Of a stretch of DNA of 64,000 bases, positions 1-64,000 are shown one piece after another (positions within the stretch are counted from its first letter, which is position 1; each line of letters opens with the position of its first letter). The notes under the pieces are model-generated. The model searched no databases. It was not told the DNA's origin and saw only the letters and a program-made list of their open reading frames with translations. Source of the stretch: an uncultured Alphaproteobacteria bacterium (GTDB lineage Bacteria > Pseudomonadota > Alphaproteobacteria > ATCC43930 > CGMCC-115725); contig CAWDLZ010000017.1 in the NCBI GenBank assembly GCA_963803265.1, positions 52,813 to 116,812 of the forward strand, given 5' to 3'. A program made the translations under genes and the position numbers.

Positions 1-710
1 CCATTCTGCCCGTCATAGCCGAGACGCACCATCGAGCCGTCTTGCAGCGAGACCCGCCCCGAGCCTTGGACTTGAAGGAAAAAAGCGGCGACCGGATCGT
101 CGACCCACAGAATTGCCAGTTGCCGCGCGTCGACCGCCCCGCGCTCGATCTCGGCGCGGCTGGCATAGGGCACCAGCGTGCCGTCAACGACTCGTCCGGC
201 GATGCGCTCGCCGCGCCACGCGGGGCGAAAGCGGCCGAGATCGACCATCACCAGATCGGGCGGCCGTTTCAGTATCGGCGTCGTGTAGGCGCCGCCCGGC
301 CGCCGCGCGCCGTGCAGGAGCGGCTCGTAATAGCCGGTGAACAGGCCCTCGCTGGCGCCGTTATCGCCGGCGAGATAGGCGGTGAAGAAACGCTCGAAGA
401 AGGCGCGCGCGGCGTGGTCATCGGCCGGGACCTGCGGGGCGGCGGCGCAGGCTGCGCGCCAATCGGCAGCGCTGGAATGAAGCGGCATGGCAGCGCTGAC
501 GGCGCCATCGCCGCGCTCCTGCAACTCGGCGCAAGATCTGACGAAAGCCGGCAGCGCCTCGGCGACCGCGTCCTCGCGCCAGCCAGGAAGATCGGCGAAG
601 CTGGCGGGAGCGAGGGTGAGCCGTGGCGGTGGGGGCGCAACGGCGGCGCAGCCGGCGAGGAAAAACAGTCCGAGGATCGGGACGAGCCGCGTCAGGCGCG
701 TCCTCGTCAC
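1..710 (-). CDS. mltA: Membrane-bound lytic murein transglycosylase A (MltA), N-terminal part; 3' end lies beyond the window edge
   Basis: Not in the ORF track because it runs off the window. My reverse-strand translation from GTG at 710 gives VTRTRLTRLVPILGLFFLAGC (lipobox), then GLFTGYYEPLLHGARR and FFLQVQGSGRVSLQDGSMVRLGYDGQN, which are MltA signatures. The frame is consistent from 710 to position 3. Confidence 0.8.
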   Translation of the reverse strand, partial: MTRTRLTRLVPILGLFFLAGCAAVAPPPPRLTLAPASFADLPGWREDAVAEALPAFVRSCAELQERGDGAVSAAMPLHSSAADWRAACAAAPQVPADDHAARAFFERFFTAYLAGDNGASEGLFTGYYEPLLHGARRPGGAYTTPILKRPPDLVMVDLGRFRPAWRGERIAGRVVDGTLVPYASRAEIERGAVDARQLAILWVDDPVAAFFLQVQGSGRVSLQDGSMVRLGYDGQN

Positions 711-711
711 G

Positions 712-1380
712 TCACGGGCTGTGAGTGGCGACGAGCGTCCAGTTGGGATCGCGCGCGTGCAATGGCCGGGCGAAGGTCCAGAAATCGGTCTTTTCGACCG
801 CCTTGTCGGGATCGCCTTCGAGCACCTTGCCATCGGCCGCGCGGGTGACATTGATCTGATCCGAAACAATCTTCGCCGTCACCATGCCGACGTCGTGTTC
901 GACCGTGGTGTCAACGATGGTCGCGGATTTGACCGCGAGCAGCGTCGTCTCCAGGGTCTCTTTCGCGCTCTGGCGGGCGCGCATCGCCTCGCTGAACGCG
1001 GCAAACACGTCCTTGCTCAAGAGCGGCGCGAGCGCGGCGGTGTCGTCGGCGGCGAAAGCGTGGACGATGAGCTCGAACGCGGCGCGCGCGCCTCTGAGAA
1101 AGGCCTCTTCGTCGAAACTCGGATCGGCGGATTGGATCGCAAGCGCCCCCGACATCGCCGCGCCGGGCGGCGCGATGAGGGGCTGCGCCCCGACCGGGAC
1201 GCCCAGGGAAGGTTGACCGACCGCGGGCTGAGCCGGCAGTGGCTTCGCGGGCGAAAAGGGATCTGGGCGCCGGCGTTCATTACCGGTGCGGCGTCCGAGC
1301 ACGCTGCGCAACCGCAGCAGGAGAAATCCCGCCACTGCCGCGAACAGCACGATATCGAAGAACTGGAAGCCGTTATCCAT
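712..1380 (-). CDS. Tim44-like domain-containing membrane protein
   Basis: 222 aa. N-terminal TM helix (FFDIVLFAAVAGFLLLRL) followed by a Tim44-type C-terminal domain (FDEEAFLRGARAAFELIV ... DFWTFAR). It sits in the conserved position between mltA and secB. Confidence 0.8.
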   Translation of the reverse strand: MDNGFQFFDIVLFAAVAGFLLLRLRSVLGRRTGNERRRPDPFSPAKPLPAQPAVGQPSLGVPVGAQPLIAPPGAAMSGALAIQSADPSFDEEAFLRGARAAFELIVHAFAADDTAALAPLLSKDVFAAFSEAMRARQSAKETLETTLLAVKSATIVDTTVEHDVGMVTAKIVSDQINVTRAADGKVLEGDPDKAVEKTDFWTFARPLHARDPNWTLVATHSP

Positions 1381-1510
1381 CGCTCAATCCTTGCTGGTAT
1401 TTAGATAAGCGCTCCGCCGGCAAAGGGCAAGCAGGACGCAACCGGCGCGGGTTGTGCGCCGTGCCGATCCGTGCTAGCCAGCCTCGCGACCGATCCAGCG
1501 GAGGCACGGC

Positions 1511-1990
1511 ATGGCCGAGACGAGCAATGGCGGGACGGCGGCGGTCGATGCGCGGCGCCAGGTAGCCATCAACGCGCAATATATCAAGGATCTGTCGTTC
1601 GAAAATCCGCATGCGCCGCAGAGCCTGCTCGCCCAGCAGGGCGCCCCGCCGGAAGTTCAGATCAACGTCAACGTCAAGGCGCAGGGCATCGCCCAGGATA
1701 TCTATGAGGTCGTAATGACCTTGCGGGCGGATGCCAAAAAAGGCGCCGAAGCCTTGTTCGTGGTCGAACTGGTTTATGGCGCGGTGGTGACGCTCGCCAA
1801 CACCCCGCCCGAGGATGTGGGGCCGGCGCTGATGGTCGAGACGCCGCGCCAGCTCTTTCCTTTCGTGCGCGCGCTGCTGGCGCAGGTGACGCGCGAAGGC
1901 GGCTTCGCGCCCCTCATGCTGAGCCCGATGGACTTCAACGAAATCTATCGCAGCCGCATGGCCCAGCCGCCAGGTCCGATCGCCGTCTAG
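1511..1990 (+). CDS. secB: Protein-export chaperone SecB
   Basis: 159 aa. QYIKDLSFENPHAP, FVVELVYGAVV and LFPFVRALLAQVTREGGFAPLMLSPMDF give a full-length SecB pattern. Confidence 0.95.
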   Translation: MAETSNGGTAAVDARRQVAINAQYIKDLSFENPHAPQSLLAQQGAPPEVQINVNVKAQGIAQDIYEVVMTLRADAKKGAEALFVVELVYGAVVTLANTPPEDVGPALMVETPRQLFPFVRALLAQVTREGGFAPLMLSPMDFNEIYRSRMAQPPGPIAV

Positions 1991-2092
1991 CGCGCGGTCC
2001 ATTCAAGTCGAATCGGACCGCTGCTCCAGATTATCGATTGGGTCGCATTTTCGACGGCGAACCGGTACCCACTTCGCCGGAAAATGCTCTAG
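1991..2092. repeat. ~100-nt palindromic intergenic repeat, copy 1 (second copy at 34889-34989)
   Basis: Manual alignment to 34889-34989 gives about 90 percent identity. It contains the inverted repeat GCATTTTC(GA)CGGCGAA ... TTCGCCGGAAAATGC (15 bp stem, 11-nt loop) and lies between the convergent genes secB and dnaQ. Confidence 0.85.
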
Positions 2093-2103
2093 CGCGGCAG
2101 AGC

Positions 2104-2772
2104 CTATGATTTCCAGAGCGGGTTCTTTAGCTTGGCCAGGAAGGCGTCATGCGCCGCGCTCTCCTGCGGCGCAGGCGCATGCGGCCGTGGCGCACGCCAA
2201 GCCCGCGGCGCGCCACCGCCTGGTTCCCGATTGCCGCGCGCAGCGGCGAGATCGAATCCCGGCTGCCTGCCGCCGATCAGCTCGAGATAGACGGAAGCCA
2301 AGAGCTCGCCATCGATCAGCGCGCCGTGCTTGTCGCGCCCGCTGAGGTCGATCGCGAAGCGCCGGCACAGCGCATCGAGGCTCGCGGGTTGGCCCGGGAA
2401 GCGCCGCCGCGCCAGCAGCAGCGTATCGGTCACCGGCACGGCGAGCGCCGGCAGCTCGATCCGCCGCAATTCGGCGTTGATGAAGCCGAGATCGAATTCC
2501 GCGTTATGGATGACGACCGGATCGCCGGCGACGAATTCGAGGAATTCGCGCGCCACGGCGGCGAACACCGGATATCCGCCGAGAAATTCGGCGCTGAGCC
2601 CGTGGATCGCCCGCGCGGCCTCGGGCATGTCGCGCTCGGGATTGACATAGCGGTGGAACGTCGCGCCGGTGGGAAGATGATTCGCGAGCTCGATCGCCGC
2701 GAGCTCGACGATGCGGTGACCGTCGCCCGGATCGAGGCCGGTGGTTTCGGTATCGATGACGACCTCGCGCAT
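2104..2772 (-). CDS. dnaQ: DNA polymerase III subunit epsilon (3'-5' proofreading exonuclease)
   Basis: 222 aa. Exo motifs VVIDTETTGLDP, HNAEFDLGFIN and HGALIDGELLASVYLEL. Confidence 0.9.
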   Translation of the reverse strand: MREVVIDTETTGLDPGDGHRIVELAAIELANHLPTGATFHRYVNPERDMPEAARAIHGLSAEFLGGYPVFAAVAREFLEFVAGDPVVIHNAEFDLGFINAELRRIELPALAVPVTDTLLLARRRFPGQPASLDALCRRFAIDLSGRDKHGALIDGELLASVYLELIGGRQPGFDLAAARGNREPGGGAPRAWRAPRPHAPAPQESAAHDAFLAKLKNPLWKS

Positions 2773-2777
2773 GACGC

Positions 2778-3386
2778 CTACTCTAGCGCGGCGCCGTTGC
2801 GTGCGCCAAGCCGGGCGAGCGCAGCGCGCAAGCGGCGCCAGGTGAAGGCTCGGCCCAGCCCGCTCGGCACGATAAAATCGGCGCGCTTGCGCTTGTCGCG
2901 ATCGCTCATCTGGCGCGCTCGGATCGCGGCCAGCCGGGCCGGGTTCATGCCCGGACGCGCCAGCACGCGCGCGCGCTGCAGGAATTCGGGCGCGGTCATC
3001 ACCACGGTCGCGTCGTAGCCGCGCTGGCGGGTGGATTCGAAGAGAAGCGGCACATCCATCACGACGAGACCGGCGCGGCGGTTTCGCACGCGGCGGAGAA
3101 ACCGGGCCTCGTCCTCGCGGACCCGGGGATGGATGATCGCCTCTAAGCGCTTCAGCGCCGCCTCGTCGCCGAAGACACGTGCCGCCAAAGCCGCGCGGTC
3201 GATCGCGCCATCCTTCGCGACACCCGGAAAAGCCGCCGCGACTGCCGCGACCGCATCGCCGCCCCTGGCCATCATCCGATGCACCGCGAGGTCCGCGTCA
3301 TAAACCGGCACGCCCATCCGCCGCAGCATCGCGGCGGCAGTACTCTTGCCCATGCCGACGCTGCCGGTAAGGCCGAGGACTTTCAT
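2778..3386 (-). CDS. coaE: Dephospho-CoA kinase
   Basis: 202 aa. P-loop GLTGSVGMGKST. 4-nt start/stop overlap with aroE. Confidence 0.9.
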   Translation of the reverse strand: MKVLGLTGSVGMGKSTAAAMLRRMGVPVYDADLAVHRMMARGGDAVAAVAAAFPGVAKDGAIDRAALAARVFGDEAALKRLEAIIHPRVREDEARFLRRVRNRRAGLVVMDVPLLFESTRQRGYDATVVMTAPEFLQRARVLARPGMNPARLAAIRARQMSDRDKRKRADFIVPSGLGRAFTWRRLRAALARLGARNGAALE

Positions 3387-4234
3387 GGCGCGGCGAGGGT
3401 CGCGAGCACGGCCTGGCGCAGACCGGGCGAAACCTCGGGTCTAACGCCGAACCACGCCTCGAAACCCGGCTGCGCCTGATGGAGCAGCATGCCCAGCCCG
3501 TCGACGCAAGCATTCCCGCGCGCGCGCGCCGCCGCCAGCAGCGGCGTCTCGAGCGGCGCATAGACGATGTCGTTAACCGCCGCCGCGCGCGGGAGGGCGT
3601 CGAGCGGCAGCTCGAGCGCCGGCTGGCCGGTCATGCCGAGGCTGGTCGCGTTCACCAGCAGCGCCGCGCCGGCCAAGGCCTGTGCGCGGCGCTCCCACGC
3701 GACGGCGCGAACCGGACCGCCGAGTTGCTTGGCGAGCTTGGCGGCGCGCTCGGGCGTGCGGTTCACGAGACGCACCTCTTGCGCGCCTTCGTCGATCAGG
3801 GCCGCGACGATCGCGCGCGCGGCCCCGCCTGCGCCCAGGACCACCGCCGGGCCCGCCGCGGCGTCGAATCCGGCGAGATCGGCGCGTAGCGCGGCGATGA
3901 AGCCGTAGCCGTCGGTGCTGCTGCCGTGGATCGAGCCATCGGGGCGCACCACGACGGTATTGACGCCGCCGGCGCGCTTGGCCGATGGGTCGTAATCGTC
4001 GACCGCGAGCAGCGCCTGCTCTTTGTGGGGAATGGTCAGGTTGCAACCGGCGAATCCGAGCGCCGGCAGCGCCGCCAACGCGCGGCGCAGATTCTCGGGT
4101 TTCACCGCCAGCGGAACGTAAGCGCCGTCGATCCCGTATTCCTCGATCCAATAGCCATGAAGCACGGGCGAACGCGAATGGGCGACCGGCCATCCCATCA
4201 CCCCGGCGAGCTTGGCGGCGCCGGTGATGGTCAT
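3383..4234 (-). CDS. aroE: Shikimate dehydrogenase
   Basis: 283 aa. GVMGWPVAHSRSPVLHGYW, NLTIPHK and the GAGGAARA Rossmann motif. Confidence 0.9.
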   Translation of the reverse strand: MTITGAAKLAGVMGWPVAHSRSPVLHGYWIEEYGIDGAYVPLAVKPENLRRALAALPALGFAGCNLTIPHKEQALLAVDDYDPSAKRAGGVNTVVVRPDGSIHGSSTDGYGFIAALRADLAGFDAAAGPAVVLGAGGAARAIVAALIDEGAQEVRLVNRTPERAAKLAKQLGGPVRAVAWERRAQALAGAALLVNATSLGMTGQPALELPLDALPRAAAVNDIVYAPLETPLLAAARARGNACVDGLGMLLHQAQPGFEAWFGVRPEVSPGLRQAVLATLAAP

Positions 4235-4818
4235 GTCTCGAGCGCGCCGGCGCCGCGCAGGAAATCGAGCAGCGGCAGCAACGGCAAACCGAGAATGGCG
4301 AAGTAATCGCCTTCGATCCGCGCCATCAACTGCGCGCCCAGGCCTTCAAGCTCGTAGCCGCCTACCGTGGCCAGTACGCGCCGGCCCATCGCCGCAAGAT
4401 AGCGGTCGAGGAAGTCGTCGCTGAACCGCCGCATGGTCAGATGCGCTCGCTCGAGCGCGCGCCACAGCACGGCATCGTCGCGCACTATCGCCGCGGCGGT
4501 GACGAGCTCGTGTCGCGTGCCATTGAGCGCCTCGAGCTGCGCGCGCGCCTCTTCGAGATTCGCCGGCTTGTCGAACCAGGCGCCGCCGCATTCGAGCATC
4601 TGGTCGGCGCCCAGCACCAGTGCCCCCCGATGCCGCGCCGCGACCGCGCGCGCCTTCGCTTCCGCCAAGAGCCCGGCGCAATCGTCCACTCCGCGGCCCG
4701 CCGCGCGGCCTTCGGCCTTGAGCCGGGCCTCATCGATAGACGCCGGATCGGTTTCGATCGCGAGCCCGGCCGCCGACAGTAGCCGGGCGCGCGCCGCGCT
4801 GGACGAGGCGAGAACCAA
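4231..4818 (-). CDS. maf: Maf-like nucleoside triphosphate pyrophosphatase
   Basis: 195 aa. Maf family pattern (LVLGADQ ... GGYELEG ... IEGDYFAILGLPL). Overlaps the aroE start by 4 nt. Confidence 0.85.
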   Translation of the reverse strand: MVLASSSAARARLLSAAGLAIETDPASIDEARLKAEGRAAGRGVDDCAGLLAEAKARAVAARHRGALVLGADQMLECGGAWFDKPANLEEARAQLEALNGTRHELVTAAAIVRDDAVLWRALERAHLTMRRFSDDFLDRYLAAMGRRVLATVGGYELEGLGAQLMARIEGDYFAILGLPLLPLLDFLRGAGALET

Positions 4819-4824
4819 CGTCGC

Positions 4825-5643
4825 TCATTCTTCCCGGCCGCGATTTCGCGCGAGCAGCTTCAAGATCGCCGCCGCGGTCTCCTCGATCGAGCGGCGGCTG
4901 ACATCGATGACCGGCCAGCTTTTCTCGGTAAAGAGCCGGCGCGCCTGGGTGACCTCGGCGCGCACCTTGACGAGATCGGTGTATTCGCTTCGCTCTTCAT
5001 GGTGGAGCGAGGACAGTCTTTGGCTGCGGACCTGGATCAGCCGGTCGGGATCGTTGGTCAGGCCGACGATCAGCGGGCCGCTGAGTTGAAGCAGCTCGTC
5101 GGGCAAGGGCACGCCCGGCACGATCGGCACGTTGGCGGCCTTGATCCCGCGATTGGCGAGATAAATGCACGTCGGCGTCTTCGAGGTTCGTGACACCCCG
5201 ACCAGAACCACATCGGCATCCGGCAAGCCCCAGAGCGACTGGCCGTCATCATGGGCGAGAGCAAAGCTCATCGCATCGATACGCCGAAAATATTCGTTGT
5301 CGAGCAGATGCTGCCGGCCGGGCAACCCCCGCGCCTGGCGGCCGAGATAGGAGGCGAGGGCGCCGATCACCGGATCGAGCACCGGAATGGCCGGCACTTG
5401 CAAGCGCCTGCAGCCCTCGATCAAGGGCTGGCGAAGAGTCTCGTTGACCAAGGTGTAGAGAACCACGCCCGGATTGGCGCCAACGCCGGCGATGATGCGC
5501 TCAACCTGGGATTTGGTGCGGATCATCGACCAGATATGCTCGACCGCGTCGGAATCCTCGAACTGCGCGAGACAAGCCCGGGCGACCGAATAAACCGTGT
5601 CGCCGGTCGAATCGGAAACCAAATGGACGTGAACGCGCGTCAC
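4825..5643 (-). CDS. Pyruvate,phosphate dikinase / PEP synthetase regulatory protein (DUF299 kinase-pyrophosphorylase)
   Basis: 272 aa. HVHLVSDSTGDT and VLVGVSRTSKTPTCIYLANRG motifs, typical of PpsR/PdrP. Confidence 0.85.
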   Translation of the reverse strand: MTRVHVHLVSDSTGDTVYSVARACLAQFEDSDAVEHIWSMIRTKSQVERIIAGVGANPGVVLYTLVNETLRQPLIEGCRRLQVPAIPVLDPVIGALASYLGRQARGLPGRQHLLDNEYFRRIDAMSFALAHDDGQSLWGLPDADVVLVGVSRTSKTPTCIYLANRGIKAANVPIVPGVPLPDELLQLSGPLIVGLTNDPDRLIQVRSQRLSSLHHEERSEYTDLVKVRAEVTQARRLFTEKSWPVIDVSRRSIEETAAAILKLLARNRGREE

Positions 5644-6026
5644 GCGATACCCCGGTATTCACGGTGCATGAATTGGGGAGAAGCCTTCCCGGCCGGCTCA
5701 ATTCCTGGAACGACACTGTCTGTCATCGATGCGTCCGTTGCTTCGAAACCGATGGATAACATTCTCAACCGGTCCGCCGATCGGGGACAAGTCATGCTCG
5801 CCCATCATCCATCCCCGGCTTTCCCGATCGTCCGCGACTCGAATAATGGTTTTGTTTCCGCGGCCATGTCAAAATCGCCGTGACCTTATACACGAAATCG
5901 GCAGCCCTCGCTGAAGCGAGATGCCCGGTTGCGGATAGAGTAGAGCCGTTTTCTAATCCCCGATTCCCACCGTGCTACTACCACCTCTATCTTTAGATTC
6001 TAAAGAAGACAGAGTAAGAGCAGGGG
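5644..6026. promoter_or_regulatory. Divergent promoter region upstream of hemE; candidate hemE-linked chromosomal origin (oriC)
   Basis: 383-bp non-coding gap next to hemE, the usual oriC position in Caulobacter and rhizobia. GC drops toward 5930-6025. Only degenerate DnaA-box-like 9-mers are present (GATGGATAA at 5751, TTATACACG at 5886). Weak evidence. Confidence 0.3.
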
Positions 6027-7061
6027 ATGGACAGTGCGGGCAAGCCGATCCTGAAGGCGCTCCACGGCGAGAGCTCTCGCCGGGTACCGTTCTGGCTGAT
6101 GCGACAGGCCGGACGCTACCTGCCCGAGTACCGCGCGTTGCGTGAAAGAGCCGGAGGTTTTCTCGATCTGTGTTACACGCCCGAGCTTGCCGCCGAGGCG
6201 ACCTTGCAGCCGATTCGCCGTTTCGGCATGGACGCGGCGATCCTGTTCTCCGACATTCTGCTGGTGCCGCAAGCCATGGGCCAGAAACTCTGGTTCACTT
6301 CTGGCGAAGGTCCGGCGCTCGAGCCGATCCGCTCGTTGGAGCAAGCGACGGCGCTGCAAGCGGATAACGTTGTCGACCGGCTGGAACCGGTTTACCGCGC
6401 GGCTGCGTTGGTCGCCGGCAGATTGCCGCCGCAAGTGGCATTGATCGGCTTTGCCGGTGCGCCCTGGACGGTCGCCACTTATATGGTCGAGGGCGGATCG
6501 AGCCGCGATTTTTCCCGCATCAAGGAATGGATTGGCGAGGACCCGGCGGGGTTTTCCGTGCTGATCGATCGCCTGGTAGCGGCGACATCGGCGCATCTCA
6601 TCGCGCAGATCGCGGCCGGCGTCGAGGTAGTGCAGCTCTTCGATACCTGGGCCGGAATCGTCCCGGATGCGGATTTCGGTCGGCTGGTGATCGAGCCGAC
6701 GCGGCGGATCGTCGAAGCCGTGCGGCAGCGGTACCCCGATGTGCCGGTGATCGGCTTTCCGCGCGGCATCGGCGCGCGCTATTCGGCATATTTCAAGGAA
6801 ACCGGCGTGACCGCGCTTAGCATCGACGCCAGCGTGCCGCCCGAGCGCGCGGCCATGACGCTACAGCCCTTGGGCGCGGTGCAGGGCAATCTCGATCCGC
6901 GAATCCTGGTCAAGGGCGGCGAGGCGCTGCGATCGGCGACAGAGACGATTCTCGCGGCGCTTGGCCATGGACCGTTCGTGTTCAATCTCGGCCATGGCGT
7001 CACCCCGGAGACGCCGCTCGATCATGTTGCCGATCTCGCCGCGTTGATTCGGGGCGCATGA
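6027..7061 (+). CDS. hemE: Uroporphyrinogen decarboxylase
   Basis: 344 aa. PFWLMRQAGRYLPEY signature and full-length match pattern. Confidence 0.95.
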   Translation: MDSAGKPILKALHGESSRRVPFWLMRQAGRYLPEYRALRERAGGFLDLCYTPELAAEATLQPIRRFGMDAAILFSDILLVPQAMGQKLWFTSGEGPALEPIRSLEQATALQADNVVDRLEPVYRAAALVAGRLPPQVALIGFAGAPWTVATYMVEGGSSRDFSRIKEWIGEDPAGFSVLIDRLVAATSAHLIAQIAAGVEVVQLFDTWAGIVPDADFGRLVIEPTRRIVEAVRQRYPDVPVIGFPRGIGARYSAYFKETGVTALSIDASVPPERAAMTLQPLGAVQGNLDPRILVKGGEALRSATETILAALGHGPFVFNLGHGVTPETPLDHVADLAALIRGA

Positions 7062-8095
7062 GCAAGATCGCGGTGGTGCTGATGAATTTGGGGGGCCCCG
7101 ATTCCGCCGCGGCGGTCGAGCCGTTTCTGTTCAATTTGTTTTACGACCGGGCGATCATCGCCTTGCCCAATCCGTTGCGCTGGCTCGTGGCCAAGCTGAT
7201 CGCGCATCGGCGCGGGCCGGTGGCCCGGGAAATCTATGCGAAGATCGGCAATGCCTCGCCGCTTCTGCCCAATACCGAGGCGCAAGCTTCGGCGCTGCAG
7301 CAATCGCTTGGGCCGGACCGGCGGGTTTTCATAGCCATGCGCTATTGGCAACCGCGCGCCCCCGAGGCCGTAGCCGCGGTCAAGGAATGGGGCCCGGATG
7401 AGGTGGTTCTGCTGCCGCTCTATCCGCAATTCTCGAGCACGACGACGGCGTCGTCCTTCGCGGATTGGCATGACGCGGCGGCGGCGGCGGGACTTGTCCG
7501 ACCGACCCATTCGGTATGTTGCTATCCGTCCGAGAGCGGGCTGATTGCCGCGCTCGCCAATTTGACGCGGCGGGCGCTGGCGGAATGGCCGGAAAACCGG
7601 GCGCCGCCGCGAATCCTGCTGTCGGCTCACGGGCTGCCCAAACGCATTGTCGCGCGCGGCGATCCTTATCAGGCGCAGATCGAGGAAACGGCGGCGGCTC
7701 TGCGGCAAGCCATCGGCCGCCCTGATCTTGAAAGCGTTGTCTGTTATCAAAGCCGGGTCGGACCGCTCGAATGGCTGGGACCGGCGACCGATGCCGAGAT
7801 CCGCCGCGCCGGGCGGGACGGGGTCGGGCTGGTGGTGGTGCCGATCGCCTTCGTATCCGAGCATTCCGAGACGCTGGTGGAGCTCGGCATGGATTACCGC
7901 CATCTCGCGCAGAAGAGCGGCGTGCCGCTGTACCGGCTCGTGGCGACGGTCGGCACCGCGCCGCGGTTTATCGCCGGCCTCGCCGATCTGGTCGATGCCG
8001 CAAGCAAGGCGGGCACGCGAGTGCCCTGGCCGCAAGGCGGAGCGCGGCGCTGTGGCGAAGCCCTGGCGCTCTGCCCATGCCGCGAGCAGCCATGA
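7058..8095 (+). CDS. hemH: Ferrochelatase
   Basis: 345 aa. VVLMNLGGPDS, LLPLYPQFSSTT and SAHGLP motifs. 4-nt overlap with hemE. Confidence 0.9.
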   Translation: MSKIAVVLMNLGGPDSAAAVEPFLFNLFYDRAIIALPNPLRWLVAKLIAHRRGPVAREIYAKIGNASPLLPNTEAQASALQQSLGPDRRVFIAMRYWQPRAPEAVAAVKEWGPDEVVLLPLYPQFSSTTTASSFADWHDAAAAAGLVRPTHSVCCYPSESGLIAALANLTRRALAEWPENRAPPRILLSAHGLPKRIVARGDPYQAQIEETAAALRQAIGRPDLESVVCYQSRVGPLEWLGPATDAEIRRAGRDGVGLVVVPIAFVSEHSETLVELGMDYRHLAQKSGVPLYRLVATVGTAPRFIAGLADLVDAASKAGTRVPWPQGGARRCGEALALCPCREQP

Positions 8096-8540
8096 CCGCG
8101 CTGGTGCCGTTTTTTCCCTGGATCAAGGCGCTGCATATCATCGCCGTGGTCGCGTGGATGGCGGGGCTGCTCTATCTGCCGCGGCTCTACGTCTATCATG
8201 TCGCCGCGGCGCCCGGCTCGGAAATGTCCGGAGACCTTCAAGGTGATGGAGCGGCGCCTGTTGCGCGCGATCATGCACCCGGCGCTGATCGCGACCTATC
8301 TCTTCGGCGCGTTGCTGGCGGCGACGCCCGGCGCGGTGGATTGGAGCGAAGGTTGGATTTATGCCAAGTTGGCGCTGGTCGCGGCGCTGACCGTCGTTCC
8401 ATTATGAAATGTCGGTCTGGCGCAAGGACTTCGCCGCCGACCGCAATCGCCGCTCGGCGCGGTTCTATCGCTTGGTGAACGAGGTCCCGACGCTGCTGCT
8501 GATCGGGATCGTTGTCCTGGTCGTGGTGAAACCGTTCTGA
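8092..8540 (+). pseudogene. hemJ: Protoporphyrinogen IX oxidase HemJ (UPF0093/CopD-like), reading frame broken by two +1 frameshifts (possibly sequence errors)
   Basis: Three consecutive frames read MTALVPFFPWIKALHIIAVVAWMAGLLYLPRLYVYH..GSEMS / ETFKVMERRLLRAIMHPALIATYLFG...LTVV / HYEMSVWRKDFAADRNRRSARFYRLVNEVPTLLLIGIVVLVVVKPF. Shifts at about 8227-8230 and about 8399. Length is 449 nt = 3n+2. Confidence 0.8.
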
Positions 8541-8791
8541 GCGGGGCAGGTTTTTGGCATTTGACTTCCTCCAGGCTTTTCGGCTAAGGGTGAGCTTGCC
8601 CGATCGGGCGTTCCCAGTCTCCTCGACGACCATCTCGTAAGCTATCTGCGGTCATCGGACTGGAGCCATTGCCCCATCCGGCACCGACGTGCCATCGCGG
8701 CCGCGAACCGGCCCGCATCCAGCCACTTAATGCTCGGCGTAGCGCCGGGCCGCCCCCACCCCCACCCAAATCGCCCTCAGAGCTTAGGCCC

Positions 8792-10049
<1,258 letters not shown>

Positions 10050-10078
10050 TTTGATCGCGATCGGGCGATAACCGACGG

Positions 10079-11020
10079 TTAGACCCGACGCACCTGCGCG
10101 GGAACACCGAGCGAGCATTCCAGCGCCGCACGGTCCCAATGTCCCGCTTCGGCTGCTGCGGCATAGGTCGCAGACAGGAAGTCGAGCAGCAATGCGTCGG
10201 GGTCGGCGGCAGCGCGGACCGCGTCGTAAGGCAGGATGAATTCCCCGAGCGCCCGATCGAAATGGGCGCCGAGCGGCATGAGTCGGTCTCGGAAGCCCGC
10301 CGGTTCGGGATAGGCATAGGCGTAGAACGCAGCGCGTGGGAAAGCTTCGTTGCCCGGCCAAAACCCGGCGCTGCTCACCTCATGCGAATAGGCCTCGCGC
10401 GTGACCGCGTCGGGCAGTCCGGGCACGCCGCCGGGATGGAGCGGCGCCGCCCGTCCAGAAAAGCGGCTGATCGCGAGGTCGAAGCTGCCCCAGAAGAAAT
10501 GGACCGGGCTCGCCTTGCCGAGGAAGCCGCTGCGGAAGAGCTTGAAGACGCGATCGGCCTGCAGGAGCACGCGCCAGAAACGATGGGCCGCGGCGCCGTC
10601 GTAGGCAGCGTGAGTTCGGTCGAGTGAAAAGCGGATCGGGTTGGGAACCTCGTTCGGTGTTTCGTTGATCGTTACCGCAATGCCGAGCCCGTGCAAGAGC
10701 TCGATGACCCGATGATGGAAGGCGGCAACAGTTTGCGGCGCGAGAGGAAACGTCCGTTCCTCGCCACGGCTGGTGCGAGCGAGGAGGCGGTGGCCGATGA
10801 AGTCGAACTCGATCTCGAGGATTTCGTTCCCTGCGGGAATCGGCGACGTACCAAGCCCGCGAGCCGTGACGTAAAATGGTACTTGCCAGCCGTGGTTGAC
10901 CCAGGGCGTAAGCCGGAGGCGGACCTTGCCTACGATCTGCGTCCAGAGGTGCAAGGTCGCGGCCGTGTCGCGCCAGAGCGGATAGGGCAGATCAGGCCAA
11001 GGAGTGGCGTCGTCGTCCAT
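10079..11020 (-). CDS. Conserved hypothetical protein (resembles the DUF5996 family)
   Basis: 313 aa with a non-repetitive, balanced composition (WTQIVGKVRL, HGWQVPFYVTARG, FFWGSFDLA). The family name is from memory only. Confidence 0.6.
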   Translation of the reverse strand: MDDDATPWPDLPYPLWRDTAATLHLWTQIVGKVRLRLTPWVNHGWQVPFYVTARGLGTSPIPAGNEILEIEFDFIGHRLLARTSRGEERTFPLAPQTVAAFHHRVIELLHGLGIAVTINETPNEVPNPIRFSLDRTHAAYDGAAAHRFWRVLLQADRVFKLFRSGFLGKASPVHFFWGSFDLAISRFSGRAAPLHPGGVPGLPDAVTREAYSHEVSSAGFWPGNEAFPRAAFYAYAYPEPAGFRDRLMPLGAHFDRALGEFILPYDAVRAAADPDALLLDFLSATYAAAAEAGHWDRAALECSLGVPAQVRRV

Positions 11021-11089
11021 GGAACGCCTCCTTTCGAGGGCCGGCTATCGAGCGGCCCTCGGCTTGCTTTCGCTTAAGTTGAGACCACT

Positions 11090-12064
11090 CTAAACCGTCA
11101 GCACCGTCGAGCCGGTGGTCTTGCGCGCCTCCAAGTCGCGGTGCGCAAGCGCCACGTCCTTCAAGGGATAGGTCTGGCCGATCTCGATCTTGACCGCGCC
11201 GCTGGCGACGACCTCGAATAATTCCTTCGCCATCGCGCGCAGCCGGTCGGCCGTGGCGGCGTAGTGAACGAGCGTCGGCCGGGTGAGATAGAGCGAGCCC
11301 TTGGCCGAGAGAATGTTGACGCTGAACGGCTCGACGAGGCCCGAGCTCTGCCCGAAGGCGACCATCATTCCCATGGGCCGGAGGCAGTCGAGCGATTTGA
11401 GGAACGTGTCCTTGCCGACCGAGTCATAGACCACCGGCACCTTTTTGCCGCCGGTGATCTCGATGACGCGCTTGACGAAATCCTCGGTGCGGTAATCGAT
11501 CACATGGTCGCAGCCATGCGCCTGGGCGAGCCTGGCCTTGGCCGCGCCGCCGGCGGTGCCGATGACGGTCGCGCCGAGATGCTTGCCCCATTGGCAGGCG
11601 ATCAGCCCGACCCCGCCCGCCGCGGCATGGAACAGGATGGTGTCGCCCGGCTTCACCCGATAGGTCTGGCGCAGCAGATATTGCGCGGTGAGGCCTTTCA
11701 GCATCATCGCCGCCGCCGTTATGTCGCTGACAGCATCGGGCAGCTTGACCAGCCGATCCGCCGGGATGAGCCGCGCCTCGGCATAGGAGCCGATGGGCGC
11801 GTTGCCATAGGCGACGCGGTCGCCGGGTTTGAGATCGGTCACGCCGGGGCCGATTTCCTCGACCACCCCCGCGCCCTCGCCGCCCAGTCCCGAGGGCAGC
11901 GGCAGCGGATAGACGCCGCTGCGGCTATAGACATCGACGAAGTTGAGCCCGACCGCGGTCTGGCTGATCCGCGCCTCGCCGCGTCCGGGCGGGCCCAGCT
12001 GGATTTCCTCCCACGCCATGACTTCGGGGCCGCCTTGCTTGTGAATGCGGATGGCATGGGTCAT
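11090..12064 (-). CDS. qor: NADPH:quinone oxidoreductase (zeta-crystallin-type MDR)
   Basis: 324 aa. GLNFVDVYSRSGVYP, the AAGGVG cofactor motif and overall Qor pattern. Confidence 0.8.
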   Translation of the reverse strand: MTHAIRIHKQGGPEVMAWEEIQLGPPGRGEARISQTAVGLNFVDVYSRSGVYPLPLPSGLGGEGAGVVEEIGPGVTDLKPGDRVAYGNAPIGSYAEARLIPADRLVKLPDAVSDITAAAMMLKGLTAQYLLRQTYRVKPGDTILFHAAAGGVGLIACQWGKHLGATVIGTAGGAAKARLAQAHGCDHVIDYRTEDFVKRVIEITGGKKVPVVYDSVGKDTFLKSLDCLRPMGMMVAFGQSSGLVEPFSVNILSAKGSLYLTRPTLVHYAATADRLRAMAKELFEVVASGAVKIEIGQTYPLKDVALAHRDLEARKTTGSTVLTV

Positions 12065-12182
12065 CGGTTTTCTCCTGTTCGTATCAAAATCTAGACTTGG
12101 AGCGAAGGCTTGTCACGCCGCGCGATCGGCGTAGAGTGCTGCGGAGGCCGCCCGAAGCGCGGCGCAGGGGAAGGGGACGATC

Positions 12183-13259
12183 ATGGCGGCGGATAGGATT
12201 CTCAATTCGTCACGGCGGCATTTCATCGGCGGGCTGGCGGCGGCGGGCGCCGCGACGATGATCCCAACGGGCGCGCCATTCGCGCAGACCGCCAAGCCCA
12301 AGCATCATGGCGTCATCGACACGCACCACCATTTCTGGGCGCCGGAATATTTGCAGGCCCAGAACGACTGGGAAGACCAACACCACGTTCCGCATTATCC
12401 GGCTCATGCCAAGATGAGTCCTGAGATGTCGCTGGCCGAGATGGATCGCGCCGGCGTCCATACGGCGGTTGTGTCGCTGGCTTCGATCAGCGCGGGGTTC
12501 TGGGGGCTCGATGCGCCGGCGGCATCCGCCGTCATTCACAAGGCCGACGATTTCGCCGCCAAGATGATGAGCGACCATCCCGGGCGCTTCGGCTTGCTCG
12601 CGCCGCTCAACATGCTCGATGTCGATCTGTCGCTGAAGGAAATCGAGTATGGCCTCGACCAGATTCATGCGGACGGCATTGGCTTGCAGAGCAGCTACAA
12701 CGGCAGATATCCTGGCGATCCGTTCTACGATCCGATCTGGCAAGAGCTTAACCGCCGCAAGGCGGTCGTGTTTCTCCACGGTCCTAACAATGCGTGCTGC
12801 AGCGCGATCAATGACGGGCCCGGCATGTACGGATCGGTCGTCGAGGTGACCTTCGACGTGACGCGGGCGGCGGCAAGCCTTCTCACCAGCGGCGCGCTGG
12901 TGCGTTACCGCGACATAAAATGGATCCTGCCCTATGGCGGCGGCACCCTGCCATACGTGGCCGGAAGAATCGAAGCGTTCGTCAAGCAAATGAAGACCTA
13001 TAACGACTTCGCTCCCAACGGCGCGACCGCCGAGTTTCAGCGGCTCTATTACGACACCGTCAACGTGACCAATGCGGCGTCGATGGCCGCGCTGTTGAAG
13101 TTGGTGAAGGCCTCGCAGGTGCTCTACGGCACGGATTTCCCTTACTTCACCGACGATCAGCTCGACAACCTCGATCAGCGCGGGCTTTCGGCCAAGGACA
13201 AGGAAGCGATCCTCGCGGGCAACGCCAAGCGCTTGATACCGCGCCTCGCCAAGGCATGA
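12183..13259 (+). CDS. Tat-exported amidohydrolase-2 (ACMSD-like metal-dependent hydrolase) family protein
   Basis: 358 aa. Twin-arginine signal SRRHFIGGLAAAGA...AQT and the VIDTHHHFW metal-binding motif. Confidence 0.75.
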   Translation: MAADRILNSSRRHFIGGLAAAGAATMIPTGAPFAQTAKPKHHGVIDTHHHFWAPEYLQAQNDWEDQHHVPHYPAHAKMSPEMSLAEMDRAGVHTAVVSLASISAGFWGLDAPAASAVIHKADDFAAKMMSDHPGRFGLLAPLNMLDVDLSLKEIEYGLDQIHADGIGLQSSYNGRYPGDPFYDPIWQELNRRKAVVFLHGPNNACCSAINDGPGMYGSVVEVTFDVTRAAASLLTSGALVRYRDIKWILPYGGGTLPYVAGRIEAFVKQMKTYNDFAPNGATAEFQRLYYDTVNVTNAASMAALLKLVKASQVLYGTDFPYFTDDQLDNLDQRGLSAKDKEAILAGNAKRLIPRLAKA

Positions 13260-14251
13260 GGCCCGTGGCCAGACGCGTCGCTTTCCTCGCTGCGGCGCTC
13301 GCCTTCGGCCTCGCTTGCGGGCAGGCGAACGCCCAATCGAAGCTCGAGGTCAGCCTTTTTCCCAGTTCCGGCTGGGTGCTGAATTCGGGCGTCGCGGCGG
13401 GATATTTCGCTCGGCAAGGGCTCGCCATCCATCTCGATCCGGTCACCGGCTCGGTCGCGCAGATCACCGGCATGATGGACGGCACTTACGACCTAGGCCT
13501 CACCGCGCTCGACAATGTGATCGCCTACGATGCCGGCCAGGGCGAGGCGAAGCTCGCGCAAACCCCCGATCTCGTCGTGTTCATGGGCGGCGAAGGCGGC
13601 GCGCTTCATCTCATTACCGCGCCCGCGATCAAGAGGGTCGAGGACCTGAAGGGCGACACTCTCGCCGTCGACGCCAAGACCACGGGCTTTGCCTTCGTGC
13701 TCTATCGCATCCTGGCGCGGCACGGGTTGAAGCCGGGCGATTACAGCCTCATCGCCGCGGGCAGCTCGCAGAAGCGGCTCGATGCGCTGCTCGGCGGCAA
13801 GGCCGTCGGCGCCCTGCTCGACCGGCCGTTCGATTCCTTTGCCACGGCCAAGGGCTTCAACGATCTCGTCCAAATGAACAAGGTGTTCCCGCATTACCAA
13901 TCGGGGGTTGGCATGGCGCGGCGCGCCTGGGCGAGGCAGCACCGCGCCCAGCTGGTCGGCTTCATCCGCGCCTATGTCCAAGCCGGAAGGTGGCTGTTCG
14001 ATCCCAAGAACAAGCAGGCGGCGATCGATCTCCTCATCAAGACCACGCCCAATCTGCCGCGCGCGACCGCCGAGACGATCTATCGCGACACGACCGGTCG
14101 AGGCAGCACGACCGTGCCGGATGCCGCGCTCGACGTGAAAGGCATCGCGACGGTGGTGGCGCTGCGCAGCGAATATGGCGAGCCCAAGACGAAGCTCGAC
14201 GCCAGGCAGTTCTATGATTTGAGCTACTATCGCGCCGCGACCGGCAAGTAA
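13256..14251 (+). CDS. Periplasmic substrate-binding protein, NMT1/THI5-like (nitrate/sulfonate/taurine type)
   Basis: 331 aa. Signal peptide (AFLAAALAFGLACGQANA). 4-nt overlap with the amidohydrolase gene. The fold assignment rests on overall pattern only. Confidence 0.65.
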   Translation: MRPVARRVAFLAAALAFGLACGQANAQSKLEVSLFPSSGWVLNSGVAAGYFARQGLAIHLDPVTGSVAQITGMMDGTYDLGLTALDNVIAYDAGQGEAKLAQTPDLVVFMGGEGGALHLITAPAIKRVEDLKGDTLAVDAKTTGFAFVLYRILARHGLKPGDYSLIAAGSSQKRLDALLGGKAVGALLDRPFDSFATAKGFNDLVQMNKVFPHYQSGVGMARRAWARQHRAQLVGFIRAYVQAGRWLFDPKNKQAAIDLLIKTTPNLPRATAETIYRDTTGRGSTTVPDAALDVKGIATVVALRSEYGEPKTKLDARQFYDLSYYRAATGK

Positions 14252-14257
14252 TCCGCG

Positions 14258-14710
14258 CTACAGCAAGAGCGCCCCTTCGAGCTGCAGCAGCTTGCGCTTG
14301 GTTTCGACGCCGCCGCCGCCGCTATAGCCGCCAAGCTCGCCGTCCGAGCCGACAACCCGATGGCAGGGCAGCAGGATCGGCAGCGGATTGCGCGCGCAAG
14401 CCCGCCCGACGCTGCGCGCGCTCAAGCCCAGCTCGCGCGCGAGCGCGCCGTAGGAGCGGGTCGCGCCGTAAGGAATCTCGGCCATCGCCGCCCAGACGCG
14501 CTGCTCGGTCTCCGAGCCCTCGGGCGCGAGCGGCAGGTCGAATGCCTTGCGCCGCCTGGCGAAATAGGCCGCGAGCTGGCGCTTGGCGTCGGCCAGGAGG
14601 CGGCTGGGCTTGCCCGCCGACTTGCCGCCCCAAACCAGCGCCGTGATCGCCCCATTCTCTTCAAAGAGTGTCAAACGGCCGAGCGGGCTGTCGAGCGACA
14701 GGCGCGGCAA
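14258..14710 (-). CDS. ogt: Methylated-DNA--protein-cysteine methyltransferase
   Basis: 150 aa. Active-site PCHRVV and the YGATRSYGALA helix. Confidence 0.85.
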   Translation of the reverse strand: MPRLSLDSPLGRLTLFEENGAITALVWGGKSAGKPSRLLADAKRQLAAYFARRRKAFDLPLAPEGSETEQRVWAAMAEIPYGATRSYGALARELGLSARSVGRACARNPLPILLPCHRVVGSDGELGGYSGGGGVETKRKLLQLEGALLL

Positions 14711-14713
14711 GGC

Positions 14714-16741
<2,028 letters not shown>

Positions 16742-16747
16742 CCCATC

Positions 16748-18009
16748 TTACGGCGCCTTTGCCGCTGCGTAAGGAAAGATCAGCGTGCCGGTCTTCATGT
16801 CCGCCGGCAGCAGGATCGGCTGGTGCGATACGTCCTTGAAGTCGTCGATGGTGTTGCCGGTGACGTGCTGGAACTGGGTCCAGACATCGCGGCCTTCCGC
16901 CCATTCGCCATCCTTGCCGAAGGTGATCTTGCCGACCACGGTGTTGAAGCTGTGGGTCCGCATGTAATCGGCGAGCTTGGCGTGATCGAGACTTTGCGTT
17001 CCGGTGACGGCGGCGGCGAGCAGCTGACCGGCGGCGTAGCCATAGGGCGGGAAGGACCAACCGAGCGGATCGAGCCCCTGTGTCGGCGCGATCGCCGCGT
17101 ATTTGGCGAGCAGCTCCTTGACGCCGGGGAACATGAAGGGCGGCGCCGGCAGGAAGCCCTGGGTGATGACGACGCCGTTCAAGAGCGGCCCCAATGCGAC
17201 CTTGGTCGCGGTGATCATCGAGACCGATGAAGGCGCCGCCGAACATCTTGGGCGCGAAGCCGACCTCGTTCATCGCGCGCACGATGCCGACCGTGTCGGG
17301 CGGATAGGCGGCGACATAGACGATGTCCGGATTCTTGGCTTGGACCGCGCGCACGATCGGCGTGAAATCGGTCGTGCCTCGGCGGGTAATTCTGCTCGTA
17401 AACGTCATCGAAGCCGAATTTTTTCAAGTTGTCCTTGGCGCCGTCGGTGGCGTTACGGCCGAATTCGGCATCGACGCCGAGGATCGCGATGGTCTTGAGC
17501 TTGTGGTCCGCGGCGAGCTGGAAGAAGCCGGTGGAAAACGACTTTTCCGGATCGGGTCCCGACGGGATCATCGAGAAATAGCGGTCATAGTGGAATTCGG
17601 TGTTCGCCGCGTTGGCGAGAATGCCGATCGTGGTGAGATTCTTTTGCATCAGGATCGGAATCACCGCCGCCACCATGTTGGTCGAATAGGGACCGATCAG
17701 CAGATCGACCTTGTCGACCTCGAGCAGCTTGGCGTAGATGCCGGCCGCGTTCGCCGGATTGCCCTGGTCGTCGTAATAGACGAGATCGACTTGGCGCCCG
17801 AGCAGCCCGCCCGCTGCGTTGACGTCGTCGCGCCAGATCTGGAGCGCGACCAGGATCTGCTTGCCGATCCCTGCCGTGCCGCCGGTCAATGCCATGCTGA
17901 AGCCGACCTTGATCGGTTCGGCGGCTTGCGCCCGTAGCGCCGGCAAGGCGCCGAACAGCAGCGCGATCGCGACGAGAGCGGCGCGGCGTGATGCGATGAA
18001 GCGCGACAT
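16748..18009 (-). pseudogene. Branched-chain amino acid ABC transporter substrate-binding protein (LivK-like), two frameshifts
   Basis: Signal peptide plus EPIKVGFSMALTGGTAGIGKQ...YEQNYPP / GTTDFTPIVRAVQAKNPDIVYVAAYPPD...FGGAFIGL / MITATKVALGPLLNG... Extra bases at 17379 and 17219. Length is 1262 nt = 3n+2. No permease or ATPase genes are adjacent. Confidence 0.8.
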
Positions 18010-18040
18010 TAAGTGTCTCCTCCCTGGTTGCAGCGATGCC

Positions 18041-19045
18041 CTAGCTGCGGTCCTCGATGAATTTGTTGCGCATGCGGCCCAAGCCTTCGACCTCGGTTTC
18101 CATCACGTCGCCGACCTTGAGGAAGGTATTGGTGCCTTGCCCGACGCCGCCGCACGTGCCGCACACGAAGATGTCGCCGGGCTCGATGGTGAGGATGTTC
18201 GAGGCGTATTCGATCTGCTCTTCGGGCGGATAAATGAACTGCGAGGTATTGCCGTTCTGCTTGACCTCGCCGTTCACGGTAAGGCGGATGAAGAGCTTGG
18301 TGTGGTCCTTAACGAAGGCGCGCGGCACCAGGAACGGCCGCATCGGCGCGAAATTGTCGTGGCTCTTGCCGCCCAGCCAGTCGGAGCGCAAGCCCGGCCG
18401 GTCGGGCCTGATGCCGATGTCGCGGCACGACACGTCGTTGGTGGTCATGAAGCCGGCGATGTGGTCGAGCGCGCGCTCGGCGTGAACGCGCTTGGCCTTT
18501 TTCCAGATCGCGCAAGCGATCTCGGCTTCCCAGTCGATCTTGGTCATGCCGCGCGGTATCGCGATGTCGTCATAGGCGCCCGCGAGAACACTCGGCGCCT
18601 TGAGGAAGAGATAGGGCCGCGAGGTGGATTTCTCGCCGGTGAATTTCGGCCCGCCTGCGGGCGTCATGCCGGCGCGCAGCATCTCGTCAACATGCTCTTG
18701 GAAATTTTGCGCGGCGTTGAGGATCTTGCCCGGCCTCAGCACCGGCGGCAGCGCGTGCAGCGATGAGATCTTCCCGGTGCCCCGGGCGATGCGGGCGCTG
18801 TCCAAGCCTTCCTGCTCGATGAAGGCGACGATCTCTTGCAGCACCGGGAAATTGGCGTCCCAGCCTTCGAGCAAGCCGAGGATGCTGTCGGTTGCGGTGA
18901 GCGGCCCGGCCTTGCCGCGAGGGGAATCGCGATAGGCGCGATAGGCGAAGCCGAGATTGATCGCGGTATCGCCCAGCACGATCGCGGCGAAGCGCCCGGC
19001 CGGATGACCGGCATAGCTGGCGAGTCTGAATGCGGTTCCGTTCAT
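18041..19045 (-). CDS. Fumarylacetoacetate hydrolase (FAH) family protein
   Basis: The C-terminal half shows the FAH fold pattern (DWEAEIA, NDVSCRD, GKSHDNFAPM, EPGDIFVCGT). I chose the start at MNGTAF (19045) because GGAGG lies 6 nt upstream; the longest ORF extends to 19096. Confidence 0.75.
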   Translation of the reverse strand: MNGTAFRLASYAGHPAGRFAAIVLGDTAINLGFAYRAYRDSPRGKAGPLTATDSILGLLEGWDANFPVLQEIVAFIEQEGLDSARIARGTGKISSLHALPPVLRPGKILNAAQNFQEHVDEMLRAGMTPAGGPKFTGEKSTSRPYLFLKAPSVLAGAYDDIAIPRGMTKIDWEAEIACAIWKKAKRVHAERALDHIAGFMTTNDVSCRDIGIRPDRPGLRSDWLGGKSHDNFAPMRPFLVPRAFVKDHTKLFIRLTVNGEVKQNGNTSQFIYPPEEQIEYASNILTIEPGDIFVCGTCGGVGQGTNTFLKVGDVMETEVEGLGRMRNKFIEDRS

Positions 19046-19396
19046 GGTCATCCTCCCGCGCTTTGCGGCGATCCTACGCCGGTATCGTCCGTGCATCCAC
19101 CAAGTCCGACACGCGGGACTATCGCTTCGATCCGAGTCGTCGGCAACACTTAGGGATCAACGCCGCGGCGCCGCCGCTAAAATACATGGCGTGGCCGTGA
19201 TCTTGCGGTATCGCGGACGAAGCCGTTTTGTCCGAGGAAGGCAACAATGCAAGCCGCCGATAAGCCGGCATGAGACAGGCCGAAGCGATTCGATCGGGCG
19301 CGGCGCGGCGCTCGCCATCGACCTGCCGATGATCGGTCGCGCCATCACCGGCGAGATCGGAAGCAGGCGCAGAAAATTCCGGCTAAGCTCGGCGCG

Positions 19397-20731
19397 ATGA
19401 GCGACACGATCTTCGCGTTGGCGACCGCGCCTGGACGCGCGGGACTGGCGGTGGTGCGGATCTCGGGGCCGGATGCCGCCGCGGCCCTCGCCGATCTCGC
19501 GGGCGGATTGCCGTCGCCGCGCCGCGCCTGCCATGTCCGGTTTCGCGACCCTCGGACCGGCGAGGCGATCGATAACGGCATCGCGCTCTACTTCAAGGCG
19601 CCGGCGAGCTTGACGGGCGAGGATGTCGCGGAATTGCAGCTTCATGGCGGCAGGGCGGTGCTGGCCGCGGTTTTCGCCTATTTGGCGCGACGACCGGGAT
19701 GCCGCATGGCCGAGCCGGGCGAGTTCACCCGGCGCGGCTTTTTGAACGGCAAGTTCGATCTCACCGAGGCGGAGGCCGTGGCCGACTTGGTCGCGGCCGA
19801 GACCGCGGCGCAGCGGCGCCAGGCGCTGCGCCAGTTGGAGGGAGCCTTCGGCCGGCGATGCGAGGATTGGCGCGCCCGGCTGATTCGCGCGCAGGCGAGA
19901 TTGGAGGCCGAGATCGACTTTCCCGAGGAGGGTCTGCCGCGAGATTTGTGGGCGGCAACCCTCGCCGAGCTCGCGGCTGTGCGCGGCGAGCTCGCGGTTG
20001 AGCTTGCCGATCGGGGCAGCGGCGAGCGGCTGCGCGAAGGGGTTGCGGTCGCGATCCTCGGCCCGCCCAATGTCGGCAAATCCAGCCTGATGAATGCCCT
20101 GGCGCGGCGCGACGTCGCGATCACCTCGAGCATCGCGGGCACGACTCGCGACGTGATCGAGGTCGCGCTCGACCTTGGCGGCTTTCCGGTGGTTCTTGCG
20201 GACACCGCGGGCTTGCGCGATGGCGCCGATGAAATCGAAGCTCAAGGTGTGGAGCGTGCCCGCGCGCGCGCGCGCTCGGCCGATTTGCGGCTTATCGTGC
20301 TGGATGCCACTCGGCCCGGCGAGGCGGCGACAATCGCGCCCTTCATCGATAGGGCTGCGATCCTGGTGGTGAACAAAATCGACTTGGCGCTGCCCGCGGG
20401 GCTCGATTGGGCCGACCGGCTCGGGCCGAGACCGGCGCTGCGGCTCTCGGTCGCGACGGGAGAGGGGCTGGGCATGCTGATCGAGCAGTTGCAACTGGCG
20501 GTTGCGGAACTGCTCAATCCGGGCGCGGCGCCGCTGGTCACCCGGAGGCGGCACCGCGAAGCGCTCGAATCCGTGCTGGCCGCGCTCGACCGTTGCGCCG
20601 TGGCAAGCCTGCCGGAGCTCGCCGCCGAGGATTTACGGCAGGCTGCGCGGGGGCTCGGCCGGATCACGGGCCGGGTCGATGTCGAGGAGATGCTGGATGC
20701 GCTGTTTGGCGAATTTTGCATCGGGAAGTGA
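19397..20731 (+). CDS. mnmE: tRNA modification GTPase MnmE
   Basis: 444 aa. TIFALATAPG, G-domain GPPNVGKSSL/DTAG/NKID and the C-terminal FCIGK. Confidence 0.95.
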   Translation: MSDTIFALATAPGRAGLAVVRISGPDAAAALADLAGGLPSPRRACHVRFRDPRTGEAIDNGIALYFKAPASLTGEDVAELQLHGGRAVLAAVFAYLARRPGCRMAEPGEFTRRGFLNGKFDLTEAEAVADLVAAETAAQRRQALRQLEGAFGRRCEDWRARLIRAQARLEAEIDFPEEGLPRDLWAATLAELAAVRGELAVELADRGSGERLREGVAVAILGPPNVGKSSLMNALARRDVAITSSIAGTTRDVIEVALDLGGFPVVLADTAGLRDGADEIEAQGVERARARARSADLRLIVLDATRPGEAATIAPFIDRAAILVVNKIDLALPAGLDWADRLGPRPALRLSVATGEGLGMLIEQLQLAVAELLNPGAAPLVTRRRHREALESVLAALDRCAVASLPELAAEDLRQAARGLGRITGRVDVEEMLDALFGEFCIGK

Positions 20732-20952
20732 AGATTTGGAACAAATGAAGATTCGGACGGCCGCAACCTCTATTCCTAGCGGTGGTTCCGGGAACGTCCC
20801 GCGTCCGAATCGCCCGAATGGCGCTAGATGTTGTAGCGCGTCTCAAGATAAACTCGTGAAAATTACTCTGGAATTACTTGGGCTATTTCTTAAGAAAGCC
20901 TAAAGGTTAAGTATTCGTGAACGCAGCGCCATCCCCGGCGCGCAGGCCTGAT

Positions 20953-20968
20953 TGTTTCACGTGAAACA
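20953..20968. promoter_or_regulatory. parS centromere site (perfect TGTTTCACGTGAAACA palindrome)
   Basis: Exact 16-bp consensus ParB-binding palindrome in the AT-rich mnmE-mnmG spacer, about 2.6 kb upstream of parAB. Confidence 0.85.
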
Positions 20969-21021
20969 TTCCAATTCGCAGGCCGCTTTACACCCGGAGG
21001 GCCGCTTTATAGAGTGCTGCC

Positions 21022-22878
21022 ATGCAGCCTTGGGACGTGATCGTGATCGGCGGCGGCCATGCCGGATGCGAAGCCGCGTCTGCCGCTGCCCGGCTCGGCG
21101 CGCGAACGCTGCTGCTGACCCATCGCCGCGCCACTATCGGCGAGATGTCTTGCAATCCAGCGATCGGCGGCTTGGCGAAAGGACACTTAGTCCGGGAAGT
21201 TGACGCCCTCGACGGGGTGATGGGTCGCGCCATCGATCGCGCCGGCATCCAATTTCGCATCCTCAACCGCAGCAAGGGACCGGCGGTTCGAGGGCCGCGG
21301 GCTCAAGCGGACCGCAAGCTCTATCGCCGCGCCGCCCAGGAGATTCTGGCCGAGCAGGATGGGCTCACAATTCTGGAAGCGGCGGCGGACGATCTGCTGC
21401 GCGCTTCCGATGGCCGGGTGAGGGGCGTCGTGACGGAGCTAGGCGAAGCTCTGCTCGCCGGCGCGGTCGTGCTAACCGCCGGGACTTTCCTGCGCGGTCT
21501 TATTCATATCGGCGAGGAGAAGATCCCGGCCGGCCGCGTCGGCGAGGCACCAGCCTTGGCGCTCTCGGCGACGCTGAAGCACGCTGGATTTCGGCTCGGC
21601 CGCTTGAAGACAGGAACGCCGCCGCGGCTCGCCGGCAAGACCATCGATTGGGCTTCGCTCGAGGTCCAGCATGGCGACGATCCACCGCCGCCTTTCTCCT
21701 TTCTTACCAAGCGGATAACCACCCCGCAGCAAGTCTGCCACATCACGTCCACGACGCCTCAGGGCCATGAACTGATCCGCGCCAACCTGCACCGCGCGCC
21801 GATTTATTCTGGGCGGATCGAAGGCGTCGGGCCGCGCTATTGCCCCTCCATCGAGGACAAGGTCGTTCGATTTGCCAGCCGGGAGCGCCACCAGATCTTT
21901 CTCGAGCCGGAGGGGCTGGACGATGATACGGTCTATCCCAATGGGATTTCGACCTCATTGCCGCGCGAGGTGCAGGCGGCGCTGCTGAAGACGATTCCGG
22001 GTCTCGAACGCGCGGAAATGATCCGGCCGGGCTATGCGATCGAATATGATTTCGTCGATCCGCGGGAGCTGCGCCTCAGCTTGGAAGCAAAACGCGTTCC
22101 CGGGCTTTTCCTCGCCGGCCAGATCAATGGCACCACGGGCTATGAAGAGGCGGCGGCGCAGGGCCTTATCGCGGGGCTTAATGCCGCGCTATCGGCGGCC
22201 GGAGGGTCGGGCTTCGTGCTCGATCGCGCCAGCTCCTATATCGGGGTGTTGATCGACGATTTGGTGACGCGCGGCACGGAAGAGCCATATCGCATGTTCA
22301 CCTCGCGCGCGGAATATCGCCTCAGCCTGCGCGCTGACAACGCCGATCAGCGGCTGACCCCGCTGGGCATGGCCCTTGGCTGCGTAGGACGCGAGCGGGC
22401 GGCCGGCTTTTCAGCCAAGCTCGCCGCGCTCGAGAGGGCGCGCGCTCTCGTGCGATCCTTGGCCCTCAGCCCGGAACGGCTCAAAAGGCGCGGTTTCGCG
22501 GTCAGCGGGGACGGGGTGAAGCGCACGGCCGCCGATCTTCTCAGCCATCCGGACATCGATCTCCGTCGCCTGGCCGAGCTCTGGCCCGAACTGGCGGAAC
22601 TGCCGGCCGAGATTGCCGAGCAGATCGAAATCGACGGGCGCTATGCCGGTTATCTCGAGCGGCAGAGCGCGGAAATCCAGGCGTTTCGGCGCGATGAAGG
22701 GCTGATGTTGCCGGGCGATCTCGATTACGCCGCGATCGGTAGTCTTTCGAGCGAGATTCGGATCAAACTCGACGCGATTCGGCCAGCAAATCTCGGCGCG
22801 GCGGCGCGAATTTCCGGCGTCACCCCGGCGGCGCTGATCGCGTTGCTTCGATATGTCGATCGCGCGGGCACGGCATGA
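21022..22878 (+). CDS. mnmG: tRNA uridine-5-carboxymethylaminomethyl synthesis enzyme MnmG (GidA)
   Basis: 618 aa. FAD motif [13 protein letters not shown] and a full-length GidA pattern. Confidence 0.95.
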
Positions 22879-23528
22879 ACCCGCTGAAAATGGCGGATTC
22901 CCGGCCCGTTCGGATGGCGCTCACGCCCGAGGGCTTCGCCCGGATCGCCAATGTTTCACGTGAAACACTCGAGCGGTTGAAGCTTTACGTCGATCTGCTG
23001 GTCTCCTGGAACCGCCGCATCAATCTGGTCGGCCGTAACACCATCGGCGATGTCTGGCGCCGGCATATCCTGGATTCGGCGCAGCTTTATCGGCTGCTAT
23101 CGCCACACACGCGAATCCTCGTCGATCTCGGCTCGGGGGCGGGGCTGCCTGGGCTCGTACTGGCGATCATGGGCGTGCCCGAGGTTCACCTCGTCGAATC
23201 CGATCAACGCAAGGCCAGCTTCCTGCGCGAGGCCGTCCGGCTCACCGGCACGACCGTGTCGGTTCACGCCGAACGCGCGGAAACGATGAAAACTTTCGTG
23301 GCCGACGCGGTGACGGCGCGGGCCTTGGCGCCCCTCTTGCAACTCCTTGATCTATCAGATAAATTTTGCAGCGTTAGGACCCTTCGCTGGTTCCTGAAGG
23401 GCGCCTCGGTCGAGCCTGAGCTGGCCGAGATCGCAGGGCGGGCACTATCGATCGATCGCATCCAGAGCGCGACCGATCCGGCCGGCACTATCCTGAGGAT
23501 CGCGGCGCGGCGGAGCGCCCGACCATGA
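22875..23528 (+). CDS. rsmG: 16S rRNA (guanine527-N7)-methyltransferase RsmG (GidB)
   Basis: 217 aa. [13 protein letters not shown] motif and [11 protein letters not shown]-terminal motif. 4-nt overlaps on both sides. Confidence 0.9.
22952..22967. promoter_or_regulatory. parS centromere site (perfect TGTTTCACGTGAAACA) inside the rsmG coding sequence
   Basis: Exact 16-bp palindrome that encodes the VSRET motif of RsmG. Confidence 0.8.
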
Positions 23529-24331
23529 CCGACCCGGACAGCGCAAGCCTGCGCGCGCCGCGTATCATCGCGATCGCCAACCAGAAGGGCGGGGTAGGGA
23601 AGACCACGACGGCGGTCAATCTCGCGACCGCGCTGGCGGCGGCGGGCGAACGCGTGCTGCTGATCGATCTCGACCCGCAAGGCAACGCCTCGACGGGTCT
23701 CGGCATTCCGCCGCGCCAGCGCTCGGTGACGAGCTATCAGGTTGTCTCGGGCGAGCGCGACATCAGGGACGCGATCGTGCCGACGGCGGTGCCGCGCCTC
23801 GCGCTCTTGCCGGCTTCGGTCGAGCTGGCCGGCGCCGAGCTCGAGCTAGTGACCGAGGCGCGGCGCGAATACCGCCTCGCCGACGCGCTGAGCGCGGCGG
23901 TCCTGCCGTTCGATTATGTGCTCATCGATTGCCCACCCTCGCTCGGGCTCTTGACGCTCAATGCCCTCTGCGCCGCGCAGGCCGTCCTCGTGCCGCTGCA
24001 ATGCGAGTTCTACGCGCTCGAAGGCTTGTCGCATTTGATCAAGACGATCGAGCGGGTGAAACACCATCTCAATCCGGCGCTCGAGATTCAAGGCGTGGTG
24101 CTGACCATGTTCGACACGCGCAACAATCTCTCGAATTCCGTCGCGGCCGACGTTCGCGAGCATCTCGGCGACAAGGTCTACGACACGGTGATTCCGCGCA
24201 ACGTGCGCATTTCCGAAGCACCCTCGCATGGCAAGCCGGTGCTGCTCTATGATTTTCGCTGCCCGGGCGCGCAGGCCTATGTTCATCTCGCCAGCGAAGT
24301 GCTGAAACGAGAACGGAGGGTGACGCCATGA
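23525..24331 (+). CDS. parA: Chromosome partitioning ATPase ParA
   Basis: 268 aa. Deviant Walker A NQKGGVGKTTT. Confidence 0.95.
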   Translation: MTDPDSASLRAPRIIAIANQKGGVGKTTTAVNLATALAAAGERVLLIDLDPQGNASTGLGIPPRQRSVTSYQVVSGERDIRDAIVPTAVPRLALLPASVELAGAELELVTEARREYRLADALSAAVLPFDYVLIDCPPSLGLLTLNALCAAQAVLVPLQCEFYALEGLSHLIKTIERVKHHLNPALEIQGVVLTMFDTRNNLSNSVAADVREHLGDKVYDTVIPRNVRISEAPSHGKPVLLYDFRCPGAQAYVHLASEVLKRERRVTP

Positions 24332-25203
24332 GCGACGCGAAGCGGCCGCGGGCGTCGCCGCGCGGCCTCGGCCGCGGGCTCTCGGCGCTCTTCGGCGAGG
24401 ACGAGGTAGCGGCGCCCGCCGCCAGCCAGCACAGCGTCGCGATCGAATTGCTCGCGCCCGGGCGCTTTCAGCCGCGCCACAAGTTCGACGAGGAGAGCAT
24501 GCGGGCGCTGACGGAGTCGGTGCGCGCGCAAGGCATCCTTCAGCCGATCCTGGTGCGGCGCAATCCCGACAACGCCAACACCTACGAGATCCTCGCCGGC
24601 GAGCGGCGCTGGCGCGCGGCGCAAGGCGCGCAGCTCCACGAGGTTCCGGTGATCGTTCGCGAGCTCGACGACCGCGCGGCGTCAGAGATCGCGCTCGTCG
24701 AGAACATCCAGCGCGAGGATCTGAACGCGATCGACGAGGCGCTAGGCTATCAGCGCTTGATCGACGAATTCGGCCACACCCAGGAAGCATTGGCGCTGGC
24801 GCTCGGCAAGAGCCGCAGCCACATCGCCAACACGCTGCGGCTTCTCAACTTGCCGAAGGAAGTGCAGGCCATGTGCGCCGATGGCCGCATCAGCGCCGGC
24901 CATGCCCGCGCCCTCGTTCTCGCGCGCGATCCCTTGGAGATCGCCAAGGACATCGTGCTGATGGGCCTGAGCGTGCGGCAAGTCGAGAACTATGTGAAGT
25001 CGGCAAACCGGGCGCCGAACGACACGGGCAGGAAGCCGCCGCCCAAGGACCCCAACATCCGCGCGCTCGAGCAGGAGCTGACCACAAGTCTCGGGCTCAA
25101 GGTGACGATCGCCACGCAGGGCGCGGGCGGATCGCTTACGATCAAGTACCGCAGCCTCGACCAGCTCGATGCGGTCCTGGCGAAGCTGAGGGCGGGGCAA
25201 TGA
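24328..25203 (+). CDS. parB: Chromosome partitioning protein ParB
   Basis: 291 aa. GLGRGLSAL, the ILAGERRWRAA ParB box and a central HTH. Confidence 0.95.
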   Translation: MSDAKRPRASPRGLGRGLSALFGEDEVAAPAASQHSVAIELLAPGRFQPRHKFDEESMRALTESVRAQGILQPILVRRNPDNANTYEILAGERRWRAAQGAQLHEVPVIVRELDDRAASEIALVENIQREDLNAIDEALGYQRLIDEFGHTQEALALALGKSRSHIANTLRLLNLPKEVQAMCADGRISAGHARALVLARDPLEIAKDIVLMGLSVRQVENYVKSANRAPNDTGRKPPPKDPNIRALEQELTTSLGLKVTIATQGAGGSLTIKYRSLDQLDAVLAKLRAGQ

Positions 25204-25335
25204 GAACCGTCGGGCGCGCCTCTCGCGTCGGCGGCTCAACTCAGTATTCGGCGCGTTCCATAGGGGCCGGCTGCGTGCCAAGGAATATCGCGCTCGCCTG
25301 GCGCCCGATGCGCTTTTGCTTCAGCCGGCAAGCGC

Positions 25336-25662
25336 TCAATAACGCACCGCGAGCCAAATGGTCGGCTCGCTGCTGGCCGTCCACTCGACGCGGTGCCGGC
25401 ACTGCGCCGGGATGGCGACATAATCGCCCGGCGCTAAAACGCGCGGGGCAACTTCGCCCTCGAAGCGAAGCGCGGCCGAGCCCCTCAGCACCATTACCCA
25501 CTCCGCGCGCTCCTGGACGAGCCATTCGCCCGCAGGCGTCGCCTGACCTCGGCTGACGATCCGCTCGATCCGGAAATGCGGCGAGGACAGCACGTCGCGG
25601 AATTCTTCCGCCTCGAGTTGCTCCGGGATATTCGCGTAGAGATTGCCACTCTTTTCCGTCAC
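25336..25662 (-). CDS. Cupin domain-containing protein
   Basis: 108 aa. Small beta-barrel pattern (EWVMVLRGSAALRFEG...PGDYVAIPAQCRHRVEW). Confidence 0.7.
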   Translation of the reverse strand: MTEKSGNLYANIPEQLEAEEFRDVLSSPHFRIERIVSRGQATPAGEWLVQERAEWVMVLRGSAALRFEGEVAPRVLAPGDYVAIPAQCRHRVEWTASSEPTIWLAVRY

Positions 25663-25665
25663 CGG

Positions 25666-26703
25666 CTAACGTCGCGCTTTCGCCGCCGCGGCGCCGCGGG
25701 CGATGCGCAGCAACGCGGCGCGGCAGACGGTCTCGGGCGGCAGCCCCGTAGTCTTCGCTTGTCGCTCGCCCTCGTCGAGTGCCTCGAGCGCGGCGGCGGC
25801 GCGCGGCAGGGGCCATAATCGCAATTCGCGCTTGAAGCGATCCACGAACTTGAAAAACACCGGCGGCCGCAGCTTGCCGAGCGCGTCCTCGTCGTTGCTC
25901 CCCGCCGCAAGCCGCGCCCCCGCGAGGTGGAGGCGCTGGAAGTGACGCAGCGCCGCGCGTAGCACCGTCACCGGCTGCGCGCCTTCGCCGAAGGCGCGGG
26001 CAAGCGCGCGCTCCAAAAGTGCTGTGTCGCCATCGGCCGCGGCGAAGACGACATCGTCGATCGACAGCTCGGCGTCGTCGCCCACGACGGCGATCGCCTC
26101 GTCCTCGCCGATCACGCCGCCATCGCCGACATAAAGCGCGAGCTTCTCCAGTTCCCTCCGGCTGACCATGCGGTCGCCACCCAGATGCGCGGCGAGATAC
26201 TGAGCCGCCTCGGGCTTGAGCTTTATGTTGTGGGCGCCGAGCGATTCGCGCGCGAGCTCGCCGATCTCACGCGGGCCGTCGCGATAGCACGCCAGCGCCG
26301 CTGCCGTTTTGGCGCTCTCGAAGGCGCGGCGAAGGCTCGAGCGCGGCGGCAGATCGCCGGCCTCGACCAGCACGAAGGCATCGCCCGGCGGCGGCGCTTT
26401 GAAGAACCGGTCGAAGATCGCGCCCACCCCGTCGCCGCCGTCGCGCACCCGGATGAGCCGCCGCCCGCCGGCCAGGCAAAGGCTCGCAGCTTCGTCATTG
26501 AGGCTCGCCTCGTCCGCGGCGAGCCGGTCGCCGTCGAGTTCGGCGACGCGAAACGCGTCGGCGAGATCGGGGCAGATCGCGCCCGCGATCCGGTCGGCGC
26601 GCTCGCGAACGAGACCGGCATCGGGCCCATATACCAGCGCCGCGCGCAACGCTGAATCGGGCGCGGCGAGGAAGGCCGCGACCCGCTGCGCCGGCAGCTT
26701 CAT
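25666..26703 (-). CDS. holA: DNA polymerase III subunit delta
   Basis: 345 aa. ALVYGPDAGLVRERA N-terminus and the conserved leuS-lptE-holA order. Confidence 0.8.
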   Translation of the reverse strand: MKLPAQRVAAFLAAPDSALRAALVYGPDAGLVRERADRIAGAICPDLADAFRVAELDGDRLAADEASLNDEAASLCLAGGRRLIRVRDGGDGVGAIFDRFFKAPPPGDAFVLVEAGDLPPRSSLRRAFESAKTAAALACYRDGPREIGELARESLGAHNIKLKPEAAQYLAAHLGGDRMVSRRELEKLALYVGDGGVIGEDEAIAVVGDDAELSIDDVVFAAADGDTALLERALARAFGEGAQPVTVLRAALRHFQRLHLAGARLAAGSNDEDALGKLRPPVFFKFVDRFKRELRLWPLPRAAAALEALDEGERQAKTTGLPPETVCRAALLRIARGAAAAKARR

Positions 26704-27236
26704 TTGCCGCTCGCCGCTTTGGCGCGTTGCTGGCGGACGAACAGCGCCATGCGCAACGTCATCTCGTCGGCGACCTCTTTCAGCGCGCGGTCGCGCGCGT
26801 CGAGGCTGGCCACTTGGGTTGCGTAGGCATCGGGGTAAAAATCGAAATCGCCGATCGCGCGGCTGAAGCTTGTGTAAAGCACCGCGCCGGTCTTGACGTC
26901 GGAAATGGTGAAATTGGCGATTACCTGGATCTCGCTGCTGGTCGAGGTCGCGTTGCGCTGAATGTTGAGATCGTTGCGCGTCACGGTTAGCACGGTCGCG
27001 AGGTGCCAGCGCGGCGGCACCGACTGGCCGCCGGGGTTGAGGCTTTCGCGCAGCGCGAGCTGAAGAATCTGTCCGGGCCGATCAGAGATCGGCGCCACCG
27101 CGATCGCCGCCAGGTCGGGGTCCCAAGCCTGCGTCCCGCGCGGGGCGTTCAACGGACGAAATCCGCATCCGGCCAAGGGCGCCAGCGCCAGGAGCAGAAC
27201 GCTCCGCCGCGACCATGCGGAGCTAGACCACGACAT
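26700..27236 (-). CDS. lptE: LPS-assembly lipoprotein LptE
   Basis: Start chosen at [29 protein letters not shown] (lipobox LAGC). It overlaps the leuS stop. The longer ORF to 27314 would lie inside leuS. Confidence 0.75.
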
Positions 27237-29788
27237 TGACGATCCGGTTGGGCACGACAATGGTCTTGCGCGGCGCTTTGCCATTGAGCGCCCTGGCCAC
27301 GGTCGGCAGGGCAAGCGCCGCCGCCGCCGCCTCCTCCTCGCCGGTGTCGCGCGGCAGGTCGACCGTGCCTCTCAGCTTGCCATTGACCTGCACTGCCACC
27401 GTCACGGTGTCTTCCGTCGCGACGGCGGGATCGAAAGACGGCCATTTCTCGTCGGCAAGCAGCCCACCGTCCGGCCGCAGCGCCTGCCACAATTCCTCGC
27501 CGAGATGCGGCATCATCGGTCCGATCAGGTGCACCGCCGCCTCCAGCCCCTCGCGCAGCACCATGCCGGCGCCCTGATCTTCCTTTATTTCCTCGAGAAG
27601 ATTGGTCAGCTCGCGGATGCGCGCCACGCCCCGATTTAAGCGGAATTTGTCGAGGTCGTCGGTGACGTCGCGGATAGTGCGGTGGATCGCGCTGCGAAGC
27701 TGGGCCAGCGCGGGGGCGAGCCGTTCCGGGCCGCGCGCGCCGACGACCCCCAGCTTCACCGGCGGGTCGATCACCACGCGATGGAGACGATTGACGTAGC
27801 GCCACGCGCCCTCGATGCCGGCATCGGTCCATTCGAGGTCGCGCTCGGGCGGGCTGTCGGACAGCAGGTAAAGCCGCGCCGTGTCCGCTCCGTAAGTCTC
27901 CACGATCGTATCGAGGCCGACGAGGTTCTTGTGCGATTTCGACATCTTCTCGATACGGCCGACGGTCACCTCCCGTCCCGCGGCGTCGCTAGCGGTGCCG
28001 TCGTCGCGCTTCGTTACCTCCGTGGGGAACAGCCATTCGCCAGCGGCGTTCCGATAGGTTTCGTGGCACACCATGCCCTGGGTGAACAGGCCGGCGAAGG
28101 GTTCTTTCAGCTCGAGATAGCCGCAGCGCCCGAGCACGCGGGTAAAGAAGCGCGAATAGAGGAGATGGAGCACCGCATGCTCGATGCCACCGATATACTG
28201 ATCGACCGGCAGCCAGTAATCGACCTCGGATCGCACCATCGCGGTGGCAGCGCGCGGCGAGCAAAAGCGCGCGAAATACCATGACGATTCGAAGAAGGTA
28301 TCGAAGGTGTCGGTCTCGCGCGTCGCGGCTCCGCCGCAGCTCGGGCACGCGACATGCTTCCAGCTCGGGTGATGGTCGAGCGGGTTTCCCGGCTGGTCGA
28401 ACCGCACGTCCTCGGGCAGCGTTACTGGCAGGTCGCGCTCGGGCACCGGCACGATCCCGCATTCGCCGCAGTGAATAACGGGAATCGGGCAACCCCAATA
28501 GCGCTGGCGCGAGACCCCCCAATCGCGCAAACGATAGGCGATGGTGCGCTCGCCGCGGCGCAGCTCGGTCAGGCGCTTCGTTGCCGCGCGCTTGGCCTCC
28601 GCGACTTCGAGGCCGTTGAGGAAATCCGAATTGAACGCCGTGCCCGCGGCCTCGGTATAGGCTTCCTTGCCGATCGCGAAGCTCAGCGGATCGGCGTCGG
28701 GCGGCAGCACCACCGGTTTTACAGCCAAGCCATATTTGCGGGCGAAATCGAGATCGCGCTGGTCGTGCGCTGGGCAGCCGAAGATCGCGCCAGTGCCGTA
28801 TTCCATGAGGCACGAAATTCGCGACATAGACCGGCAGCTCCCAGCCCGGCACGAAGGGATGAAGCGCCTTGAGCCCGGTGTCGAAGCCGCGCTTCTCGGC
28901 GGTCTCGAGCACCGCCTCGCTGGTGCCCATGCGGTTGCATTCGGCGATGAACGCCGCCAGTCCCGGATTGCGCGCCGCCAATTCGGCGGCCACCGGATGG
29001 CTGGGCGCGATCGCGCAGAACGCCGCGCCGTAGAGCGTGTCGGGCCTGGTGGTGAAGACTTCAAGCGCGCCATCGCGGCCCTTCAGCGCGAAGAAAACGC
29101 GCGCGCCTTCGGATCGCCCGATCCAATTTTCCTGCATCACGCGCACGCGCTCGGGCCAGCGCTCGAGCGCCCGCAACCCGTCGAGGAGCTCGTCGGCAAA
29201 CTCGGTGATCTTCAAGAACCATTGCGAGAGCAGGCGCTTTTCCACGAGCGCGCCCGAGCGCCACCCGCGGCCGTCGATCACTTGCTCGTTCGCGAGCACG
29301 CTGGCCTCAATGGGGTCCCAATTGACCCAGGATTCCTTGCGATAAGCGAAGCCCTCCGCCAGGAAATCGAGGAACATCTTCTGCTCGTGACGGTAATACT
29401 GCGGATGGCAGGTCGCGATCTCGCGCCGCCAGTCATAGGAAAGCCCCATCCGAATCAACTGCTCGCGCATCACCGCGATGTTCTGCAGCGTCCAGGTCGC
29501 GGGGTGGACCTTGCTCGCGATCGCCGCATTCTCGGCGGGCAAGCCAAACGCGTCCCATCCCATCGGATGCAATACGTTGTACCCCTGAGCGCGCTTGAAG
29601 CGCGCGACGACGTCGCCCATCGTGTAGTTGCGGACATGGCCGACATGGAGCGTGCCGGAAGGATAGGGAAACATCTCCAGCACGTAATATTTCGGCCGGC
29701 CCGGATCGGCCTCGACGTGAAACACGCCGCGGTCGCGCCATACCGCCTGCCACTTCTCCTCGGTCTCCTTCGCGTTGTAACGCGCCAT
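27223..29788 (-). pseudogene. leuS: Leucine--tRNA ligase, one +1 frameshift (probably a sequence error)
   Basis: [14 protein letters not shown]...[15 protein letters not shown] (HIGH)...VYVANFV in one frame continues as [28 protein letters not shown]...KMSKS... in the frame of ORF 27223-29073. The extra base is at 28810. Length is 2566 nt = 3n+1. Confidence 0.9.
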
Positions 29789-29835
29789 GGCGCGAAGGCC
29801 ACGCGGTGCCTCGGATTGTCTGTCGGACGGGCGGA

Positions 29836-30453
29836 CTATTTCGCGACCGTGGACATGCGGAGCTCGCGCGCGCGCGCCAGAATCGCGTTCTCGATGTCGG
29901 TGCCGGTGGTCTGATCGACCGGGGCGTCGACCCATTGCCCGCTCGGACCCTTGTTTTGGCGGAACACCCGGGCGCGCACCCCGTCGGCGCGCAGATCGCG
30001 GCCGAGGATGAAGATATTCATCTTGAAGCGCTCGTTGGGCGTCTCGGGCGGACTGTACCAATCGGTCAGGATGGTGCCGCCGAACGGGTCAGCCGAGGCC
30101 AGCGGCATAAATGAAATGGTGTCGAGCGAGGCATGCCACAGGAAGCTGTTGACGCCGATCCCCGGGCCGCTGCCCGCTGTTGCGTCGTCCTTGTCCGGCG
30201 CGAACAATGCCGAAACGAAGCCGTGGGACTGGCCCGTGGGCAGGTTGCGATAATCGCCATAGACATCCGGCTCGGTATAGAGCGGGTCGGTGCCGTAAGG
30301 GTCTTGCGCGCGCCGCACGGCATCGGGATCGGTGTTGTTCGACCAGCGGTTCGGGTCGAACCAAGAGCAACCGCCCAGCAGGCCCAGCGCGAGGATGCAC
30401 AAGGCGATCTTGGCGCCAAACCCGCGGCCCCTGCGGACGATCGTGACGGACAT
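29836..30453 (-). CDS. DUF3576-like lipoprotein
   Basis: 205 aa. Lipobox LLGGCSWF and [34 protein letters not shown], typical of the family found beside leuS in alphaproteobacteria. Confidence 0.75.
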
Positions 30454-30610
30454 GCCGAAGCTCCCTAAAGCTCCACTACCCGCGGCCTTCTCCCCGGCCC
30501 GGGCGGCGCCATTCTACCCCGGCGCCAGCGGAATTGTCGTTAAATCTTTGCTGGCGCTGCCCGGCGCGGCGAGGCTTGACCCGGCAAGCTTCGTCTTGCA
30601 GCCTCGGGCG

Positions 30611-31285
30611 ATGATCGAGGCCGACCCGATCGCGGGCAATCTTGCCGCCGTGCACCGGCGCATCGCGGCGGCTTGCCGTGAGGCCGGCCGAGACCCGGCC
30701 GGGGTTACCCTGGTCGCGGTTTCGAAGACCCACGGCCAAGACGCCGTCGCCGCCGCGCTCGCCGCCGGCCAGCGCATCTTCGGCGAGAACCGCGTGCAGG
30801 AAGCCGCGGCGAAATATCCCGCGCTCAAGGCCCGGTTCCCCGACCTTCGCCTGCACCTCATCGGTCCTTTGCAAACCAACAAGGTCAAGGAAGCGGTGGC
30901 GCTGTTCGACGCGATCGAAACCGTCGACCGGCCCCACCTCGCCGAGGTCTTGGCGAAGGAGATGGCGCGCCAAGACCGGCGGCTCCCGTGCTTCGTCGAG
31001 GTCAATATTGGTAACGAGACTCAAAAGGCCGGGGTCGCGCCCGATGCGGCCGACGCTTTCATCGCGCTGTGCCGCGCACGCTGGCAGCTCGATCTGCGCG
31101 GTCTGATGTGTATTCCGCCCGAAGGCCAGGACCCGGCGCCCTATTTCGCCGCGCTCGCCGCGGTCGCAAGGCGCAGCGGGCTGCCCGCGCTCAGCATGGG
31201 AATGTCGGCCGACTTCGAGATTGCGATACGCTGCGGCGCGACGCTGGTGCGGGTCGGCACCGCGATCTTCGGTCACAGAAACTAG
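30611..31285 (+). CDS. yggS: YggS-family pyridoxal-phosphate homeostasis protein
   Basis: Start taken at MIEADPIAGNL. VAVSKTH (PLP lysine), IFGENRVQE, HLIGPLQTNKV and SMGMSADFE motifs. Confidence 0.85.
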   Translation: MIEADPIAGNLAAVHRRIAAACREAGRDPAGVTLVAVSKTHGQDAVAAALAAGQRIFGENRVQEAAAKYPALKARFPDLRLHLIGPLQTNKVKEAVALFDAIETVDRPHLAEVLAKEMARQDRRLPCFVEVNIGNETQKAGVAPDAADAFIALCRARWQLDLRGLMCIPPEGQDPAPYFAALAAVARRSGLPALSMGMSADFEIAIRCGATLVRVGTAIFGHRN

Positions 31286-31286
31286 A

Positions 31287-31583
31287 ATGTCTACTAATGT
31301 CCAGGTCAGTTGCGTCAAGAAACGCGGGGATCAATACAGCCCCCACGAGCGCATCGAAGGGCTCGGTGGATTCCACGACGGGCAACGATGGTATCTAGAA
31401 GAAAGCGCCATCATCGCCGAGCTTGAAAAGCCCAACGCGAGTCGGCAATGGAGGTTCTACACCAGTGTCTCGCACCATTTCGCGTGCGTGATCGTCGCCA
31501 GCCACGATGGCCGGAAGTACCTCAAGACCCAAGCGGACAGCTATTCGCCCGCCAATCTGCTCACTTTGCCGAGTTGCCCCTGA
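31287..31583 (+). CDS. DUF3892 domain-containing small protein
   Basis: 98 aa from MSTNVQVSCVKKRGDQYSPHERIEGLGG...RKYLKTQADSYSPANLLTLPSC. Starts 2 nt after the yggS stop. Visibly lower GC than its neighbours. Confidence 0.7.
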   Translation: MSTNVQVSCVKKRGDQYSPHERIEGLGGFHDGQRWYLEESAIIAELEKPNASRQWRFYTSVSHHFACVIVASHDGRKYLKTQADSYSPANLLTLPSCP

Positions 31584-31587
31584 CCGC

Positions 31588-32082
31588 TTAAGCGATCACC
31601 ACGCGCGAATTCCGGTCGGCCGCGCCGAGCACGGCGAGAAGATCGGCGCGCGCGAGCGCGACGCAACCTGCGGTCGGCGAAAAATCGGCCGCGGCGAGAT
31701 GCAGGAAAATCGCGCTGCCCAGCCCCGGCACCACCGGATTGTCATTATAACCGAGCGTCACGATCAGGTCATAGCAAGGCTCGTCGCGCCATAGCGCTTC
31801 GGCGCTCGCCGGATAGGGCAGCCGGACGATGCGGTTGTAGTTGCCGTCCGCCGGCGCGTCGCACCAGCCATCGTCAGGCCGAATCGCTTGGCAAGGCAGC
31901 GCGGTTCGCGGCCTGGCTTCGCGATCGGGCCGATAGAGCAGGCGCCGCATCGCAAAGTCGCCCAGCGGCGTGGCGCCGTCGCCTTCGCTCTTGTTGGCGA
32001 TGACGCCGGTGCGCCCTAGCGCGCAGCGCATCCTGGCGCTGCCCCAGCGCGCGCGGCCGGTGCGGCCGATAAAAAGGTCCAT
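31588..32082 (-). CDS. L,D-transpeptidase (YkuD) family protein
   Basis: 164 aa. Catalytic His/Cys motif GSAIFLHLA...TAGCVAL. Confidence 0.75.
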   Translation of the reverse strand: MDLFIGRTGRARWGSARMRCALGRTGVIANKSEGDGATPLGDFAMRRLLYRPDREARPRTALPCQAIRPDDGWCDAPADGNYNRIVRLPYPASAEALWRDEPCYDLIVTLGYNDNPVVPGLGSAIFLHLAAADFSPTAGCVALARADLLAVLGAADRNSRVVIA

Positions 32083-32146
32083 GGCCTGAATGTGCCTTGC
32101 CCGATCCGTCAGGCGTGAACGATCTCGGCGGTTAAGAGCCTATATA

Positions 32147-33001
32147 ATGATGGCTATGACCGTGGCGCACCAGCCCCCGAGCATCCAGTTGCCGGCCGAG
32201 CCCTCCGAGCGCGAGGCGCACCAGCGCAAGGCGCGGCTCGGCTGGCCGCGGCGGGACGCGATCGTCTTCGCGGCGCTGACGCATGCCGTCGTGATCGCCG
32301 CGTTGTTGATGCGGTGGCCGAACGCTTTCGCGCCCGCGCCTACGCTGCCGCCGATCGCGGTTTCGCTGGTCACCGAGCCGCCGCCTTCGCCTCCGGCGCC
32401 TTCGCCCCCGGCGGCAGCGCCCAAACTGCCGGCGACGCAGCCGATGCACGATCTCGAATCCGGTCCCGACCAGGTCACGACCGCGCCGCCGCAAGCTCCG
32501 GCCAAGGGACCCGAAGCGGCGCCAAAGCCGCAGCCCGAGGATGAGAACAAGCACGAGAAGGCCGCGATCGCGGAGCCCCCCAAGAGCAAACCGAGCCCGG
32601 CGGCGCCGCAAACGATCCGACCCAAGGAAGCGGCGCGTGAAACCGTGCCTAAGCCGGAACGCGGTTCCATCGATCGCGCGCCGGGCGACATCGATCGCAC
32701 GGGCGATCCCTATCTCAATCGGCTCTGGGCGCTGATAGAAAGCCACCGGACCTATCCGGCGAACGCCATCGGATCGCTCGGCCTGCGGCTCGAAGGAACG
32801 GCGACCTATCTCATCGAGATATCGCCGACGGGCGCGCTCGTCGGGATCCGGCTCGAACGCTCCGCCGGCGCCGATATGCTGGACGACACTGCGCGCGAGA
32901 TGATCGAGGAATCCGCGCCGTTCCCGCCCCTGCCGGGTAACTTTCCCAGCGATGGCGTGGTGCTGTCGGTGACCATCCACCTCTTTCCCGAGGCCTCGTG
33001 A
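32147..33001 (+). CDS. TonB-family energy transducer-like protein
   Basis: TM anchor (IVFAALTHAVVIAALLM), Pro-rich spacer (PPPSPPAPSPPAAAPKLP) and TonB-C-like end (YPANAIGSLGLRLEGTATYLIEISPTGALVGIRLERSAG). The start is uncertain (ATGs at 32147, 32150 and 32156). Confidence 0.7.
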   Translation: MMAMTVAHQPPSIQLPAEPSEREAHQRKARLGWPRRDAIVFAALTHAVVIAALLMRWPNAFAPAPTLPPIAVSLVTEPPPSPPAPSPPAAAPKLPATQPMHDLESGPDQVTTAPPQAPAKGPEAAPKPQPEDENKHEKAAIAEPPKSKPSPAAPQTIRPKEAARETVPKPERGSIDRAPGDIDRTGDPYLNRLWALIESHRTYPANAIGSLGLRLEGTATYLIEISPTGALVGIRLERSAGADMLDDTAREMIEESAPFPPLPGNFPSDGVVLSVTIHLFPEAS

Positions 33002-33049
33002 ATTGGGACATGCCCCCGCCGATCGAGCGGAAATGGTTCCTGCGGGAAT

Positions 33050-34825
33050 TCAAGCCGATCGAGCTTGAAGAGGATGCCTGATCCCGCCCTCGGCGAGGAA
33101 TCTCAACTCCTCGGCGAGGCGCGCGATCACGGGCGCCCAGCGGCGCGATGCGTCCTGGCGATAGAGCCGCGCGGTCGGATACCACCGGCTGTCGGCGCGC
33201 GTTTCCAGCCAGCGCCAATCGGGCGCATAGGGCAGCAGCAGCCATAGCGGCTTGCCCAGCGCGCCGGCGAGATGCGCGACCGACGTATCGACGCTAATGA
33301 CGAGATCCAGCGCCATGATCGCCGCCGCCGTATCGGCGAAATCGGCGAGCAGCGGTGACAGCATCTCAAGACGTAGGAAAGGCGGCGCGTCATTCGCCTC
33401 CTCGACCGCCGCGCCTTTCTGCAAGGCGAAGAACGAGACGTCCGCCACGCCGGCGAGCGGAGCCAGCGCCGATAGCGGCAAGGAGCGGTGGCGGTCGCGC
33501 TTGTGCCCGGGGTTTCCCGCCCAGACGAGGCCGACCTTGAGGCCGGGCCGCGCGAGGCGCCGGCGCCATTCCTCGGCCGCTTGGCCGTCAGCGGCGAGAT
33601 AGGGAATTTGCGCCGGGATGGTATCGAGCGTGGTGTCGAAGGCGAGCGGCAGGCTCAACAACGGGCATTGCCACGCGAAATCCGGCAAGGCGTCGCCGAA
33701 GGCGTGGACCGCGTTAACCCCTTCGATGGCGGCGAGCAGCCGGTGCAGCTCAGTGGGCGCCTCGACGATGACGCGACCGCCACGTTGCGCGACGAGAGGC
33801 AGATAGCGCGCGAACTGGATCGTGTCGCCGAAGCCCTGCTCGGCATGAATGAGGATGGTCGCGCCCGCCAATTCCCCGCCGCGCCATTCCTGCTGCTTGA
33901 AGCGTTTCGCCGCCGCGACGTTGCGGCGCCACGCCAGCCAGCCGGAGCGAAGCTTGCCTTGAAGGAGCAGCGCGAGACCCTGATTCCAGTGCGCGCTGTC
34001 ATTCTCGGGGTCGAGCTCGAGCGCGCGGGCGTAAGCCGCGGCGGCGGCGCCCGGCTCGCCTTGCTCCAGCGTCACATTGCCGAGATTGACGAGAGCCTCG
34101 ACGTAATCCGGCTGCAGCGCCAGGGCCTGGGTGACGGACCGGGCGGCGGCGGCGAGGTCGTCGCGCCGGGCCAGCACATTGCCGTAATTATTATGCGCTG
34201 CGGCGTTGGCGGGCTGGCGCGCCAGCACGTAGCGATAACACTCCGCGGCCTCGTTCAACCGGCCCAGCTCGGCCAGCACGGCGCCGAGATTGTTGTAGGC
34301 GTCGATGAAATTCGGATCGCTTCGGATCGCCTCGAGGAAATGATCGACCGCCTTTTGCGGCTCGGCGCGCGCTGCCAGCACATTGCCGAGATTGTAATGC
34401 GCCTTGGCGTAACCGGGCTTGACGAGCAGCGCCTGCTCGAAGGCGCGCTGCGCCGCCGCCCATTGGCCCTGCTCCTGCAGCGCGAGCCCGAGATTGCTAT
34501 GCGCCTCGGCGAGATCGGGCTTCAATGCGAGCGCGCGGGCGTGACTTCGCGCGGCCTCTTCGGGGCGCCGCAGCGCGCGGTACACCGTGCCTAGATTGTT
34601 GTGGAAATGGGGCTCGGAATTGTCGAGCTCGATCGCCCGCCCGATCGAGACGAGCGCTGCCTCATGCCGGCCGAGCTGATGCTCGACGAGCCCCAAGAGA
34701 TGATGCGTCGCGGCATGGCGCGACTCCTCGGCGAGGATGGCGTGATAGAGGGCCTTGGCCTCGACGAGATGGCCTTCCTGATGCTGCTTGAAGGCGGCGC
34801 TATAGGCCTCGAACAGATCCAGCAT
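33050..34825 (-). CDS. TPR-repeat protein fused to a glycosyltransferase family 9 (heptosyltransferase-like) domain
   Basis: About 8 TPR units (repeated AxxxYNLGxVL-type motifs), then a GT9-like C-terminus (IHAEQGFGDTIQFARYLP, VGLVWAGNPGHKRD, ISVDTSVAHLAGALGKPLWLLLP). Start set at MLDLFEAY because the longer ORF start at 34903 lies inside the repeat element. Confidence 0.75.
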   Translation of the reverse strand: MLDLFEAYSAAFKQHQEGHLVEAKALYHAILAEESRHAATHHLLGLVEHQLGRHEAALVSIGRAIELDNSEPHFHNNLGTVYRALRRPEEAARSHARALALKPDLAEAHSNLGLALQEQGQWAAAQRAFEQALLVKPGYAKAHYNLGNVLAARAEPQKAVDHFLEAIRSDPNFIDAYNNLGAVLAELGRLNEAAECYRYVLARQPANAAAHNNYGNVLARRDDLAAAARSVTQALALQPDYVEALVNLGNVTLEQGEPGAAAAAYARALELDPENDSAHWNQGLALLLQGKLRSGWLAWRRNVAAAKRFKQQEWRGGELAGATILIHAEQGFGDTIQFARYLPLVAQRGGRVIVEAPTELHRLLAAIEGVNAVHAFGDALPDFAWQCPLLSLPLAFDTTLDTIPAQIPYLAADGQAAEEWRRRLARPGLKVGLVWAGNPGHKRDRHRSLPLSALAPLAGVADVSFFALQKGAAVEEANDAPPFLRLEMLSPLLADFADTAAAIMALDLVISVDTSVAHLAGALGKPLWLLLPYAPDWRWLETRADSRWYPTARLYRQDASRRWAPVIARLAEELRFLAEGGIRHPLQARSA

Positions 34826-34888
34826 GACACGGCTCCGGATGGCACTGCCGCCCTGCTTAGCAAGCGCCGAGCCAAGAGAAATTCTCGA

Positions 34889-34989
34889 GCGCGGTCCATG
34901 CAAGTTGAATCGGACCGCTGCTCTAAATTATTGATTTAATCGCATTTTCGAGGGCGAACCGGCACCCACTTCGCCGGAAAATGCTCTAG
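34889..34989. repeat. ~100-nt palindromic intergenic repeat, copy 2
   Basis: Aligns to 1991-2092 in the same orientation with about 10 mismatches. The stem-loop arms GCATTTTCGAGGGCGAA / TTCGCCGGAAAATGC are conserved. Confidence 0.85.
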
Positions 34990-35065
34990 GTAGGTCAATT
35001 AATTAAGGACGAGCAGCGCCAGCCCCGGCGAGGCTTGCCGAGAGCCGGCGCGGCAAAATCTGCCG

Positions 35066-36037
35066 CTATCCCGCCTTCGCCATCTTGTGGTCGATGGCGC
35101 CGAAGATGGATTGCCCGGCCTCGTCCAGCATCTCGATGCGGACGCGGTCGCCGAACTTGAGAAACGGCGTTTTCGGCTCGCCCTGGGCCGCTTCCTCGAC
35201 CGCTCGGGCCTCCGCGATGGTGGCATAGCCGCGCTTCGGGTCCTGGTTCGACACGGTGCCGCCGCCGACGATCGTGCCCGCGGTCAGCGCCTGGGTCATG
35301 GCGGAGTACGAGATCATCTTGTCGAAGCCGTGAACCGCCTCGCCGGCATTGGGGTCGCCGAACAGCTTTCCGTTGACGAAGCAGCGGATCGGCAGGTGCA
35401 GCCGGCTATTGCGCCAGGCCGAGCCGAGCTCGTCGGTGGTGACGCAGACGGGCGCGAAGGCCGAAGCCGGCTTCGAGCGGGTGAACCCGAACTGGCGCTG
35501 TAGCTCGACGGCCTGGAGGTTGCGCAGCGACACGTCGTTGACAAGCGTGATGAGCTCGATCTTCATCGCGGCGACCGCCGGGCTCGCGCCATAGGGCACG
35601 AAGCCCGTGATCGCCGCGACCTCGCCCTCAAAATCGATGCCCCAATCCTCGGTCGCTACGGGTACATCGGCGGTGGGCGCGAGGAACCCGTCGGAGCGGC
35701 CCTGATAGACGGCCGGTTCGCTCAGGAACCATTCCGGCGCCGGCCGGCCACGGGTCATGCGATAGCGGTGGGACTCGTAGGCGGTGCCGTCGAGCCACTG
35801 GAACGAGCGCGGCAGCGGCGAATGGCAGCGCGCGGCATCGAAGTCCTCGGCATTGCACAGCCCATCCATCAGCCGGCGATAGCGATCCTCAAGCAGCGGG
35901 CGGTTGCGCCCCCAATCGTCGAAAGCGGCGAGCAGCGAAGGCGCGATGTCCGCGGCGGGGGTTATTTTCTTGAGGTCGCGCGAGACCACCACCAATTCGC
36001 CGTCGCGGCGATCGTTGCGCAAGGTTGCGAGCTTCAT
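35066..36037 (-). CDS. Fumarylacetoacetate hydrolase family protein
   Basis: 323 aa. FAH-fold pattern (DFEGEVAAI, NDVSLRN, RSKPASAFAP, GTIVGGGTVSN). Confidence 0.75.
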   Translation of the reverse strand: MKLATLRNDRRDGELVVVSRDLKKITPAADIAPSLLAAFDDWGRNRPLLEDRYRRLMDGLCNAEDFDAARCHSPLPRSFQWLDGTAYESHRYRMTRGRPAPEWFLSEPAVYQGRSDGFLAPTADVPVATEDWGIDFEGEVAAITGFVPYGASPAVAAMKIELITLVNDVSLRNLQAVELQRQFGFTRSKPASAFAPVCVTTDELGSAWRNSRLHLPIRCFVNGKLFGDPNAGEAVHGFDKMISYSAMTQALTAGTIVGGGTVSNQDPKRGYATIAEARAVEEAAQGEPKTPFLKFGDRVRIEMLDEAGQSIFGAIDHKMAKAG

Positions 36038-36061
36038 CCCACTCTCCTGTCGGACGCCCTA

Positions 36062-36778
36062 TCAGGCGAAGATTTCCGCGAAGAAATCCTGCATCGCCCG
36101 CCACGAGCGCTTATCGGCCTTCTCGTTATAGGCGGCCGGCATTCCGGTCGAGGGCAAATTCCAGTTGGTGAAGGTGTGGACGGCGCCGCCATAGGACACG
36201 AGCTGCCAGTCCACCTTGGCGTCTTCCATCTCTTTCTCGAAGGCGGCGACCTCGGCGGGCGGCACCACCGGATCGATGGCGCCATGCAGGACCAGAACCT
36301 TGCCCTTGATGTTCTTCGCGTCGGCAGGGTTGGGCGTGCTGAGCTGGCCGTGGAAGCTCACGGTGCCCGCCAAATCGGCGCCGCTGCGCGCCAATTCCAG
36401 GACGACGATGCCACCGAAGCAATAGCCGATGGCCGCGACCTTCTTGGCGTCTACCTGGGGTTGCTTGAGCAAAACCTCGAGCCCGGCCCGAGCGCGCGCT
36501 CGGGTGAGGCCGCGGTCCTGGTAATAGGGCAGCGAAATCTGCTCGCATTCGGGGAACGACTTGGCGCGAATCCCTTTGCCGAATATGTCGAGGGCGAAGG
36601 CGGCATAGCCCAGCTCGGCCAGCATCTCGGCCCGCTTGTGCATGTATTCCTGGCAGCCATTCCATTCATGAGCCACGAGAATGCCTGGCCGCTTGCCCGG
36701 GTTTGCGTCGTCATAGGCGAGGTAGCCCTCGCAAACCGTGGCGCCCTGCTTGTATTCGACCAACTGCGTCTTGATCAC
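36062..36778 (-). CDS. Dienelactone hydrolase family protein
   Basis: 238 aa. ILVAHEWNG, the nucleophile-elbow region AAIGYCFGG and C-terminal HGAIDP...H. Confidence 0.8.
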   Translation of the reverse strand: MIKTQLVEYKQGATVCEGYLAYDDANPGKRPGILVAHEWNGCQEYMHKRAEMLAELGYAAFALDIFGKGIRAKSFPECEQISLPYYQDRGLTRARARAGLEVLLKQPQVDAKKVAAIGYCFGGIVVLELARSGADLAGTVSFHGQLSTPNPADAKNIKGKVLVLHGAIDPVVPPAEVAAFEKEMEDAKVDWQLVSYGGAVHTFTNWNLPSTGMPAAYNEKADKRSWRAMQDFFAEIFA

Positions 36779-36932
36779 CGCCCGTCCTCCCTGGTGTTTC
36801 CCGCGGATGAGGGGAAATATCCCTCACCCGGCTTCGCTTAACGAGTCTTTTTCGCAGACTTCGGGCGGGCGGCGGTCGTTCAAGCGACGAAGCCGCCCGG
36901 CGGCGGCTTCTTTCGCTAAGTCGTTGAAATTT

Positions 36933-37007
<75 letters not shown>

Positions 37008-37180
37008 ATCCGAGAGCCAGCGATCATAGGAGCTTAAATGTTGGTTTTCAATTACCGGGAGCGTAGCACAGCCGAGCCGCGAACCCAGCGGCGAGGCGTC
37101 GCGCGAAGACCAGCCCGTCCCCTTGCCTTAATCCCCTAGCGCCGCCATTTTTAAGCCTGGGACCCAAAGGAAGAAAGCAC

Positions 37181-38102
37181 ATGGAAGCGATTATCGGCGG
37201 CGGAACTCCACCAGCGGGCAACGCCGATCTCGTCAAGAACGGCACCACCGCCACCTTCATGGCCGATGTCATCGACGCTTCGCATGACGCGGCGGTCGTG
37301 GTCGATTTCTGGGCGCCGTGGTGCGGGCCGTGCAAGCAGCTCGGGCCGCAGCTCGAAAAGGCGGTGCGCGGCGCCAAGGGCGCGGTGCGCATGGTCAAGA
37401 TCAACATCGACGAGAACCAAGAACTGGCGGCGCAGATGCGCATCCAGTCGATCCCGGCGGTCTATGCCTTCAAGGACGGCCGCCCGGTCGACGGATTCGT
37501 CGGTGCGGTTCCGGAAAGCCAGGTCAAGCAGTTCGTCGGCAAGCTTACCGCCGGCGCCGGTGCCGCGGACTCGCCGATCGCGGCGGCCGTGGCGCTCGCC
37601 AAGGAGGCCTCAAGCGCGGGCGATCACCCGCGCGCGGCCAACATCTTCGCCCAGGTGCTGCAGCACGAGCCCGAGAATTTCGATGCGCTCACGGGGCTCG
37701 CGCGCATCGCTCTCGCGAAGAAGGATCTGAAACAGGCGCGCGAGATTCTCGCCAAGATTCCCGCCGAGCAGGCGAAGCACGCCGATGTCGTTGCCATCCG
37801 CACCGGCCTCGAGCTTGCGGAAACCGGTGCCAAGGCAGCCGGCGCCGTTGACGAGCTGCAAGGCGCGGCTCGAGCGCGATCCCAAGGATCATTCGGCGCG
37901 GCTCGAGCTGGCCTCGGCGCTCTTCGCCGCCGGCGACCGCGAAGCCGCGATCGATCAACTGCTCGATCTCGTCAAGCGCGACCGCGAATGGAACGAGCAG
38001 GCGGCGCGCAAGCAACTGGTCAAATTCTTCGAGGCGATCGGGCTCGCCGATCCGTTGACGGTGCAGTCGCGCAAGCGTCTTTCGTCGATCCTGTTCTCAT
38101 GA
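37181..38102 (+). pseudogene. Thioredoxin-domain plus TPR co-chaperone (YbbN/CnoX-like), one +1 frameshift
   Basis: VVDFWAPWCGPCKQL thioredoxin motif, then TPR-like helices. ...GAVDELQ continues as ARLERDPKDHSARLELASALFAAGDREAAIDQLL...RKRLSSILFS in the frame of ORF 37785-38102. The extra base is at about 37862. Length is 922 nt = 3n+1. Confidence 0.8.
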
Positions 38103-38752
38103 GCTTCGAGCCGCGCATCGAGGATTTGCCCGCGCTGCTACCGATCTTCCCGCTGACTGGCGCGCTGCTGCTGCCGCGCGGCCGGCTGCCGCTCAACATC
38201 TTCGAGCCGCGCTATCTTGCCATGGTCCAGCACGCGCTCGGCCAGGGTCGGATGATCGGCATGATCCAGCCCCAGGAGGGCGCGGGCGATGCCGGCGATC
38301 CGCCAATCTACCGCACCGGCTGCGCCGGACGCATCGTCGAATTCGCCGAGACCCCGGATGGCCGCTTCATCCTGACCCTGAAAGGCGTCGCTCGATTCGA
38401 GGTGGCGTCGGAGCCGCCGCGAACGGCGCTGTTCCGCCAGGTCGTTCCCGATTGGCAGCGCTGGCACGACGATTTGCAGGAAGATAACGCGGGTGTCGAT
38501 CGCGAGCGGATGGTGACCGCGCTGAAGCCGTTTTTCGAGCGTCACGGCATCAATGCGGATTCCGAGGTGCTGACCGCGGCGCCGATCGAGCATCTCGTCA
38601 ATTCCTTGGCGATGGCGTGTCCGTTCAGCCCGAGCGAGAAGCAGGCCTTCCTCGAGGCGCCGCGCACCGGCGAGCGCGCGAAGATTCTGACGGCGCTCGT
38701 CGAAATGTCGGTGGCCAGCACGGTCACGCCGAATGGCGGGGCGCGGAACTGA
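38099..38752 (+). CDS. LON peptidase substrate-binding (Lon N-terminal) domain protein
   Basis: 217 aa from MSFEPRIEDLPALLPIFPLTGALLLPRGRLPLNIFEPRYLAMV. ATGA overlap with the upstream stop. In the ORF track it appears fused to the thioredoxin gene only because of the frameshift. Confidence 0.8.
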   Translation: MSFEPRIEDLPALLPIFPLTGALLLPRGRLPLNIFEPRYLAMVQHALGQGRMIGMIQPQEGAGDAGDPPIYRTGCAGRIVEFAETPDGRFILTLKGVARFEVASEPPRTALFRQVVPDWQRWHDDLQEDNAGVDRERMVTALKPFFERHGINADSEVLTAAPIEHLVNSLAMACPFSPSEKQAFLEAPRTGERAKILTALVEMSVASTVTPNGGARN

Positions 38753-38767
38753 GGGGAAGGCGAAACC

Positions 38768-38986
38768 ATGAGCGCACCAACCGCCGAAATCGATCCGAGA
38801 CTCCTCGAAATCCTGGTCTGCCCGCTGACCAAAGGGCCCCTTCGCTATGACCGCGCCAAGCAGGAATTGGTCAGTGCCCAGGCCGGCCTCGCTTATCCGG
38901 TCCGCGACGGCATTCCGATCATGCTGGTCGACGAGGCCCGTCCGCTCGACGAGGCCGAGAAGGCGGCGCTTTCGAATAAGCCGTGA
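38768..38986 (+). CDS. Trm112-family (UPF0434) small zinc-ribbon-like protein
   Basis: 72 aa. [14 protein letters not shown]...[16 protein letters not shown]. Confidence 0.85.
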
Positions 38987-39366
38987 GCCAGCTTGGCACC
39001 ACGCAATGGCCGACCGAACTGCGCCTAAAGCAGGCCGAAAAGCTGCTCGAGATCGATTTCGATGATGGCGCGCGGTTTCGCCTGCCGGCGGAATATCTGC
39101 GGGTCGAAAGCCCTTCGGCCGAGGTCCAAGGCCACGGGCCGGGCCAGAAGCAGCTCGTCCCCGGTCGTGCCAGGGTCGGCATCGTCAAGGTCGAGCCCGT
39201 CGGGAATTATGCCGTGCGTCTCGTCTTCGACGACCATCACGATACCGGCATCTATTCCTGGAGCTATCTCTATCAGCTCGGCCGCGAGCGGGAACGGCGT
39301 TGGGCCGAGTATCTCGCGGCGCTGGCCAAGGCCGGGCTCTCGCGCGAGCCGCCGGCGAAGTCGTGA
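38983..39366 (+). CDS. DUF971 (gamma-butyrobetaine hydroxylase-like N-terminal) domain protein
   Basis: 127 aa. [26 protein letters not shown]...[24 protein letters not shown]. Confidence 0.8.
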
Positions 39367-39388
39367 CGCGCGTAGAGGAGCCGAGGCC

Positions 39389-40384
39389 ATGAACCTACCC
39401 CCTGCCAATCCGACGCGTCCCGGCGCCGACATCAACCATTCGCTCGGCCGCGCGGGGCTCATCGTCGTGTGCAAGCGCGACGGCTTCGTCGAGTTCCACG
39501 ATGCCACCGGTTTCACGCTAATCGAGGAAATCAAGCTGCCCGATTTCCCGCATGAGGTGGTGCTGTCGCCCGACCGCAGGAAGGCCTATGTCTCGATCTA
39601 TGGCAATGGCCAGGTCGGGACCAATACCGTGCCGGGCACAAGGATCGCGGTACTCGATCTTGCGTCGCGAAAACTCGACGGCTTCATCGAGCTCGCGCCG
39701 TTCCTTGCGCCCCACGGCTTGACCTTCGACCAAGCGGGCCTCCTTTGGGCGACGGCGGAATCGAGCCACGCTCTCGTCTATATCGACCCAGCGCGCGGCG
39801 TCGTCCTCGGCCATGTCGAGACCGAAAGTTTGCGCACCCATTTTATGGCCGCCTCGCCCGACGGCACCCGGATCTACGTCCCGCATCGGCAGCTGAGCTT
39901 CATGAGCGTCGTCGACACGGCGACGCGCAAGGTGGTCAAGCGGATTCCGAATTTCCGCTACGAGTGCCAGGGCGTGTGCACCGCGCCCGACGGCAACCGC
40001 GTCTATCAGGCATCGAGCGCGCGGCCGTTTATCAGCGTGATCGATCCGAAGACCGACGAGGTCGCAGGACAAATCACGGTCGAAGGCATGGGCGATTTCC
40101 CGCCGCAGCTTAATCGGCTTCGTGTCAGTCCCGACAATCGGTACCTCGTGATCTCGTACAATGTCTCGCGCCTCGCGGCGGTAATCGACACCCGCGAGCC
40201 CGAGCGCCAGTACCTGTTCGAGCTTGAGAAGGGGCCGATGGGCATCGCCTTCGGCGCCGACCTCAACCAGGCCCTCGTCACCAATCACGACGAGGGCACG
40301 ATCTCGGTCATCGACCTGGGCGCGATGAAACCGGCGGGCCAATTCAAGACCCATCTGGGTCCCGAGACGATGGCGTTCTACTAA
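39389..40384 (+). CDS. YVTN-family beta-propeller repeat protein (YncE-like)
   Basis: Start at MNLPPANP with GAGGAG 8 nt upstream. Repeated ~40-residue units (SPDRRKAYVS, SPDGTRIYVP, APDGNRVYQA, SPDNRYLVIS). Confidence 0.75.
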   Translation: MNLPPANPTRPGADINHSLGRAGLIVVCKRDGFVEFHDATGFTLIEEIKLPDFPHEVVLSPDRRKAYVSIYGNGQVGTNTVPGTRIAVLDLASRKLDGFIELAPFLAPHGLTFDQAGLLWATAESSHALVYIDPARGVVLGHVETESLRTHFMAASPDGTRIYVPHRQLSFMSVVDTATRKVVKRIPNFRYECQGVCTAPDGNRVYQASSARPFISVIDPKTDEVAGQITVEGMGDFPPQLNRLRVSPDNRYLVISYNVSRLAAVIDTREPERQYLFELEKGPMGIAFGADLNQALVTNHDEGTISVIDLGAMKPAGQFKTHLGPETMAFY

Positions 40385-41607
40385 AGCGCTTCCCCGCGCG
40401 CGAGGCGCGGCAGGTCGCCGACCGTCCCCATGGCCTGGCGCATGAAAAAGCGCTTGAGATGGGGCGCGCGGTTGACCGCGGCGAGGCCGAGATCGCGGAC
40501 GAACCTCACCGGCGCGGCATTGTTCGAGAACAGGCGGTTGAGGCCATCGGTGACCGCAGTCAGAGTCATCACGTCGAAACGCCGCCAGCGCTCGTAACGT
40601 TCGAGCAGCGCCCGCCCGCCGATGTCGAGGCCGAGGCGGCTGGCATCGACTGCCAGCTCGGCCAGCGCGGCAATGTCGCGCACGCCGAGATTCCAGCCTT
40701 GTCCCGCGATCGGATGGATGACATGGGCGGCATCGCCCACGAGGGCCAAGCGCGGCGCGGTATAGCACTCGGCAAGCAGGAGGGAGAGTGGATAGGACCA
40801 GCGCGGCCCCTCGACCGCGAGCGCTCCCAGATAATCGCCGAAGCGACGCTCGAGCTCGCGCAAGAAGGACGCATCGTCGAGCGCGAGTAGGCGCTTGGCG
40901 TCGGCGTCGCTTTCAGTCCACACGATCGACGAGCGCTTCCCTTTCATCGGCAGGATCGCGAACGGCCCGGGCGCCCGGAAATGCTCGACCGCGACGCCGC
41001 GATGCGGCTCGGCATGCCGCACTGTGCACACGATCGCGGTCTGGCGATAGGCGGCGCCGCGCGTCTTGATCGCGGCAGCCTCGCGCAAGCGCGAAGCGCG
41101 CCCGTCCGCGCCGGCGACCAGCTGGGTGTGAAGGTGGCGGCCATCGCCGAGCGCGAGAGTGGCACCTGTTTCGGTAAAATCCACGCCGCCGACCGCTAGG
41201 GGCGCGAGGAGCGTCAAGCTCGGCAGCGCGCGCGCGCGGGCATAGAGGCCTTGGCGCAGCAAGCGGTTCTCGATGATGAAGCCGAGCGGCTCGGGGCCCA
41301 GATCGCGGTGGTCGTAGTGGAGGAACAGCGGCGAATTGCCGTCGGCGACGCGAATCTCGCAGATCGGCTCGGCATCCGCGGCGAGGAACGGCCAAGCACC
41401 GATGCCGCTCATCACTTGCTGCGAGCCATAGGCGATCGCGGTGGTGCGCCCATCATAGGGCGCGGCCAGCATCCGCGTGGGATCCTCGCGGTCGATGATC
41501 GCGACCTCAAGCCCGGCGGCGGCGCAGGCTATCCCGAGCGTCAAGCCGGACAAGCCGCCGCCGACGATCGCCAATTCAACCCGGATTTCGCCGCCCCGCT
41601 TCGCCAT
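40381..41607 (-). CDS. UbiH/UbiF/VisC/COQ6-family FAD-dependent ubiquinone-biosynthesis hydroxylase
   Basis: 408 aa. FAD motif AIVGGGLSGLTLG and LVGDAAHVIHPIAGQGWNLG. Confidence 0.85.
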   Translation of the reverse strand: MAKRGGEIRVELAIVGGGLSGLTLGIACAAAGLEVAIIDREDPTRMLAAPYDGRTTAIAYGSQQVMSGIGAWPFLAADAEPICEIRVADGNSPLFLHYDHRDLGPEPLGFIIENRLLRQGLYARARALPSLTLLAPLAVGGVDFTETGATLALGDGRHLHTQLVAGADGRASRLREAAAIKTRGAAYRQTAIVCTVRHAEPHRGVAVEHFRAPGPFAILPMKGKRSSIVWTESDADAKRLLALDDASFLRELERRFGDYLGALAVEGPRWSYPLSLLLAECYTAPRLALVGDAAHVIHPIAGQGWNLGVRDIAALAELAVDASRLGLDIGGRALLERYERWRRFDVMTLTAVTDGLNRLFSNNAAPVRFVRDLGLAAVNRAPHLKRFFMRQAMGTVGDLPRLARGEAL

Positions 41608-41650
41608 GGCGGCAGAGTGAAGCGCGCCGGCACGGAAGACAAGCTTCCGG

Positions 41651-43357
41651 CTAATGCCGCAGCAGCGACACGAGCAGCGCCAGCGCTAGCGCCGCGGCGA
41701 TGCCCTGCCAAAATCGCACAGGGTACCGTTCATAAAGCGTCAGCGGCCGGCGGACCGCGGCCGGGGCGCGCGCTGGCCCCGCCTCCATCTCGAGCGCGAA
41801 TTCGGTCATGTCGTGAAAGCGCTCAGCTGGGTCGGTCGCGATCGCGCGCCCGAGCGTAGCCTGGAGCCACGCCGGCAGATCCGGACGCAAAAGCGAAAAC
41901 TCCTTTGGCCGGTCCCGTCGCGGCAGGCTGGTGGCATCGGCATTGCCATAGGGAAACTCGCCGGTGAAGGCGCGGAATAGGGTGACGCCCAGGGCATAGA
42001 TGTCGGTGGCCTCGTTGCCAGGTTCGCCGCCGAGCATTTCCGGCGCCATGTAGGCGGGGGTGCCGGGAATGTCCTCGGGCGGGAAATCCTCCATCCCGGG
42101 CACGCGGACCACGCCGAGATCGATCAGCTTCAGCGACCCGTTGCCTTCGAGGATCACGTTGTCGGGCTTGATGTCGCGGTGGATGATGCCGGTGCGGTGC
42201 AGCGCCGCGACCGCCCGGGCCAGCTTGATCGCGATATTCCGTCCTTCCTCCAGAGCGAGCGACGGCCGGCGCGTCAGCCGGGTTTCCAGCAGCTCGCCCT
42301 GGTAGAGCGGCATGACGGTGTAGAGGCAGGTCTGCCGCCCCGGCGGCAGCTCGATGATTCGACCGAGCCAAGGGCTGCTGACGCGTACCCCGACCCATGC
42401 CTCGCGGACGAAGGCGGCGTGATAGGTGGCCACGGCGGCGACTTGGGGCTTAGGGAACTTCAGAGCGACCTCGCCGCCCTCGATCTCGTCCTCCGCGCCG
42501 AATAGACGCGTGTAGCGGCCATCGGAAAGCAGCGCTTTGAGCACGAACCCGTCGATCGTCTCTCCGCCTTGCGGCACCGCGATCAGCGGCAATTGCTGGA
42601 TGGCGCTGCCGATATCAGCCAATTCCGCCGTCGGCAGGCCAACCACGTCCAGCACCAGCGCGGTACAATTATCGGTGCTGCCCGATTCCAGCGCGGCCGC
42701 AACCAGGGCGCGGGCGCTATCCCCGGGAGCCGAGCGCTCGCGCAAGATGTCGGCGATGCTCTCATCGGTCAGGACCCCATGGACGCCGTCGCTGCACAAG
42801 AGAAAGCGGTCATGCAACGCCACGGTCTGGCTCGCGTAGTCGAGACGCACCTCGGCCTCGATGCCCAGCGCGCGGTAGAGGATGCGCCGCCGACCGGCGC
42901 TATCCTCGCGCACATGGTCGCTAGTCAGGCAGGTCAGGCGACCGCCGCTTAGCCGATAGGCGCGCGTGTCTCCGACATGCAACAGATGAGCGATGCGGCC
43001 GCGCAGCACGAGCGCGGTGAAAGTGCAGCCCATCCCCGCCAGCGCGGGGTCCCGGTGACCCATGGACTGGATCCAACCATTGAGCGCGTCCACGATCGTG
43101 GCCGCCGCGCGGCGCACTTCCATGGTCTCGGGCAGGTCGCAAAATCCGTCGAGAAAGCCGCGCACCGCGGTCTCGGCCGCCACCCGGCCGCCCTTTGCGC
43201 CGCCAATTCCGTCGGCGATCGCCGCCACAACGTCGCGGCGCGGCTCGGGTAGCTCCGCGCCGAAAACAGCGCCGACGAAATCTTCGTTGCGCTGGCGCGG
43301 CCCGGTTTCCGAAGCGAACCCGACACTTGCCTTGACGCCGGCAAAACCCTCAACCAT
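41651..43357 (-). CDS. Bifunctional PP2C-type protein phosphatase / Ser-Thr protein kinase with C-terminal membrane anchor
   Basis: 568 aa. PP2C motifs (RQRNEDF, ADGIGG, STDNCTALVL). Hanks kinase motifs (VALKFP, HRDIKPDN, DLG, GTPAYMAPE). Terminal TM helix FWQGIAAALALALLVSLL. Confidence 0.85.
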   Translation of the reverse strand: MVEGFAGVKASVGFASETGPRQRNEDFVGAVFGAELPEPRRDVVAAIADGIGGAKGGRVAAETAVRGFLDGFCDLPETMEVRRAAATIVDALNGWIQSMGHRDPALAGMGCTFTALVLRGRIAHLLHVGDTRAYRLSGGRLTCLTSDHVREDSAGRRRILYRALGIEAEVRLDYASQTVALHDRFLLCSDGVHGVLTDESIADILRERSAPGDSARALVAAALESGSTDNCTALVLDVVGLPTAELADIGSAIQQLPLIAVPQGGETIDGFVLKALLSDGRYTRLFGAEDEIEGGEVALKFPKPQVAAVATYHAAFVREAWVGVRVSSPWLGRIIELPPGRQTCLYTVMPLYQGELLETRLTRRPSLALEEGRNIAIKLARAVAALHRTGIIHRDIKPDNVILEGNGSLKLIDLGVVRVPGMEDFPPEDIPGTPAYMAPEMLGGEPGNEATDIYALGVTLFRAFTGEFPYGNADATSLPRRDRPKEFSLLRPDLPAWLQATLGRAIATDPAERFHDMTEFALEMEAGPARAPAAVRRPLTLYERYPVRFWQGIAAALALALLVSLLRH

Positions 43358-43413
43358 CGCCAGCGCTCCGATTCCGCCGGGCCGCTTGCCGCCCGGATCG
43401 CGGCTTCAATTCT

Positions 43414-43749
43414 TCAACCTGAATTCTCTAACTTGCATCGATCAAAGAGGAAATAGCCGCCGGTACTGGACGCGACGATCACCGTGAGCGCCCCGGATCT
43501 GCGGTCAAGCGTATAGTTTCCGCCGTCCTTGGCCTCATGCCAAGAAATCTTCGCGTCGCTGATGCGCGCCGGATTGGCGTCAACGGTGCCCTTGTCGTAG
43601 TCGATCATGATCTGCCAACTCGCGCCGCTGGCCGGATTGGTGCAGGTAATCGCGGTCTCCCCCGGCTGCGCCTGAGCGGTAATGGCGAGTACGGCCATGC
43701 CGGCTGCCAACGCAGCAACTCGCGGCGCGAGCGGCCGAGTCAGGAACAT
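43414..43749 (-). CDS. Small secreted hypothetical protein
   Basis: 111 aa. Signal peptide (AALAAGMAVLAITAQA) and two Cys. On the same strand immediately upstream of the kinase/phosphatase gene. Lower GC. Confidence 0.6.
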   Translation of the reverse strand: MFLTRPLAPRVAALAAGMAVLAITAQAQPGETAITCTNPASGASWQIMIDYDKGTVDANPARISDAKISWHEAKDGGNYTLDRRSGALTVIVASSTGGYFLFDRCKLENSG

Positions 43750-43959
43750 GGTCGCCTCGGCATGGTCATGACCCGATTGATAGCCAATTCCCGCAGGCTT
43801 GCAAAGAATGTCGCACGAAGAGCGGGAAATGGCCGCCGGTTAATCCTGATCGCCTAATTTGGGCTCAGAATGCCAATTTTATAATCATTGCGTTCGAAGA
43901 GCGCCAATCCGGTCCAGATGGGAGCGTGGCTTTGGCCGGCCATCCGGCTAGCTCGCGCG

Positions 43960-43975
43960 TGGCATAGCTCTTGCG
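43960..43975 (+). promoter_or_regulatory. Sigma-54 (-24/-12) type promoter upstream of amt
   Basis: TGGCATAGCTCTTGCG matches TGGCAC-N5-TTGCW with correct GG/GC spacing, 108 nt upstream of the amt ATG. I could not see a convincing NtrC enhancer. Confidence 0.45.
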
Positions 43976-44082
43976 TAAATTCAGCCGGCGTTCATACCCG
44001 GGGTCATGCGGTCCTGTGCCATAGGCACGCGGATTTGGTGCTGCCTTCGGGAAGGTCAACAGCGATAAGAGGGGGTAAATTC

Positions 44083-45405
44083 ATGGCACTGGTACCATCA
44101 CCTCAATGGCTCGATACCGGGGACAATGCATGGCAATTGGCAGCCGCGACTTTCGTTGGCTTACAAAGCATTCCCGGGTTGGCGGTTCTCTACGGCGGCG
44201 TCGTCAAGAAGAAATGGGCGATCAACTCGGCCTTTATGTCAATCTACGCCTTTGCATCGGTCTTAGTCGTCTGGATTCTATTCGATTACAACATGGCTTT
44301 CGGCCCGCAATGGTTCCCGTTTCTAGGCATGCCTGGCCTGGCGGTTTCGGCTGCGTTCACCACCGGTCAAGCAACAATTCCCGCGGCAGCCTCGGGTATG
44401 CCGCCCCTCGCCTTCCCGATGGCGACCCTGGTGTTCTTCCAATTCGTGTTTGCCGCAATCACGGTGATCATTCTCGGTGGGTCGGTTCTCGGCCGCATGA
44501 GCTTCAGGGCTTGGGCGATCTTTTGCCCGGTGTGGATGACCCTCGTTTATACGGTGGGGGCGTTCAGCCTGTGGGGTGGCGGCTGGCTCGCCAGCATGGG
44601 TGCGGCAGACTTCTCGGGCGGCTACGTCATCCATCTCGCCGCCGGCACCTCCGGATTCGTCGCGGCGGCGATGGTCGGGCCGCGCTTGCAGGCGGATCGC
44701 GAGCATTTCCCGCCCAATAGCCTGCTGGTCACCTTGATCGGTGCCGGCATCCTTTGGCTGGGTTGGAACGGCTTCAACGGCGGCGACCCCTATTTCGCCA
44801 ATGCTGATGCCGGCGCGGCGGTGCTGAATACCAATACCGCCACTGCAGTCGCTTTGCTCGTGTGGACGCTGATGGACAAGATGGCCTATGGCAAGCCGTC
44901 GATCATCGGCGCGGTCAACGGCATGATCGCGGGCCTCGTCGCCATCACCCCAGGTGCCGGCTACGTCGACGGCTGGGGCGCGATCATCATTGGCGTGTGC
45001 GCCGGGATCATTCCGTGGTTCTGCATGAACAAGATCCAGAAGACCAAGCTGATGATGAAGGTGGACGACACCTTGAGCGTGTTCTCGACCCATGGCTGCG
45101 CCGGCCTGATGGGCGGTCTGCTGGTGGGCATCCTGGCCAACCCGAACATGATCGAATATGTCGGCACCGACAAGGACGCGCCCGGCGTCAGCGTGACCGG
45201 CTGGTTCTTCGGCAACGCGCCGCAGCTCCTGCTTCAGGCCGAGGCTGCGGCGTTCATCATCGTTTACAACATCATCGCCACCTACATCATTCTCAAGGTC
45301 ATTTCGTTCATCACGCCCCTGCGCATGGATGAAGCGACCCTGAAGGTCGGCGACGACGCGGTTCACGGCGAGACCGCCTATGCGATCGGCGTGGAAGGCG
45401 AGTAG
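44083..45405 (+). CDS. amt: Ammonium transporter (Amt/MEP family)
   Basis: 440 aa from MALVPSPQWLDTGDNAWQLAAATFVGLQSIPGLAVLYGGVVKKKWAINSAFM, with SD AAGAGGGGG upstream. Multi-TM with DFSGGYVIHLAAG and a C-terminal HGETAY. A hand-counted 200-nt sample (44083-44282) is about 52 percent G+C. Confidence 0.9.
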   Translation: MALVPSPQWLDTGDNAWQLAAATFVGLQSIPGLAVLYGGVVKKKWAINSAFMSIYAFASVLVVWILFDYNMAFGPQWFPFLGMPGLAVSAAFTTGQATIPAAASGMPPLAFPMATLVFFQFVFAAITVIILGGSVLGRMSFRAWAIFCPVWMTLVYTVGAFSLWGGGWLASMGAADFSGGYVIHLAAGTSGFVAAAMVGPRLQADREHFPPNSLLVTLIGAGILWLGWNGFNGGDPYFANADAGAAVLNTNTATAVALLVWTLMDKMAYGKPSIIGAVNGMIAGLVAITPGAGYVDGWGAIIIGVCAGIIPWFCMNKIQKTKLMMKVDDTLSVFSTHGCAGLMGGLLVGILANPNMIEYVGTDKDAPGVSVTGWFFGNAPQLLLQAEAAAFIIVYNIIATYIILKVISFITPLRMDEATLKVGDDAVHGETAYAIGVEGE

Positions 45406-45469
45406 CCCGATCGGGAACGAGGCTTAACCACCCGAAAGCGGCTGAGCCCGTCCTTCGCGGCTCCAACGA

Positions 45470-45500
45470 GGCCGGGGCGCTTGTCGCCCCGGCCTTTTTT
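45470..45500 (+). terminator. Rho-independent terminator downstream of amt
   Basis: GGCCGGGGCG-cttgt-CGCCCCGGCC followed by TTTTTT. Confidence 0.85.
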
Positions 45501-46004
45501 CTGGTCTGGCCGGGCTATAAGATTTCAGCAGGAATTCGCAATGCGGGTCGAAGCCGAGATCGGAAAGGACGTCCTCGATCCCGCGCTCCACGGCGAATCC
45601 GTCCAGCAAGCGTCTCGACGCAACTCTTTCGTTTGCGATCGCTCGACAAGCCGCCACAAATATAGCGCGCCGCGCGCGACACAATCGGGCGCCGCGAGGC
45701 CCCCCCTTCGCAACGCCGCTGCCGCGCCCCGCTCGCCCCGGAAGGTGCGGGCCGACCAGCATGCGGGCGAGGAACGACGCAATGTCCCGCTTCGTGCGGT
45801 CGGGGAGGCCCCGCGGCCCCAGGATGTGCCGCTGTGAGAGGTTCGGGAAATTCCTTACCGATGTGGCTTCGCGAGCGCACCGCAGCCAATAGAGGCGCGC
45901 AAAACTTTGCATACTATATACTGAAAAAAATGTCGCGTCGTGACGCTTGGCGAGGGCGAAACGCGCGCCTATCATCTTAGCGTTGTCTACCCGTGGCTTA
46001 GACG

Positions 46005-47210
46005 GTGGCTTTATACTTGTCTCTAAATCCACGCCTTGAACAGCTCGCCGATAACCCGTTCTCCAAGCTCCACAAGCTTTTTGACGGGGTGCAGCCGCGC
46101 TCGAACGAGCCCGTCATTGCGATGGCGGTGGGCGAGCCGCAGCACGAGCCACCGCCGATGCTGGCGCGCATCCTTGCCGAGAAGGCCGAGCTTTGGAATC
46201 GCTATCCGCCGCCGGCTGGCACCCCGGAATACCGCGCCGCGGCGGCGCGCTGGCTCGCCCGCCGCTATCGCCTGCCCGAGGGGATGGTGACGGGCGAGCG
46301 TCACGTCTTGGTGGTCAATGGCACCAAGGAAGCGCTGTTTCTTGCCCCCCAAATGGCGGTGCCGCAAGAAAAGGCCGGCGAGGCGCCGACCGTGCTCATG
46401 CCCAACCCCTATTACAATGTGTATAATGGTGGGGCGTTTCTGGCCGGGGCCGAGCCGATCTATCTCGATTGCACCAAGGAGACCGGCTTTCTGCCGGATC
46501 TCGATGCCATTCCTGAGCCCTTGCTTCGACGCTGCGCGCTGTTTTACCTGTGCAGCCCGGCGAACCCGCAGGGCGCGATCGCCGACCTAGCCTACCTGAC
46601 CAAAATGATTGCGCTGGCGCGGGCTTATGATTTCGTGCTCGCCGTTGACGAGTGCTATTGCGAGATCTACGACCGCGCGGCGCCGCCGGGCGCCCTCGAG
46701 GCCTGCGCGGCGCAAGGCGGCAGGCTCGATCAGGTCTTGGTATTTCACTCGCTTTCGAAGCGTTCCAGCGCCGCCGGCTTGCGCTGCGGGTTCGTTGCCG
46801 GGGACGCGCGTCTCATCGAGCGCTTCGGGCACCTACGCTCCTATGCCGGCGCTCAGGTACCGCTTCCGGTGCAGGAAGCGGCGATCGCGCTGTGGGGCGA
46901 GGAAACCCATGTCGAGACGAACCGCGCCTTGTATCGCCGCAAATTCGACATCGCCGAAAGCGTGCTCGGCGGGCGGTTCGGCTTCTACCGGCCTGCCGGC
47001 GGGTTCTTCCTGTGGCTCGATGTCGGCGACGGCGAGAAAGCGGCGCTGGCGCTCCGGCGCGATGCGGCCCTGCGCGCCCTGCCCGGCGCCTACACCGCGC
47101 GCACCAATCCCGGCCGGGAAAATCCCGGCCAGCGCTATATCCGGATCGCGCTGGTTCATGATGATGCCACGGTCGAGGCAGGCCTGCGACGCCTGCTCCG
47201 CGTGCTTTGA
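46005..47210 (+). CDS. Class I/II PLP-dependent aminotransferase (succinyldiaminopimelate transaminase DapC-like)
   Basis: 401 aa. LNPRLEQLADNPFSKL N-terminus, NPYYNVY and SLSKRSSAAGLRCG (PLP lysine). A TTG start at 46017 is equally possible. Confidence 0.75.
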   Translation: MALYLSLNPRLEQLADNPFSKLHKLFDGVQPRSNEPVIAMAVGEPQHEPPPMLARILAEKAELWNRYPPPAGTPEYRAAAARWLARRYRLPEGMVTGERHVLVVNGTKEALFLAPQMAVPQEKAGEAPTVLMPNPYYNVYNGGAFLAGAEPIYLDCTKETGFLPDLDAIPEPLLRRCALFYLCSPANPQGAIADLAYLTKMIALARAYDFVLAVDECYCEIYDRAAPPGALEACAAQGGRLDQVLVFHSLSKRSSAAGLRCGFVAGDARLIERFGHLRSYAGAQVPLPVQEAAIALWGEETHVETNRALYRRKFDIAESVLGGRFGFYRPAGGFFLWLDVGDGEKAALALRRDAALRALPGAYTARTNPGRENPGQRYIRIALVHDDATVEAGLRRLLRVL

Positions 47211-47234
47211 TGCGATCGAAAGGCGAGGAATAGC

Positions 47235-49632
47235 ATGGCGACCATCACCGAGAGCGGCCGCAAATACGCCCCGACGCAATCCCACCCTTGGCGGCGCTTT
47301 TTCAGCGTCGCTATGGCCCTTGCGCTGATTGTCGGCGGGCTTTGGATCGCGGCAGCGCTCGCGACCCATGATCGCGGCGACCCGTCGTGGAACCAGTCGA
47401 TCAGCGCCATAGCTAAGAACGCAATGGGGATGCCCGGCGCGCAAGTCTCGGATGCGCTCCTGCAGTGGCTCGGGCTGGCGGCCTGGCTGCTGCCTTTTGC
47501 GATGATCGACTGGGGCGTCCGGCTTGGCCTCGGGCGCGGCCTCAAGCGCTTCTGGCTTAAGCCGATCGTGCTGCCGGTCCTGGTGCCGGCGACCGCGCTC
47601 GCGATCTCGATTCTACCGCGGCCGGCAAGCTGGCCGCTCGAAGCCGGGCTCGGCGGCGCCATCGGCAAGCTCGCCCGCGACGGCTTTGCGCATATCAACG
47701 TGGCACCGCCGCTCTCTGCGATGGCCGCCGCCGCAGTGGTCGCGCTGCTGCTGATCTACCTCACCGGCCGGAAGTTCACGAGCGCCGGCACCGTCGCATC
47801 CGAAAAGCGTCCCTATGTGCGCCCCGGCAAAATCGTTCCTGAGACGCCAGACGAGGGCGATACCGTGGCCACTGCAAAGCCTGGTCTTCTGGCGCGCGTC
47901 GCGCTGCTGGCGTCGTGGCGGCGTCGCGACAGGGCGTGGGACGATACGGCGCGGCGGCACGAGCCGCGGCTCGGGGCGCCGCCTCTCGTCGGCGAGGGCG
48001 GCGACGACGATGCCGACGGCATCAAGCTGCCGGCGCGGCGCGCGGCCACGGTCGACATGCCGCGGCGCGCGAAAAGTCGGGAGAAGCAGCGCCAGGCGCT
48101 GCTCGATCTGGGGCCGGCGGGCGAGCACCTGCTGCCGCCCTTGGAGCTTCTCAACGAGGTGCCGCCCTCGCGCTTTGCCCAAATCAGCGAGGAAGCGCTG
48201 CAGCAGAACGCGCGCCTGCTCGAAACCGTGCTCGCCGATTTCGGCGTCCAGGGGCAAATCGTCAAAGTGCGTCCAGGGCCGGTGGTGGCCCTTTACGAGC
48301 TTGAGCCCGCGCCCGGCATCAAGGCGTCGCGCGTGATCGGCCTGGCCGACGACATCGCGCGCTCGATGAGCGCTCTCTCGGCGCGCGTTGCCGTCATTCC
48401 CGGCCGCAACGTCATCGGCATCGAATTGCCCAACGCGCGCGCGCGAAACCGTCTATCTGCGCGAGCTGTTGGCGTCCGAGGATTACGAGCGCACGGCGGC
48501 CAAGCTGGCGCTTGTCCTCGGCAAGGATATCGGCGGCACGCCGACCATCGCCGACCTCGCGCGCATGCCGCATCTGCTGATCGCTGGCACGACGGGTTCG
48601 GGCAAGTCGGTCGGCATCAACACGATGGTGCTGTCGATCCTCTACCGGATGCCGCCGGATCAGTGCAAATTCATCATGATCGACCCGAAGATGCTGGAGC
48701 TCTCGGTCTATGATGGAATTCCGCATCTCCTGGCGCCGGTCGTGACCGATGCCAGGAAGGCCGTGGTCGCGCTCAAATGGACGGTGCGCGAAATGGAAAA
48801 CCGCTATCGCGCCATGTCGAAGCTCGGGGTGCGGAACATCGAAGGATACAACCAGCGCCTCGTCGAGGCGAAATCGCGCGGCGAGATCGCTGAGGCGCCG
48901 CGTGCAGACCGGGTTCGACGAGGAGACCGGCAGTCCGATCTTCGAGGAGCAGCCCCTCGGCCTCGACGGCGCTGCCGCTCATCGTCGTGGTCGTCGACGA
49001 GATGGCGGATCTGATGCTGGTCGCGGGCAAGGATATCGAGGCTGCGGTGCAGCGCTTGGCGCAGATGGCGCGCGCCGCCGGCATCCACATCGTGATGGCG
49101 ACGCAGCGCCCCTCGGTCGATGTCATCACCGGCACCATCAAGGCGAATTTCCCGACCCGGATCAGCTTCCAGGTGACTTCGAAGATCGACAGCCGCACCA
49201 TCCTCGGCGATGCTGGCGCCGAGCAGCTGCTCGGGCGCGGCGACATGCTCTACATGGCGGGCGGCGGGCGCATCACCCGCGTTCACGGCCCGTTCGTCTC
49301 CGACGAAGAGGTCGAGCGCGTGGTGCGCTTCTTGAAGGAGAATGGCGGTCCGCCCACCTATGTCGAAGAGGTGACCGAGGACGAGGACGATCTGCCGGAT
49401 CCTGGATTCGGCGGCGAGTCCGACGCCTCGGGCGATCAGCTCTACGATCAGGCGGTGGCGCTCGTATGCCGCGAGCGCAAGGCATCGACGAGCTTCGTCC
49501 AGCGCCATCTGCAGATCGGCTACAACCGCGCCGCGCGGATTATCGAGCGCATGGAAACCGAAGGCGTCGTCGAGCGCCGCGAACCATGTCGGCAAGCGCG
49601 AGGTGCTCGGCCGCAACATCGATGAGAGATGA
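47235..49632 (+). pseudogene. ftsK: DNA translocase FtsK, four frameshifts (probably sequence errors)
   Basis: N-terminal TM region, then VRPGPVVALYELEPAPGIKASRV...IELPNAR / [10 protein letters not shown]...[18 protein letters not shown] (Walker A)...SRGEI / [24 protein letters not shown] / [15 protein letters not shown]...[18 protein letters not shown]...METEGVV / [19 protein letters not shown]. Shifts at about 48435-48445, 48887-48895, 48968-48971 and 49572. Length is 2398 nt = 3n+1. Confidence 0.9.
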
Positions 49633-50288
49633 AGAATTTTTTGGCCACCCAGAAGTTTTCGCGCCGCTGGATTCTCGCCTTGGCGCCGGCGCTCGCTTTG
49701 CTGCCGCTCGCCCCACGGCTTGCGCGCGCCGCGCTGTCGAGCGAAGACGCCGGCGATGTCGAGCGGATCCAGGATTACCTCAACAACATCCGCACCCTGC
49801 AATCGCGCTTCGAGCAGGTCGCGGGCGATGGCGGAATCGCCACCGGCACGATCTATCTCTCGCGCCCGGGCCATATGCGGGTCGAATACGATCCGCCGGT
49901 GCCGATCCTCCTGGTCGCGACCGAGGGGCGCATCTGGTACTACGACAAGCAGCTCCAACAGGTCAGTTTCTTCGCCCTGCAAGACACGCCGGCCTGGTTC
50001 CTGCTTCAGGACAACGTCAGTTTCGGCGGCGACATCATGGTGAATAATCTAGAGCGTGGTCCCGACGTCTTGCGCGTCACCGCAAGCGAGACCAAGAACC
50101 CCGATCTCGGCACCGCCACCCTCGTGTTCAGCGACCGCCCGCTCGAGCTGCGCAAATGGCAGATTCTCGACGCGCAGAAAAAGACCGTGACGGTGACGCT
50201 CGACGATCCGCACTACGGCGCGCCGCTCAACCCCGATCTTTTCTACTGGACCGATCCGCGTCCGCCCGCCGACCGTGACGGCGGCTGA
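49629..50288 (+). CDS. lolA: Outer-membrane lipoprotein carrier protein LolA
   Basis: 219 aa. Signal peptide, then IQDYLNNIRTLQSRFEQV...GTIYLSRPGHMRVEYDPP. ATGA overlap with the ftsK stop; ftsK-lolA order is conserved. Confidence 0.8.
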   Translation: MKNFLATQKFSRRWILALAPALALLPLAPRLARAALSSEDAGDVERIQDYLNNIRTLQSRFEQVAGDGGIATGTIYLSRPGHMRVEYDPPVPILLVATEGRIWYYDKQLQQVSFFALQDTPAWFLLQDNVSFGGDIMVNNLERGPDVLRVTASETKNPDLGTATLVFSDRPLELRKWQILDAQKKTVTVTLDDPHYGAPLNPDLFYWTDPRPPADRDGG

Positions 50289-50298
50289 GCGTCGGTCG

Positions 50299-51099
50299 AT
50301 GTCGATCATGGCGCAAGAAACCGCAGGCTCGGCACCGCTCGCCGTCATCGCCGTCCAGTGCTGTCGGCGCGAGATCGTGACGCCGACGGGGCCGCATCCC
50401 GCTCATGCGGTGGTGACGAAATACATCGATGCAGTGGTCGGAGGTGCCGGCGGCTTGCCGCTGCTCGTGCCCGCCGAGGGCGGTGCCGATGCCGCCGAGG
50501 CGGTGCTGGCGCGGATCGACGGGCTGCTGGTGCCTGGTTCGCCCTCCAATGTCGAGCCGCATCATTACCGGGGCGCGTCCAATGCGCCCGGCATGCTTCA
50601 CGACCCTGCGCGCGATGCGATCGCGTTGCCGCTCTTGCGCGCAGCAGTGAAGGCCGATCTGCCGGTGCTCGCGATCTGCCGCGGCATTCAGGAACTGAAC
50701 GTCGCCTTGGGCGGCACGCTCCATCCGCAGCTTCACGAGGTTGCCGGGCGGCTCGATCACCGTGCGCCAAAGCTCGACAGCCTCGACGCGCGCTATTCCC
50801 ATCGCGCCCATGGCGTGGAACTGATACCGGGCGGCGTGCTGGAGACGCTCGCGGGCACGCGCAGAATCGCCGTCAACTCGCTCCATAGCCAGGGCATCGA
50901 CCGTCTCGCGGCCGGGCTCACCGTCGAAGCCGTTGCGCCCGATGGCCAGATCGAGGCGGTCTGCGTGGCGGCGGCGAGCTTCGTCGTCGGCGTGCAGTGG
51001 CACCCGGAATTCCGCTTCGCAGAGGATCCGTTTTCGCTGCGGCTGTTCCAGGCCTTCGGCGCGGCCTGCCGCTGCCGCGCGCGAAGCCGTTCCTGCTAG
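50299..51099 (+). CDS. Gamma-glutamyl-gamma-aminobutyrate hydrolase family protein (peptidase C26 / class I glutamine amidotransferase-like)
   Basis: Start at MSIMAQE. PVLAICRGIQELNVALGGTL (nucleophile Cys) and VGVQWHPEF motifs. Confidence 0.8.
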   Translation: MSIMAQETAGSAPLAVIAVQCCRREIVTPTGPHPAHAVVTKYIDAVVGGAGGLPLLVPAEGGADAAEAVLARIDGLLVPGSPSNVEPHHYRGASNAPGMLHDPARDAIALPLLRAAVKADLPVLAICRGIQELNVALGGTLHPQLHEVAGRLDHRAPKLDSLDARYSHRAHGVELIPGGVLETLAGTRRIAVNSLHSQGIDRLAAGLTVEAVAPDGQIEAVCVAAASFVVGVQWHPEFRFAEDPFSLRLFQAFGAACRCRARSRSC

Positions 51100-51119
51100 A
51101 TCGACGTCAGTATCGGCGG

Positions 51120-52052
51120 ATGAGCGGCGCGGCGTATGTTTCTTTTCCCGCGGCCGACGTGGCGTTTTGGGTCGAGGCCGATGACGGCGCGCGCTTGCCG
51201 GTCTACGCGCTCGATGGTCCTGCCGGCGCGTGCGCCGTGCTGTTCGGGCATGCCAACGGATTTTGCGCCGGCTCCTACGCGCCCTGGCTTCGGGCGATGG
51301 CGCGGCACGGCCGCGTGTTTGCTTACGACGCGCGTGGCCATGTCGCCTCGCATTGGCCCGACGGTCCGCTCGATCGGGTTTTTCACGCCGACCGTTTCGC
51401 CACCGATCTCGCGGCAATCGGTCGCTCGGTGATGGCCCGTGGCGGCGGCACCCCGCTCGCCTATGTCGGGCATTCGCTCGGCGCGGCGGCGGCGATTCAT
51501 CTTGAGACCCTCGGCAGCGCGCCGGCCTGGGCAAAGCTCATCCTGTTCGAGCCGCCGATCTTTCCGCCGCGCGGCTCGTCTGGCATGGCGGCCGCGCTCA
51601 ACGCGACGCACCCGCTCATCGAAGCCACGAAACGGCGGCGCGCGGAGTGGTCGAGCCCCGAGGCGCTGTTCGAGCGCTTGAAAGGCAGCCCTGCCTTCAA
51701 GCGATCGACTGACGCGATGCTGATGGCGCATTGCCGGGCCGCCCTGAAGCCGAAGCGCGATGGCGGTTTCACCCTCGCCTGCCCGCCTGCGGTCGAGGCG
51801 GCGATCTATCGCGCCCACCGCGACGCCGGCACTTGGGACCATGTTGGGCGCGCTACGGCGGTGATCAACCTCGTCGGCGGCGATCCCGGTTTGCCCGACC
51901 CGAGCTGGACCGGCCTGATCATCGCCGAGCTCGCAGGGCGGTTGCCGAATGTCAGCCTTGCGAACCTGTCGGGGGCGGGTCATCTGATGTTTTTCGAGCA
52001 ACCGGATCAATGCGCTGAACTCGTAGTCACAATGCTGTGCGCCGCCAGTTGA
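51120..52052 (+). CDS. Alpha/beta hydrolase fold protein
   Basis: 310 aa from MSGAAYVSF. FGHANGF oxyanion region, nucleophile elbow YVGHSLGA and C-terminal GAGHLMFFEQP. Confidence 0.75.
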   Translation: MSGAAYVSFPAADVAFWVEADDGARLPVYALDGPAGACAVLFGHANGFCAGSYAPWLRAMARHGRVFAYDARGHVASHWPDGPLDRVFHADRFATDLAAIGRSVMARGGGTPLAYVGHSLGAAAAIHLETLGSAPAWAKLILFEPPIFPPRGSSGMAAALNATHPLIEATKRRRAEWSSPEALFERLKGSPAFKRSTDAMLMAHCRAALKPKRDGGFTLACPPAVEAAIYRAHRDAGTWDHVGRATAVINLVGGDPGLPDPSWTGLIIAELAGRLPNVSLANLSGAGHLMFFEQPDQCAELVVTMLCAAS

Positions 52053-52164
52053 CGGCCGCCATATCGCTTCCCACCTAAGCTGAAGAAGCGCGATGGGTAC
52101 GCCTGTCGCCGGACCGTCAGCGTTCCCCCCGAGCGCCGATGGACCCCCTGCACAGGGGCTTCGG

Positions 52165-52201
52165 GCGCCCGGCCACCCCCCTGGCCGGGCGCTCTTTGTT
52201 T
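52165..52201 (+). terminator. Strong intrinsic-terminator-like hairpin in the hydrolase-SDR spacer (possible 3' end of a small RNA)
   Basis: 11-bp GC stem GCGCCCGGCCA / TGGCCGGGCGC with a CCCCCC loop, followed by TCTTTGTTT. It lies 113 nt after the preceding stop codon. Confidence 0.6.
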
Positions 52202-52272
52202 AGGGGGTTGGCTTTTTCGGGCGCCGGTGCGATTGTCTGATACCCAAACAATCCGCTAGCTTCGGGCACCCC

Positions 52273-53184
52273 ATGAACACCCTCGAGGGACGCGTTGCCT
52301 TGGTGACGGGCGCCGGGCGCGGCATTGGCCGCGCGATCGCCGAATTTCTTCATGCCGAAGGTGCCGCTCTCGTCATCGCCGATAACGGAACGGCCATCGA
52401 TGGCAACGGCGCCGACCCTAAGATCGCGCAAGATCTCGCGGCAAGCCTCGGGGCGCGCGCCGCCGCGTACACTGAAAGCATCGCCAGCCCGTCTTCCGCC
52501 GCCGCCGCCGTGGCGCTCGCCCTCGAACGCTTCGGCGCCATTGACATCGTGGTGAACAATGCCGCGATCCTGCGCGACCAGTTCGTGTTTAAATCCGATC
52601 CGCTCGCCTGGGAAGCGGTGGTCCGCACCAACCTCTCGGCCGCGTTCTATGTGCTGTCGGCGGCGACCCCGAGCTTACGCGCGCAAGCTAAGGGCCCACG
52701 AGCCGGCTGGGGGCGGATCGTCAATATCGTCTCGACCGCGGGATTCTACGGCAATTACGGCCAGTCCTCCTATGCCGCGACCAAGGCCGGGCTGTTGGGT
52801 CTGACGCGCAGTGTCGCGCTCGACATGGCGCGCAGCCAAGTCACCTGCAACGCGGTGGCGCCGTTTGCCGCGACGCGCGTGACGGAGTCGATCAAGCCGC
52901 AAAATGACGCCCAGGCCAATTACAAGGTCAACGCGCTTAAAGTGCCGGCGCGCGCCGTGGCCGAGCTGGTCGCGTGGCTATGCGCGCCCGGGCAAGGTCA
53001 GGTCTCGGGCCAGCTCTTCGGCGTACGCGCGAAAGAGGTTTTCCTGTTCACCTACCCGCGCCCGATCGCTCGGGCCGTCCTCGGCGTGTCAGGTCTTGCC
53101 GCTGCGATCGAGCAGAATTTGAAAGCGTATTATTTGCCGCTCGAGACCGATCTCGAGGTCTTCGGTTCAGAGCCGATATTATAG
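52273..53184 (+). CDS. SDR-family oxidoreductase
   Basis: 303 aa. TGAGRGIGRA cofactor motif, NNAAI and YAATKAG catalytic motif. Confidence 0.85.
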   Translation: MNTLEGRVALVTGAGRGIGRAIAEFLHAEGAALVIADNGTAIDGNGADPKIAQDLAASLGARAAAYTESIASPSSAAAAVALALERFGAIDIVVNNAAILRDQFVFKSDPLAWEAVVRTNLSAAFYVLSAATPSLRAQAKGPRAGWGRIVNIVSTAGFYGNYGQSSYAATKAGLLGLTRSVALDMARSQVTCNAVAPFAATRVTESIKPQNDAQANYKVNALKVPARAVAELVAWLCAPGQGQVSGQLFGVRAKEVFLFTYPRPIARAVLGVSGLAAAIEQNLKAYYLPLETDLEVFGSEPIL

Positions 53185-53197
53185 TGAGGAAATCGCG

Positions 53198-53911
53198 ATG
53201 GCCAATCCGCACCAGCCCCAGATCCGCACCGTTGACGAATTCAACGCGCAGCCGCCGGAATATCAGGAGGCGGTGCGCAAGATCGTGCGCAGCCACTCGG
53301 TCGACGAGCTCTACGGCGCTCAGGTCTTCGACGAGCCGGCGATCGCGCTGGCGCCCGATCCCTACGCGAAATGGCTGACCTGCCGCGTGGCAATGGAAGA
53401 ATACGGTCATCATCACCGCTTCGCCGAGCTGGGCCGCAAGATCGGCGTGCCCGAGGCGCAACTCACGCCGAAGGGCAAGAAGCCGCTGTCGATCTTCGAA
53501 TTCGAGATGAAGACTTGGGAGGAGTTCTGCGCCATCAAGCTGTTGGCCGATCTGGCCGAGATCATCCAGGTCGAGGATTTGATGCAGTGCAGCTTTCACC
53601 CCTTGCGCAATCTTGCGCGCATGACCATGCCCGAGGAAAAATTCCACGCCCAGTTCGGCGAGGATTTTTGCGCCGGCTTGGTGAAAACCAAGGCGGGCCG
53701 CGCCGCGGTCCAGGCCGCAGTCGATCGCTATCTGCCGCTGCTGCTGCCGTTCTTCGGCGCCGCCGAATCGAAGAACAACGCGCTCTTCCGCCGCTACGGC
53801 ATCAAGCAACACACCAACGAGGCGATGCGCGCCGACTATATCGGGCGCGTGCGCAAGCTGCTCGCGAAGCTCGGGCTCCACATGCCGGTGATCCCCGAAG
53901 CGGCGGCTTGA
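53198..53911 (+). CDS. Ferritin-like di-iron protein of the phenylacetate-CoA oxygenase PaaA/PaaC family (stand-alone)
   Basis: 237 aa. VDELYGAQVFDEP, RVAMEEYGHHHRF (ExxH-type), LLADLAEIIQVEDLMQ and EEKFHAQFGEDF. Confidence 0.65.
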   Translation: MANPHQPQIRTVDEFNAQPPEYQEAVRKIVRSHSVDELYGAQVFDEPAIALAPDPYAKWLTCRVAMEEYGHHHRFAELGRKIGVPEAQLTPKGKKPLSIFEFEMKTWEEFCAIKLLADLAEIIQVEDLMQCSFHPLRNLARMTMPEEKFHAQFGEDFCAGLVKTKAGRAAVQAAVDRYLPLLLPFFGAAESKNNALFRRYGIKQHTNEAMRADYIGRVRKLLAKLGLHMPVIPEAAA

Positions 53912-53931
53912 GCGAGCCTTAAGATCATCCC

Positions 53932-54729
53932 ATGGCGCTTACCCTCGTAACTTGGAACATCAATTCCGTTCGGCTGCGGATCGATCTAGTGCAGCGCCTC
54001 GCGGGCGAGCTCAAGCCCGACGTGCTGTGCCTGCAAGAAACCAAGACACCGGACGAATTCTTTCCGCGCGCGGCGGCCGAGGCGATTGGCTTTAAGCACA
54101 TGCTCGTTCACGGCATGAAGGGCTATAACGGCGTCGCCGTCCTGTCGCGCCTGCCCTTGGAGAAGGCGCGCAGCGAAAGCTGGGCCGGGCGCGAGGATTG
54201 CCGTCACGGCATCGCCGAGCTACCGGGCGGGATCGAGCTCCACAATGTCTATGTTCCAGCGGGCGGCGACATTCCGGATGCGCAAGAAAACGACAAATTC
54301 GCCCATAAGCTGCGCTTTCTCGACGAGCTGACGGGCTGGTTCCGGGGCCGCCGCCGCGCCGCCAAGCCAACCATCCTGGTGGGCGATCTCAATATCGCGC
54401 CCTTGGAAAACGACGTCTGGTCGCACACGCAATTGCTCGACGTTGTCAGTCACACGCCGATCGAGGTCGAGAAATTAGGCGAGCTCCAAGCCTCGGCGAA
54501 ATTCGTCGATGCCGTGCGCCACTTCATCCCGCCCGAGCAAAAGCTTTACACTTGGTGGAGTTATCGCGCGCGCGATTGGGCGGCATCCGACCGCGGCCGG
54601 CGGCTCGATCATGTCTGGGTCACGCCGGTGCTGAAAGACCGGCTCGCTGGCGCCGCCGTCCATCGTACCGCGCGCGACTGGCAGCGCGGCTCCGACCATG
54701 TTCCGGTGCTGGTCCGGCTTTACGAGTGA
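53932..54729 (+). CDS. xthA: Exodeoxyribonuclease III
   Basis: 265 aa. TWNINSVR, LCLQETK, GDLNIAP and the C-terminal SDHVPV. Confidence 0.9.
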   Translation: MALTLVTWNINSVRLRIDLVQRLAGELKPDVLCLQETKTPDEFFPRAAAEAIGFKHMLVHGMKGYNGVAVLSRLPLEKARSESWAGREDCRHGIAELPGGIELHNVYVPAGGDIPDAQENDKFAHKLRFLDELTGWFRGRRRAAKPTILVGDLNIAPLENDVWSHTQLLDVVSHTPIEVEKLGELQASAKFVDAVRHFIPPEQKLYTWWSYRARDWAASDRGRRLDHVWVTPVLKDRLAGAAVHRTARDWQRGSDHVPVLVRLYE

Positions 54730-54733
54730 CGAT

Positions 54734-55207
54734 TCACGTCACTCGATACAGATAATCGCCATGCTCGCGCACGCCTTCGGGCGGCGGGATGGCCTCCCAG
54801 CCGGGCAATTCGAGCGGTATTTCCGATATCACCACGGCACCGGGGCGAAGCATCGGCGCAACCAGTGGCGCGAGCACGCTGGCCATCCGCGTCGCGACCG
54901 GCAGGTTGAGATGAACCAAGGCGGCTTCGCGCGGCCAACGCTGCCACGCTTGCGGTAGCGTGTCGCACGGATCGCCGAGGATTCGCAGATCGGGCGTCGG
55001 CGGCGCGTCGGCGGGCGCGGAGATCGCGCGGTCGAATACCGCAATGGCGCGCCGGCGCATGATGTCGCGCAGATGATCGTAGGCGACGCCGTCGCCCCAG
55101 CCGATGGCCAGCGCCGGGCCGGGAAGCTGCGTCACCGTCGCCGCAGCCCGCTCCAGGCTGGCGCGCTGGCTCATCAGCCGTCGGATCAAGCTGTCCAGGG
55201 CGCTCAA
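54734..55207 (-). CDS. Conserved hypothetical protein, probably co-transcribed with the upstream response regulator
   Basis: 157 aa. Its start lies 1 nt after the response-regulator stop. No motif that I can name with confidence. Confidence 0.55.
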   Translation of the reverse strand: MSALDSLIRRLMSQRASLERAAATVTQLPGPALAIGWGDGVAYDHLRDIMRRRAIAVFDRAISAPADAPPTPDLRILGDPCDTLPQAWQRWPREAALVHLNLPVATRMASVLAPLVAPMLRPGAVVISEIPLELPGWEAIPPPEGVREHGDYLYRVT

Positions 55208-55208
55208 T

Positions 55209-55898
55209 TCATGGCACCAGCCGATAGCCGCCGGGCGCGGTCACCAGGATCTCGGCCTTGCCCGGATCGCGCTCGATCTTCTGGCGCAGCCGATAGACAT
55301 GGGTCTCCAAGGTGTGCGTCGTGACGCCGGAATTGTAGCCCCAGACCTCGTTCAACAACACGTCGCGCCCGATGACCTTGTCGCCGGCGCGGTAGAGATA
55401 TTTGAGAATCGCGGTTTCCTTTTCGGTCAGCCGCACCTTCTTGCGCTTGGCGTCGTCGGCCAGGGTCTTGGCGCTCGGACGAAAGGTATAGGGGCCGATG
55501 CTGAAGACCGCGTCCTCGCTGAGCTCGTGCTGGCGCAGCTGGGCGCGCAACCGCGCCAAGAGCACGTTCAGGCGGAAGGGCTTGGTGATGTAGTCGTTGG
55601 CGCCGCTATCGAGGCCGAGAATCGTGTCGGCCTCGCCATCGGCGCCGGTCAGCATCAAAATGGGCGCGCGAATGCCCGAACGGCGCATCACCTGGCACAA
55701 CTCGCGCCCGTCCATGTCAGGGAGTCCGACATCGAGCAGCACCGCGTCGAAGTGCTGCTCTTTCGCCCGCGCCATCGCCTGGGCGGCGGTCGCGGCTTCG
55801 GTAGGCAGAAATTCCTCGTGCAGTTGAAGCTGCTCGGCGAGCGCGCGACGCAGCGTATCGTCATCGTCAACGATCAGAATCTTACGCCCAGCGGTCAT
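55209..55898 (-). CDS. OmpR/PhoB-family response regulator (CenR-like)
   Basis: 229 aa. Receiver domain (ILIVDDDD...LLDVGLPDMDG...KPF) plus winged helix (LTEKETAILKYLYRAG...GYNSGVTTHTLETHVYRLRQKI). The resemblance to CenR is from memory. Confidence 0.8.
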   Translation of the reverse strand: MTAGRKILIVDDDDTLRRALAEQLQLHEEFLPTEAATAAQAMARAKEQHFDAVLLDVGLPDMDGRELCQVMRRSGIRAPILMLTGADGEADTILGLDSGANDYITKPFRLNVLLARLRAQLRQHELSEDAVFSIGPYTFRPSAKTLADDAKRKKVRLTEKETAILKYLYRAGDKVIGRDVLLNEVWGYNSGVTTHTLETHVYRLRQKIERDPGKAEILVTAPGGYRLVP

Positions 55899-55976
55899 CG
55901 GATTCCTTGCTCTATCGCGGCCGTATCTTGCTTATAGGCCGAGCCGGGCCGGGACGTCCCTGCCGTTCGGGCTTTC

Positions 55977-56261
55977 TCAGCGCTGAACCTCGACGCCCTT
56001 CCAGAAAGCGACATAATTCTTGATCTGCGCCGCCGCCGGCGAGGGGTCGGGGTAATACCAGGCCGCGTCCTTGTTTTCCGCGCCCTCGACTGCGATCGTG
56101 TAGTAATGCGCCGTGCCTTTCCAGTGGCACTGGCTGGTGGTGGCGCTCGCGGTGAAAAAGCGCCGGTCGATCGTCTCGGGCGGGAAATAAACGTTGCCCT
56201 CGACCAGCTCGAAGCGCGGGCTCTCGGCCAGAACCGCGCCGCGCCAAATTGCCTTGGCCAT
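55977..56261 (-). CDS. DUF427 domain-containing protein
   Basis: 94 aa. VEGNVYFPPETI...CHWKGTAHYYTI...AAWYYPDP. Confidence 0.8.
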   Translation of the reverse strand: MAKAIWRGAVLAESPRFELVEGNVYFPPETIDRRFFTASATTSQCHWKGTAHYYTIAVEGAENKDAAWYYPDPSPAAAQIKNYVAFWKGVEVQR

Positions 56262-56296
56262 GACGAACCTCCCTTTGCCGCTGCCATCCTGCCGCT

Positions 56297-57166
56297 TTAG
56301 GCGGACAAAGCCAAGGTGTCGCTGTGACCTATCGTAAGCGTCAGCTTACCGTTAAGGAGCTCGGCCAGCCGAGACTTCTGCCACGCGGCGATCGCCGGTT
56401 CTTGTTCGGGCGCCGCCGCGCGCGCGGCAGCGGCCTCGCCGGCAATGAGCTCCGCGAGTATCGCGCGGTTGCCACCCAGCTGCCAGTCGCTCGCCGTCGC
56501 CGAGACCGAAAACCCGTTTTTGGCCAAGGCCTTAGCTAGCGCCTCAGCGGCATCGCCGCCGAGCGCGGGCCCGAAGCCCTTGTCGCCGGCTTGGTGGCGG
56601 CGGAAGGCTCGCCCGACGATCGCGTCTTCGGCATGTTCCGGCCGCCATTCCCGCCTGCCGTCGAGCGTGAGCGCGGCGAGCAGCGGGAGGCGCAGCCGGG
56701 CGAGCAGGATGGTCAATTCCATTACGAACTCGCGCGAAACCAGATCGAACAGCGACGCCGCCGCGACCCCATCGGCGCCCAGCGTGGCGAGGCGGCCCAA
56801 GTCGCGCGCCAGGTCGAGCGCTACGCCGCAGAGCGTCCACCTTGCCGCGCCGACCGTGATCTCGATCCTTCCGCCGCCGGCGCGAATGGGATAGCCCTGG
56901 CGCCGCGCCCAGGCCGTGAATTCCCCTGCCTGCGCCGCGATCAGCAGGGGCTCGCGCTCGATCAGGAGCCAGTCCTGGTCGCCCGCGATGCGCGGCAGGA
57001 GAGCGCGGCAATTGGCGCCCGTGCCCGCGCCGAGATCGAGGAGCCTCACCGCGCGGGTCTTGGGGCGCGGCAGCGCCGCGGCGAAGCGCCGCGCCAGTAC
57101 AGGATCGCGCGCAGCGAGGTCGGCGCCTTCGCGCAGCCGCAGCCAATCGGGCGAGAATTCGCTCAT
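56297..57166 (-). CDS. Class I SAM-dependent methyltransferase
   Basis: Start at MSEFSPDWL (ATGA overlap with the GT4 stop). Motif I is VRLLDLGAGTGAN. Confidence 0.75.
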   Translation of the reverse strand: MSEFSPDWLRLREGADLAARDPVLARRFAAALPRPKTRAVRLLDLGAGTGANCRALLPRIAGDQDWLLIEREPLLIAAQAGEFTAWARRQGYPIRAGGGRIEITVGAARWTLCGVALDLARDLGRLATLGADGVAAASLFDLVSREFVMELTILLARLRLPLLAALTLDGRREWRPEHAEDAIVGRAFRRHQAGDKGFGPALGGDAAEALAKALAKNGFSVSATASDWQLGGNRAILAELIAGEAAAARAAAPEQEPAIAAWQKSRLAELLNGKLTLTIGHSDTLALSA

Positions 57167-58215
57167 GCCAGCAAGCGTAGCGCTTCCGCGCGCCAGCGCG
57201 AGGCCGCCTCGGCCCAATCGGGCAAGGCCGCGCCCGCCCGCAAGGCGCCTTCGCCGAGGGCGGCCAGATAATCCCGGTCGTCGAGGAGCCGCCAGAGCGC
57301 TTCCTCAAGCGCCGCGCCGTCGCCGGGCGGCACCAGGAGGGCGGCGCTCAGGGGCACGATTTCTGGGATGGCGCCCGCGCGCGTCGAGACGACCGCCAAG
57401 CCATGGGCGAGCGCCTCGGCCAAGGCCATGCCATAGCCTTCATGGAACGAGGGCAGAACGAATAAATCGGCCTCCTCGTAGGCAGCACCCAGGCGCTCGG
57501 ACGGGATTTCGCCGCCGAGGGTGACGCGCCCCTCGAGGCCGTTGGCGGCGATTGCGCGGCTCACCGCGGCGGCATAGGCGGGGTCGCGCGTAGGGCTCCC
57601 GATCAAGAGGAGCCGCCAATCCGGCCGCTTAAGGCTCGCCAGCGCCTCGACGAGGACGAGCTGCCCCTTGCGCGGCGTGACGGAAGCTACGCAGAGGAGG
57701 CGGACGGCGCCGTGCTGCCTGCCCCGCGTGCGTCTCGTCGCCGGCTTGGCCGTGCCTGGCGCAGCGACTCCGATACGAGCGCGCGATACTCCGGCGCCGA
57801 TGACCGCTTCGGCCGTGCTTCGGCTCGGGCAGAGGACGCCGGCGAGCAGCGGCAAGAGGCGCGCCTCGATCTCGCGGAACCGGGCCGCCTCCGCCGCGCT
57901 CAAGCCCGTTTCCTCGGCCAGGGGATGATGCACCCAGCCGATGAAATGGAGCCGCCTTGCTTCGCGCTTCAGGCAAGGCTCGAACGCGGCGAGCGCCAGC
58001 CCGTCGATGACGGCCGCAGCGCCGTCGGGCAGGGCAGAGAGCGCTTCCGCCGCGCTCTCGCGGGCAATGCCGTCGGCGGCGGGAAACCTTCCCCGCAGTT
58101 CGACCACGTCGATCGTATCGCCCTGCGCGCGCAAGCGCTCGACGACGTGGCGGGCAAAGAGATAGCCGCCGGTTAATTGGTCGATCGCGTTAGGCACGAT
58201 GAGCGCGAGCCTCAA
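57163..58215 (-). CDS. Glycosyltransferase family 4 (GT-B fold)
   Basis: 350 aa. EX7E motif PSFHEGYGMALAEALAHG. 4-nt overlaps with both neighbours. Confidence 0.8.
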   Translation of the reverse strand: MRLALIVPNAIDQLTGGYLFARHVVERLRAQGDTIDVVELRGRFPAADGIARESAAEALSALPDGAAAVIDGLALAAFEPCLKREARRLHFIGWVHHPLAEETGLSAAEAARFREIEARLLPLLAGVLCPSRSTAEAVIGAGVSRARIGVAAPGTAKPATRRTRGRQHGAVRLLCVASVTPRKGQLVLVEALASLKRPDWRLLLIGSPTRDPAYAAAVSRAIAANGLEGRVTLGGEIPSERLGAAYEEADLFVLPSFHEGYGMALAEALAHGLAVVSTRAGAIPEIVPLSAALLVPPGDGAALEEALWRLLDDRDYLAALGEGALRAGAALPDWAEAASRWRAEALRLLA

Positions 58216-58616
58216 TCGAGCCGGCCTTCGCAGGACGCTACGGCGACGGGCGATTCGCGCAAACGCACGCAGAGCGCGGCCAGCGCTCCGGCGGTCCCGG
58301 GCCCCAGCGCGCCACCGCTAATGCGCGCCTTCAAGCGGCGGAAGATCTCGCCCGCGAGGAATTCGGTGGTGGTGTTGCGCCCCTTGAATAGGGGCTCGTC
58401 GTCGAGATTGCGGTAATTGAGCTCGTCCAGGACCGATTTCAGGGTCGCGAGGAGGCGGCCGATATCGCAAACGAGGCCGTCGCCGTCGAGCTCGGCGCGC
58501 CGCACTTCCGCCTCGACCGCGTAGGTCGCGCCGTGGAGGCGCTGCGCCGGGCCGAAAATCTCGCCGACGAAGCTGTGCGCGATCATCACATGGTCGCTGA
58601 CGGCAAGGCTGTACAT
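58212..58616 (-). CDS. 6-pyruvoyl-tetrahydropterin synthase / QueD-family protein with non-canonical active site
   Basis: 134 aa from MYSLAVSDHVMIAHSF...AQRLHGATYAVEAEV...DIGRLLATLKSVLDELNYRNLD. Fold-level PTPS pattern, but the CxxxHGH motif is AxxxHGA here. Confidence 0.7.
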   Translation of the reverse strand: MYSLAVSDHVMIAHSFVGEIFGPAQRLHGATYAVEAEVRRAELDGDGLVCDIGRLLATLKSVLDELNYRNLDDEPLFKGRNTTTEFLAGEIFRRLKARISGGALGPGTAGALAALCVRLRESPVAVASCEGRLD

Positions 58617-58742
58617 CGGGCGATATCCGATAGCGGAAGGAAGCCTAATCGCGATGTTGCCAGATTTGGCGCAAATCGGCCAGACGACCCGTCCCTTGAT
58701 TAGTCCTGATAAAGATGTATCGTATATGGTACACAGCGCTCG

Positions 58743-59042
58743 ATGGATAGAGCAATGAAAAAAAAGAACCGCCACATCGGCTCTTCCTTCGATGATTTTT
58801 TGAAGGAAGAAGGTCTCCACGAGGAAGTCACCGCGCACGCCATTAAGCGCGTGCTGGCGTGGCAGATCGAGCGGGCGATGAAAGAGCAAGGCATCACGAA
58901 AGTCGAAATGGCGAAGCGCATGAAAACTAGCCGCGCGCAGCTCGACCGGCTCCTCGATCCGAAAAACGACAAGGTGCAACTCGACACTGTGCAGCGCGCC
59001 GCCGCCGCCGTCGGACGGAAATTGCACATGGAACTCGCGTAG
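58743..59042 (+). CDS. XRE-type HTH protein resembling a type II antitoxin (no toxin gene adjacent)
   Basis: 99 aa. HIGSSFDDFLKEEGLHEEVTAHAIKRVLAWQIERAMKEQGITKVEMAKRMKTSRAQLDRLLDP. Low GC. An imperfect inverted repeat TGTATCGTA/TATGGTACA lies at 58716-58733 upstream. Confidence 0.7.
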   Translation: MDRAMKKKNRHIGSSFDDFLKEEGLHEEVTAHAIKRVLAWQIERAMKEQGITKVEMAKRMKTSRAQLDRLLDPKNDKVQLDTVQRAAAAVGRKLHMELA

Positions 59043-59147
59043 AGGCCGCGACGACCCAGCCGCGCCATCTCACGTGGCAACACATCGAGCCGGCACTCCG
59101 CGATTCGGAGTGCGTTATAGAGCGGTCTGCTACAGCTTCAATCCGCT

Positions 59148-59438
59148 TTACCCCGGCCCCGTGGCATGGAACTGCTTGACGCGCAGTTTGCGGGTGCGGC
59201 GTTTCGCTTGCCACAGATCGTAGTTAAGCTGCATTTGCAGCCAATGCTCCGGCGTGCTGCCGAACGCCTTCGATAGACGCAAGGCCATTTCCGCCGTGAT
59301 GCCGGAGCGGCCGTTGAGGATCGGCGAGAGCGTCTTGCGCGTGACGCCCAAGCCCTTGGCCGCCTCGGTGACGCTCAGGTCGAGCGCCTTAAGGCAGTGC
59401 TCCCGGACGATCTCGCCGGGGTGCGGGGGATTGTACAT
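59148..59438 (-). CDS. higA: HigA-family antitoxin-like HTH protein (orphan)
   Basis: 96 aa from [70 protein letters not shown]. No HigB-like ORF upstream. Confidence 0.8.
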
Positions 59439-59497
59439 CTCCAATACCTCACGATCGGGCGTCGCGCGGCGCCGGCCTCGATCCTGCGCCCGCGCGC

Positions 59498-59899
59498 TCA
59501 CGAGTCGGTCGGGCGCACGAAGCAATAGATCGGGTTGCCGCCCAGCGGATAGAACGCGACCGCGCTGCCGGTCGGGTTCTCGACGCGGTTCAGCACCGCG
59601 TTGGGCGGCACGTCGCGCCAAATCCCGTCGATCCGCACCTGGTAGCCATCGGGCAGGGCGCGCCACTCGTGGCTGGCCAGGATGTGGCCGTCATATTGGG
59701 CGCAGCAGGAAATCCCGCTCGTCGGATTTGCGAGGCTCTCGAACCAGCCGCTCAGCGCCGGATCGGCCTGGGGCGGCGGCGCGCCCCAAGCGCCCAAGGG
59801 AAGGACGAGGTTCGCCGCGCCGAGGAAAGCGGCGGCCCAGGCATTGGCAAACTTTAGCGGCTTTCGGTCTCTCGCCGGGGATTGGGAGTCGATCAGCAT
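59498..59899 (-). CDS. Small secreted hypothetical protein
   Basis: 133 aa. Signal peptide ([18 protein letters not shown]) and a Cys-containing mature part ([12 protein letters not shown]...IYCFVRP). Confidence 0.55.
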
Positions 59900-60053
59900 C
59901 TCTGCGCCTCCACGAGTTGAGCGCTAGCCGACGTCGCCTCCCGAAGTTCCGATATCCCCCTCTTTCCCCGATGGAACCAAGGCTAAAGCAACACGGGAAT
60001 TTACTCAAGCGCGCGATCGCGAGTCGCTGGCCCGGTGAAGACCGCCGCCGCTT

Positions 60054-61025
60054 CTAATACCTCACCACTTGGCACAGCGCGCCGGAGGGCGCGGCGGCGA
60101 GCCGCGCCATTTCTTGCGGCAGTTGGTCGAGCCCGCACTCGCCGGAGACGAGCTTGTCATAGATCGGATCGGCCAGCAGCGCTAAGGCGAGCTCAAGCCG
60201 CTGGCGACGGCTGCGCCGCGCGCGGCGGGCCTGAGCCACTGCGCCGACTTGGCTCGATTTGAGCGTCAGGCGGCGGCTGTGGAATTCCTCGCCCAAGGGT
60301 GCCGCCACGCTGCGGTCGCCATACCAGCTCAGCTCGATCACGCTCGCCTCGAAGCCGGCAAGCTGCAGCGCCGTCGCTAACCCGGCGGGCTGGCCGCTCG
60401 CGTGAAACACCAGATCGGCGTCGCCCGAGGCGTCCTCCGGCAGGGCGAAACGGCAACCGAGCGTCGCGGCTAGGCGCGCGCGGCCAGGGTTGATGTCGAT
60501 GAGCTCGACGTGAAGCGCCGGCAGCTTCGCGACCAGCGATGCGACCAGGCACCCGACCACGCCCGCGCCGATGACGGCGACACGGTCGCCGATGCGGGGG
60601 CCTGCGTCCCAGGTCGCGTTGAGCGCGGTTTCCATGTTGGCCGCGAGCACGGCGCGCTCGCTCGGCACCGCGTCGGGCACGGGCACGAGCGCCGCTTCCG
60701 GCACGACATAGCGATCCTGATGCGGGTAGAGGCAGAAGACGCGCCTGCCCCTAAGCTCGGCCGATCCCTCTTCGACGATGCCGACCGAGGCGTAGCCGTA
60801 TTTCACCGGCGCGGGAAACTCGCCGTCCTGGAACGGGCAACGCATCGCGCTTTTCTGGCTGGCCGGCACCTGGCCCCTGAACACCAGGTTCTCGCTGCCG
60901 CGGCTGATGCCGCTAAAGACGGCGCGCACCAGCGCCTCGCCGGGCGCGCGGGGTTTGAGCGCCACGTCGCGAATCTCGCCGCGGCCGGCCTCGGCCAGCC
61001 AGAAGGCGCGCGCCTCAACTGCCAT
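60054..61025 (-). CDS. Zinc-type (MDR superfamily, BchC-like) alcohol dehydrogenase family protein
   Basis: Start at MAVEARAFWL. GISRGSENLVFRG, KYGYASVG and the VAVIGAGVVG Rossmann motif. 11-nt overlap with the RibD-C gene. Confidence 0.75.
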   Translation of the reverse strand: MAVEARAFWLAEAGRGEIRDVALKPRAPGEALVRAVFSGISRGSENLVFRGQVPASQKSAMRCPFQDGEFPAPVKYGYASVGIVEEGSAELRGRRVFCLYPHQDRYVVPEAALVPVPDAVPSERAVLAANMETALNATWDAGPRIGDRVAVIGAGVVGCLVASLVAKLPALHVELIDINPGRARLAATLGCRFALPEDASGDADLVFHASGQPAGLATALQLAGFEASVIELSWYGDRSVAAPLGEEFHSRRLTLKSSQVGAVAQARRARRSRRQRLELALALLADPIYDKLVSGECGLDQLPQEMARLAAAPSGALCQVVRY

Positions 61026-61800
61026 CGCCGCCGTCGAAGATGCACTCGAACAGGATGTCCTGGCCCAGCGCGACGCGCCGGACATTCGGGCGCAGGCCTA
61101 GGCCGGGCCCAGCGATCTCGGGCAGCGACAGGCTCGGCCGGCCCGAGCCCAGGATCATCGGCGCCACCGTCAGCTGCAACCGGTCGAGGCAGCGCGCGCG
61201 CAGGAAATGCGAGACAGTGATGCCGCCGCCCTCGATGAACAGAAAATGAAGCCGCCGCTCGGCCAGCGCCCGCGCGATCGCAGCTGGCGCGATGATGCCG
61301 TCCTGGCGCGGCAGCTTCACGACCTCGGCCGCGCCCGCGCTTGCGGCCTTGGGGCAATCGCTGGCGGCAATGACGAGGGTGCGCGCGCTGGCGTCGGTGA
61401 AGACGCGGTGATGGGGCCCAAGCCTGCGGTCGGGGTCGATCACCACCCGCACGGGATGCTCGCCCTGGCAGCGCCGAACGGTCAAGAGCGGGTCGTCGTT
61501 GCGGATGGTGTCGGCGCCCACCACGACCGCGTCGGCGAGCGCCCGCAAGCGGTGGGTATGGCGCAAATCCTCCTCGCCCGAGATCCAGCGCGAGGCGCCC
61601 GAGGCGGTGGCAATGCGGCCGTCGAGGCTTTGCGCCAAATGCGCGACGGCAAAGCTCTGGCCGCGCGGCACGGCGCAGAGCGGCCCGTAGAGCTCGGCGA
61701 GCTCGCCCCCGCCCGGCGGCGCCCCCGCGCCGCGCCGGCACGCCAGCATCGCTTGCCACTGCGCGTCGGCGCGCGCGGCTATGTCGCCCTCGGCGGCCAT
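61015..61800 (-). CDS. RibD C-terminal domain (pyrimidine reductase-like) protein, no deaminase domain
   Basis: 261 aa. AQSLDGRIATASG, DAVVVGADTIRNDDPLLTVR and FIEGGGITVSHFL. Confidence 0.8.
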   Translation of the reverse strand: MAAEGDIAARADAQWQAMLACRRGAGAPPGGGELAELYGPLCAVPRGQSFAVAHLAQSLDGRIATASGASRWISGEEDLRHTHRLRALADAVVVGADTIRNDDPLLTVRRCQGEHPVRVVIDPDRRLGPHHRVFTDASARTLVIAASDCPKAASAGAAEVVKLPRQDGIIAPAAIARALAERRLHFLFIEGGGITVSHFLRARCLDRLQLTVAPMILGSGRPSLSLPEIAGPGLGLRPNVRRVALGQDILFECIFDGGDGS

Positions 61801-61826
61801 GCTAGACCCATTCCCCGGAACGCATA

Positions 61827-62432
61827 ATGGGCAAGGAGCGGTTCCTGGTCACACACAATTTTTCGCGAGCCATCCCGCAGCCGTTCGGCGCCGCGAACTG
61901 GGTGACGCTGGTGCGCGCGATTTTTGCCGCAGCGCTTCTCGGAGGCGCGGCGGGCGCGGCCTGGGGCGGGCTTGTCCTCGGGGAGGGCGTGCGCTGGGCG
62001 GTGACCGCCGGCGCCGCGGCGGCGCTCGCGCTCGATGGCATCGACGGCGCGCTCGCGCGGCGGCTCGGCCGGGAAAGCCGCTTCGGCGCGCGCTTCGATA
62101 TGGAAACCGACTCAGCGACAATCCTGGCTTTGGCGCTGCTGGTCTGGCTCTCGGGCCAGGCCGGGGCGTGGGTTCTCCTTAGCGGCCTCTTACGCTATGG
62201 CTTCTTAGCGGCGGGCTGGCTGGCGCCGGCGCTAGCGGCCCCGCTGCCGCCGCGCCGGCGCCGGCAAACGGTGTGCGTCGCGCAGATGGCGGCCTTGATC
62301 CTGGCCTTGGCGCCGCCAATTACAGGCGTCTGGGGCGCGAGAATTTGCCTCGCCGGGCTGATGCTGCTGGGCTATTCCTTCGCCAGCGACGTCGCCTGGC
62401 TGGCGCGGCGGAAAAGCGAGGCGGCGGGTTGA
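61827..62432 (+). CDS. CDP-alcohol phosphatidyltransferase family membrane protein
   Basis: 201 aa, multi-TM. Signature DGIDGALARRLGRESRFGARFDMETD (DGx2ARx8Gx3Dx3D). Confidence 0.85.
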   Translation: MGKERFLVTHNFSRAIPQPFGAANWVTLVRAIFAAALLGGAAGAAWGGLVLGEGVRWAVTAGAAAALALDGIDGALARRLGRESRFGARFDMETDSATILALALLVWLSGQAGAWVLLSGLLRYGFLAAGWLAPALAAPLPPRRRRQTVCVAQMAALILALAPPITGVWGARICLAGLMLLGYSFASDVAWLARRKSEAAG

Positions 62433-62449
62433 ACGGTTCCGGCGAAGCA

Positions 62450-63544
62450 ATGACGGATCTACGATTGCTCAGGCTCATCGACCGCGTTATGGGCGATCTG
62501 CGGCGGGGCGACTTCGCGCTGATCCGCGGCACTAGGCGCAGCGCCGTGATCCAGGCCGCCGAGGAGGCGACCAGCGACAGCCTGGCGCGGCTGGCGACGC
62601 TGGCCTCGGGCGCGGTCGAACTCGCCTTGACGCGGCGCCGCGCGGCGGTGCTCGGCCTGGCGCCGGCGCCGAGCGCGTCCGGCGGCAGCGTGGTGCTGAA
62701 GATTCCGCCCGGCACCGAGGCGTCCTATGTCCATCGGCTCGCCGATCCCGGCGCCGCGGTGGTCGGGCTCGGGGTGGTGGCGCCCGTGGGCGACGCCGTA
62801 GCCGACGCGGCGGTCGAATTGACGAAGCTCGCGCGCTTGCTGCCGGCCGCGATTATCGCCGCGGTCGTGCCCGGCGACACCGCCAAGCTCGCCGCCGAGT
62901 ACGGCCTCTTCGTGGTCGAGGCGGCCGGGGTGTTCGCCTATCAGCAGGCTGCCGCGCGCAGCTTGCGGATCGTGAGCGAGGCGCGCGTGCCGCTCGCCGA
63001 TGCCGAGAACACGCGCCTCGTTCATTTCCGGCCCGCCGACGGCGGGGTCGGTCATGTCGCGATCGTCATCGGCGATCCCGATCCGGCTTCGCCCGTGCTG
63101 GTGCGGCTGCATTCCGAATGCTTCACCGGCGATCTCCTGGGCAGTCTGCGCTGCGATTGCGGCGATCAACTGCGCGGCGCGATCGCCGAGATCGCGCGGG
63201 CCGGCGGCGGCGCGGTGCTCTATTTGTCGCAGGAAGGCCGCGGGATCGGCCTTGCCAACAAGCTCCGGGCCTATGAGCTGCAGGACGCCGGCTTCGACAC
63301 GGTCGACGCCAACGAGCTCCTCGGCTTCGACGCCGACGAGCGGGTCTACCTGCCGGCGGTCGCGATGCTGCGCGCGCTCGGCTTCTCGCGGGTGCGGCTG
63401 CTCACCAACAATCCCGAGAAGGTCGCGGCGCTGACCAAGGCGGGGATCGAGGTGGTCGAGCGGGTGCCGCATATCTTTCCGGCCAACGCCCATAACGAGC
63501 GCTATCTGCGCACCAAGGCGCGGCGCGGCGGGCACCTGCTCTAA
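62450..63544 (+). CDS. ribA: GTP cyclohydrolase II with ~170-aa N-terminal extension
   Basis: 364 aa from MTDLRLLRL. C-terminal VRLHSECFTGDLLGSLRCDCG (zinc Cys triad), QEGRGIGLANKLRAYELQ and LLTNNPEKV. Confidence 0.85.
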   Translation: MTDLRLLRLIDRVMGDLRRGDFALIRGTRRSAVIQAAEEATSDSLARLATLASGAVELALTRRRAAVLGLAPAPSASGGSVVLKIPPGTEASYVHRLADPGAAVVGLGVVAPVGDAVADAAVELTKLARLLPAAIIAAVVPGDTAKLAAEYGLFVVEAAGVFAYQQAAARSLRIVSEARVPLADAENTRLVHFRPADGGVGHVAIVIGDPDPASPVLVRLHSECFTGDLLGSLRCDCGDQLRGAIAEIARAGGGAVLYLSQEGRGIGLANKLRAYELQDAGFDTVDANELLGFDADERVYLPAVAMLRALGFSRVRLLTNNPEKVAALTKAGIEVVERVPHIFPANAHNERYLRTKARRGGHLL

Positions 63545-63551
63545 CCGGCCC

Positions 63552-63759
63552 ATGCGCGCCTTGACTTATGCGTTGGCGCTTTCGGCGCTGCTCGGCGGAT
63601 GCACTCCGGTCGTCCAACTCCGCGACGCGAAAACCGGGCAGACGGCGACCTGCGGCGGCGAGCTCCCGCTCCATCGACAGTTCCGCCCGGGACGAGCATT
63701 GCCTGGAGTTCTTCCACAAACAGGGTTTCGACCCTATCCAGCCGGCGCCGGCCCACTAA
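63552..63759 (+). pseudogene. Small lipoprotein, one +1 frameshift
   Basis: MRALTYALALSALLGGCTPVVQLRDAKTGQTATCGG (lipobox LGGC) continues in the next frame as ...SIDSSARDEHCLEFFHKQGFDPIQPAPAH. Length is 208 nt = 3n+1. The shift lies somewhere in about 63655-63690. Confidence 0.55.
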
Positions 63760-63889
63760 CCGGGGCGCGGGGCTCCGCCCGACCCGGCAGATCCTTCCCG
63801 GTGCCGCGCGACGCCAGCCTCAACGCCTTGATCGGATATGGCTTTCTGCTTGGCATCCGGCTTGCAACGAGCCGGCGAGGTGACATGCC

Positions 63890-64000
63890 ATGTCCGATGC
63901 CAGCCTGACCGCCCAACTGCAAGCGGGCGCCACTCCGTCCGGCCCGCCGGCCGCGGCCACCGGCGCCGCGCTCTGGTCGAAGGGCGGCTTCGGCTTCAAG
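63890..64000 (+). CDS. 5' end of an unidentified protein gene running off the window
   Basis: ATG at 63890 preceded by GAGG. The open frame MSDASLTAQLQAGATPSGPPAAATGAALWSKGGFGFK runs to the window end, which is too short to classify. Confidence 0.35.
   Translation, partial: MSDASLTAQLQAGATPSGPPAAATGAALWSKGGFGFK

Follow-up and report, generated by a model that had tools for sequence, protein, structure and literature searches.

In the archaeal and fungal order of the early riboflavin pathway, GTP cyclohydrolase II (GCH II) is followed by a pyrimidine reductase and then by deamination, and a GCH II gene together with a RibD_C reductase gene is likewise present in the window, the whole 64,000-nucleotide stretch of uncultured Alphaproteobacteria DNA analyzed here. 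Unlike in the riboflavin pathway, this pair is coupled to a medium-chain dehydrogenase/reductase (MDR), a PTPS-like T-fold protein, a GT4 glycosyltransferase, a methyltransferase and a CDP-alcohol phosphatidyltransferase, while a deaminase, active RibB, lumazine synthase (RibH) and riboflavin synthase (RibE) are all missing within 10 kb on either side, in agreement with the first-pass annotation, which had held that the locus is not a riboflavin operon. Toxoflavin biosynthesis also combines GCH II (ToxB), a RibD-family enzyme (ToxE) and a SAM-dependent methyltransferase (ToxA); however, the window RibD_C carries no deaminase domain, and the MDR, T-fold protein, GT4 and CDP-alcohol transferase have no toxoflavin counterpart.

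In the chlamydial folate bypass, said to have been described by Adams et al. in 2014, GCH II (RibA) and TrpF reportedly lead to dihydroneopterin phosphate. A pterin ring could hypothetically arise in a similar manner here, from the GCH II product via a 2'-keto (Amadori-type) intermediate and without GCH I, although the keto intermediate would be reached by RibD_C reduction and subsequent MDR oxidation rather than by TrpF, and folate genes are unlinked to the window cluster. As well, the small CDP-alcohol phosphatidyltransferase and the GT4 recall the phosphatidylinositol/PIM route (PIP synthase with the GT4 enzymes PimA/PimB), as does, in other lineages, a flippase-like membrane protein. In contrast to the PIM route, the PIP synthase score in the window is 24 bits against a cutoff of 170, inositol-phosphate synthase is missing, and the presumed head group is derived from GTP instead of inositol.

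We give about an even chance to the reading in which the cluster encodes the biosynthesis of a GTP-derived metabolite, running from GCH II to phosphatidyl transfer and flipping. The product would probably be a pterin- or pyrimidine-type compound that bears a sugar and a methyl group and is possibly joined to a membrane lipid. A scheme in which a GTP-derived moiety undergoes reduction, glycosylation and methylation, and possibly becomes linked to a lipid, had already been proposed from the letters of the DNA and fits all of the findings, though we infer each step beyond GCH II as well as the product itself. No pathway assignment for the cluster was found in curated families, defence models, Rfam or the literature.

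Organization of the locus

Analysis of the window with ORF, Pfam and NCBIfam data showed that the seven genes are real and belong to the families first named for them (Table 1). The divergent start codons are indeed separated by exactly 26 nt, and neither a sigma-70-like site nor an Rfam element was found in this spacer. Overlaps of 4-11 nt, which had been described for both units, are seen on the minus strand between RibD_C and MDR (11 nt), PTPS-like protein and GT4 (4 nt, if a TTG start is used) and GT4 and methyltransferase (4 nt), but not on the plus strand, where a gap of 17-56 nt, set by the choice of start codon, separates the CDP-alcohol transferase and GCH II genes; GCH II would comprise 364 aa from the ATG at 62450 and 351 aa from the ATG at 62489.

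Table 1. Features of the cluster and of the insert that interrupts it, in window coordinates
Feature	Position	Strand	Basis
Class I SAM-dependent methyltransferase, unnamed family, 289 aa	56297..57166	-	SAM motif I DLGAGTG
GT4 (group 1) glycosyltransferase, 344-350 aa	57163..58215	-	PF13692 1.1e-29, PF00534 1e-27
PTPS-like T-fold protein, 134 aa	58212..58616	-	PF01242 6e-21
Interposed insert, outside the pathway	58617..60053		Lower GC, unrelated ORFs, missing in L003
XRE-HTH ORF	58743-59042	+	HTH_37/HTH_3 matches among insert ORFs
HigA-family antitoxin	59148-59438	-	TIGR02607 HigA 1.7e-33
133-aa ORF	59498-59899	-	ORF list
BchC-like zinc-less MDR, 323 aa	60054..61025	-	BchC best NCBIfam match
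Stand-alone RibD_C pyrimidine reductase, 261 aa	61015..61800	-	PF01872 1.3e-40, residues 53-228
Divergent intergenic spacer, 26 nt	61801..61826		Direct sequence reading
CDP-alcohol phosphatidyltransferase (CDP-OH_P_transf), 201 aa, membrane protein	61827..62432	+	PF01066 2.4e-13
GCH II with degenerate RibB-like N-terminal domain	62450 or 62489..63544	+	PF00925 3.2e-58

The minus-strand genes do not form the contiguous unit that had been assumed, as 1,437 nt separate the MDR stop (60054) from the PTPS-like start (58616). The GC content of this insert (~1.4 kb) is 0.61-0.63 against 0.70-0.72 in the flanks, and no toxin ORF was seen in its ORF list. In the close relative L003 the insert is absent and the MDR/PTPS-like junction measures 22 nt. 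We count the split against the proposed biosynthetic unit, and operon function in the window is a prediction.

Predicted functions of the seven proteins

The GCH II protein exceeds the cutoffs of TIGR00505 (217.7; cutoff 205.85) and NF001591 (240.6; cutoff 148) and keeps every catalytic residue checked, namely the zinc ligands Cys54/65/67, Tyr105, Arg128 and Lys154 (E. coli numbering), while its RibB remnant reaches 24.3 bits with DHBP_synthase (cutoff 26.4) over 62 of 191 profile positions. The RibD_C protein, in which a profile search found no deaminase domain, scores 136.8 bits with TIGR00227, below the cutoff of 150, and 113 with TIGR01508, and its motifs QSLDGRIA, DDP.LTVR and EGGG are conserved in the homologue alignment.

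The MDR had been labelled a Zn-dehydrogenase, a name that does not suit it, for the zinc-ligand Cys and His positions are missing and the ADH_zinc_N score is sub-threshold. SGISRGSE and KYGY..VG are conserved where the zinc sites are expected, and GAGVVG is retained. Its match to BchC (2.5e-13) lies under the cutoff of that family, and polyol dehydrogenases are its nearest solved structures.

The PTPS-like protein resembles PTPS/QueD (COG0720) and the pterin-glycoside pathways in its PF01242 T-fold, its pterin-binding Thr-x-Glu and its adjoining glycosyltransferase. A PTPS or QueD identity was nevertheless rejected with the motif definitions of PMC5041015, since HGH is replaced by HGA, the preceding catalytic Cys/Glu are missing and Asp-His of the triad has become Asn-Tyr; GCH I is absent as well. 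The earlier statement that this is not the folate or queuosine PTPS/QueD route therefore agrees with a T-fold protein that lacks the catalytic residues.

The nearest solved structures to the GT4 are sucrose-phosphate synthase, MshA and PimB'. The CDP-alcohol transferase retains its conserved motif D-x2-D-G-x2-A-R-x8-G-x3-D-x3-D intact, and its best equivalog matches, all weak, are PIP synthase, archaetidylinositol-phosphate (AIP) synthase and PgsA. The nearest relatives of both enzymes all take sugar-/polyol-phosphate or phosphatidylinositol acceptors. Because the equivalog matches of the GT4, MDR and CDP-alcohol transferase all fall far under their cutoffs, substrate assignments drawn from them are weak. 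The methyltransferase has zero Pfam or NCBIfam matches, although its Streptomyces orthologue matches Methyltransf_25 weakly, and its motif I is kept in 63 homologues. A Foldseek search with its AlphaFold2 model (pLDDT 90.3) retrieved class I small-molecule and lipid methyltransferases (E ~1e-8 to 1e-9), with modest query-normalized TM-scores of 0.36-0.54.

Candidate route and conservation across phyla

In the proposed unit, GCH II would convert GTP to 2,5-diamino-6-ribosylamino-4(3H)-pyrimidinone 5'-phosphate (DARP), the only step that is well supported, as its catalytic residues are intact. The deaminase-less RibD_C, judging from its family and conserved motifs, may then reduce the ribosyl to a ribityl chain with the 2-amino group retained, and the BchC-like MDR might oxidize a secondary hydroxyl of the polyol phosphate to a ketone; if the 2' position were oxidized, condensation with the 5-amino group could give a 7,8-dihydroneopterin-3'-phosphate-like pterin. 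Reduction followed by oxidation is a detour that counts against this route, and an Amadori rearrangement could give the compound directly. More speculatively, the altered T-fold protein may bind and process this intermediate, for example in ring closure or side-chain chemistry, after which glycosylation by the GT4 and methylation by the class I methyltransferase would follow. Finally, co-occurrence suggests that the CDP-alcohol phosphatidyltransferase could join CDP-diacylglycerol and the polyol-phosphate head group, by the same logic as PIP synthase with PimA, and that in lineages with an LPG_synthase_TM protein the lipid might then be flipped to the outer leaflet.

The first-pass annotation had suggested looking for co-occurrence of the seven families in other alphaproteobacteria. 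They are linked across phyla far beyond chance, and the cluster occurs in at least eight phyla, a scope much wider than alphaproteobacterial; these sequence comparisons support regarding the seven genes as one functional unit. The synteny counts cover 44 loci that have 8 kb or more of flanking sequence and belong to the Alpha-, Beta- and Gammaproteobacteria, Gemmatimonadota, Acidobacteriota, Actinomycetota and Cyanobacteria. The core is also carried by a short contig from Bacteroidota (L066) that lies outside this set. The order MDR, PTPS-like, GT4 and methyltransferase is kept on one strand in 37-44 of the 44 loci, where the MDR precedes the PTPS-like gene in all 44, the GT4 follows it directly in 41 and the methyltransferase is collinear in 37. 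RibD_C is found in 41 loci, GCH II in 28 and the CDP-alcohol transferase in 30; the complete set of seven genes is present in 20.

Depending on the lineage, RibD_C is located either upstream in the same orientation or downstream in the opposite orientation next to GCH II, and even so stays within 5 kb in 41/44 loci. An association that outlives such rearrangement speaks against two unrelated adjoining modules, a spare riboflavin-entry pair (GCH II and reductase) beside ordinary envelope glycolipid genes. Taken by themselves, GCH II and RibD_C are enzymes of the riboflavin type, and envelope loci commonly contain members of the GT4, CDP-alcohol transferase and methyltransferase families, but the T-fold protein links both halves, as it keeps the pterin/pyrimidine-binding residues and is always wedged between the MDR and the GT4, and we regard the two-module explanation as very improbable.

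A secondary-metabolite cluster (toxin, antibiotic or signal) of the toxoflavin/fervenulin kind would likewise combine GCH II with a RibD-family enzyme and a methyltransferase, could use the GT4 for tailoring or self-resistance, and would accord with the occurrence of the cluster in natural-product-rich actinomycetes. We consider it unlikely, given the deaminase-less RibD_C and that other toxoflavin-type genes were not seen. Moreover, homologues of the T-fold protein from different phyla (80 loci) share 58-84% identity with it, the cluster occupies a syntenic chromosomal site amid housekeeping genes in Stellaceae-like genomes, and neither a regulator nor an exporter of its own is conserved alongside it across loci. 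All of this is more in keeping with a physiological role, in the envelope or as a cofactor, than with a strain-specific metabolite.

The distribution of the CDP-alcohol transferase bears on the lipid question. Where present, it is immediately divergent from the core (median -1.35 kb, opposite strand in all 30-31 loci, five phyla), it co-varies with GCH II (25/31 loci, p = 0.004), and it accompanies the flippase-like (LPG_synthase_TM) gene in 16/17 loci (Fisher p 0.007, uncorrected for phylogeny), which lends support to the lipid-linked idea. However, it is missing within +/-8 kb in 14/44 loci, including Stella, Burkholderiales and Cyanobacteria, the flippase-like gene is missing from the window and most alphaproteobacterial loci, and the cyanobacterial loci retain only RibD_C, MDR, T-fold protein and methyltransferase. 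Lipid attachment and glycosylation may thus be lineage-specific. The same pattern, with an invariant core of MDR and T-fold protein (44/44) and with RibD_C, GT4 and methyltransferase in 37-41/44, would fit a core whose product is soluble, either a glycoside of a pterin or pyrimidine or a cofactor, and resembles the pterin glycosides found in cyanobacteria and Chlorobium, with the CDP-alcohol transferase and flippase-like protein as lineage add-ons or in another role. The pterin-glycoside routes that are known depend on GCH I and on a catalytic PTPS, both of which are missing from the window cluster, and the position and co-variation of the CDP-alcohol transferase also argue against a soluble product, to which we assign a minor but appreciable probability, perhaps one chance in four.

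The Streptomyces counterpart

By sequence comparison, the cluster is orthologous to one in a coelicolor-group Streptomyces genome with counterparts of SCO6650 and SCO6655, and the S. coelicolor orthologue of the PTPS-like protein is SCO6650 (E 2.7e-39). The first-pass annotation had missed this match. A Streptomyces locus (L085) carries the CDP-alcohol transferase, MDR (59% identity), PTPS-like protein (57%), GT4, methyltransferase and GCH II, with the CDP-alcohol transferase divergent from the MDR, T-fold, GT4 and methyltransferase genes and GCH II nearby, as in the window. Unlike the window, it has a flippase-like gene and a creatininase-family (ArfB-like) gene beside GCH II, and it lacks RibD_C, so the reduce-then-oxidize order of the proposed route is either not universal or its reductase is encoded elsewhere.

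The GCH II proteins also differ, the Streptomyces one having Met where the E. coli enzyme has Tyr105 and the window one being of the Tyr type. SCO6655 is the variant GCH II of the SCO6650 cluster, reportedly with published enzymology, and the Met variant reportedly yields a formylated FAPy product, a finding attributed to Spoonamore et al. in 2006. The cluster is a known unknown, the counterpart of an unsolved S. coelicolor cluster, and merits experiment. The SCO6650 protein is said, in the paper on its structure, to be without zinc and the catalytic triad, and the window PTPS-like sequence agrees with a missing triad. The crystal structure of SCO6650 (PDB 3D7J) is annotated as "Uncharacterized protein SCO6650".

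Gene organization and linkage across genomes

The cluster in the window is the widespread counterpart of the SCO6650 cluster of Streptomyces, and it is present in at least 468 species-representative genomes. Its carriers span at least eight phyla, Streptomyces among them, and include inhabitants of soil, fresh water and the sea. The seven genes, with the families claimed for them in the first-pass annotation, were established by an ORF map together with Pfam and NCBIfam scans, and the divergent start codons are indeed 26 nt apart. The overlaps of 4-11 nt described within the two units hold at three junctions, whereas CDP-alcohol phosphatidyltransferase (CDP-OH transferase) and GTP cyclohydrolase II (GCH II) are separated by a gap of 17-56 nt.

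Genes of the cluster in the window and their occurrence in homologous loci, with placement relative to the PTPS-like gene
Gene	Window position	Strand	Loci	Placement
Methyltransferase (289 aa, class I SAM motif, without Pfam match)	56297-57166	-	37/44	same strand
GT4 glycosyltransferase	57163-58215	-	41/44	median +416 nt, same strand
PTPS-family (T-fold) protein	58212-58616	-		
Medium-chain dehydrogenase/reductase (MDR)	60054-61025	-	44/44	upstream, same strand
Stand-alone RibD_C reductase	61015-61800	-	41/44	at most 5 kb, either strand
CDP-OH transferase	61827-62432	+	30/44	opposite strand in every case
GCH II	62450 or 62489 to 63544	+	28/44	variable
All seven genes			20/44	
Creatininase-family gene beside GCH II			L030, L032, L035, L036, L040, L045, L046, L048, L051, L052, L070, L075, L083	~+4 to +6 kb

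Linkage was examined in 20-kb loci from a one-genome-per-species scan, which yielded no fewer than 468 loci with a gene for a close relative of the PTPS-like (T-fold) protein. The best 80 of these were fetched and searched by tblastn with all seven window proteins, and co-occurrence was counted only in the 44 loci whose flanks extend 8 kb or more in each direction. Beyond the species-representative set, metagenomes contribute thousands of further T-fold homologues. Carriers among the Alphaproteobacteria are Stellaceae, Stella, Inquilinus, Acetobacteraceae and Azospirillaceae, the nearest named relatives of the window being Stellaceae-like alphaproteobacterial MAGs. Further carriers belong to Burkholderiales, Gammaproteobacteria, Gemmatimonadota, Acidobacteriota (Vicinamibacterales), Cyanobacteria and Actinomycetota (Micromonospora, Dactylosporangium, Pseudonocardia and Saccharopolyspora), and the core, comprising MDR, T-fold protein, GT4 and methyltransferase, is also present on one Bacteroidota contig. 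The strand and side of RibD_C and GCH II differ between lineages, yet both remain in the neighbourhood, a pattern that marks functional coupling rather than inherited synteny. The earlier view of one functional unit, which unlinked orthologues elsewhere would have spoken against, thus stands on linkage across the 44 loci.

The first-pass annotation overlooked 1,437 nt of lower GC (58617-60053; 0.61-0.63 vs 0.70-0.72) that separate MDR from the PTPS-like gene, a junction of 22 nt in the close relative L003. This insert contains an XRE-HTH ORF, a HigA-family antitoxin (TIGR02607, 1.7e-33) and a 133-aa ORF, and, since no cognate toxin ORF is visible in it, looks like the remnants of toxin-antitoxin modules. 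Extra DNA or small ORFs also occur at this junction in two other fetched loci, L004 and L011, and the one in L004 contains an ORF with the same length of 133 aa; insertions may recur at this site. An ENA contig (L001) shares 99.9% identity with the window but differs by 5 indels, one of which frameshifts MDR (L001 10776-11748 vs window 60054-61025), called there as 193 aa. Both the window and an independent Logan contig (L002) carry an unbroken MDR gene, and the frameshift in the ENA record is probably an assembly error.

Predicted activities of the encoded proteins

The window GCH II exceeds two curated cutoffs (TIGR00505, 217.7 vs 205.85; NF001591, 240.6 vs 148), and all six checked residues are present, namely the zinc ligands Cys54/65/67, Tyr105, Arg128 and Lys154 in E. 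coli numbering. With the cutoffs passed and the catalytic residues intact, the enzyme should make 2,5-diamino-6-ribosylamino-4(3H)-pyrimidinone 5'-phosphate (DARP) directly. Its RibB-like N-terminus matches PF00926 below the cutoff (24.3 vs 26.4 bits, profile positions 6-67 of 191), and conservation is poor over the first 170 residues. A bifunctional RibBA was rejected, given the incomplete DHBP synthase domain and scores of 253 vs 569 and 240 vs 764 against the RibBA equivalogs. In Pseudonocardia bannensis (locus L081), the cluster-linked GCH II (~14193-14762) has Tyr105, Arg128 and Lys154 replaced by Ser, His and Glu, respectively, and this copy may be degenerate or changed in function.

The RibD_C protein matches PF01872 with 139.7 bits (cutoff 24.1) over residues 53-228, and conserves QSLDGRIA, DDP.LTVR and EGGG, which, given the known RibG structures, are presumably the substrate and NADPH motifs. 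The Pfam scan found only PF01872 and no deaminase domain in this protein, and a bifunctional RibD was rejected on this ground and on its TIGR00326 score (122.8 vs 156.35). Since the reductase motifs are kept and the deaminase domain is absent, RibD_C would reduce the ribosyl group and leave the 2-amino group in place. To our knowledge, the resulting 2-amino ribityl compound is not normally made in the bacterial riboflavin route. No ribH, ribE or ribB gene was found within 10 kb on either side of the cluster, which, together with the lacking deaminase domain, bears out the earlier statement that this is not a riboflavin operon. As for toxoflavin biosynthesis, with which the cluster had been compared, RibD_C is without the deaminase domain, and the all-against-all ORF clustering revealed no extra conserved genes of the ToxC/ToxD kind.

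The designation of MDR as a Zn-dehydrogenase had to be withdrawn, because the zinc-ligand sites (Cys in GxCxxD and His-Glu in GHE, placed by eye from the motifs) are replaced by SGISRGSE and KYGYASVG and the ADH_zinc_N domain (PF00107) scores below its cutoff (17.5 vs 31.8). The GxGxxG nucleotide motif is retained. The best family match is BchC (TIGR01202, 49.8 bits vs 291), a 3-hydroxyethyl bacteriochlorophyllide dehydrogenase that converts a secondary alcohol to a ketone. BchC proper was rejected, as the equivalog cutoff is missed and a photosynthesis context is absent, with no bch genes near the cluster, so that the resemblance is at family level only. Polyol dehydrogenases are the nearest solved structures, in an alignment that covers only residues 100-234.

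According to a previous study, PTPS/QueD proteins (COG0720 subfamilies I, II and III) carry an HGH motif preceded by a catalytic Cys (CxxxHGH or CxxxxxHGH) or Glu (ExxHGH) (PMC5041015). The window T-fold protein, which belongs to PF01242 (75 bits vs cutoff 22.4), lacks the zinc-binding HGH and has HGA in its place (PAQRLHGAT), without Cys or Glu at -3, -4 or -6, and FGPAQ.LHGAT is conserved across 83 T-fold sequences. In addition, the catalytic-triad Asp-His of C. elegans PTPS (2g64) aligns with Asn-Tyr, and the family keeps nYrNLD. The protein is thus no catalytic PTPS/QueD enzyme, and the cluster no PTPS/QueD route. The Thr-x-Glu of pterin binding is retained and conserved, with TTTEF aligning with TSEN of 2g64; this motif binds the 2-amino-4-oxopyrimidine face. 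The protein matches PDB 3D7J, the "Uncharacterized protein SCO6650" of Streptomyces coelicolor (E 2.7e-39, 131 residues), and both this similarity and a neighbourhood shared with Streptomyces place the protein in the SCO6650-type T-fold subfamily.

GT4 contains a Glycos_transf_1 domain (PF00534, 97.2 vs 26.4) and reaches no equivalog cutoff in NCBIfam (best 88.9 vs 400); among structures, sucrose-phosphate synthase, MshA and PimB' come closest to it. The MSMEG_0565-type glycosyltransferase cluster was rejected, since the TIGR04047 score of 74.5 bits misses the cutoff (260) and the gene set differs. The methyltransferase conserves SAM motif I (DLGAGTG), and its AF2 model (pLDDT 90.3) matched class I methyltransferases in Foldseek at E 2e-9 and probability 1.00, with a best TM-score of only 0.54. 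Judged from this model, the protein has a class I SAM-dependent fold and is predicted to bind SAM; the matches were of the generic class I kind, which does not distinguish N-, O- and C-methylation.

The CDP-OH transferase matches PF01066 (51.2 bits vs cutoff 22), and its catalytic motif D-G-x2-A-R-x8-G-x3-D-x3-D is intact and conserved (LDGIDGALARRLGRESRFGARFDMETD). Its best matches, all weak, are PIP synthase, archaetidylinositol-phosphate synthase and PgsA, enzymes that use polyol-phosphate acceptors; the equivalog cutoffs for PIP synthase, PgsA and Pss are not reached (24.2 vs 170, 19.6 vs 109 and 17.6 vs 107, respectively). In 17 of the 44 loci, the gene next after the methyltransferase encodes a flippase-like LPG_synthase_TM protein, and 16 of these loci also have the CDP-OH transferase (Fisher p 0.007, uncorrected for phylogeny).

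The Streptomyces counterpart and a proposed pathway

A search with the SCO6650 sequence led to a locus (L085) of the coelicolor group of Streptomyces. Its CDP-OH transferase diverges from the core, and the remaining genes encode MDR (59% identity to the window), T-fold protein (57%), GT4, a methyltransferase orthologue missed by the gene calls, a flippase-like membrane protein of the LPG_synthase_TM family, a creatininase-family protein and a short GCH II in which Met stands where E. coli has Tyr105. RibD_C is absent from this cluster. Two of its proteins were reportedly studied in vitro in 2006-2008 with no pathway assigned, and the cluster is said to have stayed unassigned since then. Spoonamore et al. 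(Biochemistry 2006) reportedly found that the Tyr105-to-Met change in SCO6655 halts the enzyme at the formylated FAPy intermediate, and the 2008 structure paper is said to have described SCO6650 as a protein without zinc, catalytic triad or PTPS activity. A 2026 review says of the third RibA copy in S. coelicolor that it "exhibited a completely new function". As the archaeal FAPy deformylase ArfB and an S. meliloti formamidase belong to the creatininase family, the Streptomyces pair of Met-type GCH II and creatininase-family enzyme plausibly reaches DARP in two steps. A creatininase-family gene adjoins GCH II in 12-14 loci, and many of these have a Tyr105-type GCH II, so that FAPy deformylation alone fails to explain it.

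The cluster is built from known enzyme kinds, and the comparison yields a concrete, testable scheme, in which a fixed core of MDR, T-fold protein, GT4 and methyltransferase is joined by a GTP entry module, which is either a Tyr-type GCH II or a Met-type GCH II accompanied by a creatininase-family enzyme, and by an optional phosphatidyltransferase-plus-flippase module. The sequence of the window GCH II shows an active enzyme, and the pathway thus begins at GTP. RibD_C would then reduce the ribosylamine, the BchC-like MDR would oxidize a secondary hydroxyl on the ribityl phosphate chain, and the T-fold protein would bind the aminopyrimidinone and assist a further step. If the 2' carbon were oxidized, it would condense with the 5-amino group and so yield a pterin like 7,8-dihydroneopterin-3'-phosphate; the same intermediate logic as this 2'-keto condensation is known from GCH I and the chlamydial RibA/TrpF bypass. 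The pterin-like compound would subsequently be decorated by GT4 and the methyltransferase, and the CDP-OH transferase would link its polyol-phosphate head group to CDP-diacylglycerol, with export of the lipid by the flippase-like protein. Such attachment and export would parallel phosphatidylinositol/PIM synthesis. The lack of RibD_C in the Streptomyces cluster weakens the reduction step as a universal feature, and the lack of the lipid module in a third of the loci weakens the lipid steps likewise.

A less likely but still substantial possibility is that the product is an undescribed class of bacterial membrane lipid, whose GTP-derived head, either a pterin (for instance one like dihydroneopterin-3'-phosphate) or a ribitylaminopyrimidine, is made via GCH II rather than GCH I, glycosylated, methylated, attached through CDP-diacylglycerol and flipped outward; the logic would be that of phosphatidylinositol mannoside synthesis, with inositol replaced by a guanine-derived polyol. 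If the product proves to be a GTP-derived lipid head group or to come from a new pterin route, the cluster would represent a new branch of purine-derived cofactor and lipid metabolism, and an orphan crystal structure would be explained as well. A housekeeping folate bypass is unlikely, since a cofactor route needs no GT4, methyltransferase, CDP-OH transferase or flippase-like genes. An anti-phage defence system was rejected, because the seven proteins matched no PADLOC model at E <= 0.001. Rfam models detected neither a riboswitch nor any further RNA element across the cluster, and a scan for promoters and terminators gave nothing above the shuffled expectation. None of the seven proteins has a family-specific model in the NCBIfam release of June 2026, and our literature search found no paper that describes the cluster or assigns its function; the studies on the S. 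meliloti formamidase and on the lipocone concern other systems.

Flanking and lineage-specific genes

A DUF427 gene (PF04248, NTP_transf_9; 94 aa, 55977-56261, minus strand) lies 35 nt downstream of the methyltransferase gene on the same strand, and is kept at the same place in nine Stellaceae-like loci (ORF clustering, cluster 11). The window cluster is also flanked by an OmpR-type response regulator (55209-55898, minus strand), with no histidine kinase partner adjacent to it in the window, and by a Methyltransf_17 gene (54734-55207, minus strand), both of which are syntenic in L003. In 19 loci, a member of a response-regulator family (cluster 4) lies downstream of the core. Owing to high GC, the all-against-all clustering of ORFs also gave one large artefactual family (cluster 0), and only Pfam-confirmed clusters were used.

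Six cyanobacterial loci from Cyanobium and Aphanothece (L047, L054, L055, L057, L058 and L059) contain only RibD_C, MDR, T-fold protein and methyltransferase, and tblastn found no GT4 or CDP-OH transferase nearby. Lineage-specific insertions include a fumarylacetoacetate-hydrolase-family gene between GT4 and methyltransferase in the Vicinamibacterales locus L075 (11524-12345), and a 2OG-Fe oxygenase (PF10014) between CDP-OH transferase and RibD_C in L004 (4767-5492). Finally, an OpgH/MdoH-like glucan glucosyltransferase, identified by eye, is located ~2.2 kb downstream of the core in nine loci, such as L049 (4371-6203; cluster 14).
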